DNA of 23,481 bases, taken from a virus. Where the stretch lies: UHGV virus genome UHGV-0138297. The stretch is one strand, 5' to 3'. The translations under genes and the position numbers were made by a program. Of this stretch, positions 1 through 23,481 are shown piece after piece. How positions within the stretch are numbered: the stretch's first letter is position 1; the number at the start of each line of letters is the position of its first letter. The notes beneath the pieces are model-generated. The model was given only the letters and a program-made list of their open reading frames with translations, ran no database searches and was not told where the DNA came from.

Positions 1-193
1 CATAGTGAAAAGTTGCGAAGGCATCGATACGATCACATTGGCTGTAATGTCTGTCATTTAATTTGCTCCAGATACAAGGAATCGCCGCAGCATGGCTACG
101 GTGAGTATTTGTTTGCTTTTTGCACTACACTTTTTGTGTAGTGCTATCTCTCAAGGCCATAGCCGCTGAGTAGCTACGGTGAATTTTGGGCAT

Positions 194-216
194 AAAAAAA
201 CCCAGCCGAAGCTGGG
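194..216 (-). terminator. Rho-independent terminator (second of a tandem pair downstream of the P63C gene)
   Basis: Plus strand has A-run 194-200, then stem cccagc (201-206), loop cgaa, stem gctggg (211-216). Read on the minus strand this is a GC hairpin followed by a U7 tract. Confidence 0.6.
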
Positions 217-266
217 TCGTTGCGTTGGTTATCTGTCAGTAGTTATGTACTGGCTGAAGGATTTGT

Positions 267-289
267 ACAAAAACCCACCTGACGGTGGG
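267..289 (-). terminator. Rho-independent terminator immediately 3' of the P63C gene
   Basis: Plus strand acaaaaa (267-273), stem cccacc (274-279), loop tgac, stem ggtggg (284-289). On the minus strand the hairpin is followed by UUUUUGU. It lies 9 nt past the stop at 298. Confidence 0.65.
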
Positions 290-297
290 TTTCATAA

Positions 298-1266
298 TTA
301 GATTTCTGGTTTCATTCTTCCAAAAACCTTTTCTATTCCTTTTTCGTATTCTTCTCTTGTCTCACTCATCGCTGCGACCCCAAGAAGCTTACCGATATGC
401 TGACGCAAAGCCTTGACACCAATTTCAGAAAGGAACAGATGCAACTTATCAGATTGTTTTCCGTTCTCGTCTCGGCTGGCTCGAATCTGTTCAAGGATTT
501 TACCTTTACTCTTTGCTAGCGGGGTGTATATCTGCATGTTGGTTAGCTGCCCAAAACGAATAGGCCGTCCTTTCTCTGGCCTATTCAGGCCGTACAGTCG
601 ATACCACTCCTCGTATAGCTCATCTGGAAATTCCTTTTCATATTGACGAGCTTCTTCACGAACAAACGCTTTGAACTCGTCAATGACAGCCTGAACTTCT
701 GGACGATAACCAGCAAGCGCATACGCAACCCCCTTAATTCCCGCCTTAGCGGAGGCATTAATAAGTCTCTGTGCTGCGGCGGCTGCCTTTAACCGTGATT
801 GTGGTAGATCGTCATTATCTTTGGCTTCTATTAGTGCCCTACCAATATCAACAATTGCTGTAATGTCATAACCTAACGCTTGATGAACGGTTTTAGACTT
901 CGAAGTAAGTTGAAATTTATAGGGATTTTCCATTTTTCGCTGCAATTCTAGATCTCGGTATTTGCTCATATACTGAGCGCCAAGTAGTTGATCTAAATCC
1001 CTGGCATGTTCACCAATCCCTAGCAACTGAGATAATCCAGTTTTCGTAACAACGACAGTTTTCGACTCGTCATCCAGTACATAACATTCAGCATCAATGC
1101 CAAAATCATCTAAAAAGTTACCACGATGAGTTGCCCTGAGAATCTTACTTTTCCATCTTGCAGCAGCTGCTTTCTTTGCTATTTCAGAACGCTGCTCTTT
1201 AGTCAGCGACTTTGCGCGAGCGATCCCGCCCTTAGCTTTCCCTTCACTACTTTTCTTTTCTGTCAT
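298..1266 (-). CDS. P63C-domain phage protein (function unknown) with a basic N-terminal segment; accessory (moron) gene
   Basis: 322-aa ORF. SD AAGGTG lies 8 nt upstream of the ATG at 1266. The N-terminal 45 residues are Lys/Arg/Ala-rich (KAKGGIARAKSLTKEQRSEIAKKAAAARWKSK). The P63C family assignment is from memory of prophage annotations, not from a search. The gene has its own promoter and terminators. Confidence 0.75.
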   Translation of the reverse strand: MTEKKSSEGKAKGGIARAKSLTKEQRSEIAKKAAAARWKSKILRATHRGNFLDDFGIDAECYVLDDESKTVVVTKTGLSQLLGIGEHARDLDQLLGAQYMSKYRDLELQRKMENPYKFQLTSKSKTVHQALGYDITAIVDIGRALIEAKDNDDLPQSRLKAAAAAQRLINASAKAGIKGVAYALAGYRPEVQAVIDEFKAFVREEARQYEKEFPDELYEEWYRLYGLNRPEKGRPIRFGQLTNMQIYTPLAKSKGKILEQIRASRDENGKQSDKLHLFLSEIGVKALRQHIGKLLGVAAMSETREEYEKGIEKVFGRMKPEI

Positions 1267-1267
1267 A

Positions 1268-1356
1268 ATGCAAGCACCTTGTTGTGATATATGCTTGCAT
1301 TATATACACTGTACACACATACAAGCAAGCATAAAACCAAAACAAAATGCTTGCAT
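1268..1356. promoter_or_regulatory. Divergent control region: two copies of a ~33-bp palindrome (ATGCAAGCA-N13/14-TGCTTGCAT) overlapping a predicted sigma70 promoter for the P63C gene
   Basis: Palindrome 1 has arms at 1268-1277 and 1291-1300; palindrome 2 at 1323-1332 and 1347-1356 (one mismatch each). On the minus strand a perfect -10 TATAAT (plus 1299-1304) sits 18 nt from -35 TTGCTT (plus 1323-1328). The -10 overlaps the right arm of palindrome 1 and the -35 overlaps the left arm of palindrome 2. Confidence 0.55.
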
Positions 1357-1421
1357 TACAACCGCGCTACTCCAACTACACATTATCATCTGGTATCCTG
1401 CACAAAACTAAGGAGGTTGGT

Positions 1422-1750
1422 GTGCTTGAATGGTTTCTGTTGGCTGCATTAGTCGTTTCTGGTTTGGTGTATGAGTATCGAATGCACTCTCTAACAAAAA
1501 AATAGGAATTCTAGAAAACGAATATTGTGCTCTCAAATCCTCACTGGAACGTGAGCAAGGGGACTTAAAAATCTCTCTGTCTAGCATTGAGCGTTCTATA
1601 GAGAGCTTAGAGGATAAGGTTGATCGTATAAAGAATGAGGATATTCATGATATTAAGGACGACATATCCTTCTTAAAATCTTGGTTGAAAAATGTTGGGA
1701 AAATTGCCACATCAACACGAGATAAGCTCAATCCATCCATGGATGACTAA
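1422..1750 (+). pseudogene. Small membrane-anchored coiled-coil protein gene, split by a -1 frame change at an A7 tract (pseudogene, or programmed frameshift/slippage)
   Basis: Strong SD AGGAGG (1411-1416) 5 nt before GTG 1422. Frame 0 encodes a 27-codon hydrophobic peptide (VLEWFLLAALVVSGLVYEYRMHSLTKK) ending at TAG 1503-1505. The -1 frame is open from 1475 to TAA 1748-1750 (about 83 codons, heptad-like, charged) and has no plausible in-frame start. The frames meet at A AAA AAA (1496-1502). The region is AT-rich. Confidence 0.55.
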
Positions 1751-3910
1751 TTACTCCTGTGCCATTCCGCTTAGCGATGCCACAATTCCAGCTCTTGCTA
1801 AACGCTGGAACTCTTCGTTTCCTAGTGCCTCGCGTATTGCTTTTACGGCGGCCTTATTTGCCATAAATCTGCGTTCCGCTGCCGCTAATGCTTCTTTGCT
1901 TCCGCCTGCTCTTACTGCTTTAGTGGCTTCCTGAACTGCTTTCTCTATCGCATACCGACCACTACGTGTGGTGGCAATTTTAGATACAGCGCCTTTTAAC
2001 CCAGCGCCAACTAAAGCACCTGCGGCAGCGCCTGCAATGCCTCCTCCAGCGCCACCAACAATGGCACCTGATGTTGAGTTGGCAATTGCATTTAACACTG
2101 TTGATGTGACGTTGGATAAACCAGCATCCAGATCGCGTAGTACATTGGCAGTTCTCCCTGTTCTTTCAATATACTGCTGAGGTTTCACTGCTGCTCTTGC
2201 AAGAGTGCCATACGCATCAGCAATTCTTCCAAGCTCTGAGGAATATCTGCTAATGGCTTTTACATTTTGTGGAGTGAGTATCTCTGCGATATGGTTAATT
2301 CCTGCTGCATCAGCTTTGCCACCACGTACACCATGCGAGATGGCATCCTGCAACATTGATGATATAGCAGGAACACGCTCTGATTCTGGCAGCGCGCGGA
2401 TCATAGAATGGAATCCAGCAGGACCATTAAGACCTTTAGCTGACGATGATTGAAGGGATTTTACTCCATTCGTAATCAGTGCATCTGTTGCCAAATCACG
2501 CCCGAAAACAGACTCTGCACTCTCTTGTGCTGATAACCTCGCTTTAGACAGATCATTAGCTTTTTGCCAGTCATCAAGAAATCCGCCGTTTTCCGCCATT
2601 GTGCGCATATCATCAGTAATTGCCCGGCGTATTTCCCCTGCTCTCCTTGCCGCATTTGCCTCTCCGCTACGCTTATATTTTTGCTCCGCATCAGCAAATT
2701 TCGCTCTCCATGCTTTCATGCCATCAAATGTTACTCCACCTTGATTGTTTGCCTGAACAAACTGTTTCATTTCAGGAGTAAGCGGTATGCCGGCAGATCG
2801 CTCTGCCTGAATAACGGCATTACCATTTAGCATTCTTGCTTTTTGATTTGGCATTGTTGACCGTACGTCATCCCATGCCGCGCGCTCGGCATCCTTCATC
2901 TGATCAAGATTTTGAAGAATCCTTTGTTTTATAGCCGCACTTTTTTCTGATGCCGTTCCAGATGCGGCCCCAAATTCATCAAGGTTTCGACTTAACTTTG
3001 ATGATATTTCGTTAAATGCTGCCTGATGGGCGTCCTGAACAATTCCTGGTGTTGATGCCAATGCGCCTTCGGCTTGTGCAATTCCACGACTTCCAGATCG
3101 CATTCCTGGTGTTAATGCGTTTATATCAATTCCAGCAGACTCAGCCGCTTTTGCTACATCTTCGGACACATTAGCGGCCTGACTGGCAATTGACTGACGC
3201 CCAGCACCTGACTTTGCCATCCTGGAAACATCATTAGCAGAATTCAGTGCTGCACCACCAAGAGCCTGTGAAACCCTTGGCGCAATAACGCGCCCGACAC
3301 CTGAAAGAACGCCTTGAGCACCAATATTGATACCACCGTTAATGGCAGCATTTTGTGCAAAGTCGCCCTCCTGATTTGCAGCATCAGCAAGAGAACCTGC
3401 AATCATGTTTCCTGCGGAACCGATATCTCCAGCGAGCTTTGCTGTCGCTCCAGCAGCTTTTGCCGCTGTGCCAATTGGCAGGAGATACCCACCAAATGTT
3501 TCACCGGCTTGCGCCCAACGGTCTGTCGGTCGATCGACAGGGCGATAAACATCATCCAAAACCTTGGGGCCACCAAGCCCATGGCTGATTGCATTAATCA
3601 GACTTGCGCCACCCTGCAATACGTCAAATGGTATGTTTACCAGACCACGACCAGCCTGTTCTGCAATTTGCCCTGCACTTTGACCACCTGTGAGCCAATC
3701 GCCAGCTTGTTGCATCAATGATGGTTCTTCTTTCTGCTGCTGATGCGGAGGGTATGCTGCATAAAACTGATCTCTTGCTTCAGCCCATTTGTCACCAGCC
3801 TTAGGGGCAACAACCTCATCAAAATATTGCGCTTGAGCCTGTGCTTTCTGTTCTTCAGTTAACGCCTGATACTGTGGAGAGGCGATAACATCTTTCCATG
3901 CTTTAGCCAT
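1751..3910 (-). CDS. Ejection (DNA-transfer) protein, P22 gp16-like
   Basis: 719-aa ORF in the P22 gene order 14-7-20-16, last of the ejection-protein trio. It has Gly/Ala-rich tracts. Its start overlaps the gp20-like stop. Confidence 0.85.
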
Positions 3911-5298
3911 TAATCACCCCATAGTGAAGAAAAGTTACTGCTGGCTGCTGGCTGTGATACCTGTGCAGGTTGAGATTGCTGCCGCTGAGATTTACCAACA
4001 TTAACGTTATATTGTTGGTTGTAATTGTTGGTGTATTCCTGAATCTCACGAATCGACTGCTGCATAGCCTCCGGGCTTGAATAGTCAACCTGCGGCATCC
4101 CCTGAAAATACATCTTCGCTTCTGCAACGGTGTTAATACCACTGGCACCCATGTCCCTTGCTGCCGCCACACCCTGTTTCTGCATTCTGCCCTGAATACG
4201 TTGTGCTGAGTTATATAACTGGCGCTGCTCTTTTCCCGTTAATCGGCTGCGAACATCAGCACCAATTGCTGGATTACCTGCACCGCCTGTCATTCCTGTC
4301 ATGAAATCGAGAGCAGAAGCGTCTGCATTTGCGATCGCGTCGATATCCTTCTTCATGGCATAGTTTTGTGCTGATGCAGACGATGTTGCCGGCGCAGCGA
4401 TTGAACTGGCAGGAACGCGAACCATATTCCCCTCGTTGTCGATGCCTTCGTAGAACGCATTAGCCCCAGCGCCGTGAAGTTTCCCTCCTACCGTTACAGT
4501 TCTGCCATCTGATAACTGAACTGTACGCTCATCATTCCCAGCGGTTCCTCTTGTTGACGCTCGCTGCATTGCCAAATCCTGCCCGCGTCGCGCAGTAGAA
4601 GCAGATAAGTCCTGACCGCGCATCGTGATGTTCTGACCTCGTGCTGTTAGCGCCTCTCCAGCCTGATTGCTGCGGATTGTCTCTGCCAGCCTGCCTCGGT
4701 CAATTTCACGACCAGCCATCTTGTCCTGAACATTGAAGTAATCAATCGGACCAAGAGCAGCCATCCCAAGGTGATCAACAAACTCACCAAATCCTGAAGG
4801 ATTCTGCTGATACATCTGAGCAACGCTGTTAGGGTCAACACCGACGCGAGTCAGTTCCTTGGCGTTGTTTTGCAGCCATGATTGCATTGCTTCTGGAGAC
4901 GATGACGCAAGGCGTGCGCCAGCCGCTAAGGTGCCGATAGAATTACGCTGGTCTTCATCAATGAATCCCATGCCTTTACGAACGGATTCAATCTGGTCTG
5001 GATATTGAGTAGCCAACTGACGCAAAGCACCGCGATCACCAGACGCATAAGCATTAGCGTACGCCTGCTGAAATTCTTTCTGCCGCTGAGCCTGCTTCTC
5101 CTGCTGAAACACCCCCGCAATACCTGAAAGGCCTTGCAAAGCAGTCAGCCCAACATTGTTAGCGCCTGAACGCTCAATATCATTGTTCTGCCTGATAAGC
5201 TGAAGCGTATTGCCGATGTCATTTACGCTCGGAGCGTTTGAGTTGACGCCGCCGATACCAGCCAACAATCCGCCATTTGATCCTTGCCAAGTAGCCAT
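3910..5298 (-). CDS. Ejection protein, P22 gp20-like
   Basis: 462 aa (P22 gp20 is about 471 aa). Position between the gp7-like and gp16-like genes. Gln/Ala-rich low-complexity sequence typical of ejection proteins. Confidence 0.85.
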
Positions 5299-5307
5299 GA
5301 TTACCCC

Positions 5308-6000
5308 TTAAAACAACGAGCCAAGCAATCCGATACCAGCACCAATGCCAGCGCCCCAAGGTGTTGATGTTCCCAAAAGGCTGGCAAGACCTGCACCGGC
5401 AATCGCACCAGACGTGCCACCGCTAATTGCAGTCTGAAGACTTGATGGTTTATTGGCATTAGCAGCGGCAAGAGCTGCGCTTTGCTGTGCAATGCTGCTC
5501 ATGTTGTTGGCGTACGTCTGCCCGGCGTTTGCCTGACCTTGCAGAGCACCAAGCCCAACGTTTGCCAGATTGTTGTAATTGCTCATCTGGTTTGATAACC
5601 AAGACTGACCGAGAGTCGGCGCGATCGTAGCCAGTTGATTGCTTGTGGCTGTCGAACCAAGTCCTCCCGTAGCCTCCGCAGCAGCAAGACTCTGGTAACG
5701 AGCCTGACCTGCAAGGTCTTTATACTGCTGAGAGTTGTAATACTGATTAAGTGCCTGCCCCTGACCTTCCAAACTGGAAAGGTTCTGAAGCTGGTTAACA
5801 TACTGCTCCGCAAGAGGCGTGAACGGAGCAAGGTTTTTCATGATCGTCTGCCACTGCTGATTTTGCAGGTCTGCGGCATACTTCTGAGCTTCTGCGGCAT
5901 ACTTTGCACTTTTATCAGAACTGCCACCTTTCCCGCCTTTTTCATGGCAATAAGGTTCCTCGCCGCGCAGTTTTCTGCCCAGCTTAAATGCATATAACAT
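5308..6000 (-). CDS. Ejection protein, P22 gp7-like
   Basis: 230 aa (P22 gp7 is 229 aa). N-terminus MLYAFKLGRKLRGEEP... and Gly-rich C-terminus. Synteny. Confidence 0.85.
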   Translation of the reverse strand: MLYAFKLGRKLRGEEPYCHEKGGKGGSSDKSAKYAAEAQKYAADLQNQQWQTIMKNLAPFTPLAEQYVNQLQNLSSLEGQGQALNQYYNSQQYKDLAGQARYQSLAAAEATGGLGSTATSNQLATIAPTLGQSWLSNQMSNYNNLANVGLGALQGQANAGQTYANNMSSIAQQSAALAAANANKPSSLQTAISGGTSGAIAGAGLASLLGTSTPWGAGIGAGIGLLGSLF

Positions 6001-6002
6001 GG

Positions 6003-6458
6003 CTATCTCCCGTGATTCAGGAAGTCGATTAGTTCTTCGCGTGTGGCGCTGTAAAACGTCACGTCATCCACGCCTTTGAAGTATTTCTTGATGGTTCCGA
6101 CACGCTTAAGGCCAATCATTGCGCAGTAAATCTGCCCGTGGCGGAATTTGCGTGCGGCGAACGATGTGACGCACTGAACGGTGGTGTTAGTCAGAATGTA
6201 TCGCCAGAACGCCAGCCCGATTTCCTTGCTGAAGCCGCGAATCTCTGGCAGGTACATGGCGTGGCAATCGAATGTCAGCGGCTGAATCTCCTGATAGTAA
6301 ACAATGCCGCCGAACTGCCCGTGCACGTTCACCTCAAAGTAACGGCAATCAGGTTTGTAGTCGTATCCATCACCGTTGTTGCTTCCGGCAATAATGTCAG
6401 GGTGATTTCCGACTGCTTCGATCAGGTCGATGTTTCGCGTTGGTTTGAACTGAATCAT
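6003..6458 (-). CDS. P22 gp14-like head/ejection accessory protein
   Basis: 151-aa ORF between the tail needle and the gp7-like gene. Its start overlaps the needle stop (TAATG). Confidence 0.75.
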   Translation of the reverse strand: MIQFKPTRNIDLIEAVGNHPDIIAGSNNGDGYDYKPDCRYFEVNVHGQFGGIVYYQEIQPLTFDCHAMYLPEIRGFSKEIGLAFWRYILTNTTVQCVTSFAARKFRHGQIYCAMIGLKRVGTIKKYFKGVDDVTFYSATREELIDFLNHGR

Positions 6459-7306
6459 TACTGCTCCGCGATTATCTTGATGGTTGTGGCAGTAAACGCC
6501 GCACCATTAGACTGAATGGTTAACGTGCTGCCATTTGTGGCAAGAAAGCCGTCTTTATCCACGCTGAAGAACGTAGCTAACAGGATGTTATCGGTTGTTG
6601 TCGCCGAGTTGCGACTGCTTACCAGAGTGTCAGGAACAGAGCCGGAAAAGGTTAGCTGCATTGACCTGTTGGAGGTTCCGCTGGGCCACGTCCCGACGAT
6701 CGACAGCTTGAATAACAGGGTTTTGTTCTCGTTGAACACAACCATCTTGTTGTTAACGGTGTCGAAGAATGGTGCCAACGAGCCGGATGACGGCGTGAGC
6801 GTTTTCAGCAGGCTAACAAGGTTGGTCGGCGCTGTCGGAATGGTTACAGATACGCCAGAGTAAACAACCTCTGACTTTTTTCGAGTAGTGGCATACTCCA
6901 GAGCATCAATGCGCGTTTCATGGTCTGAAAGCGTGTTTTGAATGGCGACAACTTCATCAGTCAGATAATCAATATCGTTTTCTGCTGTCGTTAATCGCGA
7001 ATCAAGGCCGACTATCGCCGCTTCTGCGTTAGTGATCCTTGTTTCGTGGTCCTGAATCTTCGCTTCAGCTGATGCCAGTCGAATTTCGTGATCGACCAGA
7101 ATCACATCCTGCGCATCGTTCCTGACTTGTGCGTCATAAGCGCCCTGCCCTGCTTCATTGGCCTTGTTCGCCACGTTACCAACATCTGTACCTTGCGCGA
7201 TAACGTAAAGCAGATACGACTGCGAGAAGATATTGCGTGGAAGGACTGATGTATCGAGCCGCGTAGCCTGGATGATTACCGGCTCATTGAGATTCGAATC
7301 AGCCAT
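6458..7306 (-). CDS. Tail needle (P22 gp26-like) with an extended C-terminal domain
   Basis: The true start is the internal Met ([43 protein letters not shown]...), which closely matches the P22 gp26 N-terminus as I recall it. That ATG (7306-7304) overlaps the gp10 stop (TAATG). The product is 282 aa against 233 aa for P22 gp26, with a Ser/Thr-rich C-terminal part. The ORF-track start at 7408 is an upstream extension. Confidence 0.88.
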
Positions 7307-8724
7307 TACTCGATCCTTATCTGGCAACCAGACAGAGTGACAGGTGACTTCGTGATAACGCGCAATTTGAAGCCAATGTTTTTCCTGATGCGCCCTACTT
7401 TCTTCCACAAAACGCGTTTGTCGTAAACGAACGGTTCATTCTGCTCAATCATCTGCTCACGCCCGTAATTGATGCCGTCAGTGGTTGCAGAGAGGAACAG
7501 GCGGTCGGCGTACTGCGCAACGCCAGTTGACGATTCAACCTCAAGGTCGAAAACTCTGGCGTTATCCGCTTTGAACAACGGAGTAAACAGCAGGTGTTCC
7601 TGTTGCTTGTCGTACTGGCTGCTGATGTCGAATTGCAGTTTCCCGGTAACAGATTCCAGCTTATCGCCGCACGTTATCTGATTGCCTTCGTAAATGAAGT
7701 CGATAGCGCGGTACACATCGTCATACAGGCCTGTTTTCAACACACACCATTGCGGACCATTGGCGCTTGAAGATGCGTCGTAAACAAGAACATGGCGCGG
7801 AAGGTGGATAATCAGCAATTCATGAGCATCAAACCGCAACGATTCCATCACGCCATCAGCCAGTTCATCAGCAGTGTAGGAGCGTAGTATTTTCTCAATG
7901 CTCGCGCTGGCGATTGGTGACACCTGACCGGAGCCGATGATGTATACAGACGGCGCACCTGTTGCCGGATTGCTGATGAACGCATACGAATCAGCAAACG
8001 GCGTTTTGCAGTAAGTCCCGGCGATTCCTTTTTGCACCATCAACGATGGCTGGGCGACATACAAAGCGGCACCAACAGTGGTTGCGCCCGTCAGGGAGAA
8101 ATATTCAATCGTCGATGAGCCAAAGCAGACGATGAAGTCTCGCCATGTTCCGATGCCGATGATGCCGTCAGGCTGCGACTCGGCACGATATTGTGCGCTG
8201 TAGCGGTCAGGATGCGATTCGTCTTCAGGGTCAGTGATAAACCATGAATCTGTGCCGTCTTTTGACCACGCATAACGCCCACGTAAGCGCGTAATGTCGC
8301 GGACTGAGCCTAACTCATACTGAGTAAAACCGCTGTCTGTAGGCCAGTTTGAGACGGTTTTAACCGTGCCGTCATAACGATACTCGACCAGTTGACCATT
8401 AACGCCTACCGCCTGTGATGTCCGACCATGCGCCATTGATACACGACCACTTCCGGCGACGTCACCGACTTCACTTTCGCCTTTGTACAGCTTGCCACCA
8501 CACACACGATAAACAGCATTCTGCGCCATGTTGTACTCAACTCCGCGCGATACGCCGTTCACATCAGAACGTTTGGCAATGCCCGGGAATGAGCGAAGAT
8601 ATCCGCTGCTGTTCAGGATTTCTTTGGGTGTAGCCAACATATTCACTGGCAGATAGTCGATATAGTCGGCGTTTCTAAAGTCTTTGCCGACACCTTTCAT
8701 AAGCGGAAGTTGCTGAATCGGCAT
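7306..8724 (-). CDS. Tail accessory factor, P22 gp10-like
   Basis: 472 aa, the same length as P22 gp10. Synteny gp4-gp10-gp26. Confidence 0.88.
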
Positions 8725-8733
8725 TTATTCACC

Positions 8734-9195
8734 TCACGTACTCGGATCATCTTTCTCGATGTAAAACCGATTCCACGTAAACGCGCTTTTGTTACCACTA
8801 CCGCGAGGCATATCATTTCGCCGCTCAAGTGGTGGTATTTTGGTTAAAGCGATACAGATTGTTTGATATGCACTGTCAGCAGCGGTAAGGAGAGCGTCTG
8901 ACGGCTGAATGACGTTATCCATGCACACTTGCACAGCGAGTTTCAAAGCGACGCCATCATTTGCCCATGCAGGGATACCTGAATCATCGTCAGGTAACGG
9001 CATGATGCCGTTTTCTGTATCAGCAAACTGATACCCAAGCTCGATACCTTTCGCCTGCCATGCTGCCATCATGTCTTCGAGGTCATTAATGGCATCTTCA
9101 ATTGCCTGAGGGTCAGCATCTGTCAACGTGGCATTGGAATACAGCCCGGCTTTTCGTAAAGCCTTTAGAACGAGATCACCCTTCGTTTTCGCCAT
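8734..9195 (-). CDS. Tail accessory factor, P22 gp4-like
   Basis: N-terminus MAKTKGDLVLKALRKAGLYSNATLTDADPQAIEDAINDLEDMMAAW matches the P22 gp4 pattern (KTKGDLV..ALRK...ATLTD..PQ...DA..DLE.MMA.W). Confidence 0.88.
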   Translation of the reverse strand: MAKTKGDLVLKALRKAGLYSNATLTDADPQAIEDAINDLEDMMAAWQAKGIELGYQFADTENGIMPLPDDDSGIPAWANDGVALKLAVQVCMDNVIQPSDALLTAADSAYQTICIALTKIPPLERRNDMPRGSGNKSAFTWNRFYIEKDDPST

Positions 9196-9364
9196 CTTCT
9201 TCCGCCTTAGCCACTTTTTGCTTCGTTGCGGTTTCTTCAGGAGTTTTTACCCAACCTTTTTTCAGGTGAGATTTAACTTCTTCGTCATCAACAATGATGT
9301 AATCGACAGCAAACTGACCACAGGTGATCATGTTGCCAGGCTTATAGAGCATTGTTCGTGCCAT
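9176..9364 (-). CDS. Small hypothetical protein between coat and gp4-like genes
   Basis: 62 codons from ATG 9364 (MARTMLYKPGNMITCGQFAVDYIIVDDEEV...), with SD GGGAG 6 nt upstream. The 3' end overlaps the gp4 start by 20 nt. I chose this start over the ORF-track start at 9403. Confidence 0.5.
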   Translation of the reverse strand: MARTMLYKPGNMITCGQFAVDYIIVDDEEVKSHLKKGWVKTPEETATKQKVAKAEEDGENEG

Positions 9365-9375
9365 TGTCTTCTCCC

Positions 9376-9400
9376 AATAAAAATGGGGCCGAAGCCCCAC
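9376..9400 (-). terminator. Intrinsic terminator-like hairpin directly after the coat gene
   Basis: Minus-strand RNA reads GGGGC-UUCG-GCCCC followed by AUUUUUAUU. It starts 5 nt after the coat stop and precedes the RBS of the small ORF. Confidence 0.5.
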
Positions 9401-9405
9401 CAAAA

Positions 9406-10659
9406 TTACTGCCCGGCAATAACGATGCCCGTATATTCAGGAACAAGTACAGAGCAACCGTACAGGGTGGTGAAACGCGCAGTGGTTACACCTTTGATGT
9501 GGTCGAAGGCGTAAGACATGATCAGCGTAGCGCCCTGCTCGGTGGTTGCTGTCATTACCTGTGGACCCTGACCAGTCGGGAACGCCAGCTTGCCGTACAT
9601 CAGTTCAACAGAACCATCAGCCCAGAACAGGTTAGCCGGTGCGGCATTTTTGTTGAGAATGGTGATTGCTGCGCTACTTGCCGCATTAGCATCAACGTTT
9701 GCATATGGTCGGCTGGCGACATCCGCGTTGTCAGGCGGCAGAATTTTCGGGGAGATAGTTACTGTCGTTCCGCTTACTGCCAGAACGCGGAATACCTGCG
9801 GCTGCCCGGTGGTATCTTTGGTGATCTGGTGTACAGAATTCACCCCTGCGATGGTAAACGCATCGCCAACCTGCAAACCTTCAGCAGATACCGTAATGGT
9901 CCCCTGTCGGTTATCCACTGGCATATCGTTAGCATCTTTGGCTTCAACCTTGTGCGCAGGTGCTGCTGCCAGCGTAATGGAAGTTGCTGTACCCTTCGGA
10001 ACACGACCAGAAATATCGGTCTTGTAGCTATCGAAGGACGCAACCGGAGGGATTTGCGCTTTTTCGTATGCTGTCAGGGTTGCGCCCTGAGCATAGGCAC
10101 GGTGACCAAGCTCGCCAGCAAGGTCTTTGTAGTTGAAGGGGTTCCAGAAAGAGCGACGGTTGATACCCTGAGGTACACCAATCGCCGTCATGGTGGCATC
10201 AATACCTGCCGCACAGTTCCACAAATCACGGCCCTGTGAACCTGTGGTTGAGTCAGCCATCGTGATCACGTTAGTAGCACGCTGCGTAACCATGGAAATC
10301 AGGTCAGAGTCAATCTGTGCAGCAAGGCGCATACCTGCGGCGCGACCAGCTTCAGTTTTATGTTCCGGGTCACGCATTTCACGCGCATCCAGAGTGTACA
10401 GAATGTTTTTCGGCTCCTTGAACACAGAAGGAACAAGGCGCTGAACCAGTGCTGTTGGCGTTTTGCCGCTGAGGTCTAGGCCTTCCTCAATGTTCATGTG
10501 GTAATGCTGCGGACGATACAGAACATCACCTGCTCGCTGCATTGCTGTATCACCGGGACGGAATTTTTTAGCGTTACGGGAAACTACGCAGGCGGCCTCA
10601 AAGCCTTCAACGTAGTTTTCGAACATGATTTCAAGGTCTTTTGCTAATTGGTTAGCCAT
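9406..10659 (-). CDS. Major capsid (coat) protein, P22 gp5-like
   Basis: 417 aa, located after the scaffold gene. The C-terminal region has a motif pattern like P22 coat (NLFWADGSVELM versus NVFWADDAIRIV); otherwise divergent. Confidence 0.88.
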   Translation of the reverse strand: MANQLAKDLEIMFENYVEGFEAACVVSRNAKKFRPGDTAMQRAGDVLYRPQHYHMNIEEGLDLSGKTPTALVQRLVPSVFKEPKNILYTLDAREMRDPEHKTEAGRAAGMRLAAQIDSDLISMVTQRATNVITMADSTTGSQGRDLWNCAAGIDATMTAIGVPQGINRRSFWNPFNYKDLAGELGHRAYAQGATLTAYEKAQIPPVASFDSYKTDISGRVPKGTATSITLAAAPAHKVEAKDANDMPVDNRQGTITVSAEGLQVGDAFTIAGVNSVHQITKDTTGQPQVFRVLAVSGTTVTISPKILPPDNADVASRPYANVDANAASSAAITILNKNAAPANLFWADGSVELMYGKLAFPTGQGPQVMTATTEQGATLIMSYAFDHIKGVTTARFTTLYGCSVLVPEYTGIVIAGQ

Positions 10660-10677
10660 GCTTAATGCTCCGATAGG

Positions 10678-11571
10678 TTATTTTTTTGCCTTTTTAGCGG
10701 CGAAATACGGCGTCCAGTCACCAGTTTCCAGCGCCTTGGCTTTCAGTTTGTCGAGGTTGTTGATTACTGCGCCGTTGCTCCCCTTAACTGTCGGGGTTGT
10801 GGCTGCCGTGGTTTTTGCTTTTGGCATGATTCTGGCCTTCGATTCGATACGTTCCAGCAGACGACCAATTGCTACGGGGTTGGTAGCTTCTGCCAGTTGC
10901 TTGCGCAGTTCAGCGTTGCGACCGAGTGCCAGAACAACGATTTCCGGCTTCTCTGACTCAAACAAGATCGCGTTTTGTGTCTCGATGGGGATTTCCTCGA
11001 GTACGGTCTGCTCAGCTTCCTGATAGCCAGGAACTTTGAGAGCCTTAACACGTTGCTGATATTTGGATAATCGCTCTTGATAGGCAGCCTGAAGCTCCTG
11101 CTCCTTCTGCTTGCGAGCCATCTCCTGTTGCTGGTACTTGCCGTTATCCTCTGCCCACTTAGCCATGCGTTGCTGGTAGATTTCTTCATCGAAACCGATG
11201 TCCTCATCATCCAGTTTTGGCATTCGCGGTGGTTGAGTGATTACCGGCTGCTGCTCGACGGGTTTCTGAGACTGACGCATCAGCTCTTTCAGCTCGCGGT
11301 CCTTCTCTTTAATCGTCTTGCGCAGGTGTTTTACCAGTCCATGCTCTGCGCCATCTTCGCTGGTTGGCGAATCCAGCTTTTCGTCACCAAAGTAGAATTC
11401 CTGTTCTGATTCGTCGTCATCAGTTTCAGTAGCTTCCTCTGCATCATTGCCGGAGGACTCACTGCCATCTTCTGTTTCGACTTCTTCAGCCAGTTCGACA
11501 TCATCAGGAATCTGCTCTGACGCGTCGGTTTCGATTTCAACTTCTGGTGTGTTTTCTGCCATCTGGTCCAT
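10678..11571 (-). CDS. Scaffolding protein, P22 gp8-like
   Basis: 297 aa with a highly acidic N-terminus and a charged helical remainder. Positioned between portal and coat. Confidence 0.82.
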   Translation of the reverse strand: MDQMAENTPEVEIETDASEQIPDDVELAEEVETEDGSESSGNDAEEATETDDDESEQEFYFGDEKLDSPTSEDGAEHGLVKHLRKTIKEKDRELKELMRQSQKPVEQQPVITQPPRMPKLDDEDIGFDEEIYQQRMAKWAEDNGKYQQQEMARKQKEQELQAAYQERLSKYQQRVKALKVPGYQEAEQTVLEEIPIETQNAILFESEKPEIVVLALGRNAELRKQLAEATNPVAIGRLLERIESKARIMPKAKTTAATTPTVKGSNGAVINNLDKLKAKALETGDWTPYFAAKKAKK

Positions 11572-11661
11572 TTGTTACCCCTGTTTACTCGATGTTCAGC
11601 CCATCGGAAGGCAATAGGGTGCCAGGCCTCATAAAGACAGCCATTGCACGTTATGGGTTAA

Positions 11662-13860
11662 TTACTGCTGTGGTTGTTGCTGAGTTGATTTTTGCAGGAT
11701 GCTGCTGATGTCCATGCGCTGCGCATGGCCCTGTGCCTGACTTTTCAGGACAAGCTCCGCATCAGCACGGGCATTGTCTCCTTGCTGTTGCTGGAACTGT
11801 CCGAGCAGTTTCAGAGCCTCGCGGATATCAGATTTCTGCTGGCTATCGGCAGATGCGAGGATTTTCACAACATTTGCCGCTGCAACCTGAGCATCAGTCT
11901 GTGCCTGGAATGCTTTAACCTGAATGGCTGCCTGTTCGTTCTGCGCTTTCTGCAATTCAGCCTGACCAGCAAGAAGCTGACCTTGCGCAGCAACCATAGC
12001 CGGATCCGGCTGACTGGCCTGTTGTTGTTTCGCCTGCTCAACCATCTGCTGTTCTTCTGGTGTTCTCGGCTTAATAACGCCAGACAGAAGCAACTGATTG
12101 CGGTTGTATTCTTTAAGGTCGTCCATCCCTTCGCCGTCCATATTGTCGAGAATCATCGACGATACAAGGTCATGCTTCGGCGTTCCTGGCGGGATAAGTG
12201 CCAGCATGGAAAGTAACGACTTAACCGTTGCATCACGGCGAGTAGCGAACGACTGACCGACATCGACAGTCACTTCATAGTTACCCTGCGAAAGGTCGTT
12301 AAGCGCGATAACCTGCCCTGTCTGACGGTCAACCACTTCACCAGTCATCAGCGCCACGTCATCGCTGCCGTCCTCATTAACGATGCGCATTGGCGTATCG
12401 CTGCCATAGACTTCACGCGCCATAGAAAGCCACACAACGCCAGCGCGGCGCATGGATTTAGCCATGTTGTCCATGTAGATATAGGACTGCGTGTCCATCC
12501 GGTTAAAAATGCTATCAACGGTATCGGTGGCGACGTTGCTCGGCATGTTCTCAAGCTGCGACGCACCTGTAATTTGCTGAATAGCCGTTCCGGTGTACTG
12601 CAATAGCCCGGCAAGAGCAGGAGGCATTTGTGTTGGAGGAGTCCAGCCAGCAACCTGAGCCTCTGAAATGACTGTTCCGTTTTTGTCCTTCTTGCTGGTC
12701 ATAGGAAGAACTGCTGGTCTTTTCTTATTCCTCTCTGCCCAGTGATTCATTAATGGACCGGGAATGAAATCAACATCCACGATAGGAATGCCATCACCGC
12801 CAGCCTGAGTAGCGTTATCTGCAATCATGGAAACCATCAGGTTCTCAAGACGCTGTGCATCCATCGCTTTTGCTGCGTGGCCTTCAATTCGCTCCTGATT
12901 ATCAACAAATGAGCGACGCCCATATACCGGGATGAGAGGAATATGTTCACCCGGAATACGCTTCGGTTCTTCCAGCCATTCAGCGCCAGACAGAAGACCG
13001 CAATAAACGCGGCGCTTCTTCACCGTTCGCTCGCCAATCAGTTCGAATGCACCATCGGTCAGCTCGTCGACAATATCTTTGATTTGCTCTTCATCATAGA
13101 TTGCCGTTTCTCCGCTAACAGGGTTGCGCCACGCCGTGAGCTTCACCTTCTCTATGCGAACTTCGTAGTAGCGTCCAACATAGATGGCATCGGGCGTTGA
13201 CCAGTCATATTGAGTGCCAGTGTCATCACGAGAAAGGCTTGCCGCGATGGAATCAGGGTATTCAGCCTCGAACGCTTTAGGCGTCATGGAGAACATTTCC
13301 ATAGCCCACATAGCATCAGAGCGGTCATATTGCTTGCTGTCCTGATCGAAGAAGACGCATGTCGCTGGGTCGTAAACAGGAAGAAGACTGATGCGTCGCT
13401 GCTCGTTACTCGGATCCATTTCATCTTCGTAATCGGCACACATGCGGAAACAACCGAATCCGCCCGTTACAGCATCATCAAATGCGTTATCACACGCTTC
13501 GCCACCGGATGTTTCCTGATAGTCAGCGCGGAATTTGCCGTTCATTTTTTCGGCTAACGCTTCCGATGCCTTGTCATCCTTAGGCCTGAACTTAACGCTG
13601 ATGCGATTCTGTCGATACTCGCCAATGATGCGATCACATTCACGGGCAATCTTATTCAGTTCAAAGCGCGGGTAATGCTCAAACCTGCCTTCATCAAATG
13701 AGTAACCAGCGTTTGTGCTGCCTTCCCACTGTGCGCCGGATACCCGGACGAAACGTTGAGCCTCAATAATCTGCTCACGCATATCCTGCGTTGCTGACCA
13801 GGCATTATCAAAGTTGCACAGCACCTTGCGATGCCAGTCAGTCATCTTTTTTTCTGCCAT
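11662..13860 (-). CDS. Portal protein, P22 gp1-like
   Basis: 732 aa. Several blocks match P22 portal as I recall it (RRVY, GEHIP.IPV.G, PDPAMV.AQG.LL.GQAEL.KAQN, RMDI) and it has the long Gln-rich C-terminal helix. The start is 1 nt after the terL stop. Confidence 0.93.
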   Translation of the reverse strand: MAEKKMTDWHRKVLCNFDNAWSATQDMREQIIEAQRFVRVSGAQWEGSTNAGYSFDEGRFEHYPRFELNKIARECDRIIGEYRQNRISVKFRPKDDKASEALAEKMNGKFRADYQETSGGEACDNAFDDAVTGGFGCFRMCADYEDEMDPSNEQRRISLLPVYDPATCVFFDQDSKQYDRSDAMWAMEMFSMTPKAFEAEYPDSIAASLSRDDTGTQYDWSTPDAIYVGRYYEVRIEKVKLTAWRNPVSGETAIYDEEQIKDIVDELTDGAFELIGERTVKKRRVYCGLLSGAEWLEEPKRIPGEHIPLIPVYGRRSFVDNQERIEGHAAKAMDAQRLENLMVSMIADNATQAGGDGIPIVDVDFIPGPLMNHWAERNKKRPAVLPMTSKKDKNGTVISEAQVAGWTPPTQMPPALAGLLQYTGTAIQQITGASQLENMPSNVATDTVDSIFNRMDTQSYIYMDNMAKSMRRAGVVWLSMAREVYGSDTPMRIVNEDGSDDVALMTGEVVDRQTGQVIALNDLSQGNYEVTVDVGQSFATRRDATVKSLLSMLALIPPGTPKHDLVSSMILDNMDGEGMDDLKEYNRNQLLLSGVIKPRTPEEQQMVEQAKQQQASQPDPAMVAAQGQLLAGQAELQKAQNEQAAIQVKAFQAQTDAQVAAANVVKILASADSQQKSDIREALKLLGQFQQQQGDNARADAELVLKSQAQGHAQRMDISSILQKSTQQQPQQ

Positions 13861-13861
13861 A

Positions 13862-15340
13862 TCAACCTACACCACAAGGAATTGAGTAACTGGAATAGTC
13901 GGGTTGCGAAGCCGACTCCGGGCAATGCATACACATCATCAGCGCATCAGCCAGGTTAGGAGATGGAATACCGAGCTTCTGCTTCATTTCGACTTTGGTC
14001 ATCAGCTCAAGCTTTCCGTTACCGTTGAATTTGCGTTGGATCTGCGTTAGCTCTGCGAATAGCTTGTTGAGGATATTCTCTCCAATAGCCTCTTTGTCAA
14101 AGCTAAGCATTTCATCAGGGTCGGCGTATTCACCATGCTCTACCGCCCGGTATGTTCGATAAAGCCTGTCAGCCAGCGTGTAATAGAACTGCGCTCGCTT
14201 GTTTCGGAATACATCTCCAATAGTGCGGACGTTATCACCCTGCACAACTTCATCAGTCCATGCCCCAGCCTGATATGGAGCATCTTCGTCGAATGGCGAT
14301 TCACTACCTTTAAACATTGTTACGGTGACTTTCTTTCCACTGAAATAGTCTGTTATCTGTCGACGAAGCCCTGCTCCAAGTCCATCTCCATCAAACAGGA
14401 AATGATCAACATCATCGATTACCGCCAATGAAGATGCCCAATCAGCACCCTCGTTTATATCCATGAGCAGCCCTTCACATACGCGCTTAACAACTGATCC
14501 ATGTCGCACTGCATATCCTTTGGCATCTGGGCCGGTGTCTGACGGGTCATGCGCTGCAATCACTGCACCTTTAGCTTTCCATCCGAGCTTAATGTGGGCG
14601 TCTGTTGCAGCCTCTAACCATGCAAACTTGATAATAGCCATTTCTGATGCCCCCACCGGTTCACCAAGATACACATGCCGATAAAGCTCGTGATTAGCCT
14701 TCTTCATAATCTCCATATCCCTGCGGAGAGTTTCCGGGAACCATGGATTAGCTGTGTAGTTGATCTGCTTGACGATGCAGTAGCGATTACCGTTTTCGTC
14801 ATAGTCGGGGTATATGCGATTCGTAACAAAGCGCTGATGTGTATCGCTGAGTCTGTTCTTCGGGTTGTATGCAACCCATATTTCCGACTCAACCACTCGA
14901 CCATACTCAGCGCTGTAGAACTCTTTACGTACCGTTGGGATAAGCGTTTCCCATGAGTCCTTTGATACGTTTTCTGCTTCCTCTACAAGGGCGGCATCGA
15001 AGTTTGCGTAACCTTTGATATTTTCCACGTTAAGGCGCAGGAAGTCGAAACTGATACGTCCGCCGCTATTGGCAAATATCTCTGTCTTATTGATAGTCAC
15101 CAGTGAGTGGAGGTTTCGGCGGTTAATCTCTTCAACAATTTCCGCATAGCATGATTCCTTGATGGACTTCATGTACTCACGAAAACAGATAAGCTTCCAT
15201 CCGTGATAGATGACGTTATTGAGGAGGATTGTTATGAACGTTCGCGTCTTGGCGGAACCTCGCCCGCCATAAGCTACCTTGAATCTGGCTGGCTGCAGGT
15301 ATTCCTCAAACGCTTCAGGAATGCTGCATTGCTCTGTCAT
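13862..15340 (-). CDS. Terminase large subunit
   Basis: 492 aa with Walker A motif GGRGSAKT near the N-terminus. Overlaps terS by 4 nt. Confidence 0.93.
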   Translation of the reverse strand: MTEQCSIPEAFEEYLQPARFKVAYGGRGSAKTRTFITILLNNVIYHGWKLICFREYMKSIKESCYAEIVEEINRRNLHSLVTINKTEIFANSGGRISFDFLRLNVENIKGYANFDAALVEEAENVSKDSWETLIPTVRKEFYSAEYGRVVESEIWVAYNPKNRLSDTHQRFVTNRIYPDYDENGNRYCIVKQINYTANPWFPETLRRDMEIMKKANHELYRHVYLGEPVGASEMAIIKFAWLEAATDAHIKLGWKAKGAVIAAHDPSDTGPDAKGYAVRHGSVVKRVCEGLLMDINEGADWASSLAVIDDVDHFLFDGDGLGAGLRRQITDYFSGKKVTVTMFKGSESPFDEDAPYQAGAWTDEVVQGDNVRTIGDVFRNKRAQFYYTLADRLYRTYRAVEHGEYADPDEMLSFDKEAIGENILNKLFAELTQIQRKFNGNGKLELMTKVEMKQKLGIPSPNLADALMMCMHCPESASQPDYSSYSIPCGVG

Positions 15341-15780
15341 TGCGTCTCGCTTTTTACAATGTTATACACTGGAGCTTTTGGAGCCATGGAGCCGTCATCA
15401 GATGTATGGTTGACGTCCTGCTTCTCTCGCCATTTATCTTTCTGTCTGTTCTTGAGCCAGAAGATGGCGGCAGTTGTATCAGGCGGGTAATACTTCTTAA
15501 GCGGAGTTTCGACAATTCTGTTTTCAATAACACGAATATCGATGTCTGGAGCCACGAAGCCCATAGCGCGTTGATAAAGACGGTCACTAACTTCTGCATC
15601 AGCGACGGCCTTACCCTTTTTTATGGACTCCGAAAACTTAGGATAATCAAGCTTCCACTTGTTAATAGTTGACTCACTGACTTCAAAGAAATCAGCAAGT
15701 TCTGCGTCTGTATAGCCCAGCAAGCACAGTTTGCGTGCCTGTTCGGCATACGCCTCTTGATACTTTGTTGGGCGCGCCAT
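15337..15780 (-). CDS. Terminase small subunit
   Basis: 147-aa ORF immediately upstream of, and overlapping, terL. Predicted HTH-like N-terminal region. Confidence 0.8.
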   Translation of the reverse strand: MARPTKYQEAYAEQARKLCLLGYTDAELADFFEVSESTINKWKLDYPKFSESIKKGKAVADAEVSDRLYQRAMGFVAPDIDIRVIENRIVETPLKKYYPPDTTAAIFWLKNRQKDKWREKQDVNHTSDDGSMAPKAPVYNIVKSETQ

Positions 15781-15782
15781 GT

Positions 15783-16025
15783 TTATGCTCCGGTAGTGAA
15801 CAGGTCTAACGCTTCCTTCGATTTACGCACCGCTTCGATAGTGCGGGTCGTGATATCCGAATTAGCGCCGCCTGACTGGAAGTGAATTTTGAATAGCTCA
15901 AGCTTCAGCTCGTCAGTGCCAATGAACTGAAATGCTTCTTCTGCGGCTGCGTTCTGGTTCATGACCAGTTTGTAAATCTCTAACTGGAATTTCTGTTCTT
16001 CAGTCATGGGAATAATCTCTGCCAT
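15783..16025 (-). CDS. Hypothetical protein
   Basis: 80-aa ORF whose stop is 3 nt before the terS start. No recognisable family. Confidence 0.55.
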   Translation of the reverse strand: MAEIIPMTEEQKFQLEIYKLVMNQNAAAEEAFQFIGTDELKLELFKIHFQSGGANSDITTRTIEAVRKSKEALDLFTTGA

Positions 16026-16128
16026 TGTTGGCTCCGTTTATCCGTTAAAAGGGATATCAGTTAAGTTATCCCGTGTAGGGTATAAGCCATTATCAAAGCC
16101 ACTCTGTAGGGAATGGCTTTTGTAATAA

Positions 16129-16500
16129 CTACTGTTCGCTTAGCTTCTGCTTCAGCAAGTAACCTTCAAGCATCCAGATTTTGTTTACAGCATTCTGCCG
16201 GGCAATCTTCCGACCAATTTCTGCATCAAAATTTTCCGGACTTGCACAGGCACTCTCTCCGGTGACGGTGAAGCCGTTGCGCAGCACCAGGACGCAGAAC
16301 GTCAGCAGAGAAAGTGATTCGTGCGGCTGGTAGTTTACCTCTCCGCCAGTATGTTTCGCTTTTATGGCTTTGCCAAAGGCACCATCCTCTGCTGTGAAAT
16401 ATGCCTCCTGAGCAATAATTCCTTCGATATGGTCTGGCGTAACGCGCGGTGCCGTTTTGCCTTTCTCAACGATTTCTTTTTCGATTTGCTGGTCGTTCAT
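16129..16500 (-). CDS. Phage protein, probably N4 Gp49 / Sf6 gp66 family
   Basis: 123-aa ORF upstream of terS. The family call is from memory of the sequence pattern and is not certain. Confidence 0.65.
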   Translation of the reverse strand: MNDQQIEKEIVEKGKTAPRVTPDHIEGIIAQEAYFTAEDGAFGKAIKAKHTGGEVNYQPHESLSLLTFCVLVLRNGFTVTGESACASPENFDAEIGRKIARQNAVNKIWMLEGYLLKQKLSEQ

Positions 16501-16725
16501 AATTATGACCCTGTAGAGTGGTTGCTTGATTAGGATGTCTTTCCATCAGTCCGCCACCACAAAGAATCTTTTTTGCCATAAGGCAGGAGGTTCATCTTTC
16601 AGTGGCTGCCAGTGTTATTTCCCCACTTACTGGCTTGGGTTGTTTCGCGGTACTTCCGTAACTGGTTGCCCAGAATAAATTCCGGTTTCATTATCAAGCC
16701 CACCAGTAGATGGGCTTTGGAATGG

Positions 16726-16989
16726 CTACTTCACTTTTGCTTTTGCTTCCGCTCGCTTACGCCGGCGCTCTTCTTTCCTCTCGGCTTTTGCCATGTCCAT
16801 GAATGCCTGCATGATCGAGTTCCGCATCATGTAGCTAACAAAGTGATGATTGACACAGCCGTTTAGGCGCAGCTGCTCGCCAAACTCATCCACCGAGGCC
16901 AATGCTTCCATCATGCCCTTCTCGCCTTTCATGAACTCTGAGAAGTCGCGCCCCGCTCTGGAGGCGCATTCAATGACACGATCACTCAT
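16726..16989 (-). CDS. Hypothetical protein with basic C-terminal tail
   Basis: 87-aa ORF overlapping the KilA-N gene stop (ATGA). Lys/Arg/Glu-rich C-terminus. Confidence 0.5.
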   Translation of the reverse strand: MSDRVIECASRAGRDFSEFMKGEKGMMEALASVDEFGEQLRLNGCVNHHFVSYMMRNSIMQAFMDMAKAERKEERRRKRAEAKAKVK

Positions 16990-17483
16990 CCCGGAAGCCC
17001 GGGGATCGTAATCTGCAGCTGGTTAGCCAGGGAGTTAATCTCAGCGACCAACACTGGCTTCGTATAGCGCCATGCCGCCAGCCCTTGTCCGCAGAAACTC
17101 GCCATGTCTTTCTTCTGGTCAAACTCATGACATTTCATGTTGAGCTGCGCACTTAAGCTGTTGCGATGCTGAAGTTCTCCGGTGAAGTAGTCATCGAGGA
17201 CTTTATAGGCCGCGTACTTGAACCCGGGGTTTAACCAAGCCGCATAATCGTAAGCAACAAACTTCCCGCCATATGTTCCACCGTGTACACCGCGCTCAGT
17301 AAAAACCACAGATTCGTGGTTTTTCTCCAGCTCGGCTAAGAACTCTTTGGTCTGCTTGTTTCGCAGGTAGTGGTAAGGCGATTCAGATTCACTTTTACCA
17401 CTGGCTTTCCACATATCAGTGAGGCAGATCATGCCATCTTCACCGATACGAATTGGTTGATTGAAGAGGGTTAATGATTTCAT
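16986..17483 (-). CDS. KilA-N domain protein
   Basis: 165 aa. The N-terminal region (IRIGEDGMICLTDMWKASGK...) resembles the KilA-N DNA-binding domain. Confidence 0.75.
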   Translation of the reverse strand: MKSLTLFNQPIRIGEDGMICLTDMWKASGKSESESPYHYLRNKQTKEFLAELEKNHESVVFTERGVHGGTYGGKFVAYDYAAWLNPGFKYAAYKVLDDYFTGELQHRNSLSAQLNMKCHEFDQKKDMASFCGQGLAAWRYTKPVLVAEINSLANQLQITIPGLPG

Positions 17484-17598
17484 AGCGTGTACCTACTCTT
17501 TGAAATGAACCTTTGCCGCACAGGAAACCAGCCCACCGAGGCTCGCCAGCACTAACTGGTATCCTCAAAGGCCCATTCCAAAGGGGCAGGTTCGGTGT

Positions 17599-17652
17599 AA
17601 AAAACATGCGTTGCGGTACGCATTTATTGGAAAAAGCCCCGCATCGCGAGGC
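17599..17652 (-). terminator. Two tandem rho-independent terminators downstream of the lysis cassette
   Basis: On the minus strand: hairpin GCCUCGC-GAU-GCGGGGC followed by UUUUU (plus 17631-17652), and hairpin AUGCGU-ACCGCA-ACGCAU followed by GUUUUUU (plus 17599-17623). Confidence 0.55.
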
Positions 17653-17684
17653 TCATTAAATGGACTTTGTGATTTGCAAAAAAA

Positions 17685-18152
17685 TTATTTCAGGCATTGC
17701 GTCCTGATGTATTCCTGCAGGTAGTTAACCTGCGCGGTTATCTTGTCGATTCCACTTCGTAGACGGTAATAATTGAGTTCAGCATCTGCTGTAAGTCTTG
17801 GGCTTTCTCCATCGCCCATGCTGCTGGCTCCGGTCGTTGACTTTGCACAGGTGGCGGCGACTTGCAGCCGCTTACGGCCAGCAATGACATCGCTATGCAG
17901 ACGCTCAATGGTTTCTTTCGCATCAGCCAGTTCTCCGGTGTATTTGGCATCCAGTGCAGCGACATCACGCTGGCGGGTCTGCATGTCTTTAATGGTGGCG
18001 GTCGCCAGGAGGAGTTTCTCAGTGGCCTTATCGCGCTGGTCTCTGTAAGTGATGGCGTTGTCGCGGTAGTGGTTCACGAAGAAAGCCAGTGCGCCGATTA
18101 ACGCCAGCACCAGCAACTGCAGCCAGTAACGCTTAACCAGTGCGCTAATCAT
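17685..18152 (-). CDS. Rz: i-spanin Rz
   Basis: 155 aa, closely similar to lambda Rz as I recall it ([16 protein letters not shown].....[21 protein letters not shown]). N-terminal TM segment. ATGA overlap with the lysozyme gene. Confidence 0.9.
17738..17923 (-). CDS. Rz1: o-spanin Rz1 (lipoprotein), embedded in the +1 frame of Rz
   Basis: Starts at the internal Met ([20 protein letters not shown]...), has a lipobox (VSGC) and a Pro-rich mature region. It lies entirely inside Rz. Confidence 0.78.
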
Positions 18153-18598
18153 GACAGGAACAGAGCTCGCTCTGCCTTGCGGCGATTCGTGAGCCCCGGC
18201 ATCACCTTTCCGCCTGATTTATTCCAGCGCAGAAATTCATCTGCCGCGCCTTTTATATCGCCAGCATTCAGCTTTTTCAGCAGTGTAGATGTGGAAAGAG
18301 CACGCGACCCAACGTTGTAAGCGAACGACACCAGTGCGTCGAACTGGCCTTGTGTCAGCTTCACCCTGACAACTTTCAGCACGTCATTCTCATAACCAAC
18401 AAGCCCTGTTTTCAGAAGCCTGTCAGCGGTTTGCTGGTCGATAGTCATACCGCGCTTTACTGGCTTTCCGTCAACCGGATGGGTCCAGCCATAGCCGATG
18501 GTCCACGGCGCATCTCCCGTTCCGGGGTCTGGGTAAGCAGTCAGCCGACAACCTTCAAATTTTTTTATCAGAGCAATTCCGTCAGGACTGGTTTGCAT
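18149..18598 (-). CDS. Phage lysozyme (T4/P22 gp19-type, GH24)
   Basis: From the internal Met ([24 protein letters not shown]...) the protein matches the P22 gp19 pattern and ends ...[18 protein letters not shown] lies 6 nt upstream. The ATG sits inside the holin 3' end. The ORF-track start at 18670 is an upstream extension. Confidence 0.9.
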
Positions 18599-18899
18599 CG
18601 TCAACTCCCGCCTTTTTTGCTGCAAGTTTTTTAATAAGATTGCCGATCGAATCGGTGCCGATGTATCCAATAAAGACGCTGGCTATGTAGGCGAGGTTGC
18701 TGCTCAGGCCGATAAAGTCCAGAAGGTCACGAACGAACCAGGCAATCATCGCGCACATCAGCGCATCAATTAGCGTTTTTGTTACCGCGCCGCCGTTATA
18801 GCGACCACGCAGATACGCCATGATAAAAGCCAGCATTGCACCAATACCCTGCTCCTTGGCGGCAAGTAGCGCAGCGATGAAATCTTGTTTGTATGGCAA
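18582..18899 (-). CDS. S: Class I holin, lambda S-like, probably TTG-initiated
   Basis: Sequence from ...[31 protein letters not shown]... to the C-terminus is near-identical to lambda S as I recall it. I place the start at TTG 18899 (SD GGAG 6 nt upstream, 10 nt after the HNH stop), which gives 105 aa. The alternative ATG at 18935 overlaps the HNH gene by 26 nt and adds a 12-residue Arg/Lys-rich extension. Confidence 0.85.
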
Positions 18900-18909
18900 T
18901 TTTTTCTCC

Positions 18910-19410
18910 CTACGCCTGGCACGCGAATTGACCATGATATTTCCCCCTAAACTCTGAGATTACCAACTCAGCAAGTTCGAGATCATCGAAGTAACCCAAC
19001 CAGATCTGCTTCTTATTTCTACTTCCGCAAACTCTCCATTTCCCATTCTTAACATCAAGCCTGACGCCCTTTATGGGATTCTTTCCTCCGGATGGTTTGC
19101 GTCTGTTATATTGATTTTCTGATTTGGTCGATAATCTGAGGTTTTTAATGCCATTGTTTAATGGGTTTCTATCTAAATGATCCACGTCCATTTCTGGCAT
19201 GCATCCATATACATACAACCAAGCCAGCCGATGCTCTTTATAGATTTTCCCATCTATACGTATTTGCCTGTAACCAGATCCATTAATCGTTCCAGCTCTT
19301 GAGCCAACTTTAATTCTGCGATTGCTGGATTTAACCCAAGTAAAAACCCCTGAAACAGGCTCATAGTGCATAAGGCTTTTCAGGACTTGCTGAGTGATTA
19401 CCATCTTCAT
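18910..19410 (-). CDS. HNH homing endonuclease with AP2-like DNA-binding domain
   Basis: 166 aa with an HNH motif region ([46 protein letters not shown]) and an AP2-like C-terminal segment ([28 protein letters not shown]). AT-rich relative to its neighbours. Start context is GAGGAGAGAGACT-ATGAAGATG. Confidence 0.88.
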
Positions 19411-19502
19411 AGTCTCTCTCCTCGCAATAGAAGCGGGAGCTGTGCGTTGTAGAGAAGCGCCTCACCCATTGCGTTTAAGGGGTAAGTGTTTAGCTGTATG
19501 GA

Positions 19503-19527
19503 TGGTCGCGAATAAAAAAGCCCACGG
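19503..19527 (-). terminator. Rho-independent terminator in the late leader, upstream of the HNH gene
   Basis: On the minus strand: GCCCAC-CGCGCC-GUGGGC followed by UUUUUUAUU. Confidence 0.6.
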
Positions 19528-19792
19528 CGCGGTGGGCAATAGAGGGTAGTGCGTTGAGCTTTTGCTCTTATGGTCCTGGTAGGTATTTGGTGTGTGGTGA
19601 CCGGTGCTGTGTTTTCCGGCATGTAAATGAACTACCCGTCGTCGCCATGGTGAGCCTTTACCTCACCATCTAGCTGATAAGTTAGCGCATCAGCCTGCGC
19701 ATTCACCACAACGATAATTGCACTGCGCCTGTTTCGGTTAGCGTAACGGGATTAACCGGTCACCCCAATGCAATTATCTGTTGTGCAGATAC

Positions 19793-19821
19793 AAAAAAGC
19801 CCCGAGCTATTAACTCAGGGC
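19793..19821 (-). terminator. tR'-like terminator ending a short (~57 nt) late leader RNA
   Basis: On the minus strand: hairpin GCCCUGAG-UUAAUAG-CUCGGGGC followed by UUUUUUGU. The flanking sequence (...TTTTTTGTATCTGCACAACAG...) resembles the sequence after lambda tR' as I recall it. Confidence 0.7.
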
Positions 19822-19857
19822 TTTATTTAACGAGTGCATTTATCCATCGTTGAGTCA

Positions 19858-19886
19858 AATTTACCCAACTTTATTCAAAAAGTCAA
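19858..19886 (-). promoter_or_regulatory. Late promoter pR' (lambda type), presumably containing the Q binding element
   Basis: Minus strand reads TTGACT-17 nt-TAAATT, then TGACTCA and ACGATGG; TTGACT is at plus 19881-19886 and TAAATT at 19858-19863. This is almost the same as lambda pR' as I remember it. It lies directly downstream of Q, with the predicted +1 near 19850. Confidence 0.8.
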
Positions 19887-19928
19887 TATCATGCCGTTAA
19901 TATGTTGCCATCCGTGGAAATCATGCTG

Positions 19929-20552
19929 CTAACGTGTGACCGCATTCAAAATGTTGTCTGCGATTGACTCTTCTTTGTGGCATTGCACCACCAGAGCGTC
20001 ATACAGTGGCTTAACAGTGCGTGACCAGGTGGGTTGAGTAAGGTTTGGGATTAGCATCGTTACAGCGCGATATGCGGCGCTTGCTGGCATTCTTGAATAG
20101 CCGACACCTTTGCATCTTCCGCATTCTTTCTCAACAACTCTCCCCCACAGCTCTGTTTTTGATATATCAACCGCACGGCCTGTACCGTGGCAATCTCTGC
20201 ATCTTGCCCCCGGCGTCGCGGCACTACGGCAATAATCCGCATAAGCGAATGTTGCGAGCACTTGCAGTACCTTTGCCTTAGTATTTCCTTCGAGCTTTGC
20301 CACACCACGGTATTTCCCCGATACCTTGTGTGCAAATTGCATCAGATAGTTGATAGCCTTTTGTTTGTCGTTCTGGCTGAGTTCGTGCTTACCGCAGAAT
20401 GCAGCCATACCGAATCCGGCTTGTGATTGCGCCATCCCCATAGCAGCCATCACATCAGTACCGGAAAGAGAGTCAGAAGCCGTGGCCCGTGGTGAGTCGC
20501 TCATCATCGGGCTTTTTGGCGAATGAAATTTAGCTACGCTTTCGAGTCTCAT
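19929..20552 (-). CDS. Q: Late antiterminator Q (lambda type)
   Basis: 207 aa, essentially matching lambda Q as I recall it (MRLESVAKFHSPKSPMMSDSPRATASDS...), including the zinc-binding Cys cluster CRDCHGTGR...CGRCKG. Confidence 0.93.
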   Translation of the reverse strand: MRLESVAKFHSPKSPMMSDSPRATASDSLSGTDVMAAMGMAQSQAGFGMAAFCGKHELSQNDKQKAINYLMQFAHKVSGKYRGVAKLEGNTKAKVLQVLATFAYADYCRSAATPGARCRDCHGTGRAVDISKTELWGRVVEKECGRCKGVGYSRMPASAAYRAVTMLIPNLTQPTWSRTVKPLYDALVVQCHKEESIADNILNAVTR

Positions 20553-20737
20553 GGCCTTCCCCTTTTTCCCTGTTTGACCATCAGGACGCCGTTAACTATT
20601 ACGTGACGCTCGCCTTTGCTGTCTCGGTTGTACTTGAGCACTGTTCCTCTTGCGCAGGAAAGCATCCTCGCCACTTCGGTCTGATTGCCTCGTGTCTGGA
20701 TAAGAAGCTCTGGTATCGTTTGAATTGTGGCGTTCAT
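20549..20737 (-). CDS. ninH: NinH-like small DNA-binding protein
   Basis: 62 aa. The motif TIPE/DML....GNQTEVAR.L.CSRGTV.KY......G....IVN.VLMV matches lambda NinH as I recall it. ATGA overlap with Q. Confidence 0.78.
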   Translation of the reverse strand: MNATIQTIPELLIQTRGNQTEVARMLSCARGTVLKYNRDSKGERHVIVNGVLMVKQGKRGRP

Positions 20738-21096
20738 ACGTTCTCCAGTTCGGTGATTTTTATTCCAAGCCGTCCGCCTGGTACTTTCACACCACGAATT
20801 ACGCGAATGTCATCGAATTGCTCGTCGTCTTCCGCAAATCCGGCGTGGATAAGGGAGTCGAGTAAACCTTTCAGGATGTTGTCGAGGTCGCGGCGGCGGG
20901 AGTCTGGAACGTCTGCGATGACTTTGATACGGAGTCGTGATTTGGTGAAAATGTCTAACTTGAGTTGGCGAATGATTTGCTGAACGTCTTTTCGGTATTT
21001 CTGGCCTTTATCGCTGATGTAGTATTGGCTTCCCCGTCTTCTCCAGTAGGTATTCAGCGACGGCGGGTATGGAAGCACAAACTGATATTCGTTCAT
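20734..21096 (-). CDS. rusA: Holliday-junction resolvase RusA
   Basis: 120 aa with the RusA pattern (PPS.N.Y.R.......S.....YR..V......L.....K....I.....PD.RRRDLDN..K...D.L..AGF..DD.Q..D.R.V.....GGRL.I.ITE). Confidence 0.88.
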   Translation of the reverse strand: MNEYQFVLPYPPSLNTYWRRRGSQYYISDKGQKYRKDVQQIIRQLKLDIFTKSRLRIKVIADVPDSRRRDLDNILKGLLDSLIHAGFAEDDEQFDDIRVIRGVKVPGGRLGIKITELENV

Positions 21097-21383
21097 GGTT
21101 TAATCTTCCCCTCCTTCAGCAGTATCGCCTGCGTCCTGATCACGCCTTCGAGGTGGTAAAGTCTGGCGTCTTTGTTGTCGAGGTTATGGGTGCGTCGGTC
21201 GATCTCCGCGTGGCAGTCGCTACAAGCCCATGCGCCGATCAGGTCGTCAGGTTTCATTCCCGTTCCGCAAATTCCAGCCATCCGGTAATGTGCCAGAACT
21301 GTAGTTTCAGGATTGCCATTGCATACGCCGTAAATACGTACCTGACATTCTCTGCCGCGTGCTTCTTTGCGTAGATTGGCCAT
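21093..21383 (-). CDS. YbcO-like (DUF1364) putative nuclease
   Basis: 96 aa with conserved Cys/His residues. It sits directly upstream of rusA, as ybcO does in the DLP12-type nin region. Confidence 0.7.
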   Translation of the reverse strand: MANLRKEARGRECQVRIYGVCNGNPETTVLAHYRMAGICGTGMKPDDLIGAWACSDCHAEIDRRTHNLDNKDARLYHLEGVIRTQAILLKEGKIKP

Positions 21384-22105
21384 TAAGCAGCCTCCCCTGT
21401 TACTTTCAGCATTCCGTTATCGAGCAGCTTTCTGGTCAGCCACTGTTGACCACGCCCGGTGATTTTTGTGGTGAACGATATCTGTATTCCGTGATTTGTG
21501 TTGACTGCTGTTTCTTTCACTGTGAAATAGCCGCGCTCCATATATTCCTGCATTGGCACATTGCGCCGGGAACCTGAAGCAATAAGGATTTTGTGATCGC
21601 GCATCCACGCAAACAGTTTGTTTGGACCAATACCGACAACCTTTGCAAAGTTTCCAATCAAAATTCCGCTGGCTTCGCCAACGCGATCGGCAAACTCAAC
21701 TTTAGGTGCGGCAATTGCGAGCTGGTTTTCCAGTTGCATTTTCTGCTCAGCAAGATCAGCAGCAAGGCGCAACGCTTCTGGTAGCGTTTTGGGGATATTA
21801 ACCGCAGCTTCTTCAAGCTCTCGCCAACGGTCAACAAGACGAGCGGTGAATTCCGGCGACAACTGAGCGACGACAATAATGCTGTCTCGCTTACCTTGTT
21901 CGCCCTCAAAAACGTAAGCCTCTACGCCACGAAGTAATCCTAAGTTATTGATTTTTTCGAAAACCACCATTGGGGGATTTCGGATCACACCTCGAGCCGC
22001 CAGTCGTTCAATAGATTGTTTCACCTTGTCATGACGACTTCCCACCAACTCAGCGATTTCAATGCTTGTCATTTTGATGGCATTGCCATTTATTAACTCA
22101 TTCAT
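21383..22105 (-). CDS. Phage antirepressor, Rha N-terminal domain plus Ant/KilAC-type C-terminal domain
   Basis: 240 aa. The N-terminus (ITMTSIEIAELVGSRHDKVKQSIERL) is Rha-like and the C-terminal half is antirepressor-like. Confidence 0.8.
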   Translation of the reverse strand: MNELINGNAIKMTSIEIAELVGSRHDKVKQSIERLAARGVIRNPPMVVFEKINNLGLLRGVEAYVFEGEQGKRDSIIVVAQLSPEFTARLVDRWRELEEAAVNIPKTLPEALRLAADLAEQKMQLENQLAIAAPKVEFADRVGEASGILIGNFAKVVGIGPNKLFAWMRDHKILIASGSRRNVPMQEYMERGYFTVKETAVNTNHGIQISFTTKITGRGQQWLTRKLLDNGMLKVTGEAA

Positions 22106-22274
22106 CGTCTTCTTCCTCGTACATTGAGCTATTCGGATCGCTCATCAGCTCTGCGCAGCAATCGGAGCACACGTGAACTTCCAGCACATGCAGCTTCTGA
22201 CCGCAGTTAGCGCACGTTAAAGCCCGCTCGACGCTTTCTTTCTGGTATTGAAGGGATTGGGATGGGCTAAGCAT
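22098..22274 (-). CDS. Small zinc-ribbon protein (hypothetical), below the ORF-track length cutoff
   Basis: 58-codon ORF (MLSPSQSLQYQKESVERALTCANCGQKLHVLEVHVCSDCCAELMSDPNSSMYEEEDDE) with a CxxC...CxxCC motif and an acidic tail. Its stop overlaps the antirepressor start by 8 nt and its start overlaps the upstream gene's stop. There is no clear SD, so translational coupling would be needed. Confidence 0.4.
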   Translation of the reverse strand: MLSPSQSLQYQKESVERALTCANCGQKLHVLEVHVCSDCCAELMSDPNSSMYEEEDDE

Positions 22275-22677
22275 TATTGGCGTCCTGCATCATGAGAAAG
22301 ACAATCATGGCGGCGCGGAGTGGATTAGACTGATACTGAATTCCGAACTTTTGACAAGATGAAATCGCATCACACCACTCGTGATATTCGCCTTCATATC
22401 TCGTATCGGTACTATCAAACATTATGCTGATTTTGTTTTCAGTGATAATTGGCCACGCATATTCAGGATTATTGCAAGGATTGAAGCAATTTCCGTTTGA
22501 AGAACGGAAGCCATTAATATCCCTTTTTTGCGTCTGCCAAATAGGACCTCTTTCGTCAGTGGGGATCTCAGAATCGAAATCTGCTTCGTCATCAGGTATG
22601 AAGAAATGCTCCTCCATATCTAAAGCCTCACATACTCGCTTGTTAATTTCAAAATCACTTAACTGTGAATAATCCAT
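22267..22677 (-). CDS. Hypothetical AT-rich nin-region protein
   Basis: 136 aa from ATG 22677 (MDYSQLSDFEINKRV...), with SD GAGGAA 6 nt upstream. Acidic and Cys-containing. Visibly AT-richer than its neighbours. The ORF-track start at 22719 is a GTG extension overlapping NinE. Confidence 0.65.
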   Translation of the reverse strand: MDYSQLSDFEINKRVCEALDMEEHFFIPDDEADFDSEIPTDERGPIWQTQKRDINGFRSSNGNCFNPCNNPEYAWPIITENKISIMFDSTDTRYEGEYHEWCDAISSCQKFGIQYQSNPLRAAMIVFLMMQDANNA

Positions 22678-22679
22678 TG

Positions 22680-22856
22680 TCATTTCCTCGCACGATGCCT
22701 TAGCCACCGGATATCCCACAGGTGAGCCGTGTAGTTGAAGGTTTTTACGTCAGATTCTTTTGGGATTGGCTTGCGTTTATTTCTGGAGCGTTTCGTTGGA
22801 AGGTATTTGCAGTTTTCGCAGATTATGTCGGTGATACTTCGTCGCTGTCGTCTCAT
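22680..22856 (-). CDS. ninE: NinE-like protein
   Basis: 58 aa from the internal ATG ([58 protein letters not shown]), with SD GGAGGT upstream. Resembles lambdoid NinE as I recall it. Confidence 0.75.
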
Positions 22857-23197
22857 TCGTACCTCCTGTCGGTAAATCTGACACCCTGACCAATAGCCCA
22901 TGCTGTTGTGTACTCGATCAGACTTGCCATACGCTTCACGCTCATCTGCGCGCTGCTTTCGCGAATGTTGACGTATTCACCTTCAAGGCCGGGCAAAACA
23001 TCAGCTTCCTGCTTTGTTGCCACTGCATGACCGCTTATCAACAAAACCTTCCATTGTTCTGGTTTTAACCATTTGCCGCACCATTGAACCTGACTTGCGA
23101 TATCCGCCAGCATCGCGTGAAATTTTGCGTTCTGGTCAAGGTTGCGCTTGTAGTCAGTAATGCGGATGGTGATTGGCTTGTCTTTATCGAGTGGTGT
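22853..23197 (-). pseudogene. ninB: ninB-like recombination gene, 5'-truncated by the IS insertion
   Basis: The open frame without a start codon reads ...PLDKDKPITIRITDYKRNLDQNAKFHAMLADIASQVQWCGKWL..., which matches lambda NinB from about residue 25 onward as I recall it. The frame runs upstream into the IS terminus with no N-terminal region. Confidence 0.7.
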
Positions 23198-23481
23198 TGA
23201 CCTGCCCCCAGGATTAGATACAACCGTCAGTTAGTAAGGTCGGTTTGTTTACCTTCACATTTTCCATTTCGCCACCGTGCTGCAAACTCTGATGGCGTCT
23301 GATAATTCAGTGCTGAATGTGGACGACACTCGTTATAATCCTGCCGCCAGTCATTAATGATTTTCCTTGCGTGAACGATATCGCTGAACCAGTGCTCATT
23401 CAGGCATTCATCGCGAAATCGTCCGTTAAAGCTCTCAATAAATCCGTTCTGCGTTGGCTTGCCCGGCTGGATTAAGCGCAA
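23198..23481 (-). mobile_element. IS3-family insertion sequence, right end only; continues beyond the window
   Basis: A terminal sequence beginning TGACCTGCCCCCAGG... at about 23198 is adjacent to the transposase 3' end. The boundary is inferred from where NinB similarity stops and a TG...-type end begins. Confidence 0.75.
23227..23481 (-). CDS. IS3-family transposase OrfB, C-terminal fragment (5' end outside the window)
   Basis: The translation (...[24 protein letters not shown]...[18 protein letters not shown]...) has the conserved C-terminal motifs of IS3-family DDE transposases. Confidence 0.85.

What the first reader, a model, noticed from the sequence alone, without database searches (positions are those of the whole stretch)
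194..1750. Self-contained accessory (moron) locus downstream of gp16: P63C-domain protein plus divergent membrane/coiled-coil gene
This is the position where P22-like phages carry superinfection-exclusion and immunity cargo (sieA and immI in P22). Here it holds a 322-aa P63C-domain protein of unknown function with a basic, possibly nucleic-acid-binding N-terminus, its own near-consensus promoter, twin palindromic operator-like sites and two tandem terminators. It is paired head-to-head with an AT-rich gene for a single-TM coiled-coil protein. That plus-strand gene ends stop-to-stop against gp16 (TAA at 1748-1750, then the gp16 stop at 1751-1753). Autonomous expression signals inside a late structural operon are the signature of lysogen-expressed defence or exclusion modules. 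This is my best candidate for an uncharacterised two-gene system; I know of no characterised function for this pair.
Basis: partly seen in the sequence, partly recalled or inferred. Interest (0 to 1): 0.72.

Follow-up and report, generated by a model that had tools for sequence, protein, structure and literature searches.

The report
Mosaic phage moron with self-regulated P63C gene
The interval is the known variable "ant moron" of a P22/HK620-like phage, built from independently shuffled parts rather than a two-gene system; one gene is broken here, and the other is an uncharacterised, apparently self-regulated DNA-binding-type gene that also travels on a transposon in many bacterial phyla.

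Summary
The 322-aa P63C ORF (298-1266, minus), the repeats upstream of it, two terminator hairpins, low GC and the stop-to-stop junction with gp16 are all real.

The plus-strand gene is not intact. It is hkcB of phage HK620, frameshifted here by an A7 tract (1496-1502). All 82 complete E. coli genomes with full-length hkcB, and 31 other viral contigs, have A8.

The "two-gene system" reading fails:
- P63C pairs with hkcB, sieA or other genes.
- hkcB mostly occurs without P63C.
- hkcB always sits beside HK620-class gp16.
- Both terminators also exist in HK620, which has no P63C.

New here: the P63C gene carries four ATGCWWGCAT sites that cover its -35 and -10 and abut its start codon. The same layout precedes homologues in 64 of 80 species genomes from many phyla. 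Variant protein N-termini go with variant sites.

In 48 of those 80 loci the gene lies inside an IS1-like transposon. In 24 of these both 20-bp inverted repeats were found, and all 22 checkable have perfect 8-bp target duplications. In other prophages, homologues sit directly after cI, the rexAB/bstA slot.

Function remains untested. My best guess is an autorepressed, lysogen-expressed DNA-binding accessory protein.

The parts
1..3 (-). Start codon of the tailspike (gene 9) homologue; the gene runs off the window.
   Evidence: The window begins CAT. Bases 1-90 align to the annotated tailspike 5' ends of HK620 and of the E. coli 2018-10-1CC prophage.
92..170 (.). Insertion of about 78 bp relative to HK620 and E. 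coli 2018-10-1CC. It holds a 9-bp-stem hairpin (122-144) and is flanked by an imperfect 29-nt direct repeat (81-109 / 159-187). Role unknown.
   Evidence: Hairpin -14.9 kcal/mol, z -4.85.
199..218 (-). Intrinsic terminator equivalent to HK620 'tANT'. It is a remnant of the deleted ant gene; bases 108-252 are 84% identical to the P22 ant 3' end.
270..292 (-). Hairpin AAACCCACC-GUCA-GGUGGGUUU followed by UUUUUGU, 6 nt after the P63C stop. It is equivalent to HK620 'tMNT' and here serves as the P63C terminator.
   Evidence: I7; -16.2 kcal/mol, z -4.1.
298..1266 (-). P63C-family gene, 322 aa. It is 99.7% identical to the protein PGAP annotates as WP_000136767.1 in E. coli prophage loci L003-L006.
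409..672 (-). Region encoding the Pfam P63C domain (residues 199-286).
1150..1236 (-). Region encoding the conserved basic N-terminal motif KGGxARAxxLTxEQRSEIAKKAAAARW (residues 11-39). Inferred to be the operator-recognition element.
   Evidence: Invariant G13 G14 A16 R17 R26 A30 R37 W38. The motif varies together with the operator type. The same motif ends a small ORF in the transposon form.
1268..1277 (.). Site 4 (GTGCTTGCAT on the minus strand), ending 1 nt before the ATG at 1266-1264.
1291..1300 (.). Site 3 (ATGCAAGCAT on the minus strand), overlapping the -10 TATAAT (1299-1304).
1323..1332 (.). Site 2 (ATGCTTGCTT on the minus strand, one mismatch), containing the -35-like TTGCTT (1323-1328).
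1347..1356 (.). Site 1 (ATGCAAGCAT on the minus strand), upstream of the promoter.
1422..1505 (+). hkcB 5' fragment: GTG start (SD at 1410-1416), 27 codons that include the hydrophobic N-terminal segment, then a premature TAG.
   Evidence: (phrog_5962 positions 1-27).
1496..1502 (+). A7 tract (A8 in relatives). This is the frameshift site. A_AAA_AAA followed by TAG is also a potential -1 slip site.
1502..1750 (+). hkcB 3' part (coiled coil plus conserved C-terminus), in the -1 frame relative to the start.
   Evidence: phrog_5962 positions 25-109, E=8.7e-48.
1751..3910 (-). gp16 DNA-transfer (ejection) protein of the HK620 class. It is context, and the constant neighbour of hkcB.

Best explanation
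Window 194-1750 is the residual 'ant moron' of an HK620-like member of the P22 group. It is a mosaic of three parts that assort independently, not a two-gene system.

(1) hkcB (1422-1750). It encodes a small protein with a hydrophobic N-terminus, a coiled coil and a conserved C-terminus. It occupies the SieA slot and always travels with the HK620-class gp16. Here it is inactivated by loss of one A from an A8 tract, which could be a real mutation or an assembly error.

(2) A P63C-family single-gene cassette (about 269-1421). Four ATGCWWGCAT sites cover the gene's -35 and -10, and the last one abuts the start codon.
- Inferred: the protein binds these sites through its conserved basic N-terminal helices and represses its own promoter.
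- Inferred consequence: low, host-independent expression, including in the lysogen.
- In late infection, read-through transcripts could fold sites 3 and 4 into a hairpin over the AUG.
- The same cassette is carried inside an IS1-like transposon in many phyla. In other prophages it sits in the rexAB/bstA slot after cI.
- My best guess for the downstream role is a DNA-directed accessory function that benefits the lysogen or the element, such as exclusion or abortive infection of competing phage.

(3) The tMNT and tANT terminators, left behind by a deleted immI region.

The anatomy is shown by the data. Autoregulation is a strong inference. The biological role is a guess.
For: Mosaic structure and independence:
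- Homology to relatives breaks at about 253/269 and about 1424/1430.
- Partners of P63C vary: hkcB, sieA, a 164-aa SieA-like protein, a 122-aa protein.
- HK620 has hkcB and both terminators but no P63C.
- Counts in complete E. coli genomes: 46 with P63C, 82 with hkcB, about 12 with both adjacent.
- Of 31 hkcB-bearing viral contigs, 21 have no P63C gene and 10 carry one of three alleles (99-100%, 54% or 28% identity).
- hkcB lies next to HK620-class gp16 in every hkcB locus fetched. The sieA and other-partner loci have a gp16 only 35-42% identical.

Frameshift:
- A7 against A8.
- 82 of 82 E. coli genomes and 31 of 31 other viral contigs have A8. The only A7 contig is the window's own source.

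Operators:
- The four sites cluster at 1268-1356.
- In the 53 loci fetched up, exact motifs occur only directly upstream of P63C genes.
- The same four-site layout is present in 64 of 80 species genomes across phyla.
- Spacers vary while the sites are conserved, and the one variable stem position shows no pairing covariation.
- Operator type and N-terminal motif change together in the Acidobacteria, 933W and SI8 clades.

Mobility and hot spots:
- An IS1-like DDE gene lies adjacent in 48 of 80 loci.
- Both 20-bp inverted repeats were found around 24 of these units, and 22 of 22 checkable elements have perfect 8-bp target duplications.
- Homologues lie directly after cI in Klebsiella prophages, ST104 and SI8. 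BstA occupies the same slot in BTP1 (PMC8585504).
- Other homologues lie after Q and before the lysis genes, or in the nin region.

Fold: weak structural hits to winged-helix proteins and to Bro-N / antirepressor-N proteins.
Against: - There is no experimental or transcriptomic evidence for expression, DNA binding or any phenotype.
- The promoter scan did not call a promoter; the -35 is weak.
- The repeats could act as RNA hairpins rather than protein sites. Because the stems never vary, this cannot be excluded.
- No PADLOC hit and no detectable homology to BstA.
- The transposon context fits a role in regulating the element just as well as a benefit to the host.
- In sieA-partner loci the shared sequence runs up to the partner's start codon. 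A regulatory link between P63C and whichever gene sits opposite is therefore not excluded.
Confidence: 0.65

Rival explanations
1. One reading: P63C and the divergent HkcB protein form one two-gene, lysogen-expressed defence or exclusion system.
For: - They are arranged head to head around a shared 155-bp intergenic region.
- 10 of 31 hkcB-bearing viral contigs carry some P63C-family allele next to hkcB, in three different alleles.
- The P63C module's conserved sequence extends to the partner's SD and start codon.
Against: - Partners are interchangeable: sieA, a 122-aa protein, hkcB.
- 21 of 31 hkcB contigs, and HK620 itself, lack P63C.
- P63C homologues stand alone after cI, in the nin region, after Q, and in transposons.
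- hkcB is frameshifted here while P63C is intact.
Confidence: 0.07
2. The four repeats act mainly as RNA, not as protein-binding DNA. Sites 3 and 4 (and sites 1 and 2) would form fold-back hairpins that block translation of P63C on read-through transcripts from the late operon or from PRM, as IS10 does against outside transcription.
For: - The hairpin formed by sites 3 and 4 is stable (-16.5 kcal/mol, z -3.5). It places the SD in the loop and the AUG at the foot of the stem.
- The -10 overlaps the 5' arm, so transcripts from the gene's own promoter would lack that arm.
- The gene always sits downstream of strong foreign transcription.
Against: - The sequence of the arms, not merely their complementarity, is conserved across phyla. 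The one variable stem position shows no covariation.
- Sites 1 and 2 lie upstream of the promoter.
- Site type changes together with the protein's N-terminal motif.
- No Rfam family matches.
- This reading is compatible with the operator model rather than exclusive of it.
Confidence: 0.2
3. P63C is an accessory or regulatory protein of the IS1-like transposon, for example a repressor of the divergent transposase. Under this view the phage copies are stranded cargo with no defence role.
For: - In 48 of 80 loci the gene is divergent from an IS1-like DDE gene, with the four sites lying between the two genes.
- Intact elements carry 8-bp target duplications.
- A third small ORF carries the same basic motif.
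Against: - Enterobacterial prophage copies lack the transposase and the inverted repeats, yet remain intact. They are 99-100% conserved across many E. coli lineages and 70-90% across genera, which argues for selection on the gene itself.
- They recur at lysogen-expressed hot spots.
Confidence: 0.2
4. P63C is an antirepressor-like transcription regulator (a Bro-N/KilA-N-type DNA-binding domain plus a C-terminal interaction domain) that modulates the induction or immunity of this or co-resident prophages.
For: - It lies in the ant moron, and after cI in other phages.
- The weak Foldseek hits are enriched for Bro-N, Ant-N, KilA and Rha proteins.
- From memory only: Pfam P63C was defined together with antirepressor domains (Iyer et al. 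2002). I could not retrieve that paper.
Against: - All structural hits are below significance (E >= 2.6e-3).
- No Bro-N or KilA-N HMM hit in any of 35 family members.
- P63C coexists with a complete mnt-arc-ant set in phage 611R6 and in locus L044.
Confidence: 0.12
5. The A7 tract in hkcB is functional. Either it is a programmed -1 ribosomal frameshift at A_AAA_AAA-TAG, or it is a phase-variable switch that still allows some full-length HkcB to be made.
For: - A -1 slip on A_AAA_AAA would give exactly the protein encoded by the A8 allele.
- Other assemblies carry A6, A7 and A10 variants. The A7 and A10 proteins (P0254, P0256) carry W where this window's alternative frame has a TGA stop, so a TGA>TGG change has apparently opened that N-terminal frame.
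Against: A7 with this configuration is a singleton from one metagenome assembly, against 113 A8 copies. Homopolymer errors are common.
Confidence: 0.08

Closest known systems
The 'ant moron' (gene 16 to gene 9 interval) of P22-like phages, and in particular its HK620 version (hkcB, hkcC, tMNT, tANT)
   Same: Same position. Same hkcB gene, abutting gp16 stop to stop. Same two terminator hairpins and the same remnant of the ant 3' end (PMC2629481).
   Different: HK620 has hkcC where this window has the P63C cassette. hkcB is intact in HK620. This window has an extra 78-bp insert.
BstA of Salmonella prophage BTP1 (single-protein abortive infection with the 'aba' DNA self-immunity element)
   Same: - A single protein of about 310-320 aa with its own promoter and terminator.
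- P63C homologues occupy the identical slot between cI and N.
- A DNA element spanning the promoter and the start of the gene; aba comprises 29 bp upstream plus the first 34 bp of bstA (PMC8585504).
- A possible KilA-N/Bro-N-like N-terminal domain.
   Different: - No detectable homology: hhalign probability 6-12%, no PF26567, no PADLOC hit.
- No phenotype is known for P63C.
- The P63C sites are shared by the majority clade across phyla, with distinct variants in the Acidobacteria and 933W clades. aba works as a cognate element for its own BstA.
SieA of P22 (inner-membrane superinfection-exclusion protein that blocks the gp16/gp20 ejection conduit)
   Same: HkcB occupies the same slot next to gp16, on the opposite strand. 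It has a hydrophobic N-terminus. sieA replaces hkcB next to the same P63C cassette in other prophages. HK620-type gp16 is the class that partly escapes SieA (PMC10461980).
   Different: SieA has about 4 TM segments, 164 aa and an FnRYPnEAnnFNK motif. HkcB is 109 aa with one short hydrophobic segment plus a coiled coil, and shows no sequence similarity. HkcB function has not been tested.
IS1-family insertion sequences carrying passenger genes (transporter IS)
   Same: In many phyla the P63C gene lies between 20-bp inverted repeats that start with GGT, next to an IS1-like DDE transposase, with 8-bp target duplications.
   Different: The transposase scores below NCBI's IS1 cutoff (62-68 bits against 100). 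The window's copy has no transposase and no inverted repeats. I could not check ISfinder for an existing name.
Autoregulated controller modules of mobile elements, such as C-protein/C-box control of restriction-modification systems and InsA of IS1
   Same: A self-contained gene plus operator set overlapping its own promoter. The arrangement is portable across hosts and conserved during horizontal transfer.
   Different: The protein is far larger (322 aa) and has an extra conserved domain of about 280 aa with unknown role. No homology was tested or claimed.

Membership tests
Pfam P63C (PF10546) / PHROG 2384 | HMM match above the curated threshold | tested here: met
   52.7 bits against a cutoff of 26.1, E=6.8e-14. 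phrog_2384 E=1.9e-104 over residues 6-321. All 35 aligned relatives match P63C.
HkcB (phrog_5962) | Sequence homology to the 109-aa HK620 HkcB | tested here: met
   Two fragments match profile positions 1-27 and 25-109 (E=1.9e-7 and 8.7e-48). DNA is 97% identical to relatives.
HkcB (phrog_5962) | Intact open reading frame | tested here: not met
   A7 in place of A8 gives TAG after codon 27. All 113 other copies examined have A8.
Two-gene system (P63C + HkcB) | Consistent co-occurrence of the two genes | tested here: not met
   About 12 of 46 P63C genomes and about 12 of 82 hkcB genomes carry both. 21 of 31 hkcB contigs lack P63C. Partners are interchangeable.
Moron (independently expressed insertion in a phage operon) | Present or absent among otherwise syntenic relatives | tested here: met
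   HK620 lacks it, 611R6 and E. coli prophages have it, and the breakpoints are sharp.
Moron (independently expressed insertion in a phage operon) | Own promoter and terminator | tested here: inconclusive
   The terminator hairpin 6 nt after the stop is strong, but it is also present in HK620. The -10 is TATAAT and the -35 only 3 of 6, and the scan made no call. Conservation of the layout across 64 loci supports a promoter. There are no transcript data.
P22 immI (mnt-arc-ant) | Presence of the mnt, arc and ant genes | tested here: not met
   Only the ant 3' remnant (108-252, 84% identical to P22) and the tMNT/tANT hairpins remain.
BstA abortive-infection family | Homology to BstA (PF26567 C-terminal domain; KilA-N-like N-terminal domain) | tested here: not met
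   hhalign probability 6% (single sequence) and 12% (profile against profile). No PADLOC hit. Pfam finds only P63C.
BstA abortive-infection family | Location directly downstream of the prophage repressor | tested here: not met
   Not met for the window copy, which lies in the ant moron. It is met for homologues in Klebsiella prophages, ST104 and SI8, compared with BTP1.
BstA abortive-infection family | Abortive-infection phenotype and a cognate DNA self-immunity element | not testable with these tools
   Requires phage challenge. Repeats spanning the promoter and gene start exist, but their role is unknown.
SieA superinfection exclusion (considered for HkcB) | Multi-pass inner-membrane protein with the FnRYPnEAnnFNK motif | tested here: not met
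   HkcB has one short hydrophobic segment and no such motif. The SieA proteins from L004 and L005 show 4 hydrophobic segments (motif from PMC10461980).
Bro-N / KilA-N DNA-binding domain proteins | Recognisable Bro-N or KilA-N fold or HMM match in residues about 43-135 | tested here: inconclusive
IS1-family transposon cargo | Adjacent DDE transposase, terminal inverted repeats and target-site duplication | tested here: not met
   Not met in the window: no DDE gene and no inverted-repeat match. Among species genomes a DDE gene is adjacent in 48 of 80 loci, and 22 of 22 checkable elements have 8-bp duplications.
Known anti-phage defence systems (PADLOC-DB v2) | HMM match to any catalogued defence protein | tested here: not met
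   No hit at E <= 1 for P63C or for either HkcB fragment.

The most novel reading that the evidence does not exclude
The P63C cassette (one 320-aa protein plus its four ATGCWWGCAT sites) may be a previously unrecognised, pan-bacterial, self-regulated single-protein system that acts on competing phage or mobile DNA. Its logic would resemble BstA: a DNA-binding protein whose own cis sites double as a self-recognition or self-immunity element. It would be spread by an IS1-like transposon and repeatedly captured by temperate phages at their lysogen-expressed hot spots (the rexAB/bstA slot, the sieA/ant moron, the Q-lysis junction). A side hypothesis is that HkcB is the SieA-equivalent exclusion protein matched to HK620-class gp16.
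Probability: 0.25. Interest if true: 0.8.

Novelty: new variant of a known kind. Interest (0 to 1): 0.55.

Why it matters
The locus as such is ordinary. It is the known hypervariable moron of P22-like phages, and one of its two genes is broken in this copy.

What may matter is the P63C cassette:
- The family is sizeable, with 3,219 clusters at 50% identity, and has no published function that I could find.
- It carries an unusually conserved, portable regulatory architecture, and it moves on a transposon across phyla.
- It turns up exactly where temperate phages keep RexAB, BstA and SieA.

This gives a short, testable list: operator binding, autorepression, and phage challenge with a 1.2-kb clone.

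If P63C is a defence or exclusion factor, it would add a widespread single-gene system that current defence catalogues miss. If it is a transposon regulator, it documents how phages recruit transposon cargo as morons.

The strict linkage of hkcB to the SieA-resistant class of gp16 suggests a concrete experiment on the specificity of injection blocking.

Tried and rejected
Searches that gave nothing useful:
- PADLOC, NCBIfam and PDB-sequence searches found nothing for P63C.
- Homology to BstA was tested twice and rejected.
- Pfam scans of all 35 aligned members at E <= 1 gave no Bro-N or KilA-N hit.
- Rfam at E <= 10 gave only spurious miRNA-hairpin matches, far below the gathering scores.
- The sigma-70 scan found no promoter for either gene in 1267-1421. 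I found no convincing plus-strand promoter for hkcB by eye.

Literature:
- Searches for 'P63C', 'P63C domain', 'PF10546', 'L0095' and 'ant moron' gave no functional study.
- The Iyer et al. 2002 paper that defined P63C is not held.
- A search on IS1 passenger genes was uninformative.

Analyses that did not settle a question:
- The ungapped logo of upstream regions was blurred by 1-2 nt spacing differences. MAFFT resolved it.
- My first search for inverted repeats at the transposon ends used windows that were too narrow and failed for most loci. A pattern search then succeeded.
- The small convergent 67-aa gene after P63C in Klebsiella and SI8 prophages is unrelated to the transposon's small basic-motif ORF.
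- RNA covariation could not be used, because the stems are invariant.


Full report
CONTEXT. The minus strand of the first 6 kb encodes homologues of P22 gp7 (5308-6000), gp20 (3910-5298) and an HK620-class gp16 (1751-3910; phrog_770 'DNA transfer protein', E=3e-227). Position 1-3 is the start codon of the tailspike gene. The finding therefore lies in the gene 16 to gene 9 interval. That interval is already described as the hypervariable 'ant moron' of P22-like phages. In P22 it holds sieA, hkcC, mnt, arc and ant, and hkcB is named there as an ORF of unknown function (PMC2629481). The window is 100% identical to IMG/VR contig IMGVR_UViG_3300029162_000071, a metagenome assembly.

CHECK OF THE OBSERVATION. 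The following points are real:
- The 322-aa ORF (298-1266, minus strand) is there and carries a Pfam P63C domain (E=6.8e-14).
- The interval has lower GC than the structural genes.
- The TAA at 1748-1750 abuts the gp16 stop.
- Two minus-strand hairpins with U-runs lie downstream of the P63C stop.
- The operator-like repeats are real.

The plus-strand gene, however, is not intact:
- GTG 1422, behind a strong SD, reads only 27 codons to a TAG.
- The coiled-coil part lies in another frame.
- PHROG 5962 (109 aa) matches the two pieces at positions 1-27 and 25-109.
- Alignment with HK620 hkcB and two other relatives shows a single missing A in an A8 tract.
- All 82 complete E. coli genomes with full-length hkcB have the extra base (342 bases aligned to a 341-base query).
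- So do 31 of 32 viral contigs, and the exception is the window's own contig.

The frameshift is therefore a singleton. It is either a fresh mutation or a homopolymer assembly error. A -1 ribosomal slip on A_AAA_AAA-TAG would regenerate the normal protein. Other assemblies hold A6, A7 and A10 variants. I rate a programmed mechanism as unlikely.

IS IT A TWO-GENE SYSTEM? No.
- Homology between the window and its relatives breaks at about 253/269 and at about 1424/1430. These points delimit a P63C module.
- In other E. coli prophages the P63C gene (protein 99.7% identical to this window's) faces different partners: sieA (L004), a 164-aa SieA-like protein (L005), a 122-aa protein with a signal-peptide-like N-terminus (L006, L007), or hkcB (L002, L003).
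- HK620 carries hkcB with hkcC and no P63C.
- Among complete E. coli genomes, 46 carry the P63C gene, 82 carry hkcB, and about 12 carry both side by side.
- Among 31 hkcB-bearing viral contigs, 21 have no P63C-family gene. The other 10 have one of three alleles: 99-100%, 54%, or a 28%-identical 933W-type allele.
- hkcB is always next to an HK620-class gp16 (66-100% identical to the window's). Loci with sieA or other partners have a gp16 only 35-42% identical.
- The two 'tandem terminators' correspond to the hairpins annotated tMNT and tANT in HK620, so they pre-date the P63C insertion. The 108-252 stretch is a remnant of the ant 3' end.

THE P63C CASSETTE: REGULATORY REGION. On the coding strand the intergenic region holds four 10-bp sites of the form ATGCWWGCAT, in alternating orientation.
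- Site 1: 1347-1356.
- Site 2: 1323-1332, containing the -35-like TTGCTT.
- Site 3: 1291-1300, overlapping the TATAAT -10.
- Site 4: 1268-1277, ending 1 nt before the ATG.

Evidence that the arrangement is specific and conserved:
- Among the 53 loci fetched by that stage, the exact motif occurs only directly upstream of P63C genes.
- The same arrangement precedes an 80%-identical homologue in Klebsiella prophages, a 29%-identical one in Salmonella phage ST104, and a metagenomic homologue with perfectly spaced sites at -77, -54, -31 and -8.
- A scan of one genome per bacterial species returned 80 loci encoding full-length relatives (41-72% identical). They come from Proteobacteria, Myxococcota, Acidobacteriota, Verrucomicrobiota, Firmicutes, Chloroflexi and others.
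- 64 of these 80 loci have at least one site (one mismatch allowed) within 160 nt upstream. 61 have two or more, most in the four-site layout at about -87, -64, -32 and -8, with the start codon embedded in site 4.
- A MAFFT alignment of 43 such regions shows conserved sites, variable spacers, a -10 that ends in the first AT of site 3, and the SD between sites 3 and 4.

Evidence on what recognises the sites:
- At the one stem position that varies (the last base of site 3 against the first base of site 4) there is no pairing covariation: G opposite C in 7 of 16, G opposite T in 8 of 21 (read). What is conserved is the sequence, not the pairing.
- Site type tracks the protein's N-terminal basic motif (KGGxARAxxLTxEQRSEIAKKAAAARW; invariant positions).
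- An Acidobacteria clade with IARAAIQARW has CGGGCAAGTATA inverted repeats.
- The 933W clade has a different motif and ACGTGCAT-type repeats.
- The SI8 clade lacks both the motif and the repeats, and sits 53 nt after the c2 repressor gene.

I infer that the protein binds its own operators through this N-terminal element and represses its own promoter. An RNA fold-back role for sites 3 and 4 (-16.5 kcal/mol, z -3.5) on read-through transcripts is compatible with this and cannot be excluded. No Rfam family matches.

THE P63C CASSETTE: WHERE ELSE IT LIVES. In prophages the family occupies classic accessory-gene slots:
- Directly after the cI-type repressor and before the early-left operon, in Klebsiella prophages, ST104 and SI8. 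This is the slot of rexAB in lambda (from established knowledge of the lambda map). It is also the slot of bstA in BTP1 (PMC8585504).
- In the ant moron next to gp16 (this window; L044).
- Between the Q antiterminator and the holin.
- In the nin region of 933W and SEN34.
- As a lone gene on the opposite strand.

Unexpectedly, in 48 of the 80 species-genome loci the gene is preceded by a divergent DDE transposase of about 300 aa:
- It matches Pfam DDE_Tnp_IS1 and NCBIfam IS1 at E=1e-18, though at 62-68 bits it is below the curated cutoff of 100.
- At least 18 loci also have a small convergent ORF downstream that ends in the same basic motif.
- 20-bp terminal inverted repeats (GGTAGTGNNTCAGTTTGAAW) were found on both sides of 24 of these units. 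In all 22 elements whose flanks could be checked there is a perfect 8-bp target-site duplication. Element sizes are 2.29-3.87 kb.

The P63C gene with its operators is thus the conserved cargo, or an accessory gene, of an active IS1-like transposon. That explains its spread across phyla. The window and the other enterobacterial prophage copies have neither the transposase nor the inverted repeats.

THE P63C PROTEIN.
- The family is sizeable: 1,682 clusters at 90% identity by the word-indexed search, and 3,219 clusters at 50% identity at E <= 1e-3 by the full scan.
- The AlphaFold model (pLDDT 73.6) shows two poorly defined N-terminal helices, a beta-rich domain (residues about 43-135) and a helical C-terminal half.
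- Foldseek against viral models gives only weak hits (E >= 2.6e-3), although many are Bro-N, antirepressor-N, KilA or Rha proteins.
- No Bro-N or KilA-N HMM hit appears in any member.
- There is no detectable homology to BstA and no PADLOC, NCBIfam or PDB-sequence hit.
- I found no paper on its function.

HkcB.
- The family is small: 26 clusters, from E. coli, Salmonella and Klebsiella.
- It has a hydrophobic N-terminus (clearer in the divergent members), a coiled coil, and a strongly conserved C-terminal motif DISFLKSWLKNVGKIATSTRDKLNPSMDD.
- Its slot next to gp16 is shared with SieA and with a protein with a signal-peptide-like N-terminus.
- The SieA paper shows that HK620-type ejection proteins, most likely gp16, partly escape SieA (PMC10461980).
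- That HkcB is the matching exclusion factor for this gp16 class is my inference. Physical linkage alone could explain the association.

VERDICT. The 'moron at the sieA/immI position' reading is right, but it is already known. The 'two-gene system' reading is not supported.

The part worth following up is the P63C cassette. It is an autonomous gene-plus-operator unit, conserved across phyla, carried by an IS1-like transposon, and repeatedly found at the lysogen-expressed hot spots of temperate phages. Autoregulation is a well-supported inference. A protective, DNA-directed role is a guess (about 0.25-0.35), and regulation of the transposon or of a prophage are live alternatives.

Noticed in passing
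L056-L135 (e.g. L114:1990-4276, L063:1973-4275, L074:1240-4280): The P63C-family gene is the conserved cargo of an IS1-like transposon. The unit consists of a divergent DDE transposase of about 300 aa, the four-site intergenic region, the P63C gene and a small convergent ORF. Where both ends were found (24 units) it is bounded by 20-bp inverted repeats GGTAGTGNNTCAGTTTGAAW, with perfect 8-bp target duplications in 22 of 22 checkable elements.
   Followed up: partly
L074:about 4020-4260 (minus strand); also L053, L063, L065, L094, L114: Small ORFs of 57-96 aa downstream of P63C in the transposon form end in the same basic motif (GGLKGGKARAxKLTAEERSEIAKKAAxxRW) that begins the P63C protein. No Pfam or NCBIfam family matches them. 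They may compete for the same DNA sites.
   Followed up: partly
L053, L061, L063, L064, L074, L112, L129, upstream of site 1: A further palindrome of about 16 bp (GCTTGAGCGGTCAAGC-like) precedes site 1 in many transposon-borne copies, next to the transposase start. It is absent from the window.
   Followed up: no
window:92-170: A 78-bp insertion relative to HK620 and E. coli 2018-10-1CC. It is flanked by an imperfect 29-nt direct repeat and holds a stable hairpin at 122-144 (z -4.85) with no U-run. Function unknown.
   Followed up: partly
window:1496-1502 and proteins P0254, P0256, P0266: The hkcB A-tract varies in other public assemblies (A6, A7, A10). The A7 and A10 proteins (P0254, P0256) read W where this window's alternative frame has a TGA stop, implying a TGA>TGG change that opens an alternative N-terminal frame starting at the ATG equivalent to 1430.
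   Followed up: partly
window:1422-3910 and L001-L039: hkcB is always adjacent to the HK620-class gp16. Loci with sieA or other partners have a gp16 only 35-42% identical. HK620-type gp16 is the class reported to partly escape SieA.
   Followed up: partly
L046:3417 (ST104 orf23), L045:3917 (933W L0095), L050:5001 (P0074), L003:3770 (PGAP 134-aa hkcB): Several database start codons look wrong. The ST104 orf23 and P0074 starts fall inside an operator site, and the 933W L0095 start lies about 40 nt too far upstream. PGAP's 134-aa hkcB starts at an ATG inside site 1, whereas the conserved SD plus GTG gives 109 aa.
   Followed up: partly
L018:8300-9330: The 933W L0095-type P63C allele, together with its own upstream repeats, also occurs in the ant moron next to hkcB. 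Three very different alleles therefore use this one slot.
   Followed up: partly
L044:7047-7583: A ClpP-like protease gene (PF00574) sits in the ant moron between a 53%-identical P63C allele and an mnt-like gene in an E. coli prophage.
   Followed up: no
L004:4585, L005:4423: In sieA-partner loci, homology to the window runs up to the partner's GTG start codon (window 1422-1424). Different partner genes therefore share the same SD and 5' leader. This may place them under common control from the P63C intergenic region.
   Followed up: no

What the first reader, a model, noticed from the sequence alone, without database searches (positions are those of the whole stretch)
1268..1356. Two copies of a 33-bp palindrome overlapping the -10 and -35 of a near-consensus promoter
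ATGCAAGCA-N13/14-TGCTTGCAT occurs twice, with centres about 56 bp apart, between the divergent P63C and small-membrane-protein genes. A perfect TATAAT with an 18-nt spacer to TTGCTT reads toward the P63C gene, and both hexamers are covered by palindrome arms. This is the architecture of a repressor-controlled operator pair. The arms do not match the LexA box or the P22 Arc/Mnt operators as I recall them, so the regulator is unknown; the basic N-terminus of the P63C protein makes autoregulation one possibility. The first palindrome could alternatively fold in the mRNA, placing the SD in the loop next to the start codon.
Basis: seen in the sequence. Interest (0 to 1): 0.58.

Follow-up and report, generated by a model that had tools for sequence, protein, structure and literature searches.

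The report
Conserved operator pair of P63C gene
Two palindromes sit on the promoter and start codon of a prophage gene of unknown function, and the same sites recur across bacterial phyla wherever a gene encodes one short basic N-terminal segment, so they are most likely that protein's own repressor-binding sites.

Summary
Window 1268-1300 is ATGCAAGCA-N15-TGCTTGCAT, a perfect palindrome. Window 1323-1356 is the same motif with an N16 spacer and one mismatch. The centres are 55.5 bp apart, and no shuffle of the window gives either match. The distal palindrome holds the -35 (TTGCTT). The proximal one abuts the -10 (TATAAT), carries the Shine-Dalgarno in its spacer and ends at the ATG of the P63C gene.

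Among 80 homologous loci retrieved by protein alone, from at least seven phyla, about 54 have the same double palindrome. The 7-bp core is invariant. Deviations are one-sided (81) rather than compensatory (5). The gap between palindromes is fixed at 21-22 bp, which gives a 17-18 bp promoter spacer.

The sites track a ~30-residue N-terminal motif (GGxARA..L....R..IA..AA..RW). They occur before RhuM-family genes that carry the motif (5/5). They are absent before P63C or RhuM homologues that lack it (0/6).

Best reading: an autogenously repressed promoter whose operators are bound by the motif-bearing product. Binding is inferred, not shown.

I found no description of this in the literature searched. 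I rate it a new member of a known kind. The cassette also travels as cargo of IS1-family elements.

The parts
1268..1300 (-). Proximal operator palindrome (O-prox): ATGCAAGCA-N15-TGCTTGCAT. The perfect 12-bp arms are 1265-1276 and 1292-1303.
   Evidence: 0 mismatches; 0 of 100 shuffles. The equivalent element ends at the start codon in about 54 of 80 protein-retrieved loci.
1323..1356 (-). Distal operator palindrome (O-dist): on the minus strand ATGCAAGCA-N16-TGCTTGCtT, matching 17 of 18 arm positions.
   Evidence: A distal copy with its centre 53-57 bp upstream of the proximal one is present in 49 of 51 non-redundant loci.
1323..1328 (-). -35 hexamer TTGCTT, inside the promoter-proximal arm of O-dist.
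   Evidence: Read from the sequence. In homologues the same arm supplies TTGCAT, and the gap to O-prox is 21-22 bp in 41 of 51 loci, giving a 17-18 bp spacer.
1299..1304 (-). -10 hexamer TATAAT. Its last two bases are the first two of the O-prox arm.
   Evidence: The flank of O-prox in homologues reads T(39/51) A(42/51) n n A T, i.e. TAnnAT.
1290..1294 (-). Predicted transcription start, about 7 nt downstream of the -10, at the end of the upstream arm of O-prox.
   Evidence: Inference from promoter geometry; not mapped. The leader from 1293 down is unstructured.
1275..1280 (-). Shine-Dalgarno AAGGTG at the 3' end of the O-prox spacer.
   Evidence: Homologues have aGGa at the same place.
1264..1266 (-). 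ATG start codon of the P63C gene, 1 nt after the O-prox arm.
   Evidence: In most non-enterobacterial homologues the arm's final AT plus a G forms the start codon (TGCTTGCATG).
298..1266 (-). P63C-domain protein gene (322 aa), function unknown.
1153..1239 (-). Codons 10-38: the N-terminal basic motif GKAKGGIARAKSLTKEQRSEIAKKAAAARW, the putative operator-binding module.
   Evidence: Invariant G13 G14 A16 R17 A30 R37 W38 in 54 homologues. The same motif is found on RhuM-family proteins and on small tail proteins. Its presence tracks the palindromes.
269..292 (-). Intrinsic terminator hairpin (AAACCCACC-GTCA-GGTGGGTTT plus a T run), starting 6 nt after the stop codon.
   Evidence: The homologous HK620 sequence is annotated as terminator tMNT.

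Best explanation
The two palindromes are a pair of operators that control the sigma-70 promoter of the P63C gene. Each consists of two inverted half-sites with the core TGCAAGCA.

Layout. The distal operator contains the -35. The proximal operator begins inside the -10, covers the transcription start and carries the Shine-Dalgarno in its spacer. It ends at the ATG. A protein bound to the four half-sites would exclude RNA polymerase.

Binder. The most likely binder is the gene's own product, through its conserved ~30-residue N-terminal segment (GGxARA-x2-L-x4-R-x2-IA-x2-AA-x2-RW). The gene would then be autogenously repressed and held at a low, steady level in the lysogen, independently of the phage's late transcription.

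Module. Promoter and operators, gene and terminator together (about 292-1387) form a self-contained moron inserted in the immI/sieA region of a P22-like prophage.

Shown: the sites, their geometry, their conservation, and their co-occurrence with the motif. Inferred: that a protein binds them, that it is the P63C protein, and that the effect is repression.
For: (1) Beyond chance in the window: 0 of 100 shuffles give either palindrome.

(2) Unbiased comparison. Eighty loci were found by protein similarity only. They come from Proteobacteria, Acidobacteriota, Myxococcota, Verrucomicrobiota, Firmicutes, Chloroflexi and Abditibacteriaceae, at 41-76% identity. About 54 carry the same two palindromes.
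- In 51 non-redundant loci, core positions 3-9 are at least 94% conserved in each of the four arms (48-51 of 51), apart from the sixth base of the start-codon-side arm of the proximal palindrome (40 of 51).
- Of the exact core heptamers in these loci, 221 of 303 lie within 200 nt upstream of the gene. The rest are near the background expectation.

(3) Protein site, not helix: arm deviations are one-sided in 81 cases and compensated in 5.

(4) Promoter geometry is conserved. The gap between palindromes is 21-22 bp in 41 of 51 loci, while the internal spacers vary from 13 to 17 bp. TAnnAT abuts the proximal arm, and the SD sits at the 3' end of the proximal spacer.

(5) Only the gene travels with the sites.
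- Homology with HK620 stops at about 1388 and at the terminator.
- The window and the enterobacterial phage loci hold no IS1 transposase and no small tail protein.

(6) The sites track the motif, not the protein body.
- RhuM-family genes with the motif have the palindromes in 5 of 5 cases. RhuM genes without it have them in 0 of 3.
- P63C homologues without the motif (L184, L188, Javan484_0070) have none.

(7) Variant motifs go with variant sites. The Acidobacterial '...AAIQARW' proteins have TATACTTGC...GCAAGTATA. The 933W protein has a degenerate motif and ACGTGCA-N11-TGCACGT.

(8) Among near-identical relatives, substitutions and indels fall in the spacers and not in the arms.
Against: No binding or expression data exist for any member of the family.

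The motif is short. It matches no Pfam DNA-binding family and no solved structure. AlphaFold models it as two helices at low confidence, pLDDT 54-67.

The motif's codons lie within 120 nt of the sites. Co-occurrence could therefore partly reflect physical linkage of one 5' cassette rather than function.

Spacer length inside each palindrome varies from 13 to 17 bp, which is unusual for a rigid dimer on B-DNA.

The -35 is weak (3 of 6), and the consensus scan did not call the promoter. The start site is predicted, not mapped.

In many chromosomal loci, other candidate binders lie next to the sites: an IS1-family transposase with an HTH, and a small protein with the same motif.
Confidence: 0.58

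Rival explanations
1. The palindromes are operators, but the binder is another protein: a repressor encoded elsewhere in the prophage, or a host factor. In the IS1-borne copies it could be the small tail protein or the transposase. On this view the P63C protein does not bind its own promoter.
For: - An IS1-family transposase with an N-terminal HTH is divergently adjacent in 43 of 80 loci.
- About 32 loci encode a convergent 75-100 aa protein that carries the same motif at its C-terminus.
- Only 23.5 kb of the prophage is visible, so its immunity region could not be searched.
Against: - Neither the transposase nor the small protein is present in the window or in the enterobacterial phage loci, yet the sites are intact there.
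- The sites occur with the same core in hosts from at least seven phyla, which argues against any host-specific factor or one phage's repressor.
- The sites are lost exactly where the motif is lost.
Confidence: 0.2
2. The sites are chiefly the target of the protein's main activity rather than a transcriptional switch. One version is a self-recognition or self-immunity DNA element like aba of BstA, which titrates or silences the protein when the prophage or element replicates. Another is a recombination or replication site.
For: - BstA, a prophage defence protein, has a cognate DNA element that spans 29 bp upstream and the first 34 bp of its own gene (PMC8585504).
- The P63C homologue of ST104 sits at the bstA position, downstream of cI.
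- P63C homologues lie in lysogeny or moron positions in several phages.
- In Gordonia phage Petra, two half-sites lie inside the first ten codons.
Against: - aba elements are specific to each BstA variant. These sites are the same across the whole family, so they could not give exclusive self-immunity.
- The conserved features are those of a promoter: the 17-18 bp spacer, TAnnAT, and the SD placement.
- The P63C protein has no KilA-N-like domain in Pfam.
- This role could coexist with autoregulation.
Confidence: 0.12
3. The palindromes act as RNA. In read-through transcripts from the late operon, which has the same orientation, they fold and hide the SD and AUG. The gene would then be translated only from its own promoter. 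Alternatively they act as processing or termination signals.
For: - Minus-strand RNA 1365->1250 folds into a nested hairpin of -49 kcal/mol, z = -7.7. It pairs the SD and the bases up to the AUG.
- 20 of the 21 positions of the outer helix pair on the minus strand if G-U pairs are allowed, against 18 on the plus strand (my reading).
Against: - There is no covariation in 51 loci: 81 one-sided changes against 5 compensated.
- The arm sequence is invariant across phyla, which a helix does not require.
- The transcript from the gene's own predicted start lacks the upstream arm and is unstructured, z = 0.13.
- RhuM loci often keep the distal palindrome and only the upstream arm of the proximal one, so no SD hairpin can form.
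- No Rfam family matches; the only hits are sub-threshold generic hairpins.
- Most homologues are not inside a phage late operon.
Confidence: 0.07
4. Chance repeats or a neutral by-product of recombination, with no function.
For: Single 10-mers with one mismatch occur elsewhere in the window at the chance rate.
Against: - 0 of 100 shuffles give either palindrome.
- More than 120 viral contigs hold an exact match. My rough expectation for a collection of that size is about 10.
- The sites are conserved across phyla at a fixed position relative to the gene.
Confidence: 0.01

Closest known systems
Phage P22 immI region: Pant/Pmnt promoters controlled by the Mnt and Arc operators
   Same: It occupies the same place in a P22-like genome, between gene 16/sieA-hkcB and the tailspike gene. 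In phage 611R6 the P63C gene lies directly beside mnt-arc-ant. Both are small promoter-gene-terminator units with palindromic operators that overlap promoter hexamers, and in both the regulator is encoded at the locus.
   Different: The window has only remnants of mnt and ant. The half-site TGCAAGCA is unrelated to the Mnt and Arc operators as I recall them; I did not test that with a tool. Mnt and Arc are ribbon-helix-helix proteins that bind compact sites. Here the half-sites are 13-17 bp apart, and the putative binding segment has no recognised fold.
Autogenously repressed accessory modules, such as toxin-antitoxin operons, lambda cI at OR, and IS1 InsA at its terminal repeats
   Same: The product is inferred to bind palindromes across its own promoter. 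Multiple sites are spaced by a whole number of helical turns (about 55 bp). The module is mobile and self-contained.
   Different: The putative DNA-binding part is a ~30-residue N-terminal segment fused to a large body of unknown function (P63C or RhuM). It is not a separate antitoxin or a classical HTH or RHH domain. The operator core is conserved across phyla. The sites are not the IS1-type terminal repeats, which read GGTGGTGCATCAGTTTGAA.
BstA-aba prophage defence system (Owen et al. 2021, PMC8585504)
   Same: Both involve a prophage-borne, lysogeny-position gene with a short DNA element spanning the start of that same gene. The ST104 P63C homologue occupies the bstA slot downstream of cI.
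   Different: There is no detectable sequence relationship and no KilA-N-like domain. aba has terminal direct repeats and differs between BstA variants. These sites are inverted repeats, identical across the family, and arranged as a promoter. A defence function for P63C is untested, and PADLOC gives no hit.
RhuM family (Pfam PF13310, 'virulence protein RhuM')
   Same: A subfamily of RhuM proteins carries the same N-terminal motif. It has the same palindromes upstream and occurs in the same IS1-type cassette.
   Different: The protein body is different: RhuM plus a winged-helix region rather than P63C. The window's gene is not a RhuM member.

Membership tests
Operator-controlled sigma-70 promoter with autogenous repressor | Inverted-repeat sites present and more frequent than chance | tested here: met
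   (0 of 100 shuffles).
Operator-controlled sigma-70 promoter with autogenous repressor | Sites overlap the -35, -10 or start site of the regulated promoter | tested here: met
   Read from the sequence. The geometry is conserved in 51 loci. The promoter itself is predicted only, and its -35 matches at 3 of 6.
Operator-controlled sigma-70 promoter with autogenous repressor | Site sequence conserved in homologous loci while spacers and flanks diverge, without compensatory change | tested here: met
   (81 one-sided against 5 compensated deviations).
Operator-controlled sigma-70 promoter with autogenous repressor | The regulator is the product of the regulated gene (co-inheritance of site and binding module) | tested here: inconclusive
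   Sites are present with the motif on P63C and on RhuM (5/5). They are absent without it (0/3 P63C, 0/3 RhuM). Physical linkage of the motif codons and the sites is not excluded.
Operator-controlled sigma-70 promoter with autogenous repressor | Protein binds the sites and lowers transcription | not testable with these tools
   Needs EMSA or footprinting and reporter fusions.
P22 immI (Mnt/Arc operators) | mnt and arc genes present at the locus | tested here: not met
   The window at 1-290 aligns only to the ant and mnt remnants and terminators of HK620.
P22 immI (Mnt/Arc operators) | Operator sequence matches Omnt or Oarc | not tested
   Compared from memory only; no resemblance.
LexA/SOS box | TACTGT-N8-ACAGTA-like site in the promoter region | tested here: not met
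   No match with up to 3 mismatches in 1260-1360.
Cis-regulatory RNA structure | Base pairs maintained by compensatory changes | tested here: not met
Cis-regulatory RNA structure | Match to a described RNA family | tested here: not met
   Only sub-threshold generic hairpin hits: 29 bits against gathering scores of 56-140.
Cis-regulatory RNA structure | Both arms lie within the gene's transcript | tested here: inconclusive
   The predicted start at ~1292 excludes the upstream arm. Read-through RNA would contain both palindromes. The start site is not mapped.
BstA-aba self-immunity | BstA-type protein with a KilA-N-like domain | tested here: not met
BstA-aba self-immunity | DNA element at the gene start that is specific to each protein variant | tested here: not met
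   The position is similar, but the core is identical across the family. Compared with PMC8585504.
IS1-family terminal repeats or transposase sites | Resemblance to the element's terminal inverted repeats, with a transposase gene nearby | tested here: not met
   The terminal repeats read GGTGGTGCATCAGTTTGAA. There is no transposase in the window.

The most novel reading that the evidence does not exclude
The ~30-residue segment GGxARA..L....R..IA..AA..RW would be an undescribed, portable, sequence-specific DNA-binding module. Together with TGCAAGCA half-sites it would form a self-contained autoregulatory cassette that evolution has grafted onto unrelated bodies: P63C, RhuM, and the C-terminus of a small trans-acting protein. 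The cassette moves between phyla as a phage moron and as cargo of IS1-family insertion sequences. In the IS-borne form, the small tail protein and the large protein would compete for or share the same operators, as in a toxin-antitoxin or defence pair. The sites could also double as a self-recognition element.
Probability: 0.4. Interest if true: 0.75.

Novelty: new member of a known kind. Interest (0 to 1): 0.64.

Why it matters
P63C (PF10546) and RhuM (PF13310) are widespread families of unknown function, found in prophages, pathogenicity islands and insertion sequences.

A shared, deeply conserved control region gives a direct experimental handle on both. It supplies a defined 8-bp half-site, a defined 30-residue candidate binding segment, and a clear prediction of autorepression.

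It also shows that an operator can stay identical across phyla when regulator and site travel as a single cassette. It identifies IS1-family elements that carry these genes as cargo.

For the prophage itself, it marks the P63C gene as an independently controlled moron in the immI/sieA region. Lysogen-expressed exclusion genes are usually found in that region.

Tried and rejected
- **LexA box:** none in the region.
- **Known RNA family:** none.
- **RNA hairpin as the selected feature:** rejected for lack of covariation and because of the position of the predicted start.
- **Function of the P63C protein:**
  - No PADLOC or NCBIfam hit; the PHROG is of unknown function.
  - No PDB sequence hit.
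  - Literature searches for 'P63C', 'P63C domain' and 'Mx8 p63' found nothing functional.
- **The N-terminal motif:**
  - No PDB match.
  - The only Pfam hit is a sub-threshold match to the algal 'CSLinker' Rubisco-linker motif, which I take to be chance.
- **Retrieval of related loci:** the first attempt, with a 14-sequence alignment, failed because the alignment was too diverse. A 6-sequence alignment worked.
- **My strict regular expression for the motif:** it misclassified many true motif carriers. The motif-less set was therefore read by eye: L184, L188 and Javan484_0070.
- **IS1 transposase or small tail protein as the universal binder:** rejected for the window because both are absent there.
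- **Sigma-70 itself as the conserved 'reader' of TTGCAT-like half-sites:** considered and rejected. The core is conserved far beyond a -35, and two of the four arms face away from any promoter.

Full report
**1. What is in the window**

The window is the late region of a P22-like (Lederbergvirus) prophage, read on the minus strand.
- Gene 20 lies at 3910-5298 (Pfam Inj_translocase) and gene 16 at 1751-3910.
- An hkcB-like small membrane protein gene follows on the plus strand, starting at GTG 1422.
- The P63C-domain gene lies at 298-1266 on the minus strand.

The intergenic stretch holds two palindromes.
- The proximal one (1268-1300) is ATGCAAGCA-N15-TGCTTGCAT. Its perfect arms extend to 12 bp.
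- The distal one (1323-1356) reads ATGCAAGCA-N16-TGCTTGCtT on the gene's strand.
- Their centres are 55.5 bp apart.
- Neither palindrome appears in 100 shuffles of the window. The three exact copies of the 8-mer core in 23.5 kb are all here.

Otherwise the description holds.

**2. Anatomy on the gene's strand**

- The -35 is TTGCTT (1328->1323), inside the promoter-proximal arm of the distal palindrome.
- An 18-nt spacer follows.
- The -10 is TATAAT (1304->1299). Its last two bases begin the proximal palindrome.
- The predicted start is near 1292, at the end of that arm.
- The SD is AAGGTG, at the 3' end of the proximal spacer.
- The second arm fills the space between SD and AUG, and the ATG is at 1266.

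The -35 matches the consensus at only 3 of 6 positions, and the scan tool did not call the promoter. A terminator hairpin follows the stop codon by 6 nt and is annotated tMNT in HK620. Homology with HK620 ends at this terminator and at about 1388. So 292-1387 is a promoter-gene-terminator unit, a moron, that replaces hkcC.

**3. The palindrome is a family feature**

My rough expectation for a collection of that size is about 10. In most of these, the palindrome sits at the start codon of a 320-350 aa homologue of the window's protein.

To avoid selecting on the DNA, I retrieved 80 loci from reference genomes by protein similarity alone. They come from Proteobacteria, Acidobacteriota, Myxococcota, Verrucomicrobiota, Firmicutes, Chloroflexi and Abditibacteriaceae, at 41-76% identity. 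About 54 carry both palindromes.

In 51 non-redundant loci:
- Core positions 3-9 are at least 94% conserved in each of the four arms, apart from the sixth base of the start-codon-side arm of the proximal palindrome (40 of 51).
- Deviations are one-sided in 81 cases and compensated in 5.
- Internal spacers vary from 13 to 17 bp.
- The gap between the palindromes is 21-22 bp in 41 loci.
- The flank of the proximal arm reads TAnnAT.
- The 3' end of the proximal spacer reads aGGa.

This is the geometry of a promoter with a 17-18 bp spacer and a short leader. Exact core heptamers are concentrated within 200 nt upstream of the gene (221 of 303) and lie near background elsewhere. Sequence conservation without covariation points to a protein-read site, not an RNA helix.

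**4. Who binds**

In the window and the enterobacterial phage loci, nothing but the P63C gene travels with the sites. All homologues that have the sites share an N-terminal motif, GGxARA..L....R..IA..AA..RW.

*The motif occurs on a different protein body.* One viral contig (L059) has the motif and a palindrome in front of a RhuM-family body. I followed this up with a protein search. At least 41 of the best 120 RhuM clusters carry the motif. Others have a YdaS/Cro-like HTH, or nothing, at that position.
- All five motif-bearing RhuM genes that I fetched have ATGCAAGCA-N12-16-TGCTTGC upstream.
- None of three motif-less RhuM genes does.

*Motif-less P63C homologues lack the sites.* These are L184, L188 and Streptococcus phage Javan484_0070.

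*Variant motifs go with variant sites.*
- Acidobacterial '...AAIQARW' proteins have TATACTTGC...GCAAGTATA around a TTGACA promoter.
- Three loci have ATGCTTGACA...TGTCAAGCAT.
- Two loci have a short-spacer TGCTTGC-N3-GCAAGCA between the -35 and -10.
- The 933W homologue, whose motif is degenerate, has ACGTGCA-N11-TGCACGT.

The simplest reading is that the motif-bearing product binds its own operators.

*Caveats.*
- The motif is short and matches no known DNA-binding family or structure.
- It is modelled at low confidence.
- It is encoded within 120 nt of the sites, so linkage could contribute to the co-occurrence.
- Against pure linkage: the same motif also ends a small protein encoded about 1 kb away, on the other side of the gene.

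**5. RNA alternative**

A read-through minus-strand RNA that covers both palindromes folds to -49 kcal/mol (z = -7.7) and buries the SD and the bases up to the AUG. This could silence translation from late transcripts in this phage.

It is not what is conserved, for four reasons.
- There is no covariation.
- The gene's own predicted transcript lacks the upstream arm and is unstructured.
- RhuM loci often keep only three half-sites.
- No Rfam family matches.

**6. Context and comparison**

*Chromosomal context.* In 43 of 80 chromosomal loci, an IS1-family transposase is divergently adjacent. In about 32, a small motif-tailed protein is convergent downstream. Three copies in one genome define a 2.5-kb element with IS1-like terminal repeats. 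Two of the three copies have 8-bp target duplications. The same cassette also occurs with RhuM in place of P63C.

*Known phages.* Homologues sit in lysogeny or moron positions.
- ST104 orf23 lies downstream of cI, which is the bstA position, and has the canonical double palindrome.
- The 933W homologue lies beside roi.
- Gordonia phage Petra gp34 lies near the integrase.

*Closest known systems.* The closest by place and logic is P22 immI. The closest by the idea of a DNA element at the start of a prophage accessory gene is BstA-aba (PMC8585504). However, aba is variant-specific, while these sites are family-wide.

*Prior description.* I found no published description of the sites, the motif or the function of P63C.

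**7. Verdict**

The operator-pair interpretation, including autoregulation through the basic N-terminus, is supported by comparative evidence but remains untested biochemically. It is a new member of a known kind: an autogenously repressed promoter. The unusual points are a cross-phylum conserved operator, a very small putative binding module shared by unrelated proteins, and carriage by both phage morons and IS1-family elements.

Noticed in passing
window 1422-1750 (+), A-run 1496-1502: The hkcB-like gene is interrupted. The window has A7 where HK620 and phage 611R6 have A8. The frame starting at GTG 1422 therefore stops at 1503-1505 after 27 codons instead of running to about 109 aa. This could be a pseudogene, a sequencing error or a homopolymer switch.
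   Followed up: partly
L178, L179, L180 at 1477-3992; also L204 and 43 of the loci L123-L202: P63C genes, and in L204 a RhuM gene, are cargo of a ~2.5-kb IS1-family element. The element consists of a divergent DDE_Tnp_IS1 transposase, the palindromes, the P63C or RhuM gene, and a convergent small gene. Its terminal repeats read GGTGGTGCATCAGTTTGAA. Two of the three copies in one genome have 8-bp target duplications.
   Followed up: partly
e.g. L131 3452-3685 (-), L144 3015-3242 (-), L204 2637-2870 (-): Small proteins of 75-100 aa, encoded convergently downstream of P63C or RhuM, end with the same KGGxARA..L....R..IA..AA..RW motif. No TGCTTGC sites lie upstream of their own genes. They have no Pfam match.
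   Followed up: partly
P0121-P0240 (RhuM family): RhuM-family proteins come with interchangeable N-terminal extensions: the KGG..ARW motif, a YdaS/Cro-like HTH (MNAREIIEKFGGQSALA...), or none. Called proteins that begin '...DACM' or 'MLA...' are translated through the palindrome arm TGCTTGCATG, so those start codons are probably mis-set.
   Followed up: partly
L214 (ST104) 1417-2496; L211 (933W) 1417-2466; L212 (Petra) 926-1954; L213 (Javan484) 995-1888: P63C homologues occupy lysogeny or moron slots in known phages. In ST104 the gene is downstream of cI, where BTP1 has bstA. In 933W it lies between a DNA methylase gene and roi, with a different palindrome, ACGTGCATATTTAAATATTGCACGT. In Petra it lies near the integrase, with two half-sites inside the first ten codons. 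In Javan484 it lies downstream of the repressor gene and has neither motif nor sites.
   Followed up: partly
window 1250-1365 (-): In read-through RNA the four arms pair in a nested way (outer with outer, inner with inner), at -49 kcal/mol. The two spacers are partly complementary here. The distal spacer appears inverted relative to that of the Klebsiella locus L123, as if it had flipped between its own inverted arms.
   Followed up: partly
window 1-292: The left end of the window carries remnants of the P22 ant 3' end and the mnt-associated terminators, as in HK620. There are two terminator hairpins, at 199-218 and 269-292. The immI genes themselves are deleted here, although in phage 611R6 the same P63C gene sits next to intact mnt-arc-ant.
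   Followed up: partly
E. coli genome collection: The 241-bp control region is present at 80% coverage or more in 66 of 5,426 complete E. coli genomes. It is almost always chromosomal and single-copy.
   Followed up: no

Follow-up and report, generated by a model that had tools for sequence, protein, structure and literature searches.

An hkcB gene split at an A-run in a P22-like Escherichia coli prophage lineage: a probable recent one-base deletion resembling a shifty stop

The heptamer A_AAA_AAA is in use by some IS3-family elements (PMC4066793), and its capacity for -1 frameshifting has been measured in an E. coli reporter. Unstimulated AAAAAAA gave 0.405 ± 0.021% frameshifting, a value that the IS911 stimulators raised to 0.82% and the IS3 pseudoknot to 24.8% (PMC4066793, Suppl. 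Table S3). A stop codon adjacent to such a site may raise shifting somewhat, according to the part of PMC5009743 that cites Weiss et al. 1987 on 'shifty stops'. AAAAAAA is also strongly under-represented in E. coli genes (PMC4066793), and mononucleotide runs are indel hot spots in this species (PMC8510543). The gene concerned here is best described in phage HK620, where it is annotated as a single gene, hkcB (HK620p55, NP_112088), of 109 aa. The Salmonella phages SEN22 (SEN22_15) and epsilon34 (gene 14) encode a 107-aa homologue at the same location. A literature search on hkcB returned the epsilon34 genome paper alone, in which the homologue is noted with function unknown (PMC2629481), and no functional study was found. 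The superinfection-exclusion locus of P22 is the other system close to this one; SieA proteins have about 160-200 aa, at least three transmembrane helices and a C-terminal FxRYPxEAxxFNK motif (PMC10883804).

The sequence analysed in this study, referred to as the window, is a 23,481-nucleotide stretch of viral DNA (UHGV-0138297). An original prediction, made from the letters alone, had described a shifty-stop configuration at 1422-1750, in which the A-run and the TAG behind it would serve as a recoding site within a small membrane protein gene. Our analysis makes it highly probable that the A8→A7 change in hkcB is an ordinary recent one-base deletion in one E. coli prophage lineage, and not a programmed signal.

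Identity and genomic setting of hkcB

The window covers the late region of a P22-like phage (Lederbergvirus), with gene 20 at 3910-5298 followed by gene 7 and the needle, gp10, gp4, coat, scaffold, portal and terminase genes, all of which have the lengths of their RefSeq counterparts. The Shine-Dalgarno sequence AAGGAGG at 1410-1416 is spaced by 5 nt from GTG 1422, and frame 0 from this start reads VLEWFLLAALVVSGLVYEYRMHSLTKK and stops at TAG 1503-1505, the codons at the tract being ACA AAA AAA TAG. All of the sequence statements of the original prediction hold at this point, namely the strong Shine-Dalgarno, the GTG start and the stop directly after seven As, and so does its remark that the -1 frame stays open for an unusual length of about 83 codons. 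No stop interrupts this frame from 1475 until TAA 1748-1750; its translation, ...KKIGILENEYCALKSSLEREQ...NPSMDD*, includes the residues NKKIGILENEY, and the earliest ATG, GTG or TTG in it is TTG 1685. At 38% GC, 83 stop-free codons would arise by chance with p ~0.002; the other two frames contain 8 and 10 stops over 1503-1750. Comparison of the 82 C-terminal codons between two allele types gave 29, 14 and 42 differences at codon positions 1, 2 and 3, respectively, a pattern that indicates a translated and constrained frame. This openness beyond chance has a simple reason: the -1 frame is the one in which a known gene, hkcB, is really encoded.

Over this region, DNA identity is 98.9% with HK620 and 98.6% with Escherichia phage vB_EcoP-611R6. 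The two open reading frames had been proposed to be parts of one split gene with a fusion product of about 110 aa, and the joined product indeed equals the 109-aa HkcB. Repaired HkcB matched phrog_5962 (PHROG 5962, 'unknown function') over positions 2-109 of 109 with E = 1.9e-61, and both the full-length similarity and the conserved position beside gene 16 place it in the HkcB family. Like the window, HK620 hkcB is convergent with gene 16 and abuts it, and it has the same Shine-Dalgarno and GTG start. It differs from the window in carrying A8, not A7, and the window copy is interrupted after codon 27. Judged by sequence, window 1422-1750 is hkcB, a gene of P22-like phages, split at the A-run.

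The Pfam search of HkcB returned no family, with coiled-coil matches below threshold only, and the PADLOC search returned one weak DpdH match in which no domain passed and which is therefore not credible. A structure was modelled by AlphaFold for a 99%-identical database homologue (P0003), supplied with 11 homologues and used in place of the repaired window sequence; the model is one continuous helix over residues 2-103 with a mean pLDDT of 86. HkcB is predicted to have a membrane anchor at the N-terminus that continues as a long helical stalk. The features of the locus are collected in Table 1.

Table 1. Features at and around hkcB in the window
Feature	Position	Strand	Remarks
P63C-domain protein gene	298..1266	-	PF10546, E = 6.8e-14; phrog_2384; divergent from hkcB
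Repeated TAATGCAAGCA / TGCTTGCATTA half-palindromes	1265..1358	.	divergent promoter region; candidate operators
5' leader, Shine-Dalgarno and GTG start of hkcB	1391..1424	+	34 nt identical to P22 sieA leader/start (many P22 records, 100%)
Truncated 5' part of hkcB	1422..1505	+	27 codons (transmembrane helix) and premature TAG; aligns to HK620 HkcB codons 1-27
A7 tract, frameshift mutation site	1496..1502	+	A8 minus one base, compared with relatives
3' part of hkcB, codons 28-109 (helical stalk)	1502..1750	+	now in -1 frame relative to start
Gene 16 (DNA transfer/ejection protein)	1751..3910	-	PF26808 Phage_P22_gp16; convergent with hkcB, no spacer

In P22, the end of the annotated PsieA promoter is the exact beginning of the 34-nt match, and in the alignment the start codon of sieA falls on window 1422. 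This identity of leader, Shine-Dalgarno and start confirms GTG 1422 as the start of hkcB. By its position, hkcB occupies the P22 sieA slot, between the ejection gene 16 and the immI/tailspike region. P22 sieA resembles hkcB in this slot next to gene 16, in its prophage-type orientation and in the 34-nt leader, whereas the proteins are different: P22 SieA has 162-164 aa, three predicted transmembrane helices and the FxRYPxEAxxFNK motif (PMC10883804), and HkcB has 109 aa and one transmembrane helix continued by a long helix, with the motif absent. HkcB was considered as a SieA homologue, and this was ruled out by its length, its single continuous helix and the absent motif; it shares with SieA the locus and the leader only. 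The two genes seem to be alternative cassettes placed on the same expression signals beside gene 16, and their coding sequences are unrelated.

Several other observations were made around the gene. The 12-nt half-palindrome TAATGCAAGCA / TGCTTGCATTA is present as exact direct copies at 1291-1302 and 1347-1358, with inverted partners at 1265-1276 and 1325-1333. These half-palindromes look like operator sites, and are candidates for the binding of a dimeric regulator of both divergent promoters. The P63C protein has 322 aa with the domain at its C-terminus, belongs to a phrog of unknown function, and occurs unchanged in records of E. coli, Salmonella and Klebsiella aerogenes; its gene replaces hkcC or the SEN22/epsilon34 genes at the same position. 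At the other end, the stop codons of hkcB and gene 16 abut (TAA 1748-1750 and TTA 1751-1753), and the last ~55 nt of hkcB, within window 1694-1760, are invariant in DNA across allele types that are only ~50% identical in protein. A mosaic recombination junction, common to this invariant 3' end and the end of gene 16, is the probable explanation.

The A-run among relatives and the inheritance of A7

In the alignment, HK620 and 611R6 carry A8, and the gene is read through it in a single frame, ACA AAA AAA ATA GGA (T K K I G). The SEN22 and epsilon34 alleles have AAGCAAAAGATA and AAACAAAAGATA at these codons, which encode K Q K I with no long A-run. Type B alleles, 50% identical, encode KQK by AAACAAAAG, also with no A-run, and a third allele type (67% identical), seen at the protein level only, has TQK at the tract codons, so its DNA cannot hold A8. 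Counting the As in related prophages had been suggested as a check on the original prediction. The count gave A8 in the type A relatives and no run of this length in the divergent alleles, and the in-frame partner of A7 is A8, not the A6 or A9 that had been named.

The same result was obtained in larger collections. The 72 loci with an invariant hkcB 3' end were compared after copies cut by the locus end had been left out; they fall into two allele types, A with the A8 run and B with no run, and every complete copy is intact, the window's own contig excepted. The 70-mer with A7 had an exact match in 0 of 82 complete E. coli genomes. With this probe alone, A8 is indistinguishable from A7 plus one SNP, and the reverse probe, a 71-mer with A8, was therefore used; it matched exactly in 61 of 79 complete E. 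coli genomes, with ordinary CDS annotation throughout, and the genomes with a non-exact match had, among the matches listed, the same length and one mismatch. Full-gene matches in complete E. coli genomes were one base longer than the window in all cases (60/60 among the matches listed). Among IMG/VR viral contigs, the 31 others were all A8 and the single A7 was the window's own contig (L036), whose sequence from position 1687 on is exactly that of the window from position 1; metagenome contigs showed A8 in 10 of 10. The scan of species-representative genomes (one genome per species) for the tract pattern gave no match. On these comparisons the window tract is the ancestral A8 minus one base.

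The window comes from a metagenome-assembled contig (IMGVR_UViG_3300029162_000071), and no homopolymer in it would be longer than the ancestral A8. An error of sequencing or assembly in a phage that really has A8, which the original prediction had listed as an alternative, was weighed against the recurrence of the allele. The truncated 52-aa product (ATG 1347 to TAG 1505) was searched for by exact look-up and was found on contigs from independent runs, namely the Logan runs ERR10376750, ERR10376537, SRR6256381, SRR22865514, SRR22865522 and SRR4408126 and the ENA assemblies ERZ28665555 and ERZ28521452. All of these contigs have seven As and match the window at 99.97-100% identity over stretches of up to 4.5 kb. 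Metagenome assemblies made independently of each other in several projects, at least 9 of them, have the A7 allele, as have E. coli isolate genomes at NCBI, always on a near-identical background, whereas other backgrounds read by the same sequencing technologies give A8. The window has 21 homopolymer runs of at least 6 bases, and where relatives were comparable only the hkcB run differs in length, the other 20 being in agreement. An error at the homopolymer is scarcely credible in view of these results. The original prediction had coupled an in-frame tract in the homologues with a simple error in this isolate; the in-frame tract was found, as A8, and the simple error did not stand, A7 recurring independently.

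The proteins of window genes 16 and 20 have exact copies in NCBI E. coli isolate assemblies. One isolate, GCA_014748065.1, is 100% identical to window 1-7910 on a 233-kb contig and carries A7, as do 20 similar places. Another isolate, GCA_017757765.1, contains a sister prophage (L086) in which hkcB is intact, with A8 and 109 aa; the only differences of this prophage from window 1-5301 (5.3 kb) are the added A and a single SNP at 3951. A7 was present in ~22 of 24 contigs with the identical gene-16 protein. A search of the window for other broken genes found none, and its structural genes are of normal length. Judging from these genomes, and from the near-identity of the sister A8 prophage in particular, the A7 form is a real allele of an E. 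coli prophage, clonally inherited and derived very recently from an intact A8 parent. Intact relatives, a single-base change in a run and inheritance by descent, the marks of a homopolymer-indel pseudogene, were all found. The real inactivating indel, which had been kept as a fallback in the original prediction, is thus the part of it that agrees with A8 in the intact relatives and with the clonal inheritance of A7. Within the A7 clone, one contig (L088) has a G→T change at window 1612, which would be Glu→Asp in the untranslated stalk; it is a single event.

Slippage at the A7 run and the case for recoding

The run A AAA AAA has the form X XXY YYZ of a slippery heptamer in frame-0 phase, the frame-0 stop lies immediately 3' of it, and a ribosome slipping to -1 on it, or a transcript with one A more, would give exactly the wild-type 109-aa HkcB. 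These features, together with the use of A_AAA_AAA in IS3-family elements (PMC4066793), are what could be expected if the lineage deliberately made both the 27-aa peptide and full-length HkcB by programmed -1 frameshifting or transcriptional slippage. The distribution of the arrangement argues against such programming. A two-frame organisation is not conserved among the homologues: a single clone, whose members lie 0-2 SNPs from the window, has the split, an intact A8 parent differs from this clone by one SNP in 5.3 kb, and all the other complete copies examined are uninterrupted.

The surroundings of the tract also lack the usual helpers, a hairpin or pseudoknot about 5-9 nt downstream or an SD-like sequence upstream, although a stimulator of an unusual kind is possible. 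The fold of 1503-1580 (78 nt) has -13.2 kcal/mol against -12.45 ± 2.59 for shuffles (z = -0.29), which gives no downstream structure, and the 20 nt before the tract contain no GG and thus no SD-like stimulator. A long conserved A/T run for transcriptional slippage is absent as well, the window having A7, relatives an in-frame A8 and divergent alleles no run. Runs of about 9 or more are typical of programmed transcriptional slippage (Baranov 2005, cited in PMC4066793), and A7 is shorter. With an unstimulated efficiency of only ~0.4% (PMC4066793), a programmed signal of either kind is very unlikely here, and the shifty-stop recoding site of the original prediction is not upheld: the split is not conserved, divergent alleles have no run and no stimulator was found.

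The deletion, on the other hand, would account for the whole arrangement in a few steps. The A8 run in the prophage accessory gene hkcB has lost one base to become A7, which places TAG directly after codon 27, so that translation would yield mainly a membrane-anchor peptide of 27 aa and would no longer reach the helical stalk of 82 codons. This A7 allele has been passed on clonally in one E. coli prophage lineage. A slippery tract followed by a stop would still allow ~0.4% of ribosomes, perhaps somewhat more beside the stop, or slipped transcripts to yield wild-type HkcB. The leak from the A7 allele is expected to be ~1% or less, so that only trace wild-type HkcB would be made. Such rescue by slippage is an adventitious leak, whose size we infer, and not an evolved recoding device. 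From its sequence, hkcB in the A7 lineage would be a pseudogene or a severe hypomorph.

Length variants of the tract, loss of HkcB and known systems

Tract lengths other than A8 are found outside the window lineage too. A6 is present in one sequence (L084, ERR10498788), a second A7 background (L082, SRR16764780) is 98.6% identical to the window, and A10, which has the same frame as A7, occurs together with a further 3-nt deletion (L085, ERR4656897); each of them is a single short contig. These A6, A10 and second A7 variants indicate that the A-tract is a mutational hot spot of hkcB. They also bear on the idea that hkcB is a phase-variable contingency gene, in which the A8 would be a slipped-strand switch for HkcB in lysogens and the window its OFF state. 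Codons 25-27, where the tract is located, come early in the gene and any change of length there aborts the protein, A6, A7 and A10 occur in different backgrounds beside the window lineage, an A8/A7 pair stands one SNP apart, and runs are indel-prone in E. coli (PMC8510543) with AAAAAAA avoided in genes (PMC4066793). However, more than 95% of the copies carry A8. The A7 clone, for its part, keeps its state, none of ~30 near-identical contigs having A8, and the A6, second A7 and A10 variants, being single contigs from short, low-coverage assemblies, could be errors. The A8 run in mismatch-repair-proficient E. coli is, moreover, far less mutable than classical contingency tracts. The tract is not kept by selection across divergent alleles either; type B and the 67%-identical type do the same job with no A8. 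Phase variation is therefore unlikely.

A second disrupted hkcB allele (...EREQAAR*) was seen in ~29 contigs, including NCBI E. coli (L090 3001-3225 and L091 2888-3112). In L090, a deletion joins hkcB at codon ~46 to early-region and integrase genes, and the degraded prophage is without the whole virion module. Two 106-aa proteins (P0014 and P0016, MVSVGC...) were examined as possible alleles in which TGA 1472 had become TGG, opening the -1 frame from ATG 1430. This reading was rejected because the DNA of L082, L083 and L085 still has TGA, the 'W' coming from gene calls with TGA=Trp. The 106-aa MVSVGC...W... proteins in the public collection show that TGA=Trp calls on short contigs can mimic compensated frameshift alleles. 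We take the hkcB variants for signs that a dispensable accessory gene decays now and then, and see classical phase variation as a weak possibility.

The A7 lineage is widespread, and the loss of HkcB must therefore be at least tolerated. It is possible that the loss has a selective benefit, or that the low-level leak is useful. A stronger form of this idea holds that A8 is a low-frequency ON/OFF switch of a membrane protein in the sieA slot, that A7 has spread by advantage and that the ~0.4% leak keeps a trace of the product; we regard it as improbable. If true, the switch with its advantageous OFF allele would be a prophage counterpart of the 'savior indel' of herpesvirus TK, and HkcB would possibly be an exclusion or injection-related factor. 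Under the preferred reading, a recent deletion in one lineage, hkcB would be dispensable for prophage persistence in a widely sampled E. coli clone, and 1422-1750 is best annotated as a frameshifted hkcB pseudogene, neither as two genes nor as a recoded gene. The natural A7 and A8 sister prophages make a near-isogenic pair for testing the role of HkcB. The locus is also a caution, as a slippery heptamer followed by a stop and a long open -1 frame mimics a recoding signal when it is read in isolation.

The mechanism, a homopolymer frameshift, is already known, and nothing in it is new. Compared with the sites of IS3/IS1-family elements and dnaX (A AAA AAG / A AAA AAA), the window has a slippery heptamer that is likewise of this type and correctly phased. 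Those sites, unlike the window, are conserved across divergent members and mostly come with stimulators, and the upstream SD, hairpin or pseudoknot at sites of this type lifts AAAAAAA from 0.4% to 0.8-25%. The 'savior' and problem indels in the G-run of the herpes simplex thymidine kinase, where frameshifting compensates at a low level, are the closest parallel so far described (PMC5009743). There, unlike in hkcB, the importance of the trace product and the selection of the indel have both been demonstrated experimentally. The two genes are alike in that inactivation goes back to a homopolymer indel of one base, and slippage on the same run can still yield a trace of full-length product (PMC5009743).

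Follow-up and report, generated by a model that had tools for sequence, protein, structure and literature searches.

The needle gene and its setting

The DNA analyzed here, referred to as the window, is the whole stretch of 23,481 nucleotides from the virus genome UHGV-0138297. Every gene of the window is encoded on the minus strand; together they constitute a late region of P22-like type, in the order small and large terminase, portal, scaffold, coat, gp4, gp10, needle, gp14, gp7, gp20, and gp16, and lysis genes, the Q antiterminator, and nin genes are located upstream of this morphogenetic module. The gene under study and its immediate surroundings comprise the following features.

6458..7306 (-): tail needle gene, orthologue of Sf6 gene 9 and P22 gene 26; 282 codons plus TAA
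7314..7318 (-): AAGGA, a Shine-Dalgarno-like motif read from the sequence, with a 7-nt spacer to the needle ATG
7307..7408 (-): spurious 34-codon upstream part of the mechanically called open reading frame (ORF), out of frame within the gp10 gene
7306..8724 (-): upstream neighbor, gp10 or tail hub (head closure Hc3), 472 aa; PHROG 578, E value of 7.6e-229
6003..6458 (-): downstream neighbor, gp14 homologue (DUF2824, "head morphogenesis"), 151 aa; PHROG 651, E value of 1.1e-77

Translation of the needle ORF from the ATG at 7306 gave a protein of 282 aa with the C-terminal end TIKIIAEQ, and both this ORF and the protein strings quoted in the first-pass annotation of this DNA were present on the minus strand at 6458 to 7306. 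The mechanically called ORF starts instead from a GTG at 7408 and encodes 316 aa, which is 34 codons too long and reaches into the gp10 homologue. We place the start at the ATG at 7306, because this codon overlaps the gp10 TAA stop by one base (TAATG) and is preceded by AAGGA, because Sf6 genes 8, 9, and 10 have the same start and stop junctions as gp10, the needle gene, and gp14 in the window, and because all reference needles in the alignment (Sf6, HK620, and P22) start with MAD. The needle stop overlaps the ATG of the gp14 homologue likewise (TAATG), and the succession gp10, needle, gp14, gp7, gp20, and gp16 with TAATG overlaps is that of Sf6. The earlier observation that the start had been overcalled by 34 codons into gp10 was thus correct. 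The value of this for annotation is that the gene is given a start at ATG 7306 instead of GTG 7408, with the product name "tail needle knob protein."

With a probability of about 97%, we identify the gene product as a tail needle of the well-characterized Sf6 type, belonging to a P22-like (Lederbergvirus) Escherichia coli phage or prophage. The protein matched PHROG 1030 ("tail needle knob") over residues 1 to 282 with an E value of 1.3e-132. Besides, it matched the Pfam family PF16532 (Phage_tail_NK, "Sf6-type phage tail needle knob") over model positions 2 to 175 of 175, with an E value of 1.7e-107 and a score of 357 bits (cutoff, 27 bits). Sf6 gp9, which has 282 aa like this needle, aligned with it without gaps and was identical at 239 of the 282 positions (85%). 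The first-pass identification of the protein as a tail needle is confirmed by the PHROG match and this alignment. Nothing of substance speaks against the Sf6-type assignment. A scan of the needle protein against NCBIfam returned no family match, which is a gap in that library and no contradiction; near-identical proteins nonetheless bear the name "tail needle knob protein" in RefSeq. Weak Pfam matches to coiled-coil families (DUF4349, XhlA, CCDC22, PUMA_CC, and ATG16) were all under the gathering cutoffs and were discarded, as they reflect the heptad shaft only. Both the protein and the Sf6-type knob class are already known and commonplace; the significance of the assignment is accordingly small and consists in placing the gene in a well-studied class of Sf6-type knobbed needles, which today are known from hundreds of E. 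coli prophages.

Regarding the window as a whole, no phage record covered at least 80% of it, the best being CUS-3 with 60% coverage and 94% identity, and no complete E. coli genome covered at least 80% of it, the best being that of strain PK5 (73%). Mosaic in the way usual for P22-like elements, the window is no copy of a named phage.

Several other ORFs of the window were noted in passing. A 166-aa ORF with an HNH_3 domain and a weak AP2 match, at 18910 to 19410 (-), sits between the Q antiterminator (19929 to 20552) and the holin (18582 to 18935), with which it overlaps at its end. It resembles a homing-type HNH endonuclease that has been inserted into the leader of the late operon. Another HNH gene is found in the prophage of E. 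coli EEC_W5, between scaffold and coat. A 165-aa protein with KilA-N and ORF11CD3 domains is encoded at 16986 to 17483 (-), in the interval from the Rz lysis gene to the gene of the small terminase. The small terminase ORF itself (147 aa; 15337 to 15780 [-], listed with 13862 to 15340 [-]) matched only positions 132 to 275 of the 319 in PHROG 309, and it may be a shorter variant or may start further upstream. Just downstream of the gp16 homologue, a 322-aa P63C protein (PF10546, E value of 7e-14; PHROG 2384, function unknown) is encoded at 298 to 1266 (-), at the position where the sieA and immI genes lie in P22. The approximately 480 nt between the P63C gene and gp16 (1267 to 1750) contain no ORF of at least 100 aa.

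Plug, shaft, and knob

The needle protein was divided into the following segments.

7127..7306 (-): N-terminal helical-hairpin plug (residues 1 to 60), from identity to Sf6 and HK620 and a match to 8EAP_B, with its role taken from PMC9728967
6887..7126 (-): coiled-coil shaft (residues 61 to 140), trimeric by homology, from the heptad phase and the alignment with the helical core of P22 gp26
6932..7090 (-): divergent shaft allele, a mosaic segment (residues 73 to 125), from segment identities
6461..6886 (-): Sf6-type knob with a TNF-like jellyroll (residues 141 to 282), from identity to 3RWN and 4K6B, PF16532, contact residues, and Foldseek

Identity to Sf6 gp9 by segment was as follows.

Residues 1 to 72 (plug and shaft start): 96%
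Residues 73 to 125 (coiled-coil shaft): 34%
Residues 126 to 282 (shaft end and knob): 97%

The differences from Sf6 gp9 are therefore concentrated in a single segment, residues 73 to 125. Residues 1 to 72, nearly identical to those of Sf6, were 93% identical to those of HK620 and 75% identical to those of a P22 strain, and among PDB sequences the plug matched 8EAP_B, a 62-aa N-terminal chain of P22 gp26, with an E value of 7e-28. Residues 60 to 140 showed one dominant heptad phase, with hydrophobic residues at 17 of the 23 a and d positions, compared with 10 or fewer in the other phases, and the length of the shaft equals that of Sf6, 11 heptads.

The segment from 73 to 125, with its low identity to Sf6, is also only 43% identical to HK620, and it is identical in the needle of the E. 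coli EEC_W5 prophage. Mosaicism among needle shafts has been described, the shaft of HS1 being 67% identical to that of Sf6 (PMC3741392), and a divergent shaft allele is therefore to be expected in Sf6-type needles.

A difference in shaft length was seen in another needle. In P22 strain ATCC 19585-B1 (AB426868.1, positions 1001 to 1639 of the stretch compared), gp26 is annotated with 212 aa, whereas the crystallized P22 needle (PDB 2POH) has 233 aa, and shaft residues are missing from the former in the alignment. This suggests that the length of the shaft varies in heptad units among needles.

In a search of all PDB sequences, residues 131 to 282 were 97% identical to the Sf6 knob 3RWN (E value of 9.8e-89) and to the HS1 knob 4K6B (E value of 2.9e-88), with four or five substitutions and no gaps. 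3RWN is the Sf6 knob structure of Bhardwaj et al. 2011, as cited in PMC9728967, and 4K6B is the knob of the needle of E. coli prophage HS1 (Leavitt et al. 2013, PMC3741392). Within the knob, 138 of 142 residues were identical to Sf6, and the four differences (query residue, position, Sf6 residue) were S176T, L198F, S212A, and A270S. The crystals of Sf6 and HS1 have been used to name the residues contacting L-glutamate and a Ser-Arg-Asn triad contacting phosphate (PMC3741392). All of the glutamate contact positions (E146, K200, S248, D250, L255, and K277) were conserved in the window's needle, which would probably bind L-glutamate as well, and the phosphate triad S231-R232-N233 was conserved at the same positions. 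Sf6 gp9 has all of these contact residues and, as described above, the same gene position and junctions. The C-terminal region was indeed rich in Ser, Thr, and Asn, as the first reading had stated: these account for 36% of residues 141 to 282 versus 20% of residues 1 to 140.

It had also been proposed to predict the structure of the needle trimer and to compare it with known knobs. We modeled residues 126 to 282 as a monomer with AlphaFold2 and no alignment, and the resulting model was of low confidence (mean pLDDT of 59.6, pTM of 0.59). When this model was compared with the PDB by Foldseek, the six best chains all belonged to 3RWN and 4K6B (TM score of 0.70, E value of approximately 1e-17), and the next matches were TNF-family ligands (EDA-A1, 4-1BBL, and C1q-like proteins) and PRD1 P5, in agreement with the published "TNF-like fold." Because of this low confidence, the fold match serves only as support; it is the 97% sequence identity to crystal structures that settles the fold of the knob.

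The tip compared with those of P22, HK620, Sf6, and HS1

The gp26 needles of P22 and HK620 (2POH, 3C9I, and 5BU5) have the same gene position and the same role as a plug of the tail hub as this needle, and their plug and shaft are homologous to residues 1 to approximately 144, with E values of approximately 1e-44 to 1e-48. In the PDB search, alignments with the needles of P22 and HK620 ended at residues 144 to 153. Beyond this point the similarity is lost: residues 141 to 282 were 17 to 21% identical to the P22/HK620 tip, with 55 residues opposite gaps, and homology to a P22-type tip was thus not found. The tip of P22 and HK620 consists of 93 residues (141 to 233), whereas this needle carries an unrelated TNF-like knob of 142 residues. 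The P22-type tip is replaced by the knob from about residue 140, which is a domain swap with nothing appended.

The first-pass annotation had described a C-terminal extension of about 50 residues relative to P22 gp26 and an N-terminal third resembling that protein. The difference in length is real, amounting to 49 residues (282 versus 233 aa), but it is no extension, because a 93-residue tip gives way to an unrelated 142-residue knob. Likewise, the N-terminal homology to P22 gp26 was found (75% over residues 1 to 72), but the homology extends over the N-terminal half of the protein, comprising plug and shaft, and not over a third. A knob like that of Sf6 had been anticipated at the distal end, and this was borne out by the identity to 3RWN and 4K6B and by PF16532, which matches end to end. 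HK620 had been named as a further bearer of such a knob, which is incorrect: HK620 gp26 has 233 aa with a P22-type tip, HK620 is the type example of subtype A, with that tip (PMC3741392), and the solved knobs are those of Sf6 and HS1. Two small misconceptions are thereby corrected, namely, that the P22 tip is extended, when the knob in fact replaces it, and that HK620 has a knob.

The needle can be placed within the published family. According to Leavitt et al. 2013 (PMC3741392), P22-like phages have exactly two classes of needle tip, and the Sf6-type knob, defined by similarity to Sf6 residues 140 to 282, occurs in 69 of 164 P22-like genomes. These 69 knobs differ from each other by at most 4.9%, and all come from phages of Escherichia or Shigella (PMC3741392). 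The window's knob, differing from that of Sf6 at 4 of 142 residues (2.8%), is inside this range. Compared with HS1, the needle shares Ala-270, where Sf6 has Ser, whereas at position 134, where HS1 has Ser, it has Asp as Sf6 does. Furthermore, the HS1 needle has 317 aa and 16 shaft heptads (PMC3741392), whereas this needle has a shaft of Sf6 length with 11 heptads.

We considered whether the C-terminal region might be a new, uncharacterized type of knob on a P22-like needle, as had been put forward unless the region should align over its full length with characterized needle knobs. In favor of such novelty stand only the length of 282 aa, compared with 233 aa, and a tip that does not resemble those of P22 and HK620. 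Yet the region aligned without gaps and over its full length, at 97% identity, with the two solved knobs of Sf6 and HS1, PF16532 covered it end to end, the ligand-contact residues were kept, and its divergence lies inside the published Sf6-type range, so that there is next to no chance of a new knob type. It is just as hard to believe that the needle really has the length of P22 gp26 and owes its apparent surplus to a wrongly placed stop, to a frameshift, or to faulty assembly, and nothing was found that speaks for this. The frame stays in gapless register with Sf6 gp9 up to the shared last residues (IKIIAEQ) and stops where gp9 does, the overlap of the stop with the next ATG is exactly that of Sf6, and the identical protein is found on 26 independent contigs; the alignment and the contigs effectively rule out a needle of P22 length. 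We therefore retain the assignment to the Sf6 type, with a full-length knob of the known class.

Proposed working and distribution of the needle

Given the near identity to trimeric crystal structures, the needle is probably a homotrimer with three parts, the plug, the shaft, and the knob. The N-terminal helical hairpin (approximately residues 1 to 60) would plug the channel of the hexameric gp10 tail hub and hold the packaged DNA in the head (PMC9728967). The coiled-coil shaft (approximately residues 61 to 140, about 11 heptads) would project past the tailspikes, and the TNF-like jellyroll knob (residues 141 to 282) would form the distal tip, farther out than any other part of the virion. The needle would then be expelled as infection starts. 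Published genetic work shows that the tip tunes the kinetics of DNA delivery: changes to it alter K+ efflux and DNA-delivery kinetics, the host range is unchanged by swaps of the tip, and abolishing the binding of glutamate had no laboratory phenotype (PMC3741392, PMC9728967). We infer that the plug and kinetic roles carry over to the needle of the window. It is conceivable that the differing shaft allele of Sf6 length, together with S176, L198, and S212, alters ejection kinetics or the way in which the needle interacts with an envelope component relative to the needles of Sf6 and HS1, although we regard this as very unlikely, and, even if true, it would still be allelic variation inside a known family.

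A protein with exactly this 282-aa sequence has already been deposited at NCBI for E. coli (EGI4709457.1 and others) and occurs on 26 contigs. Closely similar to it is the "tail needle knob protein" of the E. coli EEC_W5 prophage (WP_489637681.1), which is identical at 277 of 282 positions (98%), including the divergent shaft allele, and differs by five point substitutions. Among 5,426 complete E. coli genomes, the needle gene had at least a partial match in 956, with the best matches mostly at 90 to 95% identity, and was covered to at least 80% in 312, with strain EEC_W5 giving the best match; all of the best genome matches listed are annotated as "tail needle knob protein." More than 100 small P22-like remnants that keep an Sf6-type needle gene have been reported in E. 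coli (PMC3741392), and the numbers of partial and full matches fit such widespread remnants.

The needle gene of the window might, by analogy, be a nonfunctional relic, carried as decaying cargo of a small P22-like remnant, and the abundance of such remnants in E. coli (PMC3741392), as well as the partial or better matches in so many genomes, would accord with this. The gene lies, however, inside a complete and uninterrupted morphogenetic module running from terminase through gp16, accompanied by lysis and nin genes, and an intact module counts against a small needle-containing remnant. The ORF is also intact, and its key residues are all conserved. A relic is thus improbable, and we favor the main reading, an Sf6-type tail needle belonging to a P22-like phage or prophage.

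Needles of this kind are found in various phages. Those of Sf6, N7, Louie, Kapi1, and phiKp_30 were 84 to 85% identical to the protein of the window, and those of Gally, JEP4, and vB_EcoP-720R6 were 74 to 75% identical. Remoter homologues of the knob were found in large phages of Salmonella, Dickeya, and Aeromonas, and knob homologues in large phages had also been reported in 2013 (PMC3741392).

Follow-up and report, generated by a model that had tools for sequence, protein, structure and literature searches.

It is known that the free-standing endonuclease genes of phage T4 are organized as promoter-less cassettes, which carry expression signals for the host gene situated downstream (PMC2988022). 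In T-even phages the examples are the seg and mob genes, with mobE located between nrdA and nrdB, and segG carrying the promoters of gene 32. For the lysis genes of lambda, one extra positive charge at the N-terminus has been described to turn the holin S105 into the antiholin S107 (PMC9636201).

We analyzed a 23,481-nt stretch of the virus genome UHGV-0138297 (the window, meaning this whole stretch), part of which is probably a late-control and lysis cassette belonging to a CUS-3/P22-like prophage, mosaic in structure and carrying a homing-endonuclease insert that re-starts the holin. The cassette comprises Q, pR'/tR', a lambda-family holin, a GH24 lysozyme and Rz/Rz1, followed by CUS-3/P22-like head genes, all on the minus strand. 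The genes listed in the initial annotation of this region are real and correctly positioned, whereas their attribution to source phages is right only in part.

Late control and lysis genes

The late-control elements are the following.

19929..20552, minus strand: Q late-gene antiterminator, 207 aa (PF03589, E=1e-57)
19858..19886, minus strand: pR' late promoter, -35 TTGACT, 17-nt spacer, -10 TAAATT
19790..19824, minus strand: tR' intrinsic terminator, hairpin 19824-19796 with a 13-bp stem and a T-run
19513..19537, minus strand: second terminator-like hairpin, GCCCACCGCGCCGTGGGC followed by T6, in the spacer between tR' and the holin

The antiterminator is of the lambda type, as had been proposed: it shares 99.5% of amino acids with lambda Q (96.6% with P22 gp23, 98.6% with HK620 Q), and the Q region is 97% identical at the nucleotide level to lambda 43875-44609 (blastn). 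The promoter pR' is the sole promoter-like site within 17400-20700; its 17-nt spacer contains the Q-binding element TTTTGAATAAAGTTGGG, and the sequence TGACTCAACGATGG downstream of it corresponds to the lambda-type initial transcribed and pause region. The pR' region is 100% identical to a stretch of mEp235 annotated as 'lambda Qut site with 2 bp mismatch'. The Antiterm domain (PF03589), the promoter and the pause element together place the system, by sequence, among the lambda Q-type antiterminators with pR'-qut.

The late promoter, also assigned to lambda previously, is lambda-like, but the similarity to lambda ceases at 19829, approximately 20 nt into the late transcript, and the terminator is of the P22/HK620 type. 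It is situated about 60 nt past the start site, yielding a short late leader as in P22 and HK620, compared to the 194-nt 6S RNA of lambda; the homology to P22 extends to P22 position 37945, where the annotated t late ends. For the spacer (19853-19511), the counterpart in the E. coli ET729 prophage, which has no nuclease, is 96.5% identical. Given the near-identity of Q and pR' to those of lambda and the family membership, Q would load onto RNA polymerase at pR', and the polymerase would then read through tR' and the second hairpin into the late operon.

The lysis genes are situated further downstream.

18582..18899, minus strand: lambda-family class I holin body, 105 codons from TTG (PF05106)
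18149..18598, minus strand: soluble GH24 (T4/P22-type) endolysin, 149 aa (PF00959, E=6e-48)
17685..18152, minus strand: Rz i-spanin, 155 aa (PF03245)
17738..17923, minus strand: Rz1 o-spanin lipoprotein, 61 aa, in the +1 frame inside Rz (PF06085, E=4e-19)

The holin ORF (18582-18935) matches PF05106 with E=6e-30 over profile positions 7-99 of 99 and is 80% identical to lambda S over 106 residues, as expected for a full-length class I holin. Its closest relative in the comparison is S of phage Louie (99% of amino acids), the only difference being leucine, encoded by TTG, in place of Met3. A specific derivation from lambda does not follow, as the identity is the same, about 80% in amino acids and 73-74% in nucleotides, to each of lambda S, P22 gene 13 and HK620 S. 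The Met-Lys/Arg-Met dual start is absent from the 5' end of the holin ORF; its counterpart, ATG-AAG-ATG, opens the nuclease ORF.

The lysozyme gene overlaps the 3' end of the holin by 17 nt. Its product is an endolysin of the P22 gp19/GH24 type and not lambda R, in agreement with the initial annotation: it is 46% identical to P22 gp19, matches PDB 9KBQ (E=8e-44) and the P22 lysozyme 2ANV (E=3e-28), and gave no match in the comparison with lambda R and HK620 R. The N-terminus is not hydrophobic and contains no SAR segment, consistent with a soluble enzyme. Rz1 lies wholly within Rz and has the lipobox LAVSG-C with its cysteine, as in two-component embedded spanins. The suggested lambda origin of the spanins is contradicted by their identities, which for Rz are 78% to P22 gp15 versus 52% to lambda Rz, and for Rz1, 92% versus 38%. 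Judging by the respective families, the class I holin would open the inner membrane, the lysozyme would degrade the cell wall, and the P22-type Rz/Rz1 pair would disrupt the outer membrane.

Mosaic structure

By nucleotide similarity, the cassette is a mosaic of at least five segments, in gene order: the part from roi through Q, pR' and tR', common to HK620, lambda and P22; the spacer, common to the E. coli ET729 prophage; the endonuclease insert; the S-R-Rz block as in phage Louie, with a P22-like Rz C-terminus and Rz1; and an HK620-like KilA-N block. The mosaic nature of the module claimed earlier is borne out, as the coverage of 17400-20800 by any single phage record stays below 80%, and approximately 890 nt (18903-19793) have no nucleotide match among 50,697 phage records. 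The P22-like character of the structural genes is likewise upheld, with 93.8% nucleotide identity to the P22-like phage CUS-3.

Of the two recombination joints predicted earlier, the one at the boundary of Rz and KilA-N was found.

17556..17631, minus strand: mosaic joint, with the lysis block on one side and the KilA-N (hkbK-like) block on the other

Here the homology to Louie and ET729 stops at 17631, and that to HK620 hkbK (93.7%) starts at 17556. The other one, between the holin and the lysozyme, is not a recent joint, since S-R-Rz (18902-17631) is a single block, 99.7% identical to phage Louie (99.5-99.7% in nucleotides over Louie and the ET729 prophage); the boundary is a family-level discontinuity only, relative to lambda. 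There is also an intragenic joint in Rz near 17900, the identity to P22 being 58-66% upstream and 86-96% downstream of it (100-nt profile). The identity to lambda and P22 was profiled (the 100-nt profile and blastn), as had been suggested for locating the junctions. The sharpest junctions are not where they had been predicted: they lie just after tR' (about 19794-19784) and at both ends of the insert (19401 and 18897). Mosaicism as such is textbook here and of little importance. An IS element is present in ninB of this prophage; the prophage may be defective.

The endonuclease gene and the holin start

The insert and the translation signals at its ends are as follows.

18910..19410, minus strand: HNH-AP2 homing endonuclease gene (predicted), 166 aa, 501-nt ORF (PF13392 HNH_3, E=9e-15)
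19402..19439, minus strand: holin-type translation initiation region, now that of the nuclease; hairpin, SD and ATG-AAG-ATG
18897..18912, minus strand: replacement holin initiation region, which the insert carries at its 3' end; nuclease stop, SD and TTG
18933..18948, minus strand: alternative in-frame holin start inside the nuclease ORF; SD AGGGGG 18948-18943 and ATG 18935-18933

The ORF at 18910-19410, between tR' and the holin body, was not mentioned in the initial annotation. In ten homologues, the residues D77, H78, N86, N90, N99 and N102 are invariant, in line with an HNH nuclease domain. The putative AP2 domain scores 25 bits, under the Pfam cut-off of 33.3; in the AlphaFold model (pLDDT 82.5), plant AP2 domains can be superposed on the C-terminal domain at 1.2-1.4 A with probability 0.99-1.0, and the best fold match of the model in PDB is I-HmuI 1U3E (Foldseek E=9e-4, probability 1.0). 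The gene has a GC content of 42%, compared to approximately 50% in the flanks, and is under purifying selection (dN/dS 0.08). It is not borne by an intron or intein: the reading frame of the 505-nt insert is not that of the holin and closes with a stop codon, and no Rfam family, including group I and II introns, reached the threshold in the window. Nuclease activity, a target site and present-day mobility are predicted properties of the product.

The 505-nt insert is placed exactly between the second Met codon of the holin and the following Pro codon. In the empty site of Louie and ET729, the order is hairpin, GGAGGTGAGGCCT, ATG AAA ATG CCA TAC AAA; in the filled site of the window, it is hairpin, GAGGAGAGAGACT, ATG AAG ATG, then the insert (GTA...TAG GGAG AAAAAA TTG), then CCA TAC AAA. 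Hence the ATG-AAG-ATG opening the nuclease ORF is the Met-Lys-Met dual start of the holin. It occupies 19410-19402 and is preceded, with a 7-nt spacer, by an SD (SD-antiSD energy -8.9 kcal/mol) contained in the hairpin CTCCCGC/GCGAGGAG at 19439-19418; the whole of 19402..19439 can be aligned with the sequence that precedes S in Louie and ET729. As the gene has no promoter of its own and begins on the hairpin, SD and Met-Lys-Met start of the holin, it should be transcribed only late.

At the other end, the nuclease stop TAG (18912-18910) is followed by the SD GGAG (18909-18906), a spacer of six A and the TTG codon (18899-18897), which takes the place of the S105-type Met codon; the nuclease ORF and the holin body are in different frames. 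Translation of the holin would start at this TTG, whether directly or by ribosomes that re-initiate after terminating at the nuclease stop, and the native pair of starts, S107/S105, would thereby be lost. As an initiator codon, TTG is weak. In this sublineage the in-frame ATG located 36 nt upstream of TTG, with its own SD, may additionally give a longer, more basic isoform; the ATG 18935 start, which is the choice of the public annotation, yields a 117-aa form with a 12-residue N-terminal extension.

Distribution and persistence of the insert

The gene was not found in 50,697 deposited phage genomes or in 5,426 complete E. coli genomes. It is 98-100% identical in nucleotides in 10 loci (100% in nearly all 50-nt bins), which have four kinds of Q (three Pfam families and one without a Pfam hit) and at least four types of head genes. 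The flanks of loci with an identical nuclease gene are only 60-85% identical; S-R-Rz goes down to 60-84% identity to the window (L010), and the identity falls at the holin start. This combination of a precise presence/absence site, empty in Louie and ET729, with the same gene in diverged flanks is a signature of mobility. Some of the 100%-identical copies could come from ordinary recombination of whole late regions between prophages; two loci (L013 and L014) share everything from Q to Rz.

More distant homologues, at 77, 70, 61, 59, 58 and 57% amino acid identity, and one recombinant, are all located on the holin start. In all eight diverged lineages of this small sample (to 57%; several from short contigs), the junction consists of the stop codon, 10 nt counted from the SD, TTG or GTG, and CCN; the 10-nt stretch begins with GGAG, GGAGG or GGGGG, with SD energies from -8.9 to -12.1 kcal/mol. 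These lineages precede three holin subtypes, whose nuclease-free alleles start with MKM, MKRM/MKKM or MKNM/MKM and then Pro, and the nuclease N-termini bear the cognate motif (MKM, MRM-P or MKRM-P). An in-frame upstream ATG is present in every TTG lineage (the window type, L024, L026, L110, L195 and L112), and is absent from the GTG lineages L027 and L028, which have CAC instead of CAT. Among the nuclease-carrying alleles, the holin is under purifying selection (dN/dS 0.02-0.13). No relative of the nuclease at 48-50% identity is next to a holin, and in IMG/VR, 80 relatives at 38-49% all lack a lambda-family holin within 2.5 kb.

These observations are consistent with a nuclease whose spread, past or present, depends on cleavage of nuclease-free holin alleles and on copying of the gene into them during repair, and that would have been tied to the holin-start site long enough to diverge to 57% amino acid identity.

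Alternative explanations

The real holin of the nuclease-carrying alleles could be the 117-aa product from ATG 18935, with TTG 18899 being merely a Leu codon. This is the form called by gene callers and by NCBI/GenBank on 134 contigs; its frame is open, with the in-frame ATG missing only from the two lineages with the stronger GTG, and its SD AGGGGG, 7 nt upstream, is as strong (-9.3 kcal/mol) as the one before TTG (-8.9). The SD is partly built from an AGG Arg codon, which is rare in E. coli. Against this explanation, the 12 residues of the extension are conserved neither in sequence nor in charge, and two lineages do without such an ATG; what is conserved in all lineages is the nucleotide SD and the 10-nt register to NTG. 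The +5 extension would also be an unlikely active hole-former, because a single added charge suffices to make the lambda S107 antiholin (PMC9636201). Overall, we regard this explanation as unlikely.

The insertion might instead have inactivated the holin, leaving a decaying, lysis-defective remnant in which the uniform junction reflects recent common descent. Both native ATG codons of the holin are indeed gone, the prophage has the IS element in ninB, and no plaque-forming phage with the nuclease is known, in line with its absence from the phage and E. coli genomes searched. Decay is, however, difficult to reconcile with intact ORFs downstream of the nuclease (dN/dS 0.02-0.13 at dS up to approximately 2), with a junction that persists where amino acid identity is down to 57% for the nuclease and 28% for the holin, and with the complete-looking late operons, of several morphotypes, at the nuclease loci; we consider it highly improbable. 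Equally hard to credit is ordinary lambdoid mosaicism alone, with the HNH gene as cargo unrelated to the holin. The slot between tR' and S is variable, containing orf-64 in lambda and two reverse ORFs in Louie, and other HNH genes, in one case together with tRNAs, lie free in it in phage N7 and in the E. coli chromosomes AP022003 and CP196291. But our nuclease is not free in the slot: its first codons are the start codons of the holin, and 10 nt separate its stop from the holin body, in an identical register in all eight lineages of the clade and in none of the outgroup relatives.

Implications

Having weighed these alternatives, we retain the insert that re-starts the holin as the probable explanation, and tentatively suggest, as a possibility still short of an even chance, that the HNH-AP2 clade has specialized in a single target, the dual start of class I (superfamily III) holins in enterobacterial lambdoid prophages. 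If so, there would be four consequences. The hairpin, SD and Met-Lys-Met start of the holin would provide strictly late, holin-level expression of the nuclease. The SD and TTG/GTG 10 nt past the stop would keep the holin alive while removing the native antiholin/holin pair, and the lysis clock would therefore be re-set. Where a lineage has TTG, the long, positively charged isoform from the nuclease-internal ATG may rebuild the clock. Finally, the host phage would depend on keeping the selfish gene, since only precise excision restores the start codon.

The nested nuclease, its function being predicted, is a new variant of free-standing homing-endonuclease biology; a nuclease occupying holin start codons is recorded in none of the annotations seen. 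In the public 117-aa "lambda family holin", the first 12 residues are probably outside the conserved protein. For lysis biology, these would be natural holin alleles with a non-AUG start and without the classic S107/S105 dual start, and hence ready material on how start-codon strength and antiholin loss set the lysis time. For selfish elements, the T4 picture of cassettes carrying host-gene promoters would be extended to temperate phages and translational signals, with a defined site where homing between co-resident prophages could be measured.

Comparison with known systems

The cassette resembles that of lambda in gene order, the S/R overlap, Rz1 embedded in Rz, identical pR' hexamers, Q (99.5%) and the holin family (80%); the Q-binding element differs at two positions. 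It differs from lambda in the distance of tR' from the start site (about 60 vs 194 nt), in having a GH24 lysozyme instead of the R transglycosylase, in Rz and Rz1 (only 52% and 38% identical), and in the ATG-AAG-ATG dual start of the holin, lost to the inserted gene. With P22, it shares the short late leader and terminator (97% identical in 19900-19801), a lysozyme of the gp19 family (46%), P22-like morphogenesis genes, and the Rz C-terminus and Rz1 (86-96% in nucleotides; Rz1, 92% in amino acids). The differences from P22 are the holin (only 80%) and lysozyme (only 46%), the diverged N-terminal third of Rz, and head genes of the CUS-3 subtype with little nucleotide identity to P22; gene 13 of P22, unlike the holin here, retains its dual start (MKKM).

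Escherichia phage Louie (PQ850616) and the ET729 prophage represent the nuclease-free allele of the S-R-Rz block: the holin body, lysozyme and spanins are the same (99.5-99.7%), whereas the start is native, with the hairpin, SD and ATG AAA ATG CCA and no nuclease. In Louie, the spacer contains two reverse ORFs, and ET729 has a Q different from that of the window. Phage N7 and the E. coli prophages AP022003 and CP196291 also contain HNH/NUMOD4 genes between tR' and S, but at least some 230 bp separate these from the intact 107-aa S downstream, which has its own start, and they have no nucleotide similarity to our nuclease. I-HmuI of Bacillus phage SPO1 (PDB 1U3E) similarly carries its DNA-binding module after an HNH nuclease domain; it is intron-encoded and 24% identical in sequence, while the DNA-binding domain here is predicted to be AP2-like.

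The T-even endonucleases are similar in being promoter-less cassettes on the host transcript, with late expression and a hairpin at the ribosome-binding site; they, too, carry signals needed by the downstream host gene, which discourages their loss, and spread with co-conversion of flanks (PMC2988022). The nuclease described here differs in residing in a temperate lambdoid prophage, with a lysis-timing gene as the predicted target. It is inserted inside the first codons of the holin, and so takes over its translation start, supplying in return not a promoter but a translational start, namely an SD and a non-AUG codon.

Mosaic structure of the lysis module

All genes of the window lie on the minus strand. 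Using Pfam, BLAST and consensus scans, we found every component of the late-control and lysis module that had been named in the initial annotation:

19929-20552, minus strand: Q (PF03589, E = 1e-57)
19886-19858, minus strand: promoter pR' (TTGACT, 17 nt, TAAATT)
19824-19796, minus strand: intrinsic terminator tR'
18582-18935, minus strand: lambda-family holin ORF (PF05106)
18149-18598, minus strand: GH24 lysozyme (PF00959, E = 6e-48)
17685-18152, minus strand: Rz
17738-17923, minus strand: Rz1, embedded within Rz

The only promoter-like site in 17400-20700 is pR', and the lysozyme resembles solved GH24 lysozymes, including P22 lysozyme 2ANV. On the 3' side, the lysis genes are followed by a KilA-N gene and then by a morphogenesis block, which is P22-like, as annotated, and is closest to phage CUS-3 (93.8% nucleotide identity across 73% of 15.8 kb).

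The window was compared with lambda, P22 and HK620 by blastn, protein identity and 100-nt bins. The identity profiles confirm that the module is mosaic and locate its junctions; no phage record spans 80% of 17400-20800. Metagenome contig L007 is 99.975% identical to the window across 7.9 kb. Q is lambda-like, as initially proposed (97% nt and 99.5% aa identity to lambda, 94.7% and 96.6% to P22). The lambda character suggested for pR' holds for the promoter itself: the late transcript resembles lambda for about its first 20 nt, to 19829, and resembles P22 and HK620 on through the terminator, to about 19794-19784, hence the short leader and the terminator are of the P22/HK620 type. The lambda assignment did not hold for the holin, which is equidistant from lambda S, P22 13 and HK620 S (73-74% nt, 80% aa), nor for the spanins, as Rz has 78% aa identity to P22 gp15 versus 52% to lambda, and Rz1, 92% versus 38%. 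The endolysin is indeed of the P22 gp19 (GH24) type (46% aa identity) and unrelated to lambda R, with no nucleotide similarity to lambda, P22 or HK620.

Two recombination joints had been proposed. The one between Rz and the KilA-N gene is real: homology to phage Louie stops at 17631, and homology to HK620 hkbK starts at 17556. At the holin-lysozyme boundary there is no recent joint, just an old family-level difference from lambda, since the closest relatives hold S-R-Rz (18902-17631) as a single block (99.7% identity to Louie and 99.5% to the E. coli ET729 prophage). An additional joint lies inside Rz near 17900, where identity to P22 climbs from 58-66% to 86-96%. Across 17800-18000, the identity of Rz to P22, lambda and HK620 is 58-71% on the 5' side of this joint; in the 3' part, which embeds Rz1, it is 86-96% to P22 and 45-55% to lambda, as would be expected if the Rz C-terminus and Rz1, which interact, were inherited together. 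Mosaicism as such is a familiar trait of lambdoid lysis cassettes.

Outside the module, an IS transposase is represented by its C-terminal part (rve_3/rve_2 integrase core; 23227-23481, minus strand), which adjoins a truncated ninB (22853-23113, NinB profile positions 51-131). L007, whose NinB is intact (136 aa), departs from the window precisely at 23199; the prophage is thus interrupted, and perhaps truncated, by an IS element. The tail-needle (gp26) homologue at 6458-7408 comprises 316 aa, compared to 233 aa in P22, carries a C-terminal knob domain of the Sf6 type (PF16532, E = 3e-107) and has no nucleotide similarity to P22 or HK620. The segment 1-1266, from the gene-16 homologue to the left end, contains a 322-aa P63C-domain ORF (298-1266) and short remnants resembling the P22 ant/mnt region and HK620 34322-34537, and looks like a rearranged immI-like region.

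A nuclease gene on the holin start

Between tR' and the holin body, a stretch of approximately 890 nt (18903-19793) matches none of 50,697 phage records at the nucleotide level, and nucleotide searches for copies of the insert found none in these records or in 5,426 complete E. coli genomes. This segment encodes a 166-aa ORF (18910-19410, minus strand) with an HNH_3 domain (E = 9e-15) and an AP2 domain below the Pfam threshold; its GC content is below that of the flanks. As the sequence had no match in PDB, a fold search was needed: the top match of the AlphaFold model (pLDDT 82.5) is the HNH homing endonuclease I-HmuI, and the modelled C-terminal domain superposes on plant AP2 domains at 1.2-1.4 A.

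The nuclease-free alleles of Louie and ET729 demonstrate what the insert has changed. There, the holin start consists of a hairpin, GGAGGTGAGGCCT, and then ATG AAA ATG CCA TAC AAA, the classic Met-Lys-Met dual start. The window has a similar hairpin and ribosome-binding motif (SD), followed by ATG AAG ATG, with the frame running into the nuclease (GTA ATC ...); past the nuclease stop it reads TAG GGAG AAAAAA TTG CCA TAC AAA and continues into the holin body. Both holin ATG codons are gone, and an SD and TTG now stand ahead, the TTG being at the position of the S105-type Met. As judged from these alignments, the translation start of the holin is taken over by the nuclease.

The alleles differ in length by 505 nt, and since this number is not divisible by three, the nuclease and the holin are separate proteins; an intein or a fusion is rejected, as the insert is out of frame and terminates in a stop codon. 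An assembly artefact is rejected as well, the same junction being present in more than 10 independent assemblies. The Rfam and tRNA scans of the window yielded nothing, and thus the slot between tR' and S contains neither an intron nor tRNA genes, the latter occupying it in some related prophages. We also considered that holin translation might require translation of the nuclease to open a hairpin, and dropped this idea, since RNA folding around the new holin start is no better than in shuffled controls (z = +1.4).

A second strong terminator-like hairpin (GCCCACCGCGCCGTGGGC followed by T6) is situated at 19513-19537 (also given as 19537-19520), about 270 nt 3' of tR' and 5' of the nuclease. 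The spacer around it is shared with the nuclease-free ET729 prophage (96.5%), hence this hairpin is a part of the spacer rather than of the insert.

Conservation of the arrangement

A protein search yielded nuclease relatives at 77, 70, 61, 59, 58 and 57% aa identity, plus a recombinant with a swapped N-terminal half, and the genomic context was fetched for each. All eight lineages, the window type included, are located on a holin start, and in all eight the nuclease stop is followed by exactly 10 nt beginning with GGAG, GGAGG or GGGGG, then by TTG or GTG and a Pro codon, with SD-antiSD energies of -8.9 to -12.1 kcal/mol. The residues that the stop-to-NTG stretch encodes in the holin frame are not conserved, so the constraint acts on the RNA signal rather than on the protein.

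Three holin subtypes stand behind the nucleases (E. coli-type PF05106, Pantoea-type PF05106 and PF16083), paired with GH24 or GH19 endolysins. According to available gene calls, nuclease-free holins of the Pantoea and PF16083 types commonly start with MKRM/MKKM-PEKD or MKNM/MKM/MKRRM-PYKS, and the nucleases ahead of such holins open with a matching motif, MKM, MRM-P or MKRM-P; in two lineages a change of 1-2 nt disrupts the motif frame, and the nuclease begins at the second ATG. The dN/dS ratio is 0.02-0.13 for holins behind a nuclease and 0.08 for the nuclease. More distant relatives (48-50%) are sited elsewhere, in nin regions, and of 80 IMG/VR relatives (38-49%), not one is within 2.5 kb of a lambda-family holin. 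Taken together, these comparisons are evidence that the arrangement is old and constrained.

In the recombinant (protein P0037, locus L112), the C-terminal 45 residues and the holin junction are the same as in the window, the N-terminal nuclease half is related only distantly, and no holin-type start lies upstream, which points to domain swapping among endonuclease genes at the holin-start site.

Choice of the holin start

In the annotation by NCBI and other gene callers (134 contigs), a 117-aa "phage holin, lambda family" begins at ATG 18935 within the nuclease gene, while the lineages have in common a TTG or GTG start 36 nt further 3'. Since the SD with TTG/GTG is the feature kept in all lineages, we take TTG 18899 as the likely start of a 105-aa holin, identical to the Louie S105 equivalent. 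ATG 18935 is formed by Tyr-His-Gly codons of the nuclease and, in the window, follows a good SD (AGGGGG, -9.3 kcal/mol); its equivalent is in frame in every TTG lineage; the two GTG lineages lack it, having CAC instead of CAT. The 12-residue N-terminal extension varies in net charge from 0 to +5, and its sequence is not conserved. In lambda, one extra N-terminal positive charge makes the holin an antiholin (PMC9636201); hence any long form produced would more probably act as an inhibitor than form holes. A long/short holin pair may have been rebuilt in this way.

Probable mobility of the nuclease

The exact 166-aa protein (182 blocks indexed in the assembly collection) was seen on 97 contigs, and a near-identical variant, on 92 further contigs, from E. 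coli and Citrobacter. Ten fetched loci have the same junction and ORF calls: the nuclease, the 117-aa holin ORF (26-nt overlap), the lysozyme and Rz. Around them, Q is of four kinds (three Pfam families and one without a Pfam match), and the head genes are P22-like, HK97-like, lambda-like and others. The nuclease gene is 98-100% identical in all ten loci (100% in nearly all bins of a 50-nt scan); flank identity is 60-84% in locus L010 and declines gradually in L009, and L013 and L014 have a short diverged patch just within the holin. Such a pattern is expected for homing with variable co-conversion tracts, a general mechanism reviewed in PMC2988022.

Other collections contributed little: tblastn against phages found just relatives at up to 49%, in virulent phages; genome contigs yielded four weak or partial loci with no host assigned; IMG/VR relatives were all at or below 49%; and the metagenome scan gave one near-identical locus (L115, 99%), all others being at or below 47%. 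The IMG/VR and metagenome relatives are useful as negative controls only.

L013 and L014 are two distinct prophages of one chromosome (contig CABWJN010000003.1, GCA_902505335.1), both with the nuclease-holin junction. Their packaging genes are of the HK97 type in one and of the lambda GpA type in the other, their Q-to-Rz segments are nearly the same, and in both another HNH_3 gene (169 aa) separates Q from the nuclease. Exchange between co-resident prophages is possible.

Proposed workings and comparison with known systems

Gene content, order, junctions, conservation and selection are read directly from the sequence; for the action of the parts we rely on their near-identity to those of lambda and P22. 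Q-modified polymerase from pR' would read through tR' and the second hairpin into the late operon. As no other promoter-like site precedes the nuclease, it would be expressed late only, from the holin's own initiation region. Ribosomes would then start or restart at the TTG to produce the holin, and the soluble GH24 lysozyme and P22-type spanins would finish lysis. The nuclease may cut holin alleles that lack it, in lambdoid genomes resident in the same cell or co-infecting it, and be copied in by repair; its imprecise loss would be costly, as it carries the sole start signal for an essential lysis gene.

No account of an endonuclease gene placed inside a holin start turned up in the literature, the coverage of which was incomplete, so that this is not proof of novelty. 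The case is moderately interesting: it corrects the annotation, adds naturally occurring holin alleles that lack the classic dual start, and is an example, open to testing, of a selfish gene built into the lysis clock. HNH genes between Q and S are also present in phage N7 and two E. coli chromosomes, but these are free, at least approximately 230 bp 5' of an intact 107-aa S, and unrelated to the window nuclease at the nucleotide level. With its mobility and effect inferred, the nested nuclease appears as a fresh form of free-standing homing-endonuclease biology, and its supplying the holin start signal parallels the T4 endonuclease cassettes that carry host promoters.

Follow-up and report, generated by a model that had tools for sequence, protein, structure and literature searches.

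A probable homing endonuclease gene inserted into the dual-start motif of a lambda-type holin gene

The dual-start motif of lambda S is the textbook holin/antiholin lysis timer. In the virus genome UHGV-0138297, a gene for an HNH endonuclease directly precedes a holin gene of the lambda S type, and a preliminary description of the locus proposed that the endonuclease had captured the initiation region of the holin. This raises the questions of whether the gene is cargo in the interval between Q and S or an insertion into the holin gene itself, and of where the holin now starts. The window analyzed here is the whole stretch of 23,481 nt, in which the late antiterminator Q, the HNH gene, the holin, the endolysin and the spanin all lie on the minus strand:

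19929..20552, minus strand: late antiterminator Q, lambda type (Pfam Antiterm, E=1.2e-57)
19858..19886, minus strand: pR'-like late promoter, TTGACT-17-TAAATT, within a 97% lambda-homologous block
19796..19824, minus strand: tR' terminator, 13-bp stem then T-run (terminator scan)
19511..19537, minus strand: second of two intrinsic terminators, within the late leader, GCCCAC-CGCGCC-GTGGGC then TTTTTTATT (terminator scan)
18910..19410, minus strand: putative HNH_3 + AP2 homing endonuclease ORF, 166 aa, MKM...ACQA (ORF list, Pfam, PHROG)
18582..18899, minus strand: holin, S105-equivalent form, 105 codons plus stop (Pfam Phage_holin_3_1, E=5.6e-30)
18149..18598, minus strand: endolysin, lysozyme family (Pfam Phage_lysozyme, E=6.4e-48)
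17685..18152, minus strand: Rz-type spanin, completing the lysis cassette (ORF list)

The endonuclease gene and its insertion site

The regulatory region upstream closely follows that of lambda, with 97% nucleotide identity between lambda 43875-44609 and window 20562-19829 and a further match of lambda 44770-44806 to window 19802-19766 in the tR' region. The pR'-like promoter was the only sigma-70-like site detected within 18500-20000, and the same scan found no promoter-like site from the second terminator to the HNH gene. An intrinsic terminator had been noted just upstream of the endonuclease gene at 19503-19527; one is indeed present, about 10 nt away at 19537-19511 (stem 19537-19520, T-run to ~19511), and it is the second of two, the tR' homologue lying further upstream at 19824-19796. 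Citrobacter phage Omnitron shares the region around this second terminator (19590-19511) with 100% conservation. Downstream, the start of the endolysin gene overlaps the 3' end of the holin gene, and the spanin-equivalent gene of related loci matches Pfam Phage_lysis. The holin matches PHROG 126 and is 80% identical to lambda S, which makes it a lambda-family class I holin. A tRNA scan of the whole window found none.

As first described, an AT-rich HNH/AP2 gene lies between tR' and the holin: the ORF runs from 19410 to 18910 and ends in TAG (18912-18910), and the insert has a GC content of 41.7% (41.6% over the 505-bp insertion defined below), against 50-53% for the holin, endolysin and Q genes. 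Its 166-aa product contains an HNH motif (Pfam HNH_3, PF13392, 54.5 bits with the cut-off at 24.8) and matches PHROG 99 with E=3.8e-63. Residues D77, H78, N90, N99 and N102 are invariant across 55 homologues. A sequence search of the PDB with the protein gave no match. An AlphaFold (AF2) model has a pLDDT of 93.9, and its best whole-chain match in the PDB is I-HmuI (1U3E; Foldseek E=6.7e-4, 159 aligned columns). Its C-terminal domain scored 25.0 bits against Pfam AP2, under the cut-off of 33.3, and in the model superposes at 1.4-2.0 A (55-57 residues, probability 1.00) on the AP2/ERF domains of AtERF1 and TEM1. On this modeled fold, an AP2-type DNA-binding module is attached to the HNH domain. 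With HNH_3 above its cut-off, the catalytic D/H/N residues invariant and the model fitting I-HmuI plus AP2, the enzyme appears intact.

Comparison with insert-free relatives located the boundaries of the element and identified the sequence that now precedes it:

18897..19401, minus strand: 505-bp insertion between S codon 3 (ATG) and codon 4 (CCA) (comparison with insert-free relatives)
19402..19452, minus strand: translation initiation region of holin type, used here by the HNH gene (comparison with UPF_BP1 and L188)

The left empty site is provided by an IMG/VR contig (L188), in which the upstream leader (19491-19402) is identical at 90/90 nt and a lambda-type S follows directly, the leader ending in ATGAAGATG and joining straight onto CCC TAC AAA. 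The right empty sites are those of phages Louie and Omnitron. From 18902 downward, Louie S differs from the window at a single position, 18899 (ATG to TTG), and is identical at 298/298 nt over 18879-18582; in Omnitron S, identity downstream from 18902 is about 93%. The empty-site sequences read GGAGGTGAGGCCTATGAAAATGCCATAC in the Louie type and GAGGAGAGAGACTATGAAGATGCCCTAC in the L188 type. This S 5' end occurs in 58 IMG/VR contigs: 55 lack the insert and have ATG-AAR-ATG, and 3 carry the HNH gene with TTG, so the locus is polymorphic for presence and absence of the element at one precise site, as homing genes are. The junctions are ambiguous by a 2-nt TG repeat. A homologous relation between Lys2 and the AAA at 18902-18900 was rejected, since similarity in another locus (L015) does not extend past TG; the junction was therefore placed at the Met3 codon. 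Aligned in this way, the element is a precise 505-bp insertion within the S reading frame and not loose Q-S cargo, although the interval is the one that carries stxAB, as had been pointed out.

The sequence upstream of the insertion also answers whether the endonuclease captured the holin initiation region. Lambda S begins ATGAAGATGCCAGAA and the HNH ORF begins ATG-AAG-ATG, so the preliminary description was right to give Met-Lys-Met as the dual-start signature of lambda S. An ATGAARATG 9-mer is not improbable by itself (2 occurrences in the window against 0.83 expected); it is meaningful here because its flanks are homologous to holin initiation regions. In Salmonella phage UPF_BP1, a holin of a different family has an initiation region 86.5% identical to the 51 nt that end in ATGAAGATGG, and together with the 90/90 match to L188 this bears the capture out. 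The 3' arm of a hairpin (CUCCCGC..GCGAGGAG) holds the Shine-Dalgarno (SD) sequence, with ATG-AAG-ATG next (19410-19402). This SD hairpin is visible in the predicted fold and is not statistically distinctive, the predicted RNA structures of the two initiation regions being no stabler than shuffles (z = 0.34 and -0.62). By these alignments, the HNH ORF continues in frame from the Met1-Lys2-Met3 of the holin itself and inherits the holin SD and upstream hairpin. Since the HNH gene uses the holin initiation region, it should be expressible only within the Q-antiterminated late transcript.

The start of the holin

If the HNH gene has taken the holin's first three codons, the holin must be translated from elsewhere. 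Similarity to lambda S, previously thought to begin only at an 11-residue segment, in fact starts at K-L-P-Y-K, against K2-M3-P4-E5-K6 in lambda, and at the DNA level begins at 18898, aligned to lambda 45193. The holin frame reads AAA-AAA-TTG at 18905-18897 and then CCA, so it lacks the dual-start codons. Insert-free relatives (Louie, Omnitron and the 55 IMG/VR contigs) have ATG-AAR-ATG-CCA and begin MKMPYKQDF, which shows that phages without the HNH gene do not share the altered holin start. Three features of the minus strand are relevant:

18897..18899, minus strand: TTG, likeliest holin start, positional equivalent of lambda S Met3 (alignment)
18933..18935, minus strand: in-frame ATG further upstream, within the HNH gene; other candidate holin start (ORF list)
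18906..18910, minus strand: holin Shine-Dalgarno GGGAG, overlapping the final base of the HNH stop codon (sequence reading)

Both candidates named in the preliminary description, TTG 18899 and ATG 18935, are in frame. The ATG form overlaps the HNH gene by 26 nt and is 117 aa long, with a 12-residue extension of net charge +5. TTG 18899 aligns with the Met3 ATG of Louie, Omnitron and lambda, and its surroundings recur: a stop, an SD, 10 nt, a TTG or GTG and then CCN are found in 6/6 HNH lineages and the restart codon is never ATG, though these lineages are few and phylogenetically related, so that the rule reflects at most a few independent events. By comparison, the corresponding codon is ATG in 55/55 insert-free contigs. 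Predicted anti-SD pairing is -8.9 kcal/mol for TTG 18899 and -9.3 for ATG 18935; at the restart codon of the other HNH lineages it is -11.2 to -12.1 kcal/mol. These comparative data favor TTG 18899 over ATG 18935, and the holin start is most likely the TTG. Read this way, the 3' end of the cassette is what provides a replacement holin initiation region, made up of the HNH stop, GGGAG, a 10-nt stop-to-start spacer and TTG.

The product of TTG 18899 would be identical to the S105 holin of the insert-free relatives, whereas the S107 antiholin start appears to be gone, and with it the normal built-in antiholin. Because the Met1 start of S107 is missing, it was sound to propose, as the preliminary description did, that the holin/antiholin ratio may be altered. 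The two extra N-terminal charges of S107 block the N-out topology that S105 needs (PMC6116005).

One possible alternative, which we consider tentative, is that a dual start has been re-created, with ATG 18935 giving a 117-aa antiholin-like protein and TTG 18899 the 105-aa holin, the new pair replacing S107/S105. The SDs of the two starts are comparable, and the +5 charge of the extension is of the sign that is known to keep TMD1 locked on the cytoplasmic side (PMC6116005). The cassette and the holin start arrangement are also unchanged in 10/10 identical-cassette loci examined, but an identical cassette holds no variation for a test of constraint. Moreover, the upstream ATG is missing from the GTG clade, the charge of the extension is not conserved, and ribosomes translating the HNH gene may disturb initiation at an internal out-of-frame ATG.

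It is rather unlikely that the holin is made only or mainly as the 117-aa form, with the Arg/Lys-rich extension tolerated or cleaved and TTG 18899 not serving as a start. ATG outranks TTG as a start codon, the ORF from ATG 18935 is open, an SD-like AGGGGG lies 7 nt upstream of it, and it is the start picked in the NCBI annotation and by other gene callers. An upstream ATG occurs in 4/6 HNH lineages, but the ATG derives from the HNH codons His-Gly (CAT GG), and both it and its SD arise incidentally from a conserved run of HNH codons (R-G/E-K-Y-H-G). The two lineages that have CAC instead (L018 and L116) still hold the stop-SD-GTG layout without an upstream ATG, and the net charge of the extension ranges from +5 to 0 across lineages. 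In addition, a +5 N-terminus should prevent the N-out topology (PMC6116005), and poor lysis would be expected. ATG 18935 is thus a possible start that is not conserved, and the 117-aa 'phage holin, lambda family' entries at NCBI are probably over-extended at the N-terminus.

Spread of the endonuclease and its origin

We place the probability at about 85% that the insertion is a free-standing HNH_3/AP2 homing endonuclease gene belonging to a small lineage that, in lambdoid prophages of Enterobacteriaceae, occupies the 5' end of lambda-type holin genes. The HNH ORF is identical at 501/501 positions between loci in which the holin gene is 71-98% identical (71.5-97.7%) and the upstream initiation region 74-86%, and the 30 nt after the ORF are also identical among loci with diverged flanks. 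The cassette is therefore more alike between carriers than its flanks are, as expected of homing genes that spread laterally, and 100% identity beside holin genes at 71-98% constitutes a mobile-element signature. Carriers of the identical cassette have at least three Q families, and one genome has it in two prophages (L013 and L014). The identical protein is on record from both Escherichia and Citrobacter.

More distant relatives occupy the same position. Homologues at 77, 70, 61, 58 and 57% amino acid identity each lie directly before a holin gene, and one at 50% does not. Three of the five start with holin dual-start codons, as MKM (with a Louie-type initiation region), MRMP and MKRMP, the last of which equals the (M)KRMP of the insert-free holin of Erwinia phage EhrS_49; the HNH start of L116 has no holin-derived look. 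Together, the holin-linked homologues span three initiation-region classes and two holin families.

Broader searches returned few close relatives. A DNA search with the HNH gene (541 nt, distant mode) had no match in 50,697 phage records, and tblastn with the protein matched 3,379 phage records, none at >=60% identity; among the matches listed the best were at <=49%, nearly all from virulent phages, and the phage-borne homologues carry an HNH (homing) endonuclease annotation. When 18850-19530 was compared by megablast with 5,426 complete E. coli genomes, no HNH gene appeared, and the sole match was a 54-nt stretch of the holin, in 17 genomes. A scan of species-representative genomes with the HNH alignment yielded 80 loci, the best at 47% and none from the holin-linked clade. 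The JGI metagenome scan gave one 99% copy, with others at <=47%, and the IMG/VR protein scan gave only three near-identical copies. The degenerate junction pattern AARTAYCAYGG..TGYCA revealed no further holin-linked lineage in IMG/VR.

We think it improbable that the arrangement is an ordinary mosaic joint or moron, produced by illegitimate or short-homology recombination, with an HNH protein that is not, or no longer, an active homing element and an incidental MKM. ATGAARATG marks a general mosaic joint, since the same initiation region lies before three unrelated holin families in IMG/VR, the 9-mer is in itself unexceptional, and Red-type or ordinary recombination in conserved short flanks could also yield sharp identity boundaries. 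However, the same position is taken by HNH homologues down to 57% identity, in all the initiation-region classes and holin families noted above, the cassette stays 100% identical across diverged backgrounds, the catalytic residues are intact, and the promoter or terminator of its own that would define a moron was not detected. Stx-like cargo was rejected for the same lack of a visible promoter and for the position of the insertion inside the S coding frame.

HNH proteins are needed for cos cleavage in some lambdoid or HK97-like phages. A domesticated HNH protein serving the phage, for example in packaging like HK97 gp74, is very improbable here despite the location of the gene in the late operon: it belongs to another Pfam family (HNH_3 with AP2, I-HmuI-like) and lies upstream of the lysis genes with no terminase adjacent, its carriers have four terminase types (Terminase_3, Terminase_6N, GpA and TerL), one of them (L013) has a separate PF01844 HNH beside its terminase, and the gene is absent from 95% of phages sharing this S 5' end.

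A proposed mechanism and its relation to known systems

Under the homing model, whose cleavage, copying and expression steps we infer from sequence, the enzyme would cut close to the dual-start motif in S alleles that lack the insert, and repair-mediated copying would spread the cassette between co-resident or co-infecting lambdoid phages. Lysis timing would now depend on a good SD paired with a weak start codon, and holin initiation may be coupled to the end of HNH translation, 10 nt upstream. ATG 18935 may additionally give a 117-aa isoform, its +5 extension expected to be antiholin-like. More speculatively, the HNH lineage may be specialized on the holin dual-start motif, with a co-evolved portable restart region (stop, strong SD, fixed 10-nt spacer and obligatory weak TTG/GTG) that sets holin dosage, possibly through coupling to HNH termination; the S107/S105 timer would then have been swapped for another device, to which the sublineage in the window adds the 117-aa antiholin-like isoform.

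The closest enzyme by structure is I-HmuI, which is encoded within a group I intron that interrupts a DNA polymerase gene. The two share phage-borne genes and an HNH_3 motif with conserved D-H...N...N, in addition to the whole-chain match. Unlike I-HmuI, to which it is 23% identical, the enzyme described here has a free-standing gene, and an AP2-type module replaces the I-HmuI C-terminal one. An intron-encoded endonuclease was rejected: Rfam group I and II intron models had no match in 18500-20100 even at E<=1, the HNH gene has its own stop, and the holin has a separate start.

Free-standing homing endonucleases of T-even phages form the Seg and Mob families, and mobE splits nrdA in Aeromonas phage Aeh1. 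These genes encode GIY-YIG or other HNH types and are mostly intergenic with their own promoters. The element here resembles them in being intron-less, in its presence or absence at a fixed site with sharp identity boundaries, and in having a conserved essential target whose function is kept. It differs from them in being fused in frame to three codons of the host gene, whose ribosome-binding site it borrows, and in carrying a replacement initiation site for that gene. Its target is moreover a regulatory dual-start motif, so that regulation changes rather than catalysis.

The holin shares with lambda S its Pfam family (Phage_holin_3_1), its 80% identity and a lambda-type Q/pR'/tR' upstream, and insert-free alleles of the gene have Met1-Lys2-Met3 as lambda does. 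In the window, by contrast, AAA-AAA-TTG stands in place of ATG-AAR-ATG, and the dual-start codons with their SD and hairpin now head the endonuclease gene. Morons of the stxAB type occupy the same interval between pR'/tR' and the lysis cassette and likewise depend on late transcription; here the insertion is within the S coding sequence, its own promoter was not found, and a host or virulence function is not obvious.

Searches of the literature on homing and HNH endonucleases together with holins, lambdoid phages, dual starts and antitermination turned up no report of an endonuclease gene located in the S dual-start motif. The locus would be a natural allele in which this motif has been taken by a selfish endonuclease gene, leaving the holin with a non-ATG start and without S107. 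If the more speculative reading above is true, natural lambdoid phage populations would be polymorphic for two mechanistically different lysis clocks, one of them driven by a selfish element. The availability of insert-free alleles makes the contribution of the antiholin to fitness directly testable, together with the ability of a weak start codon or translational coupling to substitute for it, and the benefit to a homing endonuclease of late-only expression amid many phage genome copies is testable as well. The common ATGAARATG boundary also helps to account for holin genes as frequent mosaic joints. Louie is a sequenced phage isolate from sewage-plant inflow, obtained on E. coli.

Late operon and the endonuclease gene

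The genes studied lie on the minus strand, in the order of late transcription.

Features of the late operon and its leader
20552-19929, minus strand, Q, the late antiterminator gene (Pfam Antiterm)
19886-19858, pR'-like late promoter TTGACT-17-TAAATT (promoter scan)
19824-19796, tR' homologue, a 13-bp terminator (terminator scan)
19537-19520, second terminator, T-run to 19511 (terminator scan)
19410-18910, minus strand, HNH_3/AP2 endonuclease ORF
18935-18582, minus strand, lambda-family holin ORF, open from ATG 18935 and including TTG 18899
18598-18149, minus strand, endolysin
18152-17685, minus strand, Rz

A segment spanning Q and pR' is 97% identical to lambda (lambda 43875-44609 versus window 20562-19829). 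Because pR' and the terminators lie upstream and the scan found no further promoter-like site before the HNH gene, HNH and the lysis genes are predicted to share a Q-dependent late transcript, in agreement with the preliminary description. The terminator noted there is present, but another one precedes it and the position given was ~10 nt off.

The HNH protein scored far over the Pfam cut-off for HNH_3 and under the AP2 model's own cut-off, matched PHROG 99 'HNH endonuclease' (E=3.8e-63), and has D77, H78, N90, N99 and N102 invariant in a 55-sequence alignment. An AlphaFold model built from this alignment (mean pLDDT 93.9) had the homing endonuclease I-HmuI as its best whole-chain PDB match (1U3E, E=6.7e-4), and its C-terminal 55-57 residues superposed on plant AP2/ERF DNA-binding domains at 1.4-2.0 A. 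With a GC content of 41.7% versus 50-53% in neighbour genes, these matches show that 'AT-rich HNH/AP2 endonuclease' was a correct description, and they support assignment as a putative free-standing HNH homing endonuclease of a known kind.

Between tR' and the second terminator, the late leader also carries an element of ~118 nt (19594-19711, minus strand; core hairpin 19635-19681). Its central 47 nt resemble positions 172-218 of the SSU rRNA model RF02542 (33-38 bits, E about 1e-8, below the gathering score), and its predicted fold has a 7-bp closing stem and three hairpins (MFE -41.3 kcal/mol, z = -1.8). A copy with 90.8% identity is intergenic in virulent phages of the Jedunavirus group (ZCEC13, Klebsiella phage SBP). 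No tRNA was found anywhere in the window; in phage Omnitron (~1470-1503, compared with window 19590-19620), what resembles by eye a tRNA gene's 3' end (GGTTCGAATCC...CCGCCA) directly precedes an 80-nt segment 100% common to window 19590-19511.

Insertion between codons 3 and 4 of the holin gene

Two sequenced phages, Louie and Citrobacter phage Omnitron, carry this holin without the HNH gene, and the window from 18902 downwards is 99.75% and 93% identical to them, respectively, with Louie S DNA identical over 18879-18582 (298/298). Both holins start ATG AAA ATG CCA TAC AAA (MKMPYKQDF); the window there reads AAA AAA TTG CCA TAC AAA. On the other side of the HNH gene, the stretch immediately upstream, through ATGAAGATGG, shares 86.5% identity with a holin initiation region of Salmonella phage UPF_BP1. 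That holin is unrelated (90 aa, MKMDERY...), and the homology ends directly after the third codon. The IMG/VR contig L188, one of 28 with this initiation region (see below), is an empty left site: it matches window 19491-19402 at 90/90 positions and continues directly with CCC TAC AAA CAA GAC. By this comparison, the 505-bp HNH cassette (19401-18897) cleanly separates codons 3 and 4 of S, its junction ambiguous by 2 nt because TG stands at both ends.

Among 58 IMG/VR contigs with the S 5' end TGCCATACAAACAAGATTTCATCGC, ATG-AAR-ATG was intact in 55 and the HNH junction with TTG occurred in 3, so insert-free relatives do not share the window's holin start. The lambda S start given in the preliminary description is also correct (lambda reads ATGAAGATGCCAGAA). 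The bare 9-mer is not improbable (2 occurrences vs 0.83 expected), and it is the flank homology to UPF_BP1 and L188 that argues for capture of the holin initiation region by the endonuclease. The observation in the preliminary description is confirmed and its interpretation supported, with corrections needed.

Searching IMG/VR with the initiation region GAGGAGAGAGACTATGAARATG recovered 28 contigs, in which it was followed by the MKMDERY holin (12), lambda-type S (MKMPYKQDF..., 10), an MKMPNTPH... holin (5) or HNH (1). With its Met-Lys-Met (L184-L210), one initiation region thus stands before holins of three unrelated types (MKMDERY, 90 aa; lambda S; MKMPNTPH, 113 aa), and the dual-start codons serve as a general mosaic joint for holin exchange.

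The HNH protein belongs to a holin-specific lineage, in which the closest diverged homologues are all encoded directly before a holin gene: P0002 (77%), P0003 (70%), P0004 (61%), P0005 (58%), P0007 (57%) and the chimeric P0008. Four have a Q gene immediately upstream, and five precede Phage_holin_3_1 genes, with P0005 before Phage_holin_3_3; the next homologue, P0011 (50%), lies in a nin region instead. Judged by their 5' ends, the diverged genes have undergone the same capture. Locus L015 has a Louie-type initiation region (GGAGGTGAGGCTTATGAAAATG) and then HNH, the HNH of L017 starts MRMP, and that of L018 starts MKRMP, like the insert-free holin of the same type in Erwinia phage EhrS_49 (TTG AAA AGA ATG CCA, i.e. 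(M)KRMPDKDPG), whose leader is recognisable in L119. In L119 a 1-nt insertion (ATGAAACGCTATG) has put the old Met1 out of frame.

Holin restart and lysis timing

The six lineages compared share a 3' layout of stop (TAG, TGA or TAA), GGAG/GGGGG/GGAGG, exactly 10 nt from stop to start, start and Pro codon. The restart codon is TTG in the window, L015, L017 and L119 and GTG in L018 and L116, and predicted anti-SD pairing is -8.9 kcal/mol for the window, against -11.2 to -12.1 for the other lineages. This layout, with TTG as the start, also joins the HNH gene of L119/L120 (P0005) to its Phage_holin_3_3 holin (116 aa, LPYKSDPG...). The HNH stop and first SD bases are complementary to holin codons 2-3 (GUAGGG/CCCUAC in L015, GUAAGG/CCUUAC in L119), and the third base of the stop codon covaries with that of Pro in too few sequences to weigh; in the window (18890-18913) a single position is mismatched (GUAGGG/CCAUAC), and no such complementarity exists in the GTG clade. 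RNA structure predictions were not significant.

The holin had been proposed to start at TTG 18899 or ATG 18935. We consider TTG 18899 the probable main start, at roughly two in three, since it is the positional equivalent of lambda Met3, its SD and spacer are conserved in every lineage, and its product is the Louie S105 form. ATG 18935 arises from HNH codons Lys-Tyr-His-Gly (AAA TAT CAT GG) and is absent from two lineages, which have CAC, and the N-terminal extension varies in charge (12 residues and +5 in the window; MAHSLVRRREEH, +1; MAHFRVKFEGDI, 0; MVISSARRKEDI, +1). A 117-aa form may also be made from ATG 18935. Public annotation (e.g. EEW2243867.1) gives this 117-aa ORF (18582-18935) as 'phage holin, lambda family', with an N-terminus that, as these comparisons suggest, is 12 codons too long.

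According to a review, S107 has two additional positive charges that suffice to hold TMD1 outside the membrane, and phage making only S105 lyse 5-10 min early (PMC6116005). With its +5 extension, the 117-aa form would by this reasoning act as an antiholin, not as a holin. Whichever start the holin uses, the original S107 Met1 start and its SD/hairpin now serve the endonuclease, and holin and antiholin cannot be in the same balance as in insert-free relatives. Whether lysis comes earlier or later is not predictable: S107 loss should speed lysis, and a TTG start should slow holin accumulation.

Mobility of the endonuclease gene

Identical copies of the HNH protein were found in 182 assembly-collection blocks. 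At all ten places inspected it directly precedes holin, endolysin and Rz genes, with differing early-right regions, Q genes (Antiterm, Phage_antitermQ and an unassigned 227-aa type) and terminases. The ORF is 500-501/501 identical in 10/10 loci; in four of them identity is just 74-86% over the 42 nt upstream, and holin identity to the window is 71.5% in L010, 95.3% in L009 and 97.7% in L013/L014. In L009 the HNH starts ATGAAAATG, which places the left edge of the invariant block inside the dual-start codons; on the right, identity common to all loci reaches only ~16-22 nt into S. NCBI names for the protein include Escherichia coli and Citrobacter ('MULTISPECIES: Enterobacteriaceae'), yet HNH was not found in 5,426 complete E. 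coli genomes or, at the DNA level, in 50,697 phage records.

Such sharp boundaries could in principle come from recombination in short conserved flanks without nuclease action. For a homing endonuclease, the dual-start region would be a durable target because it is short, functionally constrained and common to holin families and leader types. Insertion there would make the endonuclease dependent on late transcription and on a weak ribosome-binding site, and this may limit harm to the lysogen. A literature search in an incomplete library found no paper that places an endonuclease gene at the dual-start motif of S; the niche is of mechanistic interest and new to the literature covered.

Both L013 and L014, different prophages of a single genome (GCA_902505335.1), are occupied by HNH. 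Downstream of Q and ahead of the holin-linked HNH, the leader of each also has a second HNH_3 gene (3212-3721; 169 aa; 31% identity to the HNH described here), placing two endonuclease genes in tandem in the Q-S interval, and L014 has a third, HNH_3/NUMOD4, in its nin region. The chimeric P0008 (L121) is identical to the window protein from ~residue 124 through its C-terminal part and strongly diverged in its N-terminal part, with another start region (ATGGTGCTTTCT), which suggests recombination within the endonuclease gene.

Follow-up and report, generated by a model that had tools for sequence, protein, structure and literature searches.

A lambda-type late switch with a short terminated leader, followed by a tRNA slot carrying a putative tRNA-shaped scaffold RNA, in a phage genome

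In phage lambda, constitutive transcription from the late promoter pR' ends in a short RNA, the 6S RNA, at the terminator tR', unless the antiterminator Q is present. The AACGAT element at the start of the lambda transcript induces a sigma-70-dependent promoter-proximal pause, where Q loads, and readthrough of serial terminators is a normal property of the Q-modified polymerase. Other phages have related arrangements; one report (PMC7547250) presents StxS as the RNA that results when pR' transcription terminates in Stx phages, names phages 21, phi80, 82 and P22 as further sources of short RNAs under antitermination control, and notes tRNAs between tR' and stx. IsrJ (RF01393) and StxS are small RNAs produced by termination at tR' in systems with other Q types, and they share genomic position and origin with the leader described here.

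The locus studied belongs to the virus genome UHGV-0138297, of which a stretch of 23,481 nucleotides, hereafter the window, was analysed. All the features of the late switch and of the tRNA slot that follows it lie on the minus strand. The switch is composed of the following elements:

19929-20552, minus strand: Q antiterminator gene, 207 aa (206/207 residues identical to lambda Q; Pfam Antiterm PF03589, E = 1e-57)
19858-19886, minus strand: late promoter pR' (TTGACT-17-TAAATT) with the Q-binding (qut) element between the hexamers (promoter scan and lambda comparison)
19846-19851, minus strand: AACGAT, a -10-like element at the transcript start (identical to lambda 44587-44592)
19793-19851, minus strand: short late leader RNA of about 55-59 nt, counterpart of lambda 6S RNA (fold; 100% identity to mEp235)
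19793-19824, minus strand: intrinsic terminator tR', 13-bp stem and T6 (scan and fold; annotated as a terminator in phage Emek)

The promoter, with its -35 hexamer at 19886 and its -10 hexamer at 19863-19858, starts 43 nt past the stop codon of Q and is the only sigma-70-like site that the promoter scan found in 18800-20700. An ungapped comparison shows 52 of 58 bases from -35 to +23, AACGAT included, to be the same as in lambda, with two mismatches in the Q-binding element between the hexamers, and the match is lost completely from +24 onward. This bears out a first-pass annotation, made from the sequence alone, which had considered the promoter and the first ~20 nt of the transcript to be lambda-like. 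The identical promoter sequence carries a pR'/qut annotation in mEp235, HK544 and HK633. The numbers of promoter-like and terminator-like sites in the window are not above those in shuffled sequences; the pR' and terminator sites are regarded as more than chance because of their homology, which amounts to 137 nt at 100% identity to mEp235 and to 97-99% identity to HK97, HK022 and Emek, phages whose records carry these sites as pR', qut and terminator. The locus thus contains the components of a lambda-type Q-dependent late switch, namely a promoter after the Q gene, a cognate Q, the qut and AACGAT elements, and a nearby terminator.

By sequence identity to these experimentally studied systems, pR' would fire constitutively and RNA polymerase would pause at AACGAT. 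Without Q, transcription would stop at tR' after about 57 nt, yielding a small RNA, the counterpart of lambda 6S RNA, whereas Q (99% identical to that of lambda) would bind between the promoter hexamers and render the polymerase resistant to terminators, allowing it to pass tR' and a second terminator and to reach the HNH, lysis and P22-like virion genes. The two structured RNA elements found between the terminators, described below, would be transcribed only after antitermination. Altogether, we consider it highly probable that the interval 19793-19886 is a standard lambda-type late switch with a short-leader allele, followed by a slot that holds a hairpin and a tRNA-shaped scaffold RNA.

The logic of the switch is that of lambda, and the leader is where the two systems differ. 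Counted from the A of AACGAT through the T-run, it has 59 nt, compared with 193 nt in lambda, close to the earlier estimates of about 57 and about 194 nt. Its fold has an energy of -23.3 kcal/mol (z = -4.6), with the terminator stem at 19824-19796 and the T6 run at 19798-19793. Alignment with the lambda pR'-tR' region shows lambda-like sequence at both ends of the leader, since it returns past the T-run for 15 nt (GTATCTGCACAACAG in the window, ATATCTGCACAACAG in lambda), as the first-pass annotation had also noticed. Its further suggestion, a leader that looks as if its middle part had been deleted or replaced, agrees as a deletion with these two lambda-like flanks but is not supported by what lies between them: the stretch of 35 nt between +24 and the T-run, with the entire terminator hairpin, has no counterpart in the lambda leader or in tR'. 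In addition, this allele is the fixed form in 48 or more phage records, whose hosts are Escherichia, Salmonella, Klebsiella, Cronobacter, Pantoea and Hafnia, and in one locus (L003) the tR' hairpin is joined to a different Q type, which points to exchange of mosaic modules. A recent origin by deletion from the lambda 6S region is therefore very unlikely.

The comparison indicates instead an alternative mosaic allele: the short leader is a portable module, neither unusual nor a deletion of lambda 6S RNA. Over the 3' end of Q, pR', the leader and tR', the allele is found at 97-100% identity in HK97, HK022, HK620, mEp235, mEpX1 and the P22-like phage Emek; the leader itself is 100% identical to that of mEp235 and about 98% (97-99%) identical to those of HK97 and HK022. 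The RNA cannot be assigned to lambda 6S RNA, as it has 59 nt at most and its homology covers +1 to +23 only, nor to IsrJ, whose model gives 19 bits (E = 0.53) on the leader against a gathering score of 37. With 48 phage records for the short allele and 30 for the long lambda form, the textbook 194-nt 6S leader is the minority form, and the short one is used even with other Q types. The combination of a lambda-type late promoter and a short, terminated leader is already known and has been annotated in GenBank records; the leader in itself adds little.

The similarity to HK97, HK022, HK620, mEp235, mEpX1 and Emek ends right after the T-run, and in mEp235 and Emek the sequence runs on to the holin gene without the hairpin or the scaffold RNA that are present here. 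In the window, the region beyond tR' contains the following features; the first-pass annotation had made no mention of the structured RNA cassette between the two terminators.

19707-19785, minus strand: hairpin A, 19-bp stem with one bulge (fold and covariation)
19588-19712, minus strand: tRNA-like scaffold RNA (minimum-energy fold, covariation, CCA alignment)
19712-19703 with 19600-19593, minus strand: closing stem of the scaffold
19700-19685, minus strand: hairpin B of the scaffold, loop GGCTGA
19684-19620, minus strand: variable insert of the scaffold
19635-19681, minus strand: copy of 16S rRNA helix 11 inside the variable insert (Rfam SSU model, 33.2 bits, E = 1.2e-7)
19619-19601, minus strand: hairpin D of the scaffold
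19590-19588, minus strand: CCA of the scaffold
19538-19587, minus strand: conserved 3' trailer of the tRNA slot (AATACCTACCAGGACCATAAGAGCAAAAGCTCAAC...), common to 69 loci whatever the occupant
19514-19537, minus strand: terminator 2, which closes the tRNA slot (scan; stem covaries between loci)
18910-19410, minus strand: HNH_3 + AP2 endonuclease gene, the first ORF after the leader (Pfam HNH_3, E = 8.6e-15; AP2 weaker, 25 bits, below the Pfam cutoff)

The terminator scan agrees with the earlier proposal that two intrinsic terminators in series precede the first late gene. The second of them is real, although the position given for it (19503-19527) was about 10 nt off, its stem being at 19537-19520 and its T-run at 19519-19514. 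Its stem covaries between loci (e.g., GCCCAC..GTGGGC and GCCAGC..GCTGGC), and together with the trailer it is present in 69 loci, preceded by a tRNA-Asn, by tRNA arrays, by nothing or by the scaffold RNA, each occupant ending ..CCA|AATACC. The second terminator is thus the conserved end of a tRNA slot, and not a feature of the HNH gene. Such a slot just after tR' is carried by many lambdoid phages; in some of them it is empty, and in one locus (L025) it is truncated. Two loci (L026 and L003) lack the HNH ORF, and in them homology passes directly from the terminator 2 region to the holin gene, which indicates that the HNH gene is a later insertion upstream of the holin gene.

Conservation in this region could in principle be that of a protein, as a 71-aa ORF (19407-19622) exists whose stop codon overlaps the HNH start codon (ATGA) in a manner that resembles translational coupling. 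A real small gene here is scarcely credible: a Shine-Dalgarno sequence was not found upstream of its ATG, the frame crosses the 3' strand of the scaffold, the trailer and terminator 2, the trailer is common to loci with very different upstream sequences that would wreck the frame, and the HNH junction at the end of the ORF is itself an insertion boundary.

The first structured element, hairpin A, is formed by the strands CACAAC-A-GATAATTGCATTG and CAGTGCAATTATC-GTTGTG around a replaceable interior of 40 nt, with a folding energy of -34.3 kcal/mol (z = -4.5). Among 74 distinct homologues, 94.4% of the cells pair, a figure favoured by the choice of partner strands by best complementarity, covariation is seen at 11 of the 19 pairs, and changes on both sides affect 125 cells, compared with 31 in shuffles. 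The same hairpin is present in lambda at 44786-44862, and matches to the isrJ model lie directly upstream of it in four loci (L031, L032, L034 and L039). Hairpin A is probably an RNase III-type processing hairpin, a role that we derive from Daniels et al. 1988 as cited in PMC7547250. The 3' strand of hairpin A overlaps the scaffold RNA, and in the fold of the whole 296-nt region the base of the hairpin competes with the acceptor-like stem of the scaffold, so that the cloverleaf may form only after processing.

The second element, the scaffold RNA, has a four-way cloverleaf as its minimum-energy fold. As defined here, the family comprises the closing stem, hairpin B (loop GGCUGA), the insert, hairpin D with YAGY in its loop, and a 3' strand CACCACA; the copy in the window has all of these, its D loop being divergent (AAAACACAGCA) but keeping CAGC. 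In 59 distinct scaffolds, 94.1% of the cells pair, compared with 27-56% in slid controls, and 9 pairs are changed on both sides, compared with 2.2 in shuffles (0/500); most homologues were found with exact-word seeds, so that parts of the alignment are fixed. The loops of hairpins B and D are complementary (GCUGA/UCAGC); their pairing shows one-sided changes only, because the B loop is almost invariant. The CCA of the scaffold lines up with the CCA at the 3' end of tRNA-Asn in sister loci; some alleles lack it, the commonest CPS-53-type copy being an example.

A replaceable insert between constant flanks recalls an exchange site, and CACAAC / GTTGTG / CACAAC constitutes both a direct and an inverted repeat; the conserved inverted repeats might then act as DNA, as a recombination site or a cruciform for cassette exchange. 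The substitutions themselves speak for RNA. Covariation and G-U-only substitutions in the scaffold favour a structure of the sense strand, and the stem variants are overwhelmingly sense-strand G-U (e.g., 15 G-U at pair 34-56 and 6 U-G at pair 9-58), which on the other strand, or in DNA, would give A-C mismatches. Furthermore, the orientation of the element always follows local transcription, and in one locus (L063) it is flanked by a promoter and a terminator-like hairpin. We therefore regard a role as a DNA site as highly improbable; homologous exchange at the constant flanks probably happens as a consequence of their conservation.

The occupant of the slot is nevertheless not a tRNA. The tRNA genes of lambdoid and Stx phages downstream of pR' use the same slot, 3' trailer and terminator, with their CCA at the exact position of the scaffold CCA, whereas the occupant in the window is not a decoding tRNA and has neither an anticodon arm nor canonical D and T loops. 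Its T-like loop has 9-11 nt without the T-loop consensus, its stacked helix has 13-14 bp instead of 12, and only the acceptor/T-like minihelix and the position of the CCA are tRNA-like. Some alleles show a G-1:C73 feature like that of histidine tRNA, which the window copy lacks. ARAGORN called neither tRNA nor tmRNA genes, whether in the window or in loci L002-L005, and in the Rfam search of 19350-19950 neither tRNA (RF00005) nor the C4-type and Y-RNA-like families gave a match at E <= 10. At gathering thresholds Rfam returned nothing in the whole window and nothing on the scaffold in 16 sister loci; at permissive E-values, the window region and 22 sister loci gave helix 11, tRNAs, isrJ matches in neighbouring leaders, and weak matches to tmRNA models. 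The latter were dismissed, as those in sister loci fall outside the scaffold, and the RNA is not a tmRNA. Hammerhead-like motifs (CUGAUG, GAAAC), considered by eye, violate the core and occur in the wrong order. Literature searches by concept and by literal sequence string found no description of the scaffold, a Pas sRNA preprint and a phage L paper being unrelated to it. The scaffold RNA is apparently undescribed, and its sequence matches no Rfam family.

The scaffold is widespread. Of 5426 complete E. coli genomes, 627 contain it (about 12%), and it is also found in other Enterobacterales, Aeromonas, Pseudomonas, Moraxellaceae and Burkholderiales; no copy was found in the K-12 cryptic prophages DLP12 and Qin, and lambda has its own reduced copy at 44786-44944. 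Among 158 scaffold instances there are about 60 unrelated insert classes. The scaffold is found in arrays with real tRNAs. In CPS-53-like prophages hairpin A is missing, and a promoter dedicated to the scaffold (TTGACA-18-TACATT) ends 10 nt ahead of the first scaffold base; a terminator-like hairpin and T-run follow the scaffold, recognised by visual inspection and not among the calls of the scan. ExPEC strains carry this promoter-bearing CPS-53-type copy next to yfdP, with matches in UTI89, APEC O1, S88, NU14 and CE10. No conserved protein partner was found among the flanking genes in distant genera, and the prophage contexts are varied.

In this regard, it has to be considered whether the region between the terminators might be non-functional mosaic filler, made of tRNA pseudogene debris and recombination scars with the rRNA-like piece as a passenger. 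PGAP calls the sister element of E2348/69 a 'pseudogenic tRNA-Gly', none of 12 matching records sampled annotates the scaffold, and, as described above, the slot can be empty or truncated. We consider this unlikely, as compensatory and G-U-compatible changes maintain the four helices and hairpin A, and the scaffold sequence hardly varies between E. coli phages and prophages of Massilia, Ramlibacter, Xenophilus and Undibacterium, in spite of complete replacement of the insert. The copies with their own promoter, followed by the terminator-like hairpin seen by eye, and the retention of the helix-11 insert in about 20 loci with different flanks and wobble-compatible changes, also argue for a maintained RNA.

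In the case of the window, the matches identify the insert as a true 16S helix 11 sequence, i.e., a fragment and not an rRNA gene. Homologues match the bacterial SSU model at positions 237-283 (e.g., L071), and a pattern of the 47-nt core with one free position is also found in two genuine metagenome 16S genes. Compared with E. coli 16S rRNA, where helix 11 spans about 240-286, the insert shows 86% identity over 29 nt; the copy is isolated and grafted into a phage RNA, and is of a non-enterobacterial 16S type, actinobacterial-like by reading of locus L236, rather than of the E. coli type. Compared by blastn-short with E. coli rRNA and, for antisense matches, with the genes of the window, the other insert classes gave only chance-level 9-12-mers. 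General models of rRNA mimicry, or of RNAs antisense to the own phage, therefore find no support, and mimicry cannot be generalised because only this class resembles a known RNA.

Several phage RNAs have features in common with the scaffold. The species 1 and 2 RNAs of T4, the C4 RNA of P1 and P7 and the CI RNA of P4 are tRNA-like phage RNAs that are stable or processed by RNase P. Bacterial Y RNAs are described as mimics of tRNA (PMC4201824). Like the scaffold, all these are small non-coding RNAs with tRNA-like stems, located inside longer phage transcripts or tRNA clusters. We know of none among them with a constant scaffold around dozens of unrelated inserts. The closest parallel in design is man-made: Ponchon and Dardel reportedly engineered a tRNA scaffold for the expression of recombinant RNA. 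There, the anticodon arm is swapped for an arbitrary structured RNA, which is protected and processed; the design principle is shared, but the engineered scaffold derives from a real tRNA, whereas that of the window is natural and appears to have a kissing-loop elbow in place of the D and T loops.

We propose a working model, which we consider the most likely one, in which the scaffold is excised and displays its insert. The acceptor-like stem would stack on a T-arm-like hairpin, whose loop can pair with that of the D-arm-like hairpin, and the hypervariable module would replace the anticodon arm, with the CCA placed exactly at the tRNA CCA position. The tRNA-processing machinery would cut the scaffold out of the late leader, and the scaffold would then stabilize and display the variable module as a small RNA; the transcript ends, processing and stability that we assign to it in this phage are likewise predictions. 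The module would serve as a decoy or binding site, the target of this allele being a factor that recognizes 16S helix 11; among proteins of the 30S subunit, S17 and S20 are the candidates for binding this helix. Taken one step further, the family would be an undescribed and widespread group of phage and prophage non-coding RNAs, in which a tRNA-processed scaffold displays interchangeable cargo, the helix-11 allele acting as an rRNA mimic produced abundantly in late transcription, which might for instance serve as bait for an assembly factor, an RNA-targeting defence or a ribosomal protein, and the diversity of cargo reflecting an arms race or host-specific targets. We put this forward tentatively, as a possibility that we rate somewhat below an even chance.

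The helix-11 allele leads to a concrete and testable hypothesis, the mimicry of a defined rRNA helix, and the reduced copy in lambda would make the question accessible in the best-studied phage. If the proposal is true, the engineered tRNA scaffold would have an equivalent in nature, and the family would be a candidate for a new class of phage accessory RNA.

The late promoter pR' lies on the minus strand, which is the direction of the genes in this part of the window. The features of the late switch and of its downstream boundary are as follows:

19929..20552, minus strand: Q gene, 207 aa, 206/207 identical to lambda Q (Pfam Antiterm).
19886..19858, minus strand: pR' (TTGACT-17-TAAATT, promoter scan), starting 43 bases past the Q stop codon.
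19824..19796, minus strand: terminator 1 (tR'), a 13-bp hairpin plus T6 to 19793, a strong intrinsic terminator in the scan.
19537..19514, minus strand: terminator 2 (terminator scan).
18910-19410, minus strand: ORF of the HNH gene (Pfam HNH_3; weaker AP2 match below Pfam's cutoff).

The scan found pR' as the only sigma-70-like promoter in 18800-20700, and a base-by-base comparison with lambda gave 52 identical bases out of 58 from -35 to +23, in agreement with the first-pass annotation, which had described a lambda-like promoter and transcript start. The AACGAT at 19851-19846 is identical to its lambda counterpart (lambda 44587-44592); the similarity ends at +24, and the sequences are unrelated beyond this point until the T-run. 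With the A of AACGAT taken as first base and the T-run end as last in either phage, the leader spans 59 nt in the window and 193 nt in lambda, close to the ~57 and ~194 nt initially estimated, and it folds with -23.3 kcal/mol (z = -4.6). Lambda-like bases, as had also been noticed, reappear right past the T-run (GTATCTGCACAACAG in the window, ATATCTGCACAACAG in lambda). The second terminator is likewise present, but about 10 nt away from the 19503-19527 first assigned to it, so that all the features of that description are found in the window. The lambda late switch involves constitutive transcription, a sigma-70-induced pause of the polymerase at AACGAT, Q loading and terminator readthrough, and the serial readthrough of two terminators is the usual behaviour of a Q-modified polymerase. 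By analogy, the mechanism of the pR', leader and tR' part would follow established lambda biology, and the pR'/qut/Q/tR' switch can be regarded as established through its identity to experimentally studied systems.

The flagged feature is already known: it is the short-leader allele of the lambda-type late switch, for which annotations exist. When 19400-19930 was compared by blastn with 50,697 phage records, its opening 137-147 nt, from the Q end through pR' and the leader to tR', were 100% identical to mEp235 and 97-99% identical in HK97, HK022, HK544, HK542, mEpX1, the P22-like Emek and others, with 94.6% identity over 147 nt in HK620 and HK633. These bases carry annotations in several of the GenBank records, namely 'promoter similar to lambda PR'', 'Qut site with 2 bp mismatch' and 'rho-independent terminator'. 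Searching with a short-leader probe gave 48 phage records, and with a probe for the long lambda leader 30, mainly lambda laboratory derivatives. The idea that the short form arose by deletion within the lambda leader does not hold, because its terminator hairpin has no lambda counterpart. In an E. coli prophage (L003, 2380-2510) the identical tR' hairpin, with hairpin A and the scaffold described below, lies downstream of a different, 254-aa Q and a different promoter, with the mosaic joint near the transcription start; the short leader/tR' hairpin behaves as a mosaic module. Short RNAs ending at tR' are a known class, comprising lambda 6S RNA and its equivalents in 21, phi80, 82 and P22, and StxS has been shown to be a regulatory RNA (PMC7547250). 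The Rfam isrJ family matches the leader position in other loci; the leader of the window occupies the corresponding position but misses the isrJ threshold (19 bits vs 37).

The 380 nt from tR' to the HNH gene had no match in the same phage collection (blastn, 50,697 records); several E. coli prophages contain them at 100% identity, in DNA that is not annotated. Their final 80 nt, consisting of a conserved trailer and terminator 2, come in sister prophages after a genuine tRNA-Asn whose CCA end touches the trailer. Scanning IMG/VR with the trailer sequence yielded 69 loci, where the position directly 5' of the trailer is taken by tRNA-Asn, by two-tRNA arrays, by only a tR'-type terminator or by the element of the window, the occupants each ending in ..CCA immediately before AATACC; the terminator 2 stem covaries among loci. 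As trailer and terminator 2 are shared behind such varied occupants, terminator 2 is the conserved 3' boundary of a 'tRNA slot' in lambdoid late leaders, and it has no specific tie to the HNH gene. The 19514-19587 stretch (minus strand) is conserved whatever occupies the slot in the 69 loci, and, with its single-stranded A-rich stretch, terminator hairpin and U tail, has the look of a small RNA derived from a 3' trailer. A 71-aa ORF (19407-19622, minus strand) spans the scaffold 3' strand, trailer and terminator 2 and overlaps the HNH start codon (ATGA); it lacks a Shine-Dalgarno sequence and is probably a spurious call.

The HNH gene, which has the look of a free-standing homing endonuclease, has been inserted between terminator 2 and the holin gene, itself of lambda type: locus L026 lacks exactly the HNH ORF (~503 nt) and L003 the entire 19510-18903 segment. 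Further on (11662-18935, minus strand), the lysis cassette (holin S, lysozyme, Rz) is of lambda type and the portal of P22 type, and the same region encodes a KilA-N/ORF11CD3 protein and a Terminase_3 large subunit; this combination makes the phage a P22-like/lambda mosaic. IMGVR_UViG_3300029162_000071 (L017) is 100% identical to the window over the 2.4 kb compared.

Between tR' and the trailer, the slot holds a long hairpin (hairpin A) and a tRNA-like RNA, the scaffold, which carries a variable insert:

19785-19707, minus strand: hairpin A, a 19-bp stem with one bulged A and a 40-nt interior (-34.3 kcal/mol, z = -4.5).
19712-19703 with 19600-19593, minus strand: scaffold closing stem (GTTGTGGTGA with TCACCACA), shutting a four-way junction with three arms.
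19700-19685, minus strand: hairpin B (GCGCA-GGCTGA-TGCGC), an arm of the junction.
19684-19620, minus strand: insert, 65 nt, an arm of the junction.
19681-19635, minus strand: helix-11 copy in the insert (Rfam small-subunit rRNA models, 33.2 bits, E = 1.2e-7).
19619-19601, minus strand: hairpin D (CCGG-loop-CCGG), an arm stacked on the closing stem.
19590-19588, minus strand: CCA, 3' of the closing stem.

The 5' strand of hairpin A is the lambda-like sequence past tR', and GTTGTG serves both as its 3' strand and as the first bases of the scaffold. In 74 distinct homologues, whose 5' partner was picked by best complementarity within 160 nt, a choice biased towards pairing, 94.4% of hairpin A cells pair (slid controls, 36-62%), 11 of the 19 pairs are changed on both sides, and doubly changed cells number 125 vs 31 in column shuffles (0/500). 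Comparative analysis of these sequences shows hairpin A as a conserved RNA structure. Daniels et al. (1988), as cited in PMC7547250, located RNase III processing sites in the late leader of lambda, and hairpin A may be equivalent to them. Lambda has its own hairpin A (44786-44862, within L006 985-1148 = lambda 44784-44947), differing from that of the window in stem sequence and interior, and then a reduced closed multibranch element (44857-44941) followed by CCA. Each has z ~ -4, the closing stem (GTTGTGCTG/CAGCACAAC) covaries with that of the window, and this stretch of the lambda late leader carries no annotated feature.

For the isolated segment, a cloverleaf is the minimum-energy fold. When the 296-nt region is folded whole, the hairpin A base takes GTTGTG and the acceptor-like stem is absent, and because of this the cloverleaf may need earlier cleavage or co-transcriptional folding. 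With the insert masked, 94.1% of cells pair in 59 distinct scaffolds (slid controls, 27-56%), and nine pairs are changed on both sides vs 2.2 +/- 1.0 in shuffles (0/500). The closing stem varies from GTTGTGGTG/CACCACAAC to GATTGGATG/CATCCAATC, the B stem from GCGCA/TGCGC to GCGTA/TACGC, and the D stem from GCCGG/CCGGC to GCAGG/CCTGC, GTAGG/CCTAC or GCCTT/AAGGT. The remaining variation is nearly all G-U on the sense strand, which argues for an RNA rather than a DNA structure. The B loop GCUGA is complementary to the D loop UCAGC in 94.6% of cells, with one-sided changes only; its pairing as a substitute for the tRNA elbow is plausible, not proven. After every copy of a 28-mer from the scaffold 5' part come an insert of 30-176 nt, belonging to one of ~44-60 mutually unrelated classes, and then the constant 3' part (A/T)(A/T)G-GCCGG-AGATCAGCA-CCGG(C/T)-CACCACA. 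By this comparative evidence, the scaffold is shown as a conserved RNA structure that sits in the tRNA slot and ends at the position where tRNAs do, with a hypervariable insert.

At least 120 IMG/VR contigs contain the exact 28-mer, as do 627 of 5426 complete E. coli genomes; in the twelve records listed among the latter, nothing is annotated beneath it. A scan using one genome per species (2 of 23 hits spurious) located the scaffold in many Enterobacterales genera, Aeromonas, a Pseudomonas MAG, a Moraxellaceae MAG and four Burkholderiales genera, with nearly identical B and D hairpins and unrelated inserts. CPS-53-like E. coli prophages carry it without hairpin A; there, a TTGACA-18-TACATT promoter stops 10 nt short of the first scaffold base, and a hairpin plus T-run, a terminator by eye that the scan did not call, lies 3' of the scaffold. 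This copy looks like an independent RNA gene, and its own promoter in the absence of hairpin A fits a role of the latter in generating the 5' end when the scaffold is embedded in a long transcript. The commonest allele (L063 8018-8260, ~12 similar loci, L004 and L005) has a LexA/CI-like repressor gene on one side and yfdP on the other, in the CPS-53-like prophages of ExPEC strains (UTI89, APEC O1, S88, CE10); because of its own promoter and terminator-like hairpin, recognised by eye, it may be expressed in lysogens.

Elsewhere the scaffold sits in arrays with real tRNAs. Loci L045 and L024 hold tandem scaffolds interleaved with real tRNAs (tRNA-Ser-like in L045) and lambda-type reduced elements, and in L024 the CACAAC / GTTGTG / CACAAC triplet shifts concertedly to ACAGC / GCTGT / CACAGC. 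Directly downstream of another copy, L064 264-330 (minus strand) matches the Rfam int-alpA RNA above its gathering score (43.7 bits). In a prophage region of E. coli E2348/69 (L002 1571-1686), adjacent to a portal gene, hairpin A is followed by a 113-nt tRNA-like gene with normal D/T arms, labelled by PGAP as a pseudogenic tRNA-Gly; its 11-nt 'anticodon' loop TTGCCATTGCT is conserved in L022, and the stem under it compensates (CCATGC/GCATGG vs CAATGC/GCATTG).

The insert of the window corresponds, in sister loci, to positions 237-283 of the bacterial SSU model, that is, helix 11 of 16S rRNA. It is only 86% identical to E. coli 16S over 29 nt. A metagenome scan with the 47-nt core, one position left free, recovered 11 phage scaffolds together with two rRNA genes (L236 and L242) that the 16S sequence on their flanks identifies as genuine; one of the two looks actinobacterial to us. 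As this core pattern is shared with genuine 16S genes, the insert is a true helix-11 sequence, though of a type that is not enterobacterial. The class is present in ~20 loci, in scaffolds with differing 3' tails, with few, wobble-compatible substitutions. The other insert classes showed no resemblance to E. coli rRNA or Rfam families; thus, the mimicry of a host RNA belongs to the helix-11 allele, not to the scaffold family.

Searches with Rfam and a tRNA finder excluded the scaffold from being a tRNA, a tmRNA, a C4-type RNA or any Rfam 15 family, and literature queries over 8 million full texts, using both concepts and literal sequences, returned no description of it in the resources searched. 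We take phage tRNA-like stable RNAs and RNase P-processed phage RNAs to be its nearest relatives in kind; in design, the nearest is the engineered tRNA scaffold.

All together, we propose a model in which Q-dependent readthrough would come first and excision of the cassette second, with RNase III cutting at hairpin A, RNase P cutting at the acceptor-like stem and the 3' end being trimmed. The excised scaffold would protect and present its insert, and the helix-11 module might act as a decoy for some factor recognising helix 11. The scaffold is apparently an undescribed and widespread RNA family, one allele of which copies an rRNA helix.

Follow-up and report, generated by a model that had tools for sequence, protein, structure and literature searches.

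What is the 58-codon open reading frame (ORF) that overlaps both of its neighbours directly upstream of an antirepressor-like gene in a lambdoid prophage, and does it serve that antirepressor? The window analyzed here, a 23,481-nt stretch of DNA (UHGV virus genome UHGV-0138297), carries this ORF on its minus strand at 22098..22274. An earlier note on the same DNA had regarded it as an unannotated zinc-ribbon micro-ORF and as a candidate regulator or partner of the antirepressor. We find instead that the ORF is ninF, an already known gene that has long been part of the lambdoid phage gene lists. Its product is probably a small, Zn(II)-stabilized binding protein, and the 3′ end of its gene would additionally act as a fixed joint from which the next gene is translated. 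We give this reading as a whole (the ORF being ninF of the ninR region, with the proposed binding role and the 3′ joint as its best explanation) a probability of about 0.9. Here, we describe the gene and its surroundings, the evidence for its identity and coding status, and the readings of its function that compete with this one.

The gene and its place in the nin operon

The ORF was recovered exactly as it had been described: it starts with ATG, counts 58 codons, and stops at TGA (22098..22274, minus strand), and its status as a coding sequence draws on the ORF listing, Pfam, phrog_672, RefSeq identity, and pN/pS. Its translation is MLSPSQSLQYQKESVERALTCANCGQKLHVLEVHVCSDCCAELMSDPNSSMYEEEDDE. 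The protein contains five cysteines in the arrangement C21-x2-C24-x11-C36-x2-C39-C40, of which the Cys4 core (codons 21–40; 22155..22214, minus strand) is a candidate metal-binding site, presumably for zinc. The acidic tail claimed by the earlier note is present as well, reading YEEEDDE (codons 52–58; 22098..22121 including the stop codon, minus strand), in a protein with a computed pI of 4.3 and a net charge of −9.3. The claimed overlaps with both neighbours are exactly 8 nt each: ATGCTTAG joins the ninX stop to the ninF start (22267..22274, minus strand), and ATGAATGA joins the ninF stop to the roi/ant start (22098..22105, minus strand). Both starts are preceded by putative Shine-Dalgarno-like motifs at a distance of 8 nt from the ATG, namely AGGA for ninF (22283..22286, minus strand), located inside ninX, and GAGGA for roi/ant (22114..22118, minus strand), located inside Glu codons of ninF. 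A promoter and terminator scan of positions 21300–23300 placed none inside the ninF ORF, with counts at the level of shuffled sequence, and an Rfam scan of the whole window returned no RNA family.

The genes around it form a ninR region of the standard kind for lambdoid or P22-like prophages, here of E. coli, with the gene order ninB-ninE-ninX-ninF-roi-ybcO-rusA-ninH-Q, all on the minus strand. In lambda-like and P22-like phages this region is delayed-early and transcribed from pR. The 87 ninF loci compared show the same orders, and the conserved layout can be written as ninB-ninE-(ninX)-ninF-(variable gene)-...-ninH-Q. NinB extends from 22853 to ~23200 and has its 5′ end cut. It is followed by NinE (58 aa, 22680..22856), for which the Pfam NinE match (E 1.5e-43) covers residues 16–73 of a longer ORF, and by NinX (22267..22683; Pfam Phage_P22_NinX, E 1.5e-14), which is 138 aa long if its start is taken as the ATG within the ATGA shared with ninE; RefSeq likewise has a NinX family protein of 138 aa at the syntenic locus. 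Downstream of ninF lies the gene for a Roi-type DNA-binding/KilAC 'antirepressor' of 240 aa (21383..22105; Pfam ANT/KilAC, E 1.2e-32; phrog_63), and then come the nin operon genes encoding YbcO (21093..21383), RusA (20734..21096), NinH (20549..20737), and Q (19929..20552). All eight junctions from ninB to Q (19929..23113) overlap: five times as ATGA, once by 1 nt, and twice by 8 nt. Judged from this compact layout, translation is probably coupled along the whole operon.

The downstream gene that had been called a Rha/Ant antirepressor is a homologue of Roi and is annotated as such in HK629-like phages, H-19B, CUS-3, and Stx phages. Its N-terminal Rha domain scores 27.8 bits, which is below the Pfam cut-off of 29.9.

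At the other end of the operon, ninB is abutted by the 3′ portion of a transposase gene of the IS3 family (23194..23481, with a minus-strand ORF at 23227..23481). This fragment is 99.7% identical to RefSeq copies named 'IS3 family transposase', and the window ends inside the element. The ninB frame is recognizable up to about 23200 only, with roughly the first 20 codons absent. Because the IS3 element cuts inside ninB, the nin operon is severed from its upstream side (pR, O, and P).

Identity as ninF

The identification of the ORF as ninF follows from family models and from named counterparts, and none of the evidence speaks against it. The Pfam family NinF (PF05810) matches with 51.6 bits (gathering cut-off 27.5; E 8.2e-14), aligning the complete model (1–25 of 25) to residues 20–44, and phrog_672 matches end to end (1–58 of 58; E 5.7e-37). 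A tblastn search of GenBank phages resulted in 219 records matching the query, in which the matched ORFs bear the name NinF in P22, phage 21, and HK629 as well as in many Stx and P22-like phages; the counterpart in H-19B is labelled 'nin orf-58-B'. The named NinF ORFs of P22, HK629, and phage 21 span 77–97% identity (96.5% for P22, 77% for phage 21), and the lambda ORF is 84.6% identical over residues 6–57. An identical protein (100%) exists in RefSeq as WP_000950973.1, 'protein NinF', from a syntenic E. coli prophage. The label 'unannotated' is thereby true solely of the first ORF track: the gene is covered by a Pfam family and a PHROG, carries a product name in RefSeq, and is entered in the gene lists of lambda and P22, and it was the ORF-length cut-off of the scan that hid it. 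Being already named, with a Pfam family, and present on textbook maps of lambda and P22, ninF has little value as a discovery.

The NinF proteins of lambda, P22, phage 21, HK629, and H-19B belong to the same family and occupy the same genomic slot as the gene in the window, and the known proteins share with it the Cys4 core, a DPN motif, and the acidic tail. The differences are few. The N-terminus of the window's NinF is of the 'MLSPSQSLQYQK' type, whereas many other alleles carry the 'MIDxNRSYEQ' type, and the gene following ninF is roi in the window, an arrangement shared with HK629, but ninG in lambda and P22. Otherwise, there is no substantial difference between the window's NinF and the known ones.

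Searching 5.8 billion proteins gave 106 relatives; those named in their source are mostly called NinF and stem largely from Escherichia and Salmonella. When 1.8 billion representatives were searched exhaustively with HMMER, only 34 matches emerged, which indicates that the NinF family is small and confined to phages of Enterobacterales. An NCBIfam scan of NinF, Roi, and NinX gave no match, and neither did the PADLOC models of anti-phage defence for NinF, Roi, NinX, and NinE.

Coding status and conservation

The 80 IMG/VR loci with a near-identical NinF contain 46 distinct 177-nt alleles and 12 protein variants. Across these alleles, which are not independent samples, the variable columns are distributed over codon positions 1, 2, and 3 as 6, 1, and 22, i.e. 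22 third positions versus 7 first and second positions combined. The Nei–Gojobori pN/pS is 0.09 for the whole gene and 0.067 for codons 4–55, which are free of overlap with the neighbours. More distant conservation was assessed in an alignment of 20 homologues reaching down to 40% identity, including 58–65-aa proteins that are 40–60% identical (P0108, P0111, P0112, P0114, P0117, P0118, and P0121). In this alignment M1, C21, C24, E32, and C36 are invariant, and Y10, S14, R17, L28, C39, D46, P47, N48, M51, E54, and D56 are shared by at least 90% of the sequences, so that the DPN motif and the acidic tail are also among the conserved features of NinF homologues.

Given the Pfam match above its cut-off, third-position variation with low pN/pS, and cysteines that are conserved at 40–60% identity, the sequence comparisons establish ninF as a genuine protein-coding gene under strong purifying selection. 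The earlier note had named loss of the cysteines and of the reading frame as the outcome that would speak against its small gene; both are conserved in homologous regions. Its cysteine motif needs one correction, as the pattern is present and four of the cysteines are conserved, but the fifth (C40) is variable and dispensable in the 20-sequence alignment.

Some alleles, from Salmonella and elsewhere (P0018, P0057, P0059, P0060, and P0068), have 'VCEASCSELM' in place of 'VCSDCCAELM', with a serine at position 39 and C40 kept. These 'CEASC' alleles suggest that either cysteine of the CC doublet could serve as the fourth metal ligand.

The distant NinF loci were reached via single-protein queries, as no stretch was conserved enough for an alignment query. 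One of the loci, from a Caldilineaceae metagenome-assembled genome (L084), shows 39% identity over 33 residues and was dropped as doubtful.

Predicted structure

An AlphaFold2 (AF2) model of NinF, with the conservation alignment as input, has a mean pLDDT of 84, with values of about 90 in the Cys4 block. The model predicts a helix at residues 4–18, a knuckle and short hairpin bearing C21 and C24, and a second helix at residues 37–43 that starts at C36/C39. Confidence is lowest in the tail (pLDDT 68), to which the model assigns no secondary structure. As modelled, NinF has a single Cys4 site that is more treble-clef-like than a classical two-hairpin ribbon. Taken with the AF2 model, the invariant Cys4 pattern suggests that NinF may bind Zn(II) through the four cysteines. 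With two CxxC pairs in ~60 aa, NinF resembles generic small zinc-ribbon/treble-clef proteins of the Cys4 type in its motif only.

Proposed function and the association with NinE

Our literature search for NinF function found no functional study. When ninF is knocked down by CRISPRi in lambda, the lethal effect is due solely to polarity on Q, and plating recovers once Q is supplied; ninF is accordingly scored as non-essential, which agrees with the old nin deletions (PMC10695390). The ninR genes are expressed from pR during lytic growth only (PMC7166090), and ninF is not expressed in the Kapi1 lysogen (PMC12922286). The lambda interactome lists the function of NinF as unknown and gives for it only the yeast two-hybrid pairs NinF–A, NinF–M, and NinF–U, all with low support and two of them seen with one vector pair (PMC3224144).

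We propose that the NinF fold begins with a helix, continues with a single Zn(II) site of four cysteines (a knuckle and then a short helix), and ends in an acidic tail that is flexible. The protein would probably act stoichiometrically, as a small binding protein rather than as an enzyme, with the Zn(II)-stabilized fold presenting an acidic tail that probably engages a basic partner. Its target is most likely a basic nucleic-acid-handling protein, of phage or host origin, that functions in early lytic DNA metabolism. On the basis of synteny and opposite charge, the best-placed candidate would be NinE, a very basic protein, rather than the antirepressor. The features that offer handles for assigning a function to NinF are the Cys4 core, the DPN motif, the acidic tail, the constant presence of NinE alongside it, and the cassette joint discussed below.

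The association with NinE deserves attention in its own right. NinE accompanies NinF in 85 of the 87 loci, irrespective of the genes in between or downstream, compared to 41 of the 87 for Roi. Both proteins are 58 aa long and opposite in charge (NinE: pI 11.2, +12.7; NinF: pI 4.3, −9.3), and NinE carries one CxxC. One could imagine that these two small proteins, each containing cysteines, work together as an acid–base pair and perhaps modulate the recombination functions encoded next to them (NinB/Orf, NinG/Rap, or RusA). The near-constant co-occurrence, the equal length with opposite charge, the location of both genes between recombination genes, and the conserved synteny of ninD, ninE, and ninF remarked on in the literature (PMC4118853) all speak for such a pair. 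Against it, NinE is absent from the lambda two-hybrid interactions found under the name NinF in the interactome paper (PMC3224144), and the two genes may co-occur simply because they are linked in a compact operon. We consider this specific pairing unlikely.

The 3′ end of ninF as a proposed start platform and cassette joint

In all 80 near-identical loci, the downstream gene, whichever of eight families it belongs to, starts at the same ATG within the ninF tail, in the arrangement GAGGAAGAAGACG-ATG-xx-TGA/TAA. The sequence GAGGAAGAAGACGATGAATGA is invariant up to this ATG in 80 of 80 loci, irrespective of the downstream family, and of the 80 overlaps between ninF and the downstream gene, 77 measure 8 nt and the other three 11 nt. 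The 25 nt before the joint (22098..22125 region; loci L003–L082) are likewise invariant in the 46 alleles. Codons 50–57 contain no variable third position (0 of 8), versus 21 of 49 elsewhere, for which the chance is ~0.01 when naive independence is assumed. This invariance at silent sites may reflect an added constraint at the nucleotide level or recombinational homogenization at the joint, and it is only suggestive, as the alleles are not independent.

The last NinF codon tracks the cassette that follows: where roi or another gene beginning with MNE or MSD follows, it is GAA or GAG before TGA (Glu), and where ninG follows, which begins with MAK, it is GGC before TAA (Gly). Because the last codon co-varies with the downstream cassette, the mosaic joint can be placed inside the last two codons of ninF.

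At the upstream side, the 80 loci show two unrelated genes, NinX and a 135-aa coiled-coil protein (28 loci). Most upstream junctions, including those of the 135-aa gene, have the ATGCTTAG overlap, and some NinX alleles have a 1-nt TAATG overlap instead. NinF homologues from other Enterobacterales (Phytobacter and metagenomic phages) also follow ninE or ninX, and in most of the distant homologues the downstream start codon again falls within the acidic tail.

These observations are consistent with a second role for the 3′ end of ninF, in which GAGGAAGAAGACG-ATG would provide the Shine-Dalgarno region and the start codon for whichever gene comes next, the DNA of the acidic tail thereby doubling as the ribosome-binding region of the downstream gene. 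Such a platform would couple translation of the next gene to that of ninF, and it would offer lambdoid phages a fixed joint at which cassettes are swapped.

A bolder combination of both roles can be conceived, in which the acidic tail is put to dual use: as DNA, it would be a universal docking joint for cassettes (roi, ninG, an HNH endonuclease, and small genes), and as protein, together with the Cys4 site, it would neutralize or chaperone NinE or another nucleic-acid binder. In that case, NinE and NinF would form a conserved two-protein module tuning early recombination or replication. We hold this to be speculative and quite doubtful.

Conversely, the stretch might be conserved mainly at the nucleotide level, with the DNA serving as a joint for recombination and as a platform for ribosome binding and coupling, and a peptide of little function. 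The invariance of the tail DNA GAGGAAGAAGACGATG, the missing third-position variation in codons 50–57, the shift of the last codon with the cassette, and the non-essentiality of ninF would all fit. However, pN/pS is 0.067 over codons 4–55, where synonymous change is abundant; the four cysteines, E32, the DPN motif, and the N-terminal Y, S, and R are kept in homologues of 40–60% identity; homologues for which the DNA was read (L083 and L085–L090) differ in nucleotides at both junctions; and the AF2 model is confident. This makes a mainly nucleotide-level role very unlikely.

Roi as a neighbour of ninF

For the earlier note, this ORF was a candidate to regulate or partner the Rha/Ant antirepressor (here Roi), with translational coupling suggested by the overlaps. 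NinF would then be dedicated to Roi and translated together with it. The position of ninF directly upstream of roi with an 8-nt overlap agrees with this, as does the recurrence of the ninF–roi order in HK629, CUS-3, Stx phages, and 40 of the 80 IMG/VR loci. A tally of the genes downstream of near-identical ninF in these 80 loci gives a different picture. Next to the 40 loci with Roi/Ant, 15 have NinG, 10 a 70-aa protein, six an 89-aa protein, four an HNH/NUMOD4 endonuclease, three a 130-aa hydrophobic protein, and one locus each has one of two other families. In other words, the same ninF allele (97–100% identity) is followed by NinG in 15 loci, by the endonuclease in four, and by five other unrelated families in 21. 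In P22, lambda, and phage 21, ninF is followed by ninG, without Roi, and Roi is present in just 41 of all 87 ninF loci, against 85 of 87 for ninE.

The overlap itself carries no information specific to this pair, as every junction of the operon overlaps. Here, the earlier suggestion of translational coupling stands in part: the start/stop overlaps are real and conserved across the family, and coupling is plausible, but they are not special to ninF and roi (eight of eight operon junctions). Judged by gene order, coupling would plausibly belong to the operon in general and to the joint at the 3′ end of ninF, with no sign of a NinF–antirepressor partnership. The neighbour tally largely refutes the partner reading, to which we assign a very slim chance; roi is a neighbour of ninF rather than an obligate partner, and the suggested link between them an accident of mosaic gene order.

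One IMG/VR locus (L031) has a 116-aa ORF after ninF that fuses the first 22 residues of Roi to YbcO, the product of an in-frame deletion of nearly all of roi. Given this near-total deletion, roi is dispensable in the context of that locus.

Fold comparisons and spurious frames

Structure searches with the NinF model found no significant analogue, so that the fold provides no functional lead. Against the PDB, Foldseek returned no significant structural analogue (best E 0.42, to RING domains), and against BFVD the top matches are solely NinF proteins of Erwinia phages. At the sequence level, NinF scores E 0.007 with Pfam DZR_2, below the threshold of that family. A profile search of PDB sequences gave a local match to ShdD (PDB 7ae7; E 0.0024, 21 residues, motif EVxVCEKCC), which we treat as a resemblance of the motif alone: the match is confined to 21 residues, and ShdD is a decarboxylase subunit without phage context.

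NinF was also considered as a TraR/DksA-like protein binding the secondary channel of RNA polymerase (RNAP). Lambda also encodes Orf73, a protein of the TraR/DksA type. The layout is loosely similar, with a small size and a helix–Cys4 site–helix order, and TraR bound to RNAP (6n57_M) ranks fourth in Foldseek, but this match has an E of 1.2, a TM of 0.41, and an rmsd of 9.7 Å. Moreover, no Pfam zf-dskA_traR match to NinF appears at E up to 0.01, and hhalign of the NinF profile against F-plasmid TraR gives a probability of 28% over 15 columns, laying the second knuckle of NinF on the first of TraR. NinF also lacks the N-terminal acidic tip of TraR/DksA and spaces its cysteine pairs by 11 residues versus 17. 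With no Pfam match and an hhalign alignment that is out of register, we rejected this reading as extremely improbable.

As for a chance ORF, a length of 58 codons is by itself no evidence for a gene, since the last 3 kb of the window alone yield 38 ORFs of 30 aa or longer, mostly spurious. The Pfam, phrog_672, homologue, pN/pS, and cysteine-conservation evidence nevertheless refutes this reading, and its probability is negligible.

Several database 'proteins' (P0009, P0033, P0039, P0082, P0104, and P0110) fuse NinF with parts of NinB, NinE, YbcO, or RusA. These entries reflect deletions or frameshifts in degraded prophages, or read-through by gene calling at the overlapping junctions.

Follow-up and report, generated by a model that had tools for sequence, protein, structure and literature searches.

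The window analysed here, by which we mean the whole stretch of 23,481 bp, corresponds to the entire SPAdes contig NODE_152_length_23481 of ENA assembly ERZ1744876, a short-read metagenome, and both of its ends are therefore contig ends. Every gene in it lies on the minus strand and none of it is host DNA. Read from high to low coordinates it starts with a fragment of an IS element, followed by a truncated ninB, ninE, ninX and ninF. Next come a Rha/KilAC antirepressor-like gene (roi-like), a ybcO-like gene, rusA, ninH and the antiterminator gene Q, as assigned by Pfam. Past Q lie a pR'-like promoter and a strong terminator, then an HNH gene and the lysis genes. The window further holds a complete P22-type morphogenesis block, which encodes the small and large terminase subunits, portal, scaffold and coat proteins, gp4/gp10/gp26-like proteins and gp7/gp20/gp16-like ejection proteins, and after which a P63C-domain gene is found.

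The nearest sequenced phages are CUS-3, phiKp_30, phiv205-1, Kapi1 and HK620, all of Lederbergvirus type. CUS-3, HK620 and other P22-like Escherichia coli phages (Lederbergvirus) have the same late and nin gene order as the window. Phages of the CUS-3/HK620 type match it at 92-95% identity over 42-60% of its length and have structural proteins of equal length, but their ninB is uninterrupted. The window lineage also represents another mosaic than these phages, with an HNH gene before the holin gene and a P63C gene directly before the tailspike gene. Its late 15.3 kb share 99.83% identity with a prophage that adjoins ybhB/bioA in the genome of an E. coli isolate (L050). The features that bear on the interruption of ninB and on transcription toward Q are the following.

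23198..23481, minus strand: IS right-end fragment, 284 nt, IS positions 938-1221 of 1221 bp, ending at the contig end
23227..23481, minus strand: C-terminal 84 codons of OrfB plus TGA stop (rve_3, E = 1.3e-31), in the same direction as ninB
23198..23226, minus strand: right inverted repeat (IRR) of the IS1222-like element, reading TGACCTGCCCCCAGGATTAGATACAACCG on the plus strand
23194..23197, minus strand: right copy of the target-site duplication, ACAC, ninB nt 67-70, from junction comparison with contig L048
22853..23197, minus strand: ninB 3' remnant, codons 23-136 plus stop, without a 5' start codon
22853..23113, minus strand: internal ATG ORF, 86 aa, NinB residues 51-136, the sole conventional ORF remaining in the ninB frame
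22680..22856, minus strand: ninE, 58 aa (Pfam NinE, E = 1.5e-43, residues 16-73 of a longer ORF)
19929..20552, minus strand: antiterminator Q gene, 207 aa, intact (Pfam Antiterm, E = 1.2e-57)
19886-19858: pR'-like promoter
19824-19796: strong terminator; like the promoter, just after Q

The interrupted ninB and the IS end

The ninB stop codon is located at 22853-22855 and overlaps the ATG of ninE (ATGA), the first intact gene downstream of the insertion. From this stop codon the frame remains open to 23197 without a start, and the first in-frame ATG, GTG or TTG is the ATG at 23113. No obvious Shine-Dalgarno sequence was seen upstream of this ATG when the sequence was read by eye; the 86-aa internal ORF that begins there was called by gene callers both for the source contig and for the L016 family. 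Pfam NinB matches the remnant over profile positions 24-131 of 131 (E = 1.1e-47, 161.5 bits with a cut-off of 23.8), and the remnant equals nt 67-411 of the intact 136-aa ninB present in contigs L039, L053 and L056.

The break point was mapped by means of megablast, using window positions 22600-23481 as query against 5,426 complete E. coli genomes. The ninX-ninE-ninB matches, found in 2,743 E. coli records, all stop at query base 600, which is window position 23199, and not one record among the 5,426 genomes reached a query coverage of at least 80%. Homology to ninB thus extends as far as 23199 and homology to the IS from 23198 onward, an overlap of two bases; this CA/TG is common to the IS tip and the target by chance. 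The closest relative at this locus is contig L039 (ERZ841627 NODE_54), which is IS-free, has an intact 136-aa ninB and is 99.97% identical to window positions 16267-23199. Compared with L039, the insertion point lies after ninB nt 66. The initial annotation was thus right that the start of ninB has been displaced, but the displaced part comprises 22 codons (66 nt) rather than about 25. Only two mismatches separate the window from L039 in 6.9 kb, both in ninB codon 31 (V to I), some 25 nt from the junction, and because of this near-identity to an IS-free sequence the insertion looks recent.

The 284-nt fragment beyond the junction matches full IS copies at 100% identity, both in E. coli and on 2,202 plasmids, most of them from Klebsiella. 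Chance cannot account for a perfect match of this length whose end coincides exactly with an IS terminus. On the plus strand, window positions 23198-23209 read TGACCTGCCCCC, an IS407-type terminus beginning with TG. The OrfB stop codon follows at 23227-23229, and the coding part at 23230-23481 specifies the last 84 residues of OrfB, the transposase with its integrase-core domain. These results sustain what had been read from the sequence initially: an IS3-family element interrupts ninB; the ninB frame runs without a start codon into the IS terminus; and the 3' end of OrfB is found just past the junction. A look-up of the 84-aa OrfB fragment in the protein collection returned only unrelated truncated IS copies.

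A full copy of the element, located at positions 2501-3721 of L001 (E. coli D4), measures 1221 bp. It encodes an OrfA of 87 aa (HTH_Tnp_1) and an OrfB of 277 aa (HTH_21, rve, rve_3), and carries a PGAP annotation of a "programmed frameshift" that joins the two. Its left end is TGACCTGCTCCCC and its right end GGGGGCAGGTCA, and the ends share TGACCTGC[C/T]CCC. An automated repeat search of the full IS reported no inverted repeat, because the repeats are imperfect and contain an indel; when aligned by hand and by script, IRR pairs imperfectly with the left inverted repeat (IRL) TGACCTGCTCCCCGTTGATTAG of the L001 copy. The end of orfA in this copy reads GGG CGA AAG TAC TGA at IS position 323.

IS1222 belongs to the IS407 group of the IS3 family and was first described in Enterobacter agglomerans; its length we take to be 1221 bp. 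Given its IS407-type ends, its OrfA/OrfB frameshift and its G_CGA_AAG site, the element in the window, a member of the IS3 family, IS407 group, looks like IS1222 or a very near relative, and we refer to it as IS1222-like. It may be an isoform of IS1222 or a close relative that bears another name; PGAP labels the copies as "IS3 family transposase" only. The two are alike in their TGACCTGCCCCC termini, the -1 frameshift at G_CGA_AAG, the presumed length of 1221 bp and a 4-bp duplication, and the window element, like IS1222, is widespread in Klebsiella, Enterobacter and E. coli plasmids. The IS1222 transposase is made by way of an unusual -1 frameshift at the site G_CGA_AAG (PMC5009743). IS407A has repeats TGACCTGCCCCCT and makes 4-bp target duplications, and the first 12 nt of the window terminus are those of the IS407A terminus (PMC2877748 Table 2). 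The window element thus resembles IS407A of Burkholderia mallei/pseudomallei in the first 12 terminal nucleotides, the 4-bp duplication and the two-ORF organisation, although IS407A comes from another host clade; the sequence comparison with it covered the termini.

The partner junction in a second assembly

The window stops where the assembler failed to pass a repeated element, the IS, and the contig end is therefore an assembly break and not a biological end. The initial annotation placed the remainder of the IS to the left. This needs correction, since in window coordinates it lies to the right of 23481. The missing left junction was predicted beforehand from the IS407-group rule as ninB nt 1-70, ending in CCTCGCAACAC, followed by TGACCTGCTCCCC. 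A gapped pattern scan of metagenome contigs gave exactly one match, on contig L048 (OIEW01000070.1, 38,359 bp). There ATGAAGCAAACAATCTTCCTCCGAACTAAGCAACAACAGCAAGCCGCAATAAATGCCATCCTCGCAACAC is directly followed by TGACCTGCTCCCCGTTGATTAG, that is ninB nt 1-70 abut IRL, and the contig ends 301 nt into the IS. The far junction of such an insertion can hence be predicted from the duplication length of the IS group and recovered from another public assembly.

At the right junction in the window GGGGGCAGGTCA is directly followed by ACACCACTCG, and at the left junction in L048 CCTCGCAACAC is directly followed by TGACCTGCTCCCC. ACAC is present at both junctions, which come from different assemblies, and only once in the empty sites of L053, L056 and L039. 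The IS fragments of the window and of L048 do not overlap each other; each is 100% identical to the same full copy. The ninB alleles also correspond. Among the intact alleles collected, I31, as found in the window, occurs only together with the T9/N18 N-terminus (L012, L033 and L034), alleles with S9/T18 have V31, and L048 carries T9/N18. Joining the 5' part from L048 to the 3' part from the window yields an intact 136-aa E. coli NinB, EEW1716813.1, which is present on 10 contigs. The IS-free contigs L053 and L056 have the same upstream genes as L048 and are colinear across the reconstructed site at 99.4-99.5% identity. From site, orientation, duplication and allele linkage across the two assemblies we infer that both junctions belong to one insertion allele. 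L048 thus supplies all that the initial annotation had suggested looking for, namely the far end of the IS, the duplicated target and the missing 5' part of ninB.

The right junction was recovered once more in an independent assembly, on contig L016 (ERZ1744866 NODE_669), which breaks off after 70 nt of the IS; the insertion allele is shared by a few metagenome assemblies. The exact 40-mer across the right junction is absent from GTDB species representatives and IMG/VR, the left-junction pattern is absent from IMG/VR and GTDB, and neither junction occurs in the 5,426 complete E. coli genomes. The protein collection contained no left-junction peptide as predicted for either N-terminal allele with a duplication of 1, 2, 4 or 5 bp, probably since such short ORFs are not called as genes. 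A 110-aa "partial NinB" (P0012) was considered as a second insertion nearby and rejected: its contigs end at codon 27 in several assemblies without any IS sequence, and these ends more likely represent a mosaic or repeat boundary.

Taken together, the locus is with high probability the product of a simple insertion of a 1221-bp IS3-family element of the IS407 group into ninB codon 23 of a P22-like, CUS-3/HK620-type temperate E. coli phage. Transposition would have been a simple cut-and-paste or copy-in event, with the element ending up co-oriented with ninB and early rightward transcription. Four base pairs of the target (ACAC) would have been duplicated and no flanking phage DNA lost.

NinB and transcription toward Q

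The insertion splits ninB into a 5' piece of 23 codons that continues into 12 IS-encoded codons, and a 3' piece that has no start codon. The reconstructed NinB aligns to lambda Orf/NinB (PDB 1PC6) over residues 2-133 (E = 3.5e-21), and in this alignment the displaced 22 residues correspond to lambda Orf residues 3-24. These residues lie in the N-terminal RAGNYA beta1-alpha1-beta2 unit, which in Orf is part of the dimer interface and of the predicted DNA-binding face (PMC4118853). With both this N-terminal segment and the start codon lost, NinB is almost certainly inactivated, which bears out the initial suggestion that its function is probably gone. With the protein the phage would lose a recombination mediator that places RecA or Beta on ssDNA covered by SSB; for RecA, NinB can do this in place of RecFOR (PMC3224144).

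The window gene shares with lambda Orf/NinB (1PC6) its membership of PF05772 and its place in the nin region, ninB-ninE-ninX-ninF...rusA-ninH-Q. It differs in being split after codon 22, with the RAGNYA segment separated from the remainder and no protein expected. Judged from its sequence, it is a pseudogene and not a functional member of PF05772, since the start codon is absent and the first 22 codons lie across the IS. The appropriate annotation is that of a ninB pseudogene interrupted by an IS1222-like element. Lambda can grow lytically without the nin region, as known from the nin5 deletion, and the loss of NinB is therefore probably tolerated. Independent ninB lesions occur in other prophages, with a TAG at codon 3 in L013 and a stop at codon 44 in L018, and this recurrence would fit a gene that is under weak selection.

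The effect on the downstream genes depends on whether transcription passes the IS. The element is co-oriented with ninB, Q and early transcription, and Q itself is 100% identical to, and of equal length as, the Q of the IS-free L039. A consensus scan of both strands of the full IS and of the junction found no site resembling an intrinsic terminator. The only terminator candidate from the IS end down to Q is weak (21683-21667). The IS end showed no outward-facing site resembling a promoter. Upstream of the IS, directly after the primase-helicase gene, L048 has a tR2-like terminator at 1390-1366 with a 10-bp stem and a T run, which occupies the position of lambda tR2. Given this terminator upstream of the IS, polymerases arriving at ninB from pR have presumably undergone N-type antitermination. 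In 1974 Adhya, Gottesman and de Crombrugghe reportedly found that antiterminated complexes read through IS-borne and Rho-dependent stops. Transcription toward Q would probably run on through the IS, as the element has no intrinsic terminator and the arriving polymerases are likely antiterminated. That the IS cuts the transcript that feeds Q, conceivably by Rho-dependent polarity inside the element, is possible but disfavoured.

Alternative readings and the state of the phage

Two alternatives concern the structure of the insertion itself. The window stops inside the IS, so that the far side lies beyond the contig, and for the left junction another assembly was used. One could therefore envisage that the IS has mediated a rearrangement, for example by deleting adjacent DNA, by inversion between two of its copies or by forming a composite element, in which case the far side would not be the 5' part of ninB. 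This is very unlikely: the partner junction in L048 is exactly the one predicted, it overlaps by ACAC and its ninB belongs to the allele class that matches the window, an uninterrupted version of the joined gene is present on other contigs, and IS-free phages are colinear across the site. A short-read metagenome contig that ends in a repeat might also be an assembly chimera, in which phage sequence was wrongly joined to an IS from elsewhere in the metagenome. The break falls exactly at the IS terminus and has a reciprocal junction with a proper 4-bp duplication, and the identical junction on L016 ends 70 nt into the IS instead of 284 nt as in the window. This occurrence in an independent assembly with a different IS end point effectively rules out a chimera, to which we attach next to no credence. 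Accepting a simple insertion, one may ask whether it serves a function, either because transcripts that leave the IS and enter ninE...Q relieve part of the dependence of Q expression on N, or because loss of NinB was selected for. The orientation of the IS along the nin-Q operon, the lack of a convincing terminator in the IS or down to Q and the independent ninB lesions of L013 and L018 would fit such a role. It is nonetheless highly improbable, since the IS end has no outward promoter-like site, transposase promoters of the IS3 family are weak and dispensability explains recurrent loss of ninB equally well.

The alternative that had headed the initial annotation is that the IS marks a defective, decaying or domesticated prophage, in which it would be one of several lesions or would block Q, so that no phage is made. 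IS insertions are common in degraded prophages, ninB itself is disrupted and some parts of the phage lie outside the window. Recurrence of the allele in several short-read assemblies is moreover what would be expected of a clonally inherited, fixed prophage. Gene integrity was assessed over the 23.5-kb window and 5.3 kb of the 38-kb L048, the integrase, the immunity region and the tailspike being outside the window. Within this scope no second lesion was found in 23.2 kb of the window. The genes other than ninB have the lengths known from CUS-3 and related prophages and many are 100% identical, and the 5 kb upstream of the IS in L048 contain full-length cII, O, a 626-aa primase-helicase gene and small nin-proximal genes. 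Lesions elsewhere in the phage are possible. The recent origin of the insertion, with an IS-free near-twin (L039) at two mismatches in 6.9 kb, also argues against a decaying prophage, as do the presence of Q, the pR'-like promoter and the strong terminator, the IS without terminator-like sites, the dispensability of the nin region in lambda and the fact that a sequenced phage, mEp234, carries a related IS. We consequently do not follow the initial annotation on this point and regard a defective prophage as unlikely. The mere presence of an IS in a dispensable nin gene is no sufficient sign of prophage decay.

The IS1222-like element, the lambdoid ninB and this type of event are all already well known, and the importance of the simple insertion favoured here extends little beyond annotation. 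If the phage is viable, it adds one more temperate phage that carries an IS between hosts. It is conceivable, though improbable, that a viable phage acts as a vehicle that moves the IS1222-like element between Enterobacteriaceae, and/or that read-out from the IS past the tR2-like terminator gives partly N-independent Q expression. If true, read-out into the nin operon would be a natural analogue of lambda byp/nin5. Identical IS copies reside mostly on Klebsiella plasmids, an observation with which transport by a phage would agree.

As to the precedent, the lambdoid Escherichia phage mEp234 (PV340539.1), recorded with MG1655 as its host, has a full-length IS of 1221 bp with 96.5% identity to the window IS. 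It differs from the present case in that its backbone is of Hendrixvirinae and not P22-like, and in that the IS sits next to bet, in the accessory/recombination region of the early-left arm, and not in ninB. Because mEp234 carries such an element, carriage of this IS is compatible with a working phage. In the phage studied here the insertion would add 1,225 bp to a headful-packaged genome of about 40 kb, and with this addition the genome would stay within the range of related P22-like phages, which measure 38-46 kb.

Mosaic structure and lesions of ninB

By comparison with the intact alleles of L012, L033 and L034 and with that of the IS-free relative L039, ninB around the insertion site (window 23100-23197) is a mosaic joint: over codons 1-31 the window's allele is of the T9/N18/I31 class, whereas codons 32-136 and all downstream sequence are L039-like (S9/T18/V31 class). 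Separately, in several NCBI assemblies (L041-L047) contigs end at ninB codon 27, with a 110-aa "partial NinB" (P0012) as product. This suggests that a homology boundary recurs no more than a few codons away from the insertion.

Independent ninB lesions were found in further E. coli prophages, namely at L013 9850-10261, in L018 and at L014 9738-10261. L013 reads ATGAAATAG, with a stop at codon 3, and L018 has a stop at codon 44; in L014 the ORF of a rep-O fragment continues into a ninB remnant. Gene prediction gives one and the same internal ninB ORF, of 86 aa, at all three loci.

Upstream terminator and a related IS

Two further features were located outside the window:

L048 1366-1390, minus strand: tR2-like intrinsic terminator with a 10-bp stem and a T run
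L061 2148-3368: complete IS407-group element of 1221 bp, 96.5% identical to the window IS

The terminator, on the contig that carries the left IS junction, lies directly 3' of a 626-aa primase-helicase gene and upstream of the nin genes and the IS. L061 is the sequenced lambdoid phage mEp234 (PV340539.1), where the element has a small gene near int on one side and bet on the other. Since no exo gene is annotated at that locus, the insertion may have cost this phage a recombination gene too, by displacement or disruption.

Late control downstream of Q

The following features of the window are all on the minus strand:

19796-19886: late-control region, directly downstream of Q
19886-19858: promoter-like site TTGACT-17-TAAATT
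19824-19796: terminator after the promoter-like site, 13-bp stem and T run
19537-19520: second terminator downstream of Q
18910-19410: HNH-AP2 homing-endonuclease-like gene, 166 aa (HNH_3, E=8.6e-15)

The promoter-like site followed by a terminator after Q is the arrangement expected of pR'/tR', which appears intact. The HNH-AP2 gene has the Q/pR'-terminator region on one side and the holin on the other; among the fetched loci, it occurs only in the window lineage (source contig L015 and second assembly L016) and in L039.

Left window end and prophage surroundings

The left end of the window starts with the following:

1-297: left contig end, reaching 57 nt into the tailspike gene
298-1266, minus strand: P63C-domain protein, 322 aa

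Since the contig end falls 57 nt inside the tailspike gene, in its conserved head-binding N-terminus, it probably marks one more assembly break, at a boundary that is shared or variable. One neighbour of the P63C gene is the gene for a gp16-like ejection protein, the other that for the tailspike. Relatives like L021 have immI genes (mnt/arc/ant) after the P63C gene, whereas in the window and the near-identical E. coli prophage L050 the tailspike follows directly. The exact P63C protein is very common (605 blocks of the collection).

In L050, where the stretch corresponding to window 1-297 is 15002-15298, an acyltransferase gene (Pfam Acyl_transf_3) follows the tailspike. The flanking host genes beyond it, of families PBP (ybhB-like), Aminotran_3 (bioA-like) and Radical_SAM/BATS (bioB-like), are the lambda att neighbourhood.
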